A stretch of 22,198 nucleotides of DNA, taken from contig CAYRPF010000054.1 in the NCBI GenBank assembly GCA_964426185.1, forward strand, positions 1 through 22,198. Direction: 5' to 3'. Shown here piece after piece: positions 1 through 22,198 of this stretch (within the stretch, counting starts at the first letter, position 1; each line of letters starts with the position of its first letter). The position numbers and the translations under genes are program-made. Below the pieces are notes generated by a model. The model worked only from the letters and a program-made list of their open reading frames with translations. It was not told the origin of the DNA and ran no database searches. The DNA is from an uncultured archaeon (GTDB taxonomy: Archaea > Asgardarchaeota > Lokiarchaeia > Sigyniarchaeales > Promethearchaeaceae).

Positions 1-32
1 TTTAGATGATTTAAAGATGGATTTAAGATGGA
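1..32. repeat. Degenerate 9-12 bp tandem repeat spanning the stop codon of the first gene
   Basis: tttagatga tttaaagatgga tttaagatgga; may continue beyond the window edge. Confidence 0.5.
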
Positions 33-1279
33 ATAATTACTTTAATCTTGATATCTTTGTCGGTTTCAACCTTAATCGCATTCTGCAATTCTTCTCTATC
101 GTTTTTAACTTTTTTAAGTAATTCTGAGTAATCCCTGCGATATCGAGATACATCATTTTCAAAATGTTCCAAATCCAGTGTAGCAATCGAAATTTTTTCT
201 TTTAAATCATTTCGTTGTGATTCCAACCCTTTAGATTTCATTTTATTTTGAATTTTCTCCTTCTTCTCCATTAATTCCAGAATTTTCCTAATATCGTCTT
301 CTAATGCGTTATTAGAAACAATTTCGTTTATATTTTCAATAATGCGATTTTTTAAGTCTGATTTTAATTGGAGATAATCTCTTTCATCTTCCAGCAAAAT
401 ACGTGTTTTAATCAATAATTGGCGCAAATGGGGGATTTTCGGACCCTCTTTTAATATTTCTGATACTGGATCTTTTAAATATGGTTTTAAATCATATTCT
501 GAAATATCACGGAGCGTTATGGTGCCTTTTTCAAGGGATTTCTTCATCTTTTTGAAGGCCTTACTGAATTTGAGATTTTCCCTGAAATCACGTTTAAGTA
601 GTTCTAATTCATGTTCTATTTTTTGAAATTCTTGCAAATCGGGGTCTTCATTTAATTGTTCAAGTTCTGCTTCTTTTCTTTGTAGATTTTCTTTCATGCT
701 CTTAAATGTGTCTTCTAATTCGTCTAATTTCTTTTTTGTGGTTGCTAAGCGTTCAATATTATTATTAAGTAGAGGAATTCGTTTAATTAATTGTTCCGCT
801 TCTTTTCCATCTTGGTAATTCTTCAAGATAAATTTATTGATTTTTTGATTGTAATTTCCGATTTTTCGTAAATGAAGATCAATTTCTTTAATTTCTAATT
901 TGAATTCTTTGTAAAATCGGCGCATCGTCTTTTTACCTTGGGCATTATAAGTCATATAGACTTTTTTAACTCCGTCGTTAAATTTCTGACAAGCGTCATA
1001 AGAAATTGAAGTGTGTACAGTGGGGATTTCCAATTCATCCAATGAATTTAGCACTGATTCAATAAACCGGTCCATGATCTTTTTGGTTTTTTCATCTAAA
1101 TTTTCACCATCGCTATCAGGAGTGTGATTCCGCCAAGCTTTTAGTGAGTTTTTGGCTTGAGCGACTTCTTCGGAAATTTTTGTGTAAATTTTACCAAGTA
1201 GTTTATGTTCTCTCTTAAAGCGTTCTTGTAATTGTTTTAAATACCAAGCTTCAAGTTCTGCTAAATTCACTTCTGTCAT
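23..1279 (-). CDS. Hypothetical helical, coiled-coil-rich protein (418 aa)
   Basis: Long ORF with ATG start, K/E/L-rich with heptad stretches (e.g. KKKLDELEDTFKSMKENLQRKEAELEQLNE). TATA-like TTTTTATATT about 32 nt upstream. No Walker A or other catalytic motif recognised. Confidence 0.85.
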   Translation of the reverse strand: MTEVNLAELEAWYLKQLQERFKREHKLLGKIYTKISEEVAQAKNSLKAWRNHTPDSDGENLDEKTKKIMDRFIESVLNSLDELEIPTVHTSISYDACQKFNDGVKKVYMTYNAQGKKTMRRFYKEFKLEIKEIDLHLRKIGNYNQKINKFILKNYQDGKEAEQLIKRIPLLNNNIERLATTKKKLDELEDTFKSMKENLQRKEAELEQLNEDPDLQEFQKIEHELELLKRDFRENLKFSKAFKKMKKSLEKGTITLRDISEYDLKPYLKDPVSEILKEGPKIPHLRQLLIKTRILLEDERDYLQLKSDLKNRIIENINEIVSNNALEDDIRKILELMEKKEKIQNKMKSKGLESQRNDLKEKISIATLDLEHFENDVSRYRRDYSELLKKVKNDREELQNAIKVETDKDIKIKVIIPS

Positions 1280-1310
1280 AGGTCACAATCAGTATGAATA
1301 ATTCACCGCA

Positions 1311-1320
1311 ATATAAAAAA
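1311..1320 (-). promoter_or_regulatory. Putative TATA box for the 23..1279 gene
   Basis: Minus strand TTTTTATATT about 32 nt upstream of ATG 1279. A small palindrome TGAAT-A-ATTCA (1295-1305) lies between the box and the start. Confidence 0.4.
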
Positions 1321-1358
1321 CTATTATGAAAATTATTAGTAATTTAAAAGGAAGCAAA

Positions 1359-3155
1359 TTAGTTTTCTGATTTTCGAATAAATTCTCTTAATGCCTCCAT
1401 ATCGATACCTAAATAGCCTTGTTCTGCATATTCAGGTGATCTAATCCGCATCATGGATTTATCTTCGTCACTAATAAATAACATACCCTTTTTCAGAAAT
1501 CCATTTATATAATTATGAAATTCCAATTTATCTTGAATTAAATCTTCAGATGGTTGTTCATCGTAGGTATGAATCAGTGGGGCGCTATTTTCATCAGCGT
1601 GCATTCCTTTCATTCCCACAAAAAGGGCGCCTAATGTGGCAATAAAGGGTAATTGGTGCACCATGTCGCTCATTTTCAAAAATGCTTGAATATTTTTAGC
1701 AGAAAGGTATTCTGAAAATAAATCAATATTGAATCCAAAACAACAACTATAATGGGTGTTTTGGGCTTTCTCAATTCCTTCTTTAATTATTTTTAAGCGA
1801 GTGAATTTATTTGTAGGTGAAGTTCGAAACAACTCCTTGTAATCTGCGGTATTCAATAATTTCATGGAATAATTCTGCCCGTCGTATTTCATTTCTGCCA
1901 GGGCTTCATATGGTTTGTTTTCATCTTTAATATTATCTTGATAGGTGACAATAAGGATGTTACCAAAGTATCGGGTCATAGTTTTAAATGCATTAGAGAT
2001 TTCGGTTATTCCTGAACCCAATTCAAGTCCGAACAATTTCAAAAAGGAATTTAATAGTGAATCTGGATAATAAGTTGCTGAAAACACTAATTCAAATAAA
2101 CTGGTTAAAAATTCAAACATTCCCATGTCTGAGTTACGAAATCGTGTGAAGTATTTCCAGAAATCCTGTGTTTCTAATATTGCGGTGCGTATTCCTGTTT
2201 TTTTATAGATGTTTTTACCAATATCAAGTAATGATTTTTCTGGAGTTAACAAATCTTTGAATATATGATTGGGTAAGGCCGTTAATTTCATTTGGTTGTG
2301 ATCTACCATCATTTTTACTCCAAACAATAAGTTCTTATGATCATTAGAAACCAGCACAAAATTCATGGTAAGATCATCCAAAAGCGTGGTAATAATTGTG
2401 GACCATTGTTGTAAATCCACGTTGTTCCAAGAGATAATCCATTTTTTTATTGTTTGAAAAATTTTGGGATTTTTGATATTTTGTGAGAGAAAATAGTAAA
2501 TGTCATTATTGGATTCTTCTTGAAAACCTTTTAAAATCGGATTTTTCCAGCTAAGAATTCTAGAAATTGCCAAAAGGGTATTAGTATTGAATGATGGTAG
2601 ATTTAATGAAGCAATATCGGATTTTATCGACCAAGGAATTATAAAAGGATAGACTTTTTCAAAACCATAATTTTTGGAAAAATATTCATTAACAAAAGGT
2701 GCAATTGATTGTTTTTGATACATTATTTCTTGAAGTTTTAAAATAAATTCATCCCTTTCCTCAAATTCTCTTAAAAATTCCACTTCACTCTGTAAAAAGG
2801 ATCGGTTTACTTTCTTTTCATCTTCATCTAGAATTTGCTCAATATGAAATAAGAATCCATCTAGTAATTGCAATGATTTATCTACAAACATGAAAAAGAC
2901 ATGTTGAAATGGGATTTTTTCATATAAAAAATTCAATATATGGTAAATTTGGGTTAAGTTCCATGAAATTGGTAAACCCGAGTAAAATATTTTGGGAATT
3001 GAAACTTTCTCAAAAGGATTCAATGCAATTCTGTTAAAAATTTGACTTGAAAGTTCTACAGATTTGTGAAATTTCTGAATATCTTTTGAAATCACACTTT
3101 TTTTCATGTTCATATTCAAATCGTTATAAGAAATCCGTAAAAAACCTTTTTTCAT
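1359..3155 (-). CDS. Hypothetical protein (about 580-598 aa; true start may be ATG 3113 or 3107)
   Basis: Uninterrupted 1.8 kb ORF in AT-rich DNA, no recognised motif. A start at 3155 leaves only 42 bp to the divergent gene, so a downstream ATG is plausible. Confidence 0.8.
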   Translation of the reverse strand: MKKGFLRISYNDLNMNMKKSVISKDIQKFHKSVELSSQIFNRIALNPFEKVSIPKIFYSGLPISWNLTQIYHILNFLYEKIPFQHVFFMFVDKSLQLLDGFLFHIEQILDEDEKKVNRSFLQSEVEFLREFEERDEFILKLQEIMYQKQSIAPFVNEYFSKNYGFEKVYPFIIPWSIKSDIASLNLPSFNTNTLLAISRILSWKNPILKGFQEESNNDIYYFLSQNIKNPKIFQTIKKWIISWNNVDLQQWSTIITTLLDDLTMNFVLVSNDHKNLLFGVKMMVDHNQMKLTALPNHIFKDLLTPEKSLLDIGKNIYKKTGIRTAILETQDFWKYFTRFRNSDMGMFEFLTSLFELVFSATYYPDSLLNSFLKLFGLELGSGITEISNAFKTMTRYFGNILIVTYQDNIKDENKPYEALAEMKYDGQNYSMKLLNTADYKELFRTSPTNKFTRLKIIKEGIEKAQNTHYSCCFGFNIDLFSEYLSAKNIQAFLKMSDMVHQLPFIATLGALFVGMKGMHADENSAPLIHTYDEQPSEDLIQDKLEFHNYINGFLKKGMLFISDEDKSMMRIRSPEYAEQGYLGIDMEALREFIRKSEN

Positions 3156-3197
3156 TTTCTTACGAAAATCTAAAAATTACAAATACTTAATAATATT

Positions 3198-4364
3198 ATG
3201 AATTCAGTTTCTGGTTCACCGCTTCCAAACGAAATTTCGGAGATTCTAATAAAAAATTATCAAACATTACTGCAAAATCCGAAGCCAGAAGATGAAGAAC
3301 GAATTCACACTGAAATGATTGAAATTTTCAAAAAATTAGTTATAAATTCTCAACCAGATACTGAATTTCAACATAAATGTGAGATCATTCAAGAATTAAT
3401 TGAAGCATGGGAGCCTTTGGATTATTGGTTTGTAGAACTTCCTGAATTGCCTATCATATTACGCGATTTTTTAATAGATTTTGCTAATTTTAAGCCATTT
3501 TCTGAGAAGAAAGCCTTGCTTCCCCGCGAAGGAGCCAAGATTCTTTCTAAAAATCTTGTCAAAGATGGAGATCTTAATATTTCTCTGGAGGATGATGAAG
3601 AAGAAAAATCAATTACTCCCGAAGAATCTAATCGAATAAATAAACGAATCGAACAATTACAAGAACGGATGAAGCATTTAAAACAAAAATTTACTCCCAA
3701 AGATACCAATCGTTCGTTAAATATTCCTTCTATTCCAAAATCTGGTGGAATTCAAAAAAATGTAAAAAAAAATTTAACCCCTCCTAAAATAATAATTCCT
3801 CAAGAAGATCTGAATCATTCTTTTGCACCTTCTATAGAGCTTTCAGACAATATCTTATCTATTGAGAAAAAACCCACTTCTAGTGAAATAGAAAATACTG
3901 CAGAAATACCAGATAAAAAACCAAATGAAAAATCAACAGTAAAATTAACAGAAAAATCTGCAAACAATCCTATAAAATTTCATACTCGGGAAGAAATCGA
4001 TGAAATATTGGACTTAGAGCAAATACATTCAGATGGATCGAAACTTTTAACCCAAATTTTTGTGAAAAACGCTGCAAATCCCCAAAACCCAGATATAATT
4101 TTGAAGGATGTTTTTGATCAGTCAAATTTCGAACAACTGGAGAAGAAAACTGAAGAACAAATTGATCCGGAATTATTATATCAAGAACTATTAAGATTTC
4201 GTGGTAAGCTGACTCATTTACAGTTGAAGTATCAACAATTAAAAGAAACCTATAAAAAAGGGGAATTACCAGAGGAAAGGTTTAAGGTGTATCTTGAGCA
4301 AAATCAAAGTCAGATAGAAGAAATAAAAACTAAAATTTCTCATATTGAACGTAACCTTTTTTGA
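3198..4364 (+). CDS. Hypothetical protein: N-terminal helical domain, coiled coil, low-complexity Pro/Ser/Lys linker, C-terminal helical hairpin
   Basis: 388 aa ORF with RINKRIEQLQERMKHLKQ coiled coil, a PPKIIIP-type linker and C-terminal LKETYKKGELPEERFKVYL helix-turn-helix hairpin. Confidence 0.82.
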   Translation: MNSVSGSPLPNEISEILIKNYQTLLQNPKPEDEERIHTEMIEIFKKLVINSQPDTEFQHKCEIIQELIEAWEPLDYWFVELPELPIILRDFLIDFANFKPFSEKKALLPREGAKILSKNLVKDGDLNISLEDDEEEKSITPEESNRINKRIEQLQERMKHLKQKFTPKDTNRSLNIPSIPKSGGIQKNVKKNLTPPKIIIPQEDLNHSFAPSIELSDNILSIEKKPTSSEIENTAEIPDKKPNEKSTVKLTEKSANNPIKFHTREEIDEILDLEQIHSDGSKLLTQIFVKNAANPQNPDIILKDVFDQSNFEQLEKKTEEQIDPELLYQELLRFRGKLTHLQLKYQQLKETYKKGELPEERFKVYLEQNQSQIEEIKTKISHIERNLF

Positions 4365-4471
4365 AATTCACTATTTTCGCAAGAGTTTAAAAAGATTTAA
4401 AAAGATTTTTTCCGAAAGATTTTTTTGAATGAGAAGCTTATCACCTATACAGATAAGATAGAGGATTGGCA

Positions 4472-4876
4472 ATGTCAAAAACTGAATTTATGACCGCTAT
4501 TGAAACCGCATTTGATGAGGGTCTTCCTTTTATTGATTTTACTGAATTTTATACCTATGCCTTAATTCCCAAAGGAGACAAATATCTTGAGATTTCCTAT
4601 GATTTTGAAGATCATGAAATAATGGAAAATCGAACACTTGATCCAGCGAAAGCGTATTTTAATTTTTGCGAAGAAGTGGAGAAGGCTTTAGCAGAAGAAT
4701 TAGAAATTTTTTATCTTAATAAATGGCGCGATTTTAAAAACTCTTTATCCGGGAATGAAGCAGCAAAATTACCAAAATTGATAGAAGAGTTAGTAAATAA
4801 TACAGATACATATGGTAATGATATTCCTGTTATAAAAAGTCCAGAAGATCTAGCCAAATTGAAGGAAAAATTATAG
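4472..4876 (+). CDS. Small acidic hypothetical protein (134 aa)
   Basis: ATG 4472 preferred over TTG 4466 because the SD-like GAGGA at 4461-4465 is 6 nt upstream of it. Globular-looking composition. Confidence 0.8.
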   Translation: MSKTEFMTAIETAFDEGLPFIDFTEFYTYALIPKGDKYLEISYDFEDHEIMENRTLDPAKAYFNFCEEVEKALAEELEIFYLNKWRDFKNSLSGNEAAKLPKLIEELVNNTDTYGNDIPVIKSPEDLAKLKEKL

Positions 4877-4977
4877 ATAATTATCTCTGAAATCCTTGAT
4901 TTCTCTATATAAATTTTACCTGAAAGATTTTTTCAAAAATTTTCTCTTAACAAATATTCAAGGAGAAGGAATAAATC

Positions 4978-5457
4978 ATGTCAGAGCCAGAACCCATTGG
5001 AAAAATCATGCGAAAAATAAAGAAAAAATGGGATAAAGATCCTGAAGGATGGTCCGTATTTGGGAATGTTGATAGAGATGGAAATCGTGAAATGTTCATC
5101 AATCAAGCACCTAACAGTTATTGGTTGAAAATGCGCACCATCACTGCTCATAATCAGATGGCATTTGGAAAAGAACTACGGAATATTGATGATGAAATAA
5201 ATCAGAAAATTGGTGGAAGGCATAATCAGAAAAAAATTCAGAGTAAAGAAGAATTATTGCAAATTTTCGCATTAATGACCCCGTCTGAGAAAGAATATCT
5301 ATATACTGCCGGTGTAGAGCGATTTTCGCCTAAATTTGTCGAATCTCACAAAATGAAAATTGAAGAAAAAGAAACAGATGCAGATAAGCTTTATCGATTA
5401 TATTTACGAAAAAAATGGCAACGAGAACAAGAAATGCGGGAAAATATGTATCTTTAA
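4978..5457 (+). CDS. Hypothetical protein (159 aa)
   Basis: ATG preceded by AGGAGAAGGA, with TATATAAA at 4906-4913. The WDKDPEGWSVFG ... RNIDDEI pattern recalls an uncharacterised archaeal family (recollection, unverified). Confidence 0.8.
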   Translation: MSEPEPIGKIMRKIKKKWDKDPEGWSVFGNVDRDGNREMFINQAPNSYWLKMRTITAHNQMAFGKELRNIDDEINQKIGGRHNQKKIQSKEELLQIFALMTPSEKEYLYTAGVERFSPKFVESHKMKIEEKETDADKLYRLYLRKKWQREQEMRENMYL

Positions 5458-5469
5458 ATTTCCTAATTT

Positions 5470-6966
5470 CTAAATCCGTCCATCTGACAAATATTTCTTT
5501 GTTTGTTCATGAGTAAACCAGTATTTCCCATTTAAACAAGCTAAACAAAGTTTTTCTTTCGGCAAATTGATTGCTTGGATCAAACCCTCAATAGAGAGAT
5601 ATTGAAGAGAATCTGCACCAATCTCTTCCCTGATTAATTCTATTGCTTCTTCATAACTTTTGGATAGATTGATTTTCCGACCAAAAATCAATTCTTGTTG
5701 AGAGGGGAAATCTACCCCATAAAAACATGGATTTGCAATAGGAGGGCTTGATGAGCGAACATGGACCTTTTTTGCACCTGCTTCACGAAGAAGATTAACT
5801 ATTCTAGTCATTGTAGTTCCTCTAACTATTGAATCATCAAAAAGGATTACTTCCTTGCCTTTTATTATAGTTTCTACCGCATTTAACTTCATTCTGACTA
5901 AATTCATTCTCTCTGCTTGACTTGGTGCTATAAAACTCCTGAATACATATCGATTTTTCATCAACCCTTCATCATAAGGTATATTTGATTCATATGCATA
6001 ACCCAAAGCAGCAGATCTGCCAGAATCAGGAACGGGAACGACAATTGCACTAGAAAATTTACTTTTTTCTTCACGAGCTAAATTTCGTCCTAATTGTTCC
6101 CTTGTTCGATGAACAGAACGGTTGTCAATTAGTGAATCTCCTCTAGCAAAATAGACATATTCAAAAATGCAGTGATGTGGTGAAACTGGCATTATTTGTT
6201 CGCTATGAAAGAAATGATCTTGATGAACATGTATGATTTCCCCAGGAGCAACATCCCGAAGAAGAGTGCCCCCTAATGAAGTAATTGCACATGATTCTGA
6301 AGCGATAATATATAATTCTGTTCCAAGCAAAGTCGCAGTTCCTAAACAAAGAGGTTTATTTCCACTGCGATATGCATATATATCTCCTTCATTGGTTAAT
6401 AAAATGATAGAAAATGCGCCATCTAACAATCGGGTAGTAAAAGCTAAATTCTCTACCCAATTTTCTGCCACCATATGATTCGAAGCTAGCAAATTCGCAA
6501 TAACTTCTGTATCGCCGTTTGTAAGGAAGATACGCCCCTTTGTTCCTAATTTTTCCTTCAATATTGGATAATTGGTAATATTTCCATTAAATGCAATTGA
6601 AAATGGCGGTGTTTGGGTCGTTTCATAATGAAATGGTTGAGCATTGAGAATGTCTCCGCTACCCGCTGTTCCATAACGAACATGACCGATTCCAATATTT
6701 CCCCATAGTTTTGCCAAGATATCTTGAGTGAGTGCTTCAAAAACCAAACCTTCTTGTTTGAAGGTGTGAATTGTTTTATTTGCATCTACTATGCTGATTC
6801 CTGCTGCTTCTTGTCCTCGATGTTGTAAAGCCATCAATCCTTGAAAAATTGTTTGAGCAACATGGACGGATGGATCTTTTGAAATCACTCCGATGATTCC
6901 GCATTCTTCATGAGGTTTATCCCATTTTATTGGTTCATATATCATTTTTTGTTGCATTTTTATCAC
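5470..6966 (-). CDS. purF: Amidophosphoribosyltransferase (propeptide and 4Fe-4S type)
   Basis: HEECGIIG propeptide/Ntn cysteine, LQHRGQEAAG, GHVRYGT, PRPP motif LFDDSIVRGTT, Fe-S cysteines in CIFEYVYF, PCFYG and CLAC. Start could be one of three nearby Met codons. Confidence 0.97.
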   Translation of the reverse strand: MIKMQQKMIYEPIKWDKPHEECGIIGVISKDPSVHVAQTIFQGLMALQHRGQEAAGISIVDANKTIHTFKQEGLVFEALTQDILAKLWGNIGIGHVRYGTAGSGDILNAQPFHYETTQTPPFSIAFNGNITNYPILKEKLGTKGRIFLTNGDTEVIANLLASNHMVAENWVENLAFTTRLLDGAFSIILLTNEGDIYAYRSGNKPLCLGTATLLGTELYIIASESCAITSLGGTLLRDVAPGEIIHVHQDHFFHSEQIMPVSPHHCIFEYVYFARGDSLIDNRSVHRTREQLGRNLAREEKSKFSSAIVVPVPDSGRSAALGYAYESNIPYDEGLMKNRYVFRSFIAPSQAERMNLVRMKLNAVETIIKGKEVILFDDSIVRGTTMTRIVNLLREAGAKKVHVRSSSPPIANPCFYGVDFPSQQELIFGRKINLSKSYEEAIELIREEIGADSLQYLSIEGLIQAINLPKEKLCLACLNGKYWFTHEQTKKYLSDGRI

Positions 6967-6971
6967 ATTGA

Positions 6972-7739
6972 TTAGAAATGTCCTTTTGCATAGTTTACTG
7001 CATTTTGGAATATTTTCAAACCATTTTCTTTAGGTGCTTCACCACGAGTCCAATTTGGATGGTTATAAGGAATTAAATGGCATTCTGGATGGGGCATCAT
7101 ACCAAATACATTTCCCGCTTCATTACAAATACCTGCTATTCCATCGATAGATCCATTTGGATTATTTGGATATTCATTTGGTTCGTAGACAAATGGAATC
7201 ATTTCTTCTTCCCATAAACGTGAAATAATTTTCGGATCTTTTGTTACGAATTTTCCTTCTCCATGACGCACAGGTACTTCCAATATAAGGTCATAACCTT
7301 CGGTCCAAATACATCTCGATTTGATTGTCTTTAATTTTACCCAACGATCTTCAAACATTCCAGACTGATTTTCAATTAAAGAAACGGATTGTTTAAAATT
7401 ATCCCCGTGAAAGCCAGGTAAAATCCCCATTTTTACCAAAACTTGAAATCCATTGCAAACTCCAAAAATTAATTTTCCTTCATCAATAAATCGACTGAGA
7501 TCTTGTCGTAATGTATAACGGAATTTATTTGCCAATACTGTTCCGGCTCCTAAATAGTCCCCGAAGCTAAATCCTCCAGGAAACATTAAAATTTGATAAT
7601 TTTCCAAAGATTCTCTTCGGTTTATAAAATCATTCACATGAATTCGTTTTACTCGATCAGCTCCAGCCAATTCGAAAGCGTATTTAGATTCATAATCAGA
7701 ATTTATTCCAAATCCCGTCATTATGCAGACATCGACCAT
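6972..7739 (-). CDS. purQ: Phosphoribosylformylglycinamidine synthase glutaminase subunit
   Basis: FPGGFSFGDYLGAG, GVCNGFQ nucleophile, HGEG, NPNGS, MMPHPE. Start overlaps the purL stop (TAATG) and has AGGAGGG upstream. Confidence 0.97.
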   Translation of the reverse strand: MVDVCIMTGFGINSDYESKYAFELAGADRVKRIHVNDFINRRESLENYQILMFPGGFSFGDYLGAGTVLANKFRYTLRQDLSRFIDEGKLIFGVCNGFQVLVKMGILPGFHGDNFKQSVSLIENQSGMFEDRWVKLKTIKSRCIWTEGYDLILEVPVRHGEGKFVTKDPKIISRLWEEEMIPFVYEPNEYPNNPNGSIDGIAGICNEAGNVFGMMPHPECHLIPYNHPNWTRGEAPKENGLKIFQNAVNYAKGHF

Positions 7740-10687
7740 TAATCAGTCCCTCCTACTAAAACTTTCAGTGTTGATTGCCAAATTTCTTTCAACTGCTCAA
7801 TTGGTTCATCTATCAAAATTTCTAATTTATTTTCCCTAGTTGATAATATCCTAAGATTATGACCTTTTACCGTTCCCACACAACTAAATGTCGTGTTTTT
7901 CATAATTGCTTCGAATTTTTCTTGGTCTTCAGGCCGAATAGTTAAAATTATACGGCTTGGAGTTTCTGAAAAGAGAATGATATCTTCTCTAAGAAGAAAA
8001 TCTGTAGGAATCTTGTCTAGATCAATTTCCATTCCAAAATCACCTGCAAAGGCACTTTCAGCTAAAGCCACAGCTAATCCACCATCTGAACAATCATGAG
8101 CAGAACAAATTATTCCTTCTTTGATTGCTTTATGTAACTTTCTATATTGATCAATTGCTCTCTCTGCATCCACTTTTGGGACAGATTGAAAACCCTTTAA
8201 TTGTAACTCATCGATATATTCACTTCCTCCCAATTCATGGCGGGTTATTCCTAAGATATAGATCAAATCACCTTCATGTTTAACGTCCATAGAGATACTT
8301 TTTCGGATATTAGGTATTTTCCCTATAACTGAAAATAACAAGGTTGGAGGAACACTTACTTGAGTATTTCCAATTTTATAATCGTTTTTCATCGAATCTT
8401 TGCCAGAAATGCATGGGACTTTGAATTTTGTAGTGATATCATATAAGGCTTTATTGGCGCGCACAAGTTGGCCAGTATAACTTTCTTCATCTTCAGTTGA
8501 AAATCCCATTGCCCAGCAGAAATTATCCAACCCTGCCAAGTAGTTCGGATCGGCACCCACACACACTGCATTTCGTACCGCCTCATCTATAGCATTAGCA
8601 ACCATCCAGTAAGTATCGATGTCGGAATATCTTGGACAGAGACCATGTGATACAACTAATCCTTCCCACGAATTGAAAAGTGGCTTAATTACTGCTGCAT
8701 CACTGGGACCATCATTATTTTTTCCCATAAAGGGCTTGATTATACTACCACCTTGAACTTCATGATCATATCTGCGTACAATAGCTTCTTCTTTGGAGCA
8801 AATATTCAATCTTCCAAGTATGCGATAGAACATTTTGGATAATGAATCGGGAGTGGCAAATTCGGGATCTTTTCTGGAGAGGGGTTTCCAAATTCCGCGC
8901 ATTTTTTTTTGAGGGGTTCCTTCGTGAAGGAATTCCATCGAAATATTTCCTACCATTTTTCCTTGATAATACAATTGAAAGTGCTTCGTATTGTTAAATT
9001 CACCAACAATTGTAGATTCCACTTCATATTTTTTTGATAATTCCATGAATTTTTCGATTTTTTCTGGAGGAACTGCTAGGGTCATCCGCTCTTGTGCTTC
9101 ACTGACTAAAATTTCCCATGGCATCAATCCTGGATATTTCAGCGGGGGTTTTTCTAAATCTAAACGTGCACCAATTTCTTGTCCCATTTCACCTACGCTA
9201 GAAGATAATCCTCCTGCTCCGTTATCAGTTATTGCATTAAATAAATCTAAATCCCGTGCTTCTAACAAGAAATCGAGCATATTTTTCTGCACTATGGGTG
9301 CTCCGATTTGAACTGCAGTTGCGGGTGAGTTCTCATTAATTTCAAGAGAAGAAAAAGTGGCTCCATGAATACCATCTGCTCCAATTTTACCACCGCACAT
9401 TACTACATAATCTCCCGGCTGGGGGGCTTTTTCATGAGTGTATTTTCCATTTATCTTTGCTGGTGCAATCCCCCCTGTTCCTACAAATACAAGTGGTTTT
9501 CCTAAATAGCGGGGATCAAAATACAAACTGCCATTTACTGTGGGAATTCCAGATTGATTTCCACCATCAATTACTCCTTTATGAACTCCTTTTAGCACAC
9601 GACGGGGATGAAACAAACGTGGAGGTATTTTACCTTTATAAAATGGACTGGCAAAACAGAAAACATCCGTATTGAATATTAATTTAAATCCTTTTCCAGT
9701 TCCTGCTGGATCTCGATTACATCCTACAATTCCGGTTAAGGCACCACCATATGGATCTAATGCCGTTGGAGAGTTATGAGTTTCAACTTTCATTGCAATA
9801 GTGTAATCGTCATTAAATTGAATTACTCCAGCATTATCTTTAAAGACTGATACCAGATAGGGTGAATTAATTTGTTCAGTAGAAGCGCGAATGTAGGTCT
9901 TAAAGAGTGAATCGATGACTTCATGATGATCTTCTTCAAAATAATCAATTTTCGCGTTAAAAATTTTGTGTTTACAGTGTTCAGACCAAGTTTGTGCTAA
10001 GCATTCCAACTCTACATCAGTTGGTTGTGAAGGAAGGCCTAATTTTTGTCGTTCTTCCTTTCTTTCATTAAAATAATTTCTAATGGTCTTCATTTCTTCT
10101 AAATTTAAAGCTAAGACATTTTCGCGGCTGATATCCAGAAGCACTTCATCAGAAACATTCAAATTAATTTCATGAACTTCTGGTTTTTGATCTAATATAA
10201 CTTTTGGAACAGCAGGTGTGAATTCATGCATATTTTGACCCGATTTAATTTCCCACCGCTGGATTAATTCGTTGGCCAATAGATTTTTCGCAATAAATTC
10301 TGCAGTGGTTGTATCACAATTGTGTAAAAGGTATTGTTCGGAAGTATAGACTCCATCAACTTTGATATGTATAGCATCTTGAATTGCCTTTATCGCTGTC
10401 GTTCCTACATTATCTGTGACTCCCGGCTTAAATCCTATCTCTACTATTGCTCCTTCAAAATTTTTTGCTAATGGATTATCAACCTTGAAAGTTTCAGTTA
10501 TTGGATCTGAAAATACAGAATACCCAAGAGTTGAGAGTTGATCTTGTGACAAATTTCCGCCCTCAATTGTATATACCTTAATTTTTTCAACTTTTCTTAT
10601 TGTAGTTATGTTGAGATCGTGACGAATATCTGCGTGAACATTGTTATCGATCGCAACCCCTACTTCGATACGGTGCACATTTTCCAT
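7739..10687 (-). CDS. purL: Phosphoribosylformylglycinamidine synthase synthetase subunit with two N-terminal PurS-like repeats (982 aa)
   Basis: QTWSEHCKHKIFN, KVETHNSPTALDPYGGA, DNGAGG, SEAQERM, YDHEVQ, SGKDSM, HDCSDGG. ATG 10687 has GGGAG 10 nt upstream, preferred over TTG 10723. No glutaminase domain. Confidence 0.96.
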   Translation of the reverse strand: MENVHRIEVGVAIDNNVHADIRHDLNITTIRKVEKIKVYTIEGGNLSQDQLSTLGYSVFSDPITETFKVDNPLAKNFEGAIVEIGFKPGVTDNVGTTAIKAIQDAIHIKVDGVYTSEQYLLHNCDTTTAEFIAKNLLANELIQRWEIKSGQNMHEFTPAVPKVILDQKPEVHEINLNVSDEVLLDISRENVLALNLEEMKTIRNYFNERKEERQKLGLPSQPTDVELECLAQTWSEHCKHKIFNAKIDYFEEDHHEVIDSLFKTYIRASTEQINSPYLVSVFKDNAGVIQFNDDYTIAMKVETHNSPTALDPYGGALTGIVGCNRDPAGTGKGFKLIFNTDVFCFASPFYKGKIPPRLFHPRRVLKGVHKGVIDGGNQSGIPTVNGSLYFDPRYLGKPLVFVGTGGIAPAKINGKYTHEKAPQPGDYVVMCGGKIGADGIHGATFSSLEINENSPATAVQIGAPIVQKNMLDFLLEARDLDLFNAITDNGAGGLSSSVGEMGQEIGARLDLEKPPLKYPGLMPWEILVSEAQERMTLAVPPEKIEKFMELSKKYEVESTIVGEFNNTKHFQLYYQGKMVGNISMEFLHEGTPQKKMRGIWKPLSRKDPEFATPDSLSKMFYRILGRLNICSKEEAIVRRYDHEVQGGSIIKPFMGKNNDGPSDAAVIKPLFNSWEGLVVSHGLCPRYSDIDTYWMVANAIDEAVRNAVCVGADPNYLAGLDNFCWAMGFSTEDEESYTGQLVRANKALYDITTKFKVPCISGKDSMKNDYKIGNTQVSVPPTLLFSVIGKIPNIRKSISMDVKHEGDLIYILGITRHELGGSEYIDELQLKGFQSVPKVDAERAIDQYRKLHKAIKEGIICSAHDCSDGGLAVALAESAFAGDFGMEIDLDKIPTDFLLREDIILFSETPSRIILTIRPEDQEKFEAIMKNTTFSCVGTVKGHNLRILSTRENKLEILIDEPIEQLKEIWQSTLKVLVGGTD

Positions 10688-10800
10688 ACTGTAATATCTC
10701 CCGCTGGATTCCAAAAATAGCAAATGAGAATAATTACACCAATGTATTTAGGCTTTAAAATCGAACGCTGAAAAATTTAATGGGGAGTTAATATTACAGT
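10688..10800. repeat. Inverted repeat: ACTGTAATAT(CTCCC) at 10688-10702 versus (GGGAG-tta-)ATATTACAGT at 10783-10800
   Basis: Perfect 10 bp inverted repeat, extendable by 5 bp across a 3 nt bulge. One arm covers the purL SD and abuts the ATG. Confidence 0.7.
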
Positions 10801-10854
10801 TACCTTAGAAATTACAATTCGTTGAATTTTTCGATTTTTAAGAAAGAAATACTA

Positions 10855-10881
10855 GAAAATAAAGGTAAAAAAGAAGAAAAA
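10855..10881 (-). terminator. Oligo-T (archaeal-type) terminator after purC
   Basis: Minus strand reads TTTTTCTTCTTTTTTACCTTTATTTTC immediately after the purC stop. Confidence 0.5.
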
Positions 10882-11850
10882 TTAAATATTCAGATTTTTC
10901 TTGATTCGATCAATCACATTTCCTTCAATTACCGGCTCAAACTTTTCTCCTGTAATCATTTCATAGGATTGGATATATCTATTTACAAATTCTACCTTGA
11001 CTTCATCGGGTACTTCTGGAATCGGGCCATCTCCCATATATTTTTTCTCAATAATTAACCATTGTCGGAAAAATTCCTTATCCAATATTTCTGGCTTCTC
11101 TCCTCGTTCAAAACGGGATTCATAGGTATCTTTTATCCAAAATCGGGAAGCATCTGGAGTAAAGATTTCATCAATTACAACAACTTTTCCATCATGAGTT
11201 TTTCCGAATTCAAATTTACAATCCACTAAGATTAAATTATTTTGAGCACAGTAATCTGAGGCAAATCTGAACAAATCTAAGGTTTTCTTTTCAATATCTG
11301 CATATAATTCTGCATCAACTAATCCTTGAGCAATTATTTCTTCTTTAGAGATGGGTAAATCGTGTTCTCCCACTTCTGCTTTTGTTGAAGGTGTAATAAC
11401 AGGTTCCGGAAGTTTTTGATAATTCTTTAAACCTGGTGGAAATATAATGCCAGATACCGATTCCCCTTTTTGATATGCACGCCACGCGCTTCCGGTTATA
11501 TATGCTCTAACAATCATTTCGATGGGCAAGCTTTCACATTCATGAACCCTTACAACATTTGGATCAGGTACATCAATGATATGATTGGGAGCAATATGCT
11601 TGGTTTTTTCAAACCAGAAAACTGACATTTGATTGAGTAATTGGCCCTTAAATGGAATAGTGGTTATAACTCTATCAAAAGCGCTTAGTCTGTCGGTTGA
11701 AATAATGATACGTTGATGATTTTCTTTATCAATAAAATTTTCTCTTACTTTACCGCGATAATGATGCCCGAGTTGAGGTAAAGATATTTCCGAAACAGTA
11801 TTATTCAGTTGACTTCTAATTAAAGATTCATCTAGCATGTGATTAATCAT
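10882..11850 (-). CDS. purC: SAICAR synthase (long, Ade1-like form)
   Basis: YRGKVRE, TDRLSAFD, IPFKGQ, PIEMIVRAYITGS, TPSTKA, LVDCKFEFG, IDEIFTPDASRFW, DKEFFRQWL. Confidence 0.96.
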   Translation of the reverse strand: MINHMLDESLIRSQLNNTVSEISLPQLGHHYRGKVRENFIDKENHQRIIISTDRLSAFDRVITTIPFKGQLLNQMSVFWFEKTKHIAPNHIIDVPDPNVVRVHECESLPIEMIVRAYITGSAWRAYQKGESVSGIIFPPGLKNYQKLPEPVITPSTKAEVGEHDLPISKEEIIAQGLVDAELYADIEKKTLDLFRFASDYCAQNNLILVDCKFEFGKTHDGKVVVIDEIFTPDASRFWIKDTYESRFERGEKPEILDKEFFRQWLIIEKKYMGDGPIPEVPDEVKVEFVNRYIQSYEMITGEKFEPVIEGNVIDRIKKNLNI

Positions 11851-11874
11851 TATTTTACAAATAAAAAATCATCG

Positions 11875-11882
11875 TATATATG
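11875..11882 (-). promoter_or_regulatory. Putative TATA box for purC (leaderless spacing)
   Basis: Minus strand CATATATA ends about 25 nt upstream of ATG 11850. Confidence 0.45.
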
Positions 11883-11950
11883 TAATAATGGGGTATTATG
11901 CCGAAGATTTTCGAATTTTGAGCAAAAAATTATCTAAAAAGCAACAATTC

Positions 11951-12346
11951 TTATAGCTTTTTATAATTCTTACCGCTATACTTGTCAATCGGGTACTTCT
12001 TTCCATTACTTTGTATTTTCTTGAGAATAACTTCAGTAAAATTAGGTAGATTCAAAGCATTGACCAAATTTATCAAGTAAATAAAAATATCGGCCATTTC
12101 ATCAGTTATTGGTGATAATTCCTGTGAAATTTCATCATCTTGTTTAAACAAGAAATTTTCCAGAAGTTCAGCCGCTTCGATAGAAATTGCCTCTGATAAA
12201 GCACGGGGTGTATGATAAGATTCCCAATTTCGCTCCACCACAAAATCCTTTAGTATTTTTCGAAAGTTTTCGATAGTGTAATTATTATCATTAGGTGAAT
12301 TCTGTAGAAGAATATCATCTGATTTATCCGAAATCTTATTATTCAT
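11951..12346 (-). CDS. MazG-like nucleotide pyrophosphohydrolase (DCTPP1/RS21-C6-like)
   Basis: FVVERNWESYHTPRALSEAISIEAAELLENF and DEMADIFIYL (ExxE...ExxD all-alpha NTP-PPase), plus NGKKYP. ATG 12346 (8 bp overlap with the MTase end, purine-rich AGGGAAAG upstream) preferred over 12376. Confidence 0.88.
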   Translation of the reverse strand: MNNKISDKSDDILLQNSPNDNNYTIENFRKILKDFVVERNWESYHTPRALSEAISIEAAELLENFLFKQDDEISQELSPITDEMADIFIYLINLVNALNLPNFTEVILKKIQSNGKKYPIDKYSGKNYKKL

Positions 12347-13775
12347 TTTTCTTTCCCTTGTAGGAGTATTTTCCACAAATTTTTAAAACTTTTTCCACAT
12401 TTTCGGTTTTTATATACTGATCGAAACGAATTTTTTCATCGGAGTTCATTAAAAGTAGAGGACAAGTCTCAATTATTTTACGAGCTTGGGACAATCCGAA
12501 ATATTTTCTGATATAATCTCCTGATGAATACTTATATGATGTTAAAAATTCGCTATCACTTTCTGAACGTAGATATTCTAATATAAAATTAACATATTCT
12601 CTCAAAAGTTCTTGATCTTTAAGAGAAATAGGTGTATCAAAAAAAATTTGTATGGGGTTTGTTCGATAAGTGTTTTTTGTTACCATTATCCCATTTACTT
12701 TAAAACTCGCATTAATATTATATAACCCTGCTCGGCCCTCCCAAGTTCCGGTGTCTACGGTTCGTACCCACAATTGGTTGGCTAAAATCTTTTGTTTCAT
12801 TTTCTTATTTACATAAATGACAGTTTTTTCATAGGAATTTCCAATAAAACGGTTGGCATCTATAACTTTTATGCTATAATTGCCAAAATTTTTTTTCACT
12901 TCTAATTTTTGTAGATAATAATGAATTTTAAGTGGATTGTGCGATTTAAATTTTTCAACAAATTCTTCAAAGTGGGTTCCTGCGCGGTAATGATATTTTG
13001 GATGGAGAATAAAGTGTTTTTGAGATTTTTTAGTATTAATTTTAACCGCATCGAATTCAGATTTCTCAGGATTGTATGATTTCTTTCGTTTAAAGAAAAA
13101 AATACCCACATTCATTCCAGTGAAATCGAAAATTGGTTTTTCATATATGTATGCGTGTTCAATTTTATATAAAGGTAAAAAATCATCTCTAATTTTATTA
13201 GATACGGAATTTCCAAAAATGAAATTTGTTGGGATTAAGTAGATCATGCGATCAGTAGAATTTCTTAAGTCATTCATTAAGGCAATCTGATATAGATCTT
13301 GATACCCTTTATTTTTTCCTTGAAAATAGGCTAAATGGCTTTTTGTGTGCGAATTTTTGGCGATATAGCCTAAATACAAGTATGGAGGATTTGTAATATG
13401 AAATAGCGGCTTTGAATTAATTTTTTCTTGTTCAAGGATCTTTGGGGGATAAGATTTTAATGAATCCCAGAGAAAAATGTTATTTCTTGCAATTTCTTCT
13501 GGAATTTCATATTTCTTTGCGTTGTTGATAATTTCTTCTACGCATTTTTGTTGAATATCACAAAGAAAAATATGATTTTGAAAAAATTTCACTCGTTCAG
13601 ACTTTGGTATATATTCAAGTATGGGTAAAACTAAATTTCCTGCCCCAGCAAATAAGTCCACCCAAATATATTGATTTAAGTGGGATTTTATTCTGGGAAA
13701 TATCAATTCATGAAAAATATGGGTGGAAGTAAAATGTTGACCATATTTTCTACGATGGTTTGCAATGGAATTCAT
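12339..13775 (-). CDS. Amino (N6-adenine/N4-cytosine) DNA methyltransferase, gamma-type motif order
   Basis: Motif X YGQHFTS, motif I WVDLFAGAGNL, motif IV ITNPPY, then DLYQ, YLIPTNF and IFDFTG, followed by a putative target-recognition region. ATG 13775 directly follows TTG 13778. Confidence 0.88.
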   Translation of the reverse strand: MNSIANHRRKYGQHFTSTHIFHELIFPRIKSHLNQYIWVDLFAGAGNLVLPILEYIPKSERVKFFQNHIFLCDIQQKCVEEIINNAKKYEIPEEIARNNIFLWDSLKSYPPKILEQEKINSKPLFHITNPPYLYLGYIAKNSHTKSHLAYFQGKNKGYQDLYQIALMNDLRNSTDRMIYLIPTNFIFGNSVSNKIRDDFLPLYKIEHAYIYEKPIFDFTGMNVGIFFFKRKKSYNPEKSEFDAVKINTKKSQKHFILHPKYHYRAGTHFEEFVEKFKSHNPLKIHYYLQKLEVKKNFGNYSIKVIDANRFIGNSYEKTVIYVNKKMKQKILANQLWVRTVDTGTWEGRAGLYNINASFKVNGIMVTKNTYRTNPIQIFFDTPISLKDQELLREYVNFILEYLRSESDSEFLTSYKYSSGDYIRKYFGLSQARKIIETCPLLLMNSDEKIRFDQYIKTENVEKVLKICGKYSYKGKKNE

Positions 13776-13793
13776 CAAATATCACAAATAAAA

Positions 13794-14567
13794 TTAAAAT
13801 TTGAAAATTCGGCTAAACAAATCTTGATCTCTCGACATCAGCATGGTATCTGGAGAAATTTTTTGAGAAGTAAAAGAAACTGGGGCATCTTTTACCAATA
13901 CGAAAGGAGTCTGTTCATCACACTCTCCCATCAAAAGATGAGCAACATCTGTAATTTGATCCGCCAAAGCACGTGTGGTCCACTTCATTTCATGACCGAA
14001 AAGATCACATCTTCCCCGACAGTCATCCACCGGCTTAAATCCAGCCACTCCAATAGCAACTCCTACGATACCTCGACGGAGTGGTTGAACTCGTGAATCG
14101 GAAATAATCACACCAAATTCATTCAATTGATATTTTTCCTTTATTTTTTTGCAGAGATCTTCCGCTACTCCAAATGGATCGACAGGCCATAAGGAATATT
14201 CTCCTTCACCTCCCGCATTAGATTGGTCTATGCCGGCATTGGCGATTAAAATACCAGATTTCACAGTGAAAAGCATTCCAGGTATGCCACCTATAATTTC
14301 ATCAGATTCTTGAAGAACCAATTGGGCAAAAGCGGGTTCTACTTCAAATTCTGATGACCATTGAACTGCATTTGGTGTAATATTAGTGATATCCGATAAT
14401 TTTATAATTCGGTTTTGGGTGGTACTTACAACAGTTTCGGCAATCACTATTATTGAACGTTCTTGAGGAATTTGTAAATGTAATTCAAAAGTTTCACATA
14501 GAACCTCGAAAAGATTTTCTCCCGGTTTTATAATATGGGATGCTTTTAATCCAATTGCTTCTACCAT
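13794..14567 (-). CDS. cofE: CofE-family (COG1478) gamma-glutamyl ligase: F420-0:L-glutamate ligase or folate-type FolC2
   Basis: IIVIAETVVS, ANAGIDQSN, GVIISDS-x-x-x-PLRRG, GVAIGVAG, DLFG, ADQI, LLMGE..EQTP. Strong SD AGGAGG at 14575-14580. Confidence 0.9.
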   Translation of the reverse strand: MVEAIGLKASHIIKPGENLFEVLCETFELHLQIPQERSIIVIAETVVSTTQNRIIKLSDITNITPNAVQWSSEFEVEPAFAQLVLQESDEIIGGIPGMLFTVKSGILIANAGIDQSNAGGEGEYSLWPVDPFGVAEDLCKKIKEKYQLNEFGVIISDSRVQPLRRGIVGVAIGVAGFKPVDDCRGRCDLFGHEMKWTTRALADQITDVAHLLMGECDEQTPFVLVKDAPVSFTSQKISPDTMLMSRDQDLFSRIFKF

Positions 14568-14600
14568 TACTTTTCCTCCTTCATATTTATTCCTTCATTT

Positions 14601-15944
14601 TTATTCCTTTATTTCTTTTTCATATGGCTTAAAATTTATTTTGGGCGTTCTATTTTGCGTTAAAACCTCTTCAATCATGGTTCCTATCCGTTTCATTTCT
14701 AAATCTTGTGATTTCAATTTACTTACCAATTTTTTTAACTGTAAAGGTGTTCCCATAACGATCGCTGTGAACTGTTTAGTGTATTTATGATATTCAGTAG
14801 TAATAACATCTTTATGCAGTGCGACATCGCCACCCCGTGCTAACATTTCTTGTTTTAGGATTAATGCTTGCGGAGCGGTTAATTTATCAATCTGTATTAA
14901 GTTGGTAGACATTTTCTGCTTCATAATGTTGGTTCCTCCATTAGAAACCCCTATTCTATGAAGAAATACTTCAGCTGCAGTCGAATTCCGAAAAGGAGGA
15001 AGTAAAGTTGTTCTTTGATTCTCTGTGCTTGTTGTGATAATTTTTTTTCTCAAAGCGGAGGCCATTTGAACCATTTCATAGAGTTGTGAAGTTATTTGAT
15101 GTGCCCGAATAATATGAGCTCCATTAAAAACTGCGATTGAGGTGGCAGCCAAACTTCCGTTTAATCTTTCATTCGGGTCTTTTTTTCCCAATACTGAACC
15201 GATAAACGATTTTCGTGAAAGACCAATCAAAATAGGGGAACGAAGTGCACGTAAATCTTCTAAATTATGTAACATTTCTAAATCATATTCGAAAGTTTTC
15301 TCGCTGACCCATTTTCCTATGCCAGGATCAACAATAACTTGATCTAAAGGATATTTCTCATTATCTAAATCATCCATTGTCGATGAGAGTGAAGTAAGTA
15401 TTTCTGTAATGTCTTTAGCATCGCCGGGTTTCTTCATTGTAGCCATTAAACATACCGGAACCTTATGACTTATCACAAAATTCTTCATTTTATTATCTGT
15501 GTGAAAGGAAGATATATCATTTACCAAGAAAGGAATATCATATGGCGCAGCTAGTTTGAAAGCCAATTCGGCAACTTCAGAGTATTGTGTATCGATAGAT
15601 AACACAGTTTCTTTGGGTATATGCGGTAGTGCCACCATTAAGGCTTGTTCAACACGAGTGAGTTCTTCATCTAAGGAAATTGGTTCTGACCAAGGTGCAG
15701 TAGATCTTGCACCGAAATCCAAAAATGTGGCTCCATTTGCCAAATCTTGCTTTATTTGGGGAAGGATTTGTTCTTTAGAAATATAAGATTCCTTAAAGAA
15801 ACTTTCTGGACTTAGATTTATAATTCCCATTAAGTGAACGGGAGTGAGATCCCCAACTGGAATGCGATCTGCTAATTTTGATTGAATAAATGCCATAATG
15901 AATACTATAGCTTCCACTCTTTTTGGATTTTTTTTCTCGCTCAT
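14601..15944 (-). CDS. folP: Dihydropteroate synthase with C-terminal dihydropteroate-reductase(Prd)-like domain
   Basis: MGIINLSPESF, DFGARSTAP, SIDT, VNDIS, VDPGIG, GLSRKSFI and GAHIIRAH, plus about 130 extra C-terminal residues containing ALILKQEMLARGGD. Alternative start at ATG 15896. Confidence 0.92.
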   Translation of the reverse strand: MSEKKNPKRVEAIVFIMAFIQSKLADRIPVGDLTPVHLMGIINLSPESFFKESYISKEQILPQIKQDLANGATFLDFGARSTAPWSEPISLDEELTRVEQALMVALPHIPKETVLSIDTQYSEVAELAFKLAAPYDIPFLVNDISSFHTDNKMKNFVISHKVPVCLMATMKKPGDAKDITEILTSLSSTMDDLDNEKYPLDQVIVDPGIGKWVSEKTFEYDLEMLHNLEDLRALRSPILIGLSRKSFIGSVLGKKDPNERLNGSLAATSIAVFNGAHIIRAHQITSQLYEMVQMASALRKKIITTSTENQRTTLLPPFRNSTAAEVFLHRIGVSNGGTNIMKQKMSTNLIQIDKLTAPQALILKQEMLARGGDVALHKDVITTEYHKYTKQFTAIVMGTPLQLKKLVSKLKSQDLEMKRIGTMIEEVLTQNRTPKINFKPYEKEIKE

Positions 15945-15992
15945 CTTTTTATGAAGAAGGATTTCACGAACATAACTCTTTTTAGGTGCCCA

Positions 15993-16016
15993 TGCTTTCT
16001 TTTATATACAGAAGCA
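15993..16016. promoter_or_regulatory. Putative TATA element in the divergent folP/gyrB gap, flanked by an inverted repeat
   Basis: TGCTT-tct-TTTATATAca-g-AAGCA; reads TTTATATA on + and TATATAAA on -. Confidence 0.45.
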
Positions 16017-16084
16017 AAACTTTACGAATATTTTCTCTCCAATTTAATTGCTTTTAGTATAGTTTGTTGTTGGTGCTGCCTTCC

Positions 16085-18172
16085 ATGACTGATACAATTC
16101 CTGAAACACCTAATGATCAAAAGCAACCTCAAAAAGTTTCCTCTTTAAATCCTAACAAATATGATGCCGAAAATATCGTGGTATTAGAAGGTTTAGAAGG
16201 TGTCCGCAAACGTCCGGCCATGTATATCGGATCAACTGGTAAAAAAGGCTTCCATCATCTCGCTTTTGAAGTCATTGATAATAGTATAGATGAAGCTCTA
16301 GTAGGCGTTTGTTCAAAAATTGTAGTAATATTGAACTCGGATAATTCATGCACAATATGTGATAATGGAAGGGGTATTCCTACAGAGTTACACCCCAAAA
16401 TGAAAATTCCCACCTTAGAAGTCATCTTTTCTTCACTCCATTCAGGCGGAAAATTTGATAAAAAATCTTACGCAGTATCTGGTGGATTACATGGTGTGGG
16501 GTTGGCTGTGGTTAATGCTTGTTCTGAATGGGTTCATATAAAAGTTTGGCGGGATGGAAAACGATATGAATTAAGAGTGGGGCAAGGCAAAATTCTGCAA
16601 CCTACCAAAGTATTTGAAGATATTGATGATCCCACTAAAAGAGGGACGGAAATTACATTTTATCCTGATCATTCCATATTTACTAGTATACCTGAGGAAG
16701 AATTTCACTTCGATTACGAATATCTTGCAACACGACTGCGTGATTTAGCATTTCTTAACCCTATTGAAATTGAAATTAATGATAATCGGATTGAACCTCC
16801 TTTTAGAGAGACTTTTAAGTATGAACATGGTGTCTCTGATTTCGTTCGATATTTGAATCAAAACAAAAAAACTCTTCATCCAAATCCAATTCATTTGTCA
16901 AAATCCAAAGAAGGCGTTGTTGCAGAAATTGCATTTCAATATAATGAAACTTATAATGAGTTAATTTATAGTTTTGTGAATAATATTCATACCATTGAAG
17001 GAGGAACACACCTAACTGGATTTAAGACCGCTATTACGCGTGTATTTAATAGTTATATTAAGGATCACACCCGAGAATTTAAGGATATCGGAGAAAAAGG
17101 GCTTAAAGGTTCTGATGTGCGAGAAGGGTTGGTTGCGGTATTAGCCGTACGGGTTCCCGAACCTCAATTTGAAGGTCAGACTAAAACAAAATTAGGGAAT
17201 CCTGAGGTGAAAAGTATCGTTTCTGAGCTGGTTTTTTCTGAAATAATGCACTATTTCGATACCCATCCCCGTGAAGCCCATAGTATAATTCAGAAATCAG
17301 TATTAGCCCAAAAAGCGCGCATCGCCAGTCAAAAGGCTCGGGAATTAACCCGTAGAAAATCAGTTTTAGATAATTTACGATTACCGGGTAAATTGGCGGA
17401 TTGTTCTTCAAAAAATCCAGAAGAATGTGAAATTTTTATAGTTGAAGGAGATTCTGCAGGTGGTTCTGCCAAGCAAGGACGTGATCGAGCCACGCAAGCT
17501 ATTCTACCATTACGAGGAAAAATCCTGAATGTGGAAAAAGCCCGTCTCTCAAAGATTTTGGCAAATAAAGAAATCGCCGCTATGATCAAAGCTATTGGAA
17601 TTGGAATTCATGATAGCTCCCTAGAACCAAATAGTGATGACGATGATGAAAATGGCGAAAATGGGGGAAATGGGACAGCCTTGTTTGATTTATCCAATCT
17701 GCGCTATCATAAAATAATAATCATGGCTGATGCTGATGTTGATGGCCATCATATTGAAACATTATTACTTACTTTCTTTTTCCGATACATGAGACCACTT
17801 ATTGAGGCTAAACATGTCTACTTAGCGGTTCCACCCATTTACAAATTATCATATAAGAAAAATTTCGAGTATTTGTATATTGAAGATGATCCCAAGAAAT
17901 TAAATGCGGAGTTAGAGAAATTCATGGCGAAATACAAGATCACCGACCAAGAAAAAATCAAAATCCAACGATATAAAGGTTTAGGAGAAATGAATCCCGA
18001 GGAATTATGGGATACCACAATGAACCCAAAAACACGCCGATTACATAGGATAACCTATACGGATTTTGCAACCACGGATAATATGTTTGCAGTTTTAATG
18101 GGTGATGAAGTGGAGCCAAGACGCGCCTATATCATGGATCATTACCATCAAGCTATTGATATTGACATTTAA
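16085..18172 (+). CDS. gyrB: DNA gyrase subunit B
   Basis: LEGLEGVRKRPAMYIG, EVIDNSIDE, DNGRGIP, SGGLHGVG, PQFEGQTK, EGDSAGG, PLRGKILN, DADVDG, RYKGLGEMN. ATG 16085 preferred over TTG 16064. Confidence 0.97.
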   Translation: MTDTIPETPNDQKQPQKVSSLNPNKYDAENIVVLEGLEGVRKRPAMYIGSTGKKGFHHLAFEVIDNSIDEALVGVCSKIVVILNSDNSCTICDNGRGIPTELHPKMKIPTLEVIFSSLHSGGKFDKKSYAVSGGLHGVGLAVVNACSEWVHIKVWRDGKRYELRVGQGKILQPTKVFEDIDDPTKRGTEITFYPDHSIFTSIPEEEFHFDYEYLATRLRDLAFLNPIEIEINDNRIEPPFRETFKYEHGVSDFVRYLNQNKKTLHPNPIHLSKSKEGVVAEIAFQYNETYNELIYSFVNNIHTIEGGTHLTGFKTAITRVFNSYIKDHTREFKDIGEKGLKGSDVREGLVAVLAVRVPEPQFEGQTKTKLGNPEVKSIVSELVFSEIMHYFDTHPREAHSIIQKSVLAQKARIASQKARELTRRKSVLDNLRLPGKLADCSSKNPEECEIFIVEGDSAGGSAKQGRDRATQAILPLRGKILNVEKARLSKILANKEIAAMIKAIGIGIHDSSLEPNSDDDDENGENGGNGTALFDLSNLRYHKIIIMADADVDGHHIETLLLTFFFRYMRPLIEAKHVYLAVPPIYKLSYKKNFEYLYIEDDPKKLNAELEKFMAKYKITDQEKIKIQRYKGLGEMNPEELWDTTMNPKTRRLHRITYTDFATTDNMFAVLMGDEVEPRRAYIMDHYHQAIDIDI

Positions 18173-18249
18173 TTTATGATATTTTTTGGATATTTCACAT
18201 TTAAGATATGATTTATAATTAATAATTTATTTTAACCGAGCGAAATTAT

Positions 18250-20781
18250 ATGACAGAAACACCAAATCCTTCGGCATCTAATCCAGCACCATCCAATCCT
18301 AACCCACCCCCTTCTCCTTCACAAAATCAGCACTTGATTATAGATCGTGATTTAAAGCAAGAATTAAGCAAATCCTATATTGATTACGCCATGAGCGTCA
18401 TCATTGGAAGGGCCATCCCTGATGTTCGTGATGGTTTAAAGCCTGTGCAGCGCAGAATTTTGTATTCTATGGCACAAAATAATTTCTTTTACAACCGACC
18501 TCACTTCAAAAGTGCACGAATAGTAGGAGACTGTTTAGGTAAATACCATCCCCATGGGGATCAATCTGTTTATCAAGCCATGGTTCGGTTAGCGCAAGAC
18601 TTTTCAGTAAGATACCAATTGATTGACGGTCAAGGCAATTTTGGTTCGGTGGATGGAGATAGCGCTGCAGCAATGCGTTATACCGAAGCTCGTTTAGCCA
18701 AGATTTCGAACGAAATGCTACAGGATATTGATAAGAATACCGTGGATTTTCAAGATAATTTTGATGGATCACTGCAAGAACCCGTGTTTTTGCCGGCGAA
18801 ACTTCCATTAATCTTACTTAATGGCGCATCTGGAATTGCAGTTGGAATGTCGACCAATATTGCGCCCCATAATTTGAATGAAATTGGTGAGGTTATTTGT
18901 CATGCCATTGATATAGATCCAGAGAATCTTTCCACTCAAGACATCTTAAAGTTTGTCAAGGGTCCCGATTTTCCTACTGGTGGATTAATCTTGGGTCGTA
19001 AAGGATTTATCGACGCGGTGGAAACGGGTAGAGGTCAGATAGTGACACGCGGTAGATGTGAAATTATTTCTGAAGGGGCGGGAAGAAATAAAGACTCCAT
19101 AGTAATAACCGAAATTCCATACATGGTGAATAAATCCCGATTAATTGAGTCTATTGCAGCTTTGGTTAATAAAGGTGCCATTCCCGAGATTTCAGATATT
19201 CGTGATGAATCCGATCGAACGGGAATGCGCATTGTAATAGAGTTGAAACAGAATTCTGATGCAAATGCATGCTTAAACCGGCTCTATCTCCGTACTCAGC
19301 TACAAACGACCTTTGGGATTATTAATTTAATGCTGGTAAATAAAGGGAAACAGCCAAAAATTCTAAATTACGTGGAAATTATCCAAGAATTTATTCAGCA
19401 TAGGGAACAAATCATTATTCGCCGTACTCAATTTGAACTGACCAAAGCAAAAAAACGTTTGCATTTAATTGAAGGTCTGTTAAAAGCCATCGATAACATT
19501 GATGAAATTGTGGCCATCATTAAGAAAAGTTCAACTACTCAAGACGCCGCTGCAAAATTGCAGACCAGATTCCAATTTTCTGATCTCCAAGTCCAAGAAA
19601 TCCTGAAAATGCCTCTTAGCAGGCTAACCAATCTTCAGACGCAGAAATTAGTGGATGAAAAAGCAAATTTACAAAATAAAATTAAGGAATATGAAGAAAT
19701 CCTGGCTCATCAACCTAAACGTTATGAGATAATCAAACAAGAAACGCTCTCATTAATGAAAGAATATGGCGATCCCCGTAAGTCGGAAATCGTTATGAAT
19801 GTAGGTGATATTTCCATTGAACAGAGAGAAACTGAGCCAGAAGAAGAATGTGTTATAATTATTACTCAAAACCAAAAAATCAAGCGAATGACTCTTCAGA
19901 ATTACCAAGCTCAAGGTAGAGGCGGAAAAGGTAAGCGAGGAATGAAAATTCGAGAAGAAGATATAGTTAAAGAAATGTTTACAGCAAGTTCACATGATAC
20001 TATTCTTTTATTTACTCAAAAGGGCCGAGTTTACTCTATTCCCGCATTTAGTATTCCAAAATCATCTCGAAATTCGCAAGGAAAAGCTATAGTGAATTAT
20101 GTCCAACTGCAATCCGATGAAAAAATTATTGATATCGCCAATATTCCCACGTTCGACGAATCCTCATTTTTAGTCTTCTCTACGGCTAAAGGATTAGTTA
20201 AAAAAACCGATCTAAAATCGTTTGAGAAAATAAGAAAAACCGGAATTAGGTGTATGTCAATATTAGAGGGAGATTCTTTAGTGTGTGCAAAATATTGCCC
20301 CCCTGGAAAAAATATTTTAATGGCCACTAAGAAAGGTTATGCTATTAGATTTATTGAAAATGAAATCCGATCAATGGGGCGAACTGCTCGGGGTGTGAGA
20401 GGGGTTACTTTACGGCCAGATGATGAAGTAATTGATTTTATTATTGCCGATGAAGATTCTGCTGTTGTTTCAATTACTAAACAAGGGTATGGCAAGCACA
20501 GTAAGTTAGATTTATACCGTCTTACTCACAGGGGTGGTAAGGGAGTTATCAATATGAAATTGCGTAATGATGCTGATGAAGTAGTTGCCGTGAAAGCCAT
20601 TCCCAGCAATAAAAATCTTTTATTGGCAAGTAACAAAGGAATTATCATTCGAATCCGAACGGACGACATTAGAGAGACTGGACGAGCAACCCAGGGTGTC
20701 ATTGTGATGAGATTGGATGATGATGATAGCGTTTCTTCTGTTGCCTTGTGTGATCCCGAAGAATCAGAAGAAAATTGTTGA
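18250..20781 (+). CDS. gyrA: DNA gyrase subunit A
   Basis: [17 protein letters not shown], catalytic [18 protein letters not shown], GyrA-box QGRGGKG and beta-pinwheel repeats, which indicate gyrase rather than ParC. Confidence 0.97.
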
Positions 20782-20787
20782 TTTAAG

Positions 20788-20825
20788 GATTTTTTAGAAT
20801 TAGAAATTGAAAAAAAAGAGAGAGA
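20788..20825. terminator. Convergent oligo-T terminator region between gyrA and the aminopeptidase
   Basis: T6 on + at 20790-20795; pyrimidine tract with T8 on - (A8 at 20810-20817). Confidence 0.4.
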
Positions 20826-20846
20826 AATCATAATTTTTAGGGAAAT

Positions 20847-21959
20847 TTATTGAATTTTCCATTCGCCAGCTTGGTAAATTATTTTATCATCTGCATAAAC
20901 GATGGAATCTTTACTCCGCATGTCTTTCAAAATATCCCAGTGAATTGTGGATTTATTTTGTCCACCGCTTTCAGGAAAACCTCTGCCTAAAGCCATGTGG
21001 AGTGTTCCCCCCATTTTTTCATCGAATAACATATTTTTGGTGAATTTCGTAATGCCGTAATTTGTACCTATAGCGAATTCACCGAAATGATCTGCGCCCG
21101 GAATCTTAAGAACACTATCTAAAAGTTCTTGGCCTTTATCTGCAGTGGCTTTCACCACTTTACCGTTTTCGATTTCCAAATAGATGTTTTCAATTTCTTT
21201 ACCTTGGAAAATCCCAGGATAGGTGAATCTAATTTTTCCATTAATGTTATTTTCCACGGGAGAAGTGAAAATTTCACCATCAGGAAGATTTTTATGTCCA
21301 CATGAATTGTTCCAAGTTCGTCCTGAGACATCCACTATTAAATCTGTGTCTTCACCCACCACATGGATTTTTTTAACTTGATTAAGATATTCTACAATAT
21401 TAGCTTGTTGTTTTTCGATATTACGCCATTCGTCTGCAGGATTTTCAGCGGATAATTTGAGAGAATTTGCTACGAATTTTTCATAGGTGAACAAATCCAT
21501 ACCAGCCTCTTGTGCCATCGAATCACAAGGAAAAGGTACAATTGTCCATTTTAACTCACCTGTTTTTTCTCTCTTTGCAAAAATTTCCATAATTTCACTC
21601 AAACCCTTGCTCATTTGCGAGATTTGGAGTTTTTCGGCAGGAATTTGTTCCAATTTATGGGTATTATAATCTGCAAAAACATTAATCAAAGCATCGTATG
21701 TTTCTACGGCTTTTTTGAATATTGGGCTCACGAATTGCAATTGTTCATCGGAACCATTCTGTAAAACGATTTCTTGAATACCTGGAACATTTGCACGGAC
21801 TTCTGGATGACCTCCTGCTTTAATAGTCTCATATACTAAAGCACGAATGAGGTCTTGGGCAACAATTGGAGATTGAATTAAAACTTTATCTCCCGGTTTC
21901 ACACCAATAGCATAATTTATGGTAAGTTTTGCGACTTTGTCGAGATTGTATTCATACAT
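20847..21959 (-). CDS. M29 metallo-aminopeptidase (AmpS/AmpT, aminopeptidase II family)
   Basis: NLPDGEIFTSP, GEFAIG, LFDEKMGGTLHMALG, STIHWD and N-terminal VKPGDKVLI. Confidence 0.93.
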   Translation of the reverse strand: MYEYNLDKVAKLTINYAIGVKPGDKVLIQSPIVAQDLIRALVYETIKAGGHPEVRANVPGIQEIVLQNGSDEQLQFVSPIFKKAVETYDALINVFADYNTHKLEQIPAEKLQISQMSKGLSEIMEIFAKREKTGELKWTIVPFPCDSMAQEAGMDLFTYEKFVANSLKLSAENPADEWRNIEKQQANIVEYLNQVKKIHVVGEDTDLIVDVSGRTWNNSCGHKNLPDGEIFTSPVENNINGKIRFTYPGIFQGKEIENIYLEIENGKVVKATADKGQELLDSVLKIPGADHFGEFAIGTNYGITKFTKNMLFDEKMGGTLHMALGRGFPESGGQNKSTIHWDILKDMRSKDSIVYADDKIIYQAGEWKIQ

Positions 21960-21985
21960 ATTAGTTTATTAGCATTTACACATCC

Positions 21986-21993
21986 TTTTAAAA
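21986..21993 (-). promoter_or_regulatory. Putative TATA box for the aminopeptidase gene (leaderless spacing)
   Basis: ACAAG-TTTTAAAA ends 26 nt upstream of ATG 21959. Confidence 0.45.
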
Positions 21994-22020
21994 CTTGTAG
22001 TAAAATTCTTGAGTATTCAA

Positions 22021-22058
22021 GGAAATTAGGAAATAGGGAAATTAAGAAATTGGGGAAA
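22021..22058. repeat. Degenerate 8 bp tandem repeat (GGAAATTA), about 4.5 copies
   Basis: ggaaatta ggaaatag ggaaatta agaaattg gggaaa. Confidence 0.65.
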
Positions 22059-22198
22059 AATATCACAATCATAAAGGAACATATCGTTAAGTAGCTTAAA
22101 TTAGCTTAAAGAAATTTTCTTTTTTCATTTAGGGTAATAACAAACATTGTAATACTAAAAGAAATGAATACTAATTCCCATGAGGTAAAAGAAATGAA

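What the first reader, a model, noticed from the sequence alone, without database searches (positions are those of the whole stretch)
13794..15944. Candidate two-gene FolA/FolC-independent tetrahydrofolate module: DHPS-reductase fusion plus CofE-type ligase
Seen: folP and a COG1478/CofE gene are co-oriented 33 bp apart with a strong SD, no other F420 gene (cofC/D/G/H) is in the window, and the run continues into the purine genes. Known: Helicobacter FolP and haloarchaeal FolC-Prd-FolP use a flavin-dependent Prd domain to reduce dihydropteroate and bypass DHFR, and the chlamydial CofE homologue (CT611, FolC2) glutamylates folate in place of FolC. Inference: these two genes could make dihydropteroate, reduce it to tetrahydropteroate and add glutamate, giving H4-folate without FolA or FolC. 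The default F420 ligase annotation would then be wrong or incomplete. A methanopterin/sarcinapterin-like pterin product is an alternative.
Basis: partly seen in the sequence, partly recalled or inferred. Interest (0 to 1): 0.75.

Follow-up and report, generated by a model that had tools for sequence, protein, structure and literature searches.

The report
Asgard folate genes bypassing FolA, FolC
An Asgard archaeon that lacks the usual last two folate-synthesis enzymes, and the whole coenzyme F420 pathway, keeps a dihydropteroate synthase fused to a Helicobacter-type reductase domain, directly followed by a diverged "F420 ligase" copy that most likely adds glutamate to folate instead.

Summary

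- **folP-Prd (14601-15944, minus strand).** It encodes a folate-type dihydropteroate synthase. Its C-terminal 120 residues are homologous to the extra N-terminal domain of Helicobacter pylori FolP (hhalign 99.5%, E 9e-23). That domain is the published FolP-fused flavin-dependent dihydropteroate reductase.
- **Ligase (13794-14567).** It starts 33 nt downstream of folP, behind an AGGAGG. It is the genome's only PF01996 protein and fails NCBI's CofE equivalog cut-offs.
- **Two paralogue clades.** In a 36-protein Asgard tree the ligase falls in a clade (100/100) holding every FolP-adjacent copy. Every CofD-adjacent copy falls in the other clade.
- **What the genome lacks.** FolA, FolC, ThyA, CofC, CofD and CofG/H were not found.
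- **What the genome has.** FolE, MptD, MptE-like, FolD, Fhs, ThyX and MetH are present.
- **Phylum sample of 151 Asgard genomes.**
  - FolC and DHFR: 0.
  - Folate-type DHPS: 120.
  - FolP-type ligase: 92, of which 46 lie directly beside DHPS, in three gene arrangements.

A methanopterin product is disfavoured. Nothing has been tested biochemically. This scan reached the same ligase reading before on other Asgard and CPR genomes. What is added here is the reductase fusion, the paralogue split and the phylum-wide counts.

The parts
14601..15944 (-). folP-prd ORF (447 aa as listed; the probable true start is the ATG at 15896, giving 431 aa)
   Evidence: ORF and translation. Homologues and profile A4 begin at M17. 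The AF2 model has pLDDT 86.8, and Foldseek top hits are solved DHPS structures with TM by target 0.8-0.88.
15099..15830 (-). Dihydropteroate synthase (pterin-binding TIM barrel) domain, aa 39-282
   Evidence: PF00809 scores 149.9 bits. TIGR01496 scores 172-173 bits against a cut-off of 162.6. Motifs NLSPESF, SIDT, NDI, DPGIG, SRKSFIG and RAH align with solved DHPS. Loop 2 reads STAP instead of STRP.
14646..15005 (-). C-terminal Prd-like domain, aa 314-433 (core motif ALILKQEMLARGGDVA; K344 and K364 invariant in the family)
   Evidence: hhalign of a 90-sequence profile against H. pylori FolP aa 1-118: 99.5%, E 9e-23. BLASTP: 30% identity, E 1e-11. The family has 855 representatives at E<=1e-3. 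No Pfam or PDB sequence match. The domain model has pLDDT 94.6.
14568..14600 (-). 33-nt spacer with Shine-Dalgarno-like AGGAGG at 14575-14580, 7 nt before the ligase ATG
   Evidence: Read directly from the sequence.
13794..14567 (-). CofE-family (PF01996) gamma-glutamyl ligase of the FolP-linked clade A, 257 aa; predicted pteroate/folate:L-glutamate ligase
   Evidence: PF01996 scores 201 bits. It is below the CofE equivalog cut-offs: NF009809 184<274, TIGR01916 167<180.65. TIGR04132 scores 134. It is the only PF01996 gene in the genome. It sits in clade A with 100/100 support. Signature SDSRVQPLRRG at aa 156-166. The clade-A profile scores 376.9 bits.

Best explanation
The two genes encode the late steps of a non-canonical tetrahydrofolate pathway.
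1. The TIM-barrel part of the first protein condenses 6-hydroxymethyl-dihydropterin diphosphate with p-aminobenzoate to give 7,8-dihydropteroate. The pterin precursor would come from FolE, MptD and an MptE-like kinase encoded elsewhere in the genome.
2. Its fused C-terminal domain is homologous to the reductase part of H. pylori FolP. It uses a reduced flavin to take the product to tetrahydropteroate, so no FolA is needed. ThyX never regenerates dihydrofolate, so no FolA is needed later either.
3. The downstream CofE-family ligase activates the pteroate carboxylate with a nucleotide triphosphate (GTP by analogy with CofE). It adds L-glutamate, and perhaps further gamma-glutamates, so no FolC is needed.

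Shown here: domain homologies, gene content, the paralogue split and the conserved linkage.
Inferred: every catalytic activity, the substrate of the ligase (H2- or H4-pteroate, first or later glutamates), the flavin, and co-transcription.
For: Reductase domain:
- Homologous to H. pylori FolP aa 1-118, the only part of that protein outside the DHPS barrel.
- PMC1971073 lists H. pylori FolP as a fusion with a flavin-dependent dihydropteroate reductase.

DHPS:
- Over the TIGR01496 cut-off. This model matches in H. volcanii and M. acetivorans but not in M. jannaschii.

Demand for folate, with the usual enzymes missing:
- FolD, Fhs, ThyX and MetH are present.
- FolA, FolC and ThyA were not found.
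- FolC and DHFR: 0 of 151 Asgard genomes.

Upstream pterin steps present: FolE, MptD and MptE-like.

No F420 pathway:
- CofD, CofC and CofH/G were not found here.
- CofC and CofD were also not found in a single-contig genome of the same genus.

The ligase is a separate paralogue:
- The tree split has 100/100 support.
- Clade B passes the CofE equivalog cut-offs (285-315 bits). Clade A fails NF009809 throughout (178-224 against 274) and scores lower on TIGR01916 (164-230). Clade A also scores 106-135 on the chlamydial FolC2 model, against 75-91 for clade B.
- The loop that lines the F420 chromophore in Af-CofE (G153-C155, PMC10861534) reads GR in clade B and [TV]Q in clade A.

Linkage:
- Clade A lies beside DHPS in 46 of 92 genomes and within 5.5 kb in 55. 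This holds in co-oriented, divergent and ligase-first orders.
- 88 of 92 clade-A genomes have DHPS.

Context elsewhere:
- A Methanosarcinaceae genome has purN-glyA-folD-folP_Prd, then MTHFR-thiC-clade-A ligase.
- A Thorarchaeota genome has gcvH-gcvT beside folP_Prd-mptE.

Precedent: chlamydial COG1478 CT611 complements an E. coli folC mutant (PMC1971073).
Against: - No activity has been measured for any archaeal member.
- P0001 is the lowest-scoring DHPS of the 120 found and only 10 bits over the cut-off. Its loop 2 reads STAP where solved DHPS have STRP.
- The ligase is far below the FolC2 model cut-off (134 against 350). Chlamydial FolC2 could not be placed in the tree.
- Related families (f2, f3, f4, f14, and G005 in f1) keep FolP plus the ligase without the Prd domain and without DHFR. 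Some other reductase must exist there and could also serve here.
- The genome also has an RFAP synthase and a methanopterin-type cluster, so a second pterin cofactor is made.
- A pABA source was not examined.
- In 34 of 92 genomes, mostly family f9, the ligase is not near folP.
Confidence: 0.62

Rival explanations
1. The module serves a methanopterin-like cofactor. The DHPS-like domain condenses the pterin with RFAP rather than pABA. The Prd domain reduces the dihydro form, and the ligase adds a glutamate as in sarcinapterin-type derivatives.
For: - The genome has an RFAP synthase (240.7 bits) inside a methanopterin-type cluster.
- P0001 barely passes the DHPS equivalog cut-off, and its loop 2 is atypical.
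- C-terminal Prd-FolP also occurs in Methanosarcinaceae, which use sarcinapterin.
Against: - The mpt cluster carries its own pterin-binding enzyme, Pterin_bind + DUF4346.
- TIGR01496 does not match in M. jannaschii.
- About 33 genomes in families f5, f9, f17, f23 and f28 have DHPS plus the clade-A ligase but no RFAP synthase. These include f17, which has the same fused, co-oriented pair.
- In Methanosarcinaceae the gene sits in a purN-glyA-folD cluster. In Thorarchaeota it sits beside gcvT and mptE.
- From my own knowledge, the sarcinapterin glutamate is added by an ATP-grasp enzyme (MptN), not a CofE-type one.
Confidence: 0.1
2. The ligase and DHPS act in folate synthesis as proposed, but the C-terminal domain is not the reductase here (for example it is regulatory or structural). 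Dihydropteroate is glutamylated first, and dihydrofolate is reduced by an unidentified enzyme.
For: - Families f2, f3, f4 and f14, and G005, have FolP plus the ligase with neither the Prd domain nor DHFR. So a Prd-independent reductase exists in close relatives.
- Identity to the H. pylori domain is only 30%.
- The domain is very widespread in bacterial DHPS (over 3000 proteins), including Geobacteraceae. PMC1971073 lists Geobacter metallireducens as FolA-positive and DHFR2-negative. I did not check whether that species' FolP has the domain.
Against: - Full-length homology to the H. pylori domain, with the same conserved core and two invariant lysines.
- The domain is always fused to, or found with, DHPS.
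- The genome has ThyX, not ThyA, which is the gene set expected for organisms without FolA (PMC9931769).
Confidence: 0.15
3. The default annotation is right. The ligase is a true CofE that glutamylates F420-0 made from salvaged precursors, and its position next to folP is incidental.
For: - The best NCBIfam and PDB matches are CofE: NF009809 184 bits, and A. fulgidus CofE at E 4e-34.
- Residues aligned with the acidic residues of Af-CofE are conserved.
Against: - It is below both CofE equivalog cut-offs.
- CofC, CofD and CofH/G were not found in this genus. For CofC and CofD this includes a closed genome.
- Genomes that do make F420 carry a second, CofD-adjacent paralogue in the other clade.
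- The adjacency to DHPS recurs in 46 genomes in three arrangements.
- The chromophore-facing loop is changed.
Confidence: 0.05

Closest known systems
Helicobacter pylori FolP (HP1232): bifunctional dihydropteroate synthase / flavin-dependent dihydropteroate reductase (DHFR2; Levin et al. 2007, as cited in PMC1971073)
   Same: A DHPS barrel fused to a homologous ~115-aa domain (99.5% hhalign). The host genome lacks FolA (Table 2 of PMC1971073 for H. pylori).
   Different: - The domain is C-terminal here and N-terminal in H. pylori and most bacteria.
- Identity is 30%.
- H. pylori has FolC; this genome does not.
- Activity is untested here.
Chlamydia trachomatis FolC2 (CT611; COG1478; NCBIfam TIGR04132)
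   Same: A PF01996 protein encoded in a folate gene cluster of an organism without FolC and without F420 genes. CT611 complements an E. coli folC mutant (PMC1971073, PMC4161248).
   Different: - It scores 134 bits against the TIGR04132 cut-off of 350, so it is not a member of that tight clade.
- It belongs to an archaeal clade also present in Methanosarcinaceae.
- The relationship to FolC2 was not resolved, because no FolC2 sequence was available.
CofE, F420-0:L-glutamate ligase (A. fulgidus AF2256, PDB 2PHN/7ULD; M. jannaschii CofE)
   Same: Same fold and family, aligned end to end at E 4e-34. The mechanism is probably the same: nucleotide-dependent acyl-phosphate formation.
   Different: - It fails the equivalog cut-offs.
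- It is in a separate clade from the CofD-linked Asgard CofE.
- Where CofE has GR[CP] lining the isoalloxazine, this protein has VQP.
- The genome has no other F420 genes.
Haloarchaeal FolC-FolP fusion proteins, said to complement folA deficiency (from my own knowledge, Levin et al. 2004; not checked here)
   Same: An archaeal DHPS carrying the reductase function within one polypeptide.
   Different: Haloarchaea use a canonical FolC domain, and H. volcanii also has DHFR (controls). Here the glutamate ligase is a separate CofE-family protein.

Membership tests
Dihydropteroate synthase (TIGR01496 / PF00809) | Score over the curated equivalog cut-off | tested here: met
   172.1-173.1 bits against 162.6. 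It is the lowest of the 120 Asgard matches. The model does not match in M. jannaschii.
Dihydropteroate synthase (TIGR01496 / PF00809) | Conserved barrel motifs for pterin and pyrophosphate binding (N..PDSF, SIDT, ND, DPG.G, SRK, R.H) | tested here: met
   N43, D118, N142, D206, K245, R280 and H282 are invariant in the family alignment and align with solved DHPS. The roles of these residues are from my own knowledge.
Dihydropteroate synthase (TIGR01496 / PF00809) | Loop-2 S-T-R-P motif | tested here: not met
   P0001 reads R-S-T-A-P where solved DHPS read E-S-T-R-P. Thorarchaeota and Methanosarcinaceae forms read STAP or STWP.
FolP-fused dihydropteroate reductase (DHFR2/Prd, H. pylori type) | Domain homologous to the non-DHPS part of H. 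pylori FolP, fused to DHPS | tested here: met
   hhalign 99.5%, E 9e-23. BLASTP 30% identity, E 1e-11.
FolP-fused dihydropteroate reductase (DHFR2/Prd, H. pylori type) | N-terminal position of the domain | tested here: not met
   C-terminal here, in other Asgard genomes and in Methanosarcinaceae. It is N-terminal in 62 of the 93 full-length proteins (340 aa or more) classified.
FolP-fused dihydropteroate reductase (DHFR2/Prd, H. pylori type) | Host lacks FolA | tested here: met
   No DHFR_1 in the genome or in 151 Asgard genomes.
FolP-fused dihydropteroate reductase (DHFR2/Prd, H. pylori type) | Binds flavin and reduces dihydropteroate | not testable with these tools
   Needs protein chemistry or complementation. 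The paper with the mutagenesis data (PMC1913416) is not held.
FolC2-type folate glutamate ligase (TIGR04132) | Score over the curated cut-off | tested here: not met
   133.8 bits against 350. Clade A scores 106-135 and clade B 75-91.
FolC2-type folate glutamate ligase (TIGR04132) | PF01996 protein clustered with folate genes in a genome without FolC and without F420 genes | tested here: met
   Adjacency in 46 of 92 genomes.
FolC2-type folate glutamate ligase (TIGR04132) | Replaces FolC functionally | not testable with these tools
   Needs complementation of an E. coli folC mutant or an enzyme assay.
CofE (TIGR01916 / NF009809) | Score over the curated equivalog cut-offs | tested here: not met
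   167.1<180.65 and 184<274. CofD-linked Asgard copies score 285-315.
CofE (TIGR01916 / NF009809) | Co-occurrence with CofC, CofD and CofG/H | tested here: not met
   None found in G000. CofC and CofD were not found in G001 (single contig) or G002 either. G000 is 92% complete.
CofE (TIGR01916 / NF009809) | G-R-[CP] segment that faces the F420 isoalloxazine (Af-CofE G153-C155, PMC10861534) | tested here: not met
   P0002 has V160-Q161-P162. Clade A reads [TV]QP and clade B reads GRP.
CofE (TIGR01916 / NF009809) | Conserved acidic residues of the catalytic centre | tested here: met
   D114, D157 and E215 are invariant in clade A and align with Af-CofE D109, D150 and E208. Their metal-binding role is from my own knowledge; the structure paper is not held.

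The most novel reading that the evidence does not exclude
Asgard archaea make folate themselves by a late pathway in which no step uses the textbook enzyme. This would include the genus of the cultured Promethearchaeum, for which the literature calls folate synthesis incomplete. The steps would be MptD and MptE-type pterin enzymes, a DHPS that reduces its own product to tetrahydropteroate, and an archaeal CofE paralogue family acting as the dihydrofolate or folylpolyglutamate synthase. That paralogue family is shared with Methanosarcinales. Reduction would then come before glutamylation, the reverse of the canonical order.
Probability: 0.4. Interest if true: 0.7.

Novelty: new variant of a known kind. 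Interest (0 to 1): 0.6.

Why it matters
- **An open gap in Asgard metabolism.** Published reconstructions state that folate biosynthesis in Asgard archaea, including the cultured 'Ca. Prometheoarchaeum', appears incomplete, and they invoke cross-feeding (PMC9931769). Those papers do not mention FolP or a FolC substitute.
  - If this module works as proposed, most sampled Asgard genomes have the late folate steps. DHPS is in 120 of 151 and the FolP-type ligase in 92 of 151.
  - That would change inferences about their vitamin dependence and syntrophy.
- **A systematic annotation error.** Clade-A PF01996 proteins are labelled as F420 ligases even in genomes with no F420 pathway. This can inflate predictions of F420 use.
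- **A practical way to separate the two paralogues:** the chromophore-loop signature, the equivalog scores and the neighbouring gene.

Tried and rejected
- **Prd domain against libraries.** No Pfam match, no PDB sequence match even at E 10, and no Foldseek match at E<=0.001.
- **Possible ThyX-like fold.** VIA-align put five ThyX-family chains among the top six (Z 5.5-7.7). I tested this with hhalign of the Prd profile against a 30-sequence ThyX profile. The result was 0.3% probability. I therefore treat the resemblance as unproven fold similarity within the tool's chance range.
- **Af-CofE F92 and R234 as specificity markers.** Rejected, because they are not conserved even among CofD-linked Asgard CofE.
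- **Reference sequences for the tree.** Chlamydial FolC2, A. fulgidus CofE and M. jannaschii CofE could not be added. The tree therefore holds Asgard sequences only and is midpoint-rooted.
- **Papers not held.** Levin 2007, Nocek 2007 and de Crecy-Lagard 2012. A prior published prediction for archaeal CofE paralogues cannot be excluded.
- **Tool failure.** One fetch from genomes failed and was repeated in two parts.
- **ESM Atlas.** It only confirmed PF01996 membership.
- **Not examined:** pABA synthesis genes and F420-dependent enzymes.
- **Not run:** Complex prediction.
Full report
**What is in the sequence**

On the minus strand an ORF at 14601-15944 is followed, after 33 nt, by an ORF at 13794-14567. 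The spacer holds AGGAGG seven bases before the second ATG.

The first protein (P0001) has a Pterin_bind domain at aa 39-282. It passes NCBI's dihydropteroate synthase equivalog, with 172 bits against a cut-off of 162.6. Homologues begin at its M17, so the start is probably the ATG at 15896.

The second protein (P0002, 257 aa) is a PF01996 'F420 ligase' (201 bits). It falls below both CofE equivalog cut-offs: 184 against 274, and 167 against 180.65. It scores 134 bits on the chlamydial FolC2 model, whose cut-off is 350.

Downstream on the same strand lie an N6-methylase-like gene, a MazG-like gene, then purC, purL, purQ and purF. gyrB and gyrA diverge upstream.

Closest named relatives are 'Candidatus Harpocratesius' and Promethearchaeota, so this is an Asgard (Loki-type) archaeon.

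**The extra domain of FolP**

Residues 314-433 have no Pfam or PDB sequence match. They define a large family:
- 855 representatives at E<=1e-3 in an exhaustive search.
- More than 3000 proteins in the word-indexed search.

The full-length proteins listed carry it together with a DHPS domain (Pfam PF00809); many shorter hits of 100-250 aa, possibly fragments, were not classified. It is N-terminal in ~400-aa bacterial proteins (Clostridia, Syntrophomonadaceae, Desulfotomaculum, Geobacteraceae, Actinomycetota). It is C-terminal in Loki-type and Thor-type Asgard archaea and in Methanosarcinaceae.

I fetched H. pylori FolP through a Helicobacter 16S primer match and a genome search. Its DHPS barrel starts near residue 120. 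The N-terminal 118 residues match the domain profile at 99.5% probability, E 9e-23. They match P0001 directly at 30% identity, E 1e-11.

PMC1971073 lists H. pylori FolP as a fusion of DHPS with a flavin-dependent dihydropteroate reductase (DHFR2), citing Levin et al. 2007. So the 'DHPS-reductase fusion' is supported at the level of homology, with the domain order reversed.

AF2 models are confident: 86.8 pLDDT for the whole protein and 94.6 for the domain. The barrel matches solved DHPS structures.

**Gene content of the genome (3.26 Mb, 92% complete)**

| Not found |
|---|
| DHFR |
| FolC |
| ThyA |
| CofD |
| CofH/G above a 30-bit radical-SAM match |
| CofC |
| A second PF01996 gene |

| Present |
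|---|
| ThyX |
| FolD |
| Formate-THF ligase, 843 bits |
| MetH-like B12 methionine synthase |
| FolE type IA |
| Archaeal dihydroneopterin aldolase MptD |
| MptE-like pterin diphosphokinase |

CofC and CofD are also not found in the two other genomes of the genus. One of these is a 4.4-Mb single contig that carries the same folP-prd plus ligase pair, with 76% and 70% identity.

The organism therefore needs reduced folate and can make the pterin precursor. It lacks the textbook last two enzymes and has no use for an F420 ligase.

**The ligase is a distinct paralogue**

In a sample of 151 Asgard genomes, 138 have PF01996, many of them twice. I extracted 36 copies and built an ML tree. It splits with 100/100 support into two clades:
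- Clade A holds all 11 FolP-adjacent copies plus 7 others.
- Clade B holds all 11 CofD-adjacent copies plus 7 others.

| Measure | Clade A | Clade B |
|---|---|---|
| TIGR01916 (CofE) | 164-230 bits | 285-315 bits |
| NF009809 (CofE; cut-off 274) | 178-224 bits | 288-306 bits |
| TIGR04132 (FolC2 model) | 106-135 bits | 75-91 bits |
| Segment aligned with Af-CofE T149-G159 | [AIV]DSR[TV]QPLR[LR]G | SDT[HF]GRP[FL]REG |

In Af-CofE, G153-C155 of that segment line the front of the F420 isoalloxazine (PMC10861534). P0002 reads SDSRVQPLRRG there. The acidic residues of the catalytic centre are kept. A changed chromophore pocket on a conserved catalytic core is what a change of substrate would look like, but it does not prove one.

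**Conserved linkage**

Counts in the 151-genome sample:

| Feature | Genomes |
|---|---|
| FolC over its cut-off | 0 |
| DHFR | 0 |
| Folate-type DHPS | 120 |
| Prd domain | 29 |
| CofD over its cut-off | 99 |
| Clade A (profile A5, threshold set between the clades) | 92 |

I compared the coordinates by hand:
- Clade A lies directly beside DHPS in 46 of 92 genomes.
- It lies within 5.5 kb in 55 of 92.
- 88 of 92 clade-A genomes have DHPS.

Three gene orders occur:
- folP then ligase, co-oriented: families f1, f4, f14 and f17.
- Divergent: f3 and f21.
- Ligase then folP: f6 and f7.

tblastn on fetched loci confirms the pairs. Keeping the adjacency through rearrangements argues for a shared function.

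Outside Asgard:
- A Methanosarcinaceae genome has purN-glyA-folD-folP_Prd, and a few kb on MTHFR-thiC plus a PF01996 gene with the clade-A signature GDSRTQPMRLG.
- A Thorarchaeota genome has gcvH-gcvT beside folP_Prd-mptE.

**Folate or methanopterin?**

The genome has an RFAP synthase inside a methanopterin-type cluster. That cluster holds MptD, DUF447, DUF1464, a flavoprotein, and a Pterin_bind + DUF4346 protein. A second pterin cofactor is therefore plausible, and it has its own pterin-binding enzyme.

Three results argue that the folP-ligase module itself is not part of that pathway:
- RFAP synthase occurs in only 65 of 151 genomes.
- About 33 genomes in families f5, f9, f17, f23 and f28 have DHPS and clade A without it. 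These include f17, which has the same fused pair.
- The DHPS equivalog does not match in M. jannaschii, whose DHPS-like enzymes serve methanopterin.

Two caveats remain. P0001 is the weakest DHPS match of the sample. Its loop 2 reads STAP instead of STRP.

**Open points**

- Relatives that lack the Prd domain (f2, f3, f4, f14, G005) also lack DHFR, so an unidentified reductase exists in the group. The Prd domain's reductase role here rests on homology alone.
- It is unknown whether the ligase adds the first glutamate, later ones, or both.
- It is unknown whether its substrate is the dihydro or the tetrahydro form.
- Co-transcription could not be checked.

**Comparison with what is known, and novelty**

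Both ideas have precedents:
- FolP-fused reductase in H. pylori.
- COG1478 FolC2 in Chlamydia, which complements E. coli folC (PMC1971073, PMC4161248).

What differs here:
- The reversed domain order.
- An archaeal ligase clade that is not a member of the chlamydial model.
- Both bypasses combined in one gene pair.

The Asgard literature held here treats folate synthesis as incomplete and does not mention these genes (PMC9931769; PMC7015854 has no folate biosynthesis statement).

This scan had already reached the 'CofE-like ligase replaces FolC' reading on other Asgard and CPR genomes. The present work agrees with those notes. It adds the Prd homology test, the A/B clade split and the phylum-wide counts.

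I rate it a new variant of a known kind, with interest 0.6.

Noticed in passing
G000 contig C52:11199-21015 (locus L009:2200-12016): A methanopterin-type biosynthesis cluster. It holds an AIR-synthase-like gene, RFAP synthase, MptD aldolase, a C45 Ntn-hydrolase/acyltransferase-like gene, DUF447, DUF1464, a flavoprotein (PF02441) and a 581-aa Pterin_bind + DUF4346 protein. A bacterial-type FolE (GTP cyclohydrolase IA, 256 bits) lies close by. So the genome seems to make two pterin cofactors.
   Followed up: partly
window 14646-15005 (P0001 aa 314-433): The confident AF2 model of the Prd domain has ThyX-family chains as five of its six best VIA-align matches (Z 5.5-7.7; ThyX is a flavin- and folate-binding enzyme). 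Foldseek finds nothing, and profile-profile comparison with ThyX gives 0.3% probability. The resemblance is unproven.
   Followed up: yes
window 11951-13778, minus strand: An orphan N6-DNA-methylase-like gene (weak PF02384 match, 26 bits) starts 15 nt after the ligase stop. It overlaps a MazG-like pyrophosphatase gene. Both sit between the folate pair and purC. No restriction or specificity subunit was seen. A role for the MazG-like enzyme in dihydroneopterin triphosphate dephosphorylation is conceivable but untested.
   Followed up: no
window 15684-15704 (P0001 aa 81-87): DHPS loop 2 reads STAP(W) instead of the STRP of all solved DHPS shown. An Arg sits two residues earlier. Thorarchaeota and Methanosarcinaceae forms read STAP or STWP. 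This may affect pABA or sulfonamide binding.
   Followed up: partly
Asgard family f3 genomes, e.g. G024:C24:26944-27621 (L178:246-1676): The CofD-adjacent CofE of this family is a ~470-aa fusion protein. This fits the 'dual functional FbiB homolog' of Lokiarchaeota mentioned in PMC8498797. These genomes carry the FolP-linked clade-A copy as well.
   Followed up: partly
Asgard families f2, f3, f4, f14 (e.g. L204-L209; G123:C1:17991-19538): In these families FolP lacks the Prd domain and no DHFR is found, yet the clade-A ligase stays adjacent. The enzyme that reduces dihydropteroate or dihydrofolate in these genomes is unidentified.
   Followed up: partly
L211:3138-12321 (Methanosarcinaceae MAG GCA_021106765.1): A folate island in a methanogen-family genome: purN, glyA, folD, folP with C-terminal Prd, DUF5981, then MTHFR, thiC and a clade-A PF01996 ligase. 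The clade is therefore not confined to Asgard.
   Followed up: partly
window 23-5457: Five ORFs (418, 598, 388, 136 and 159 aa) have no Pfam match. Several are lysine- and glutamate-rich and look like coiled coils.
   Followed up: no
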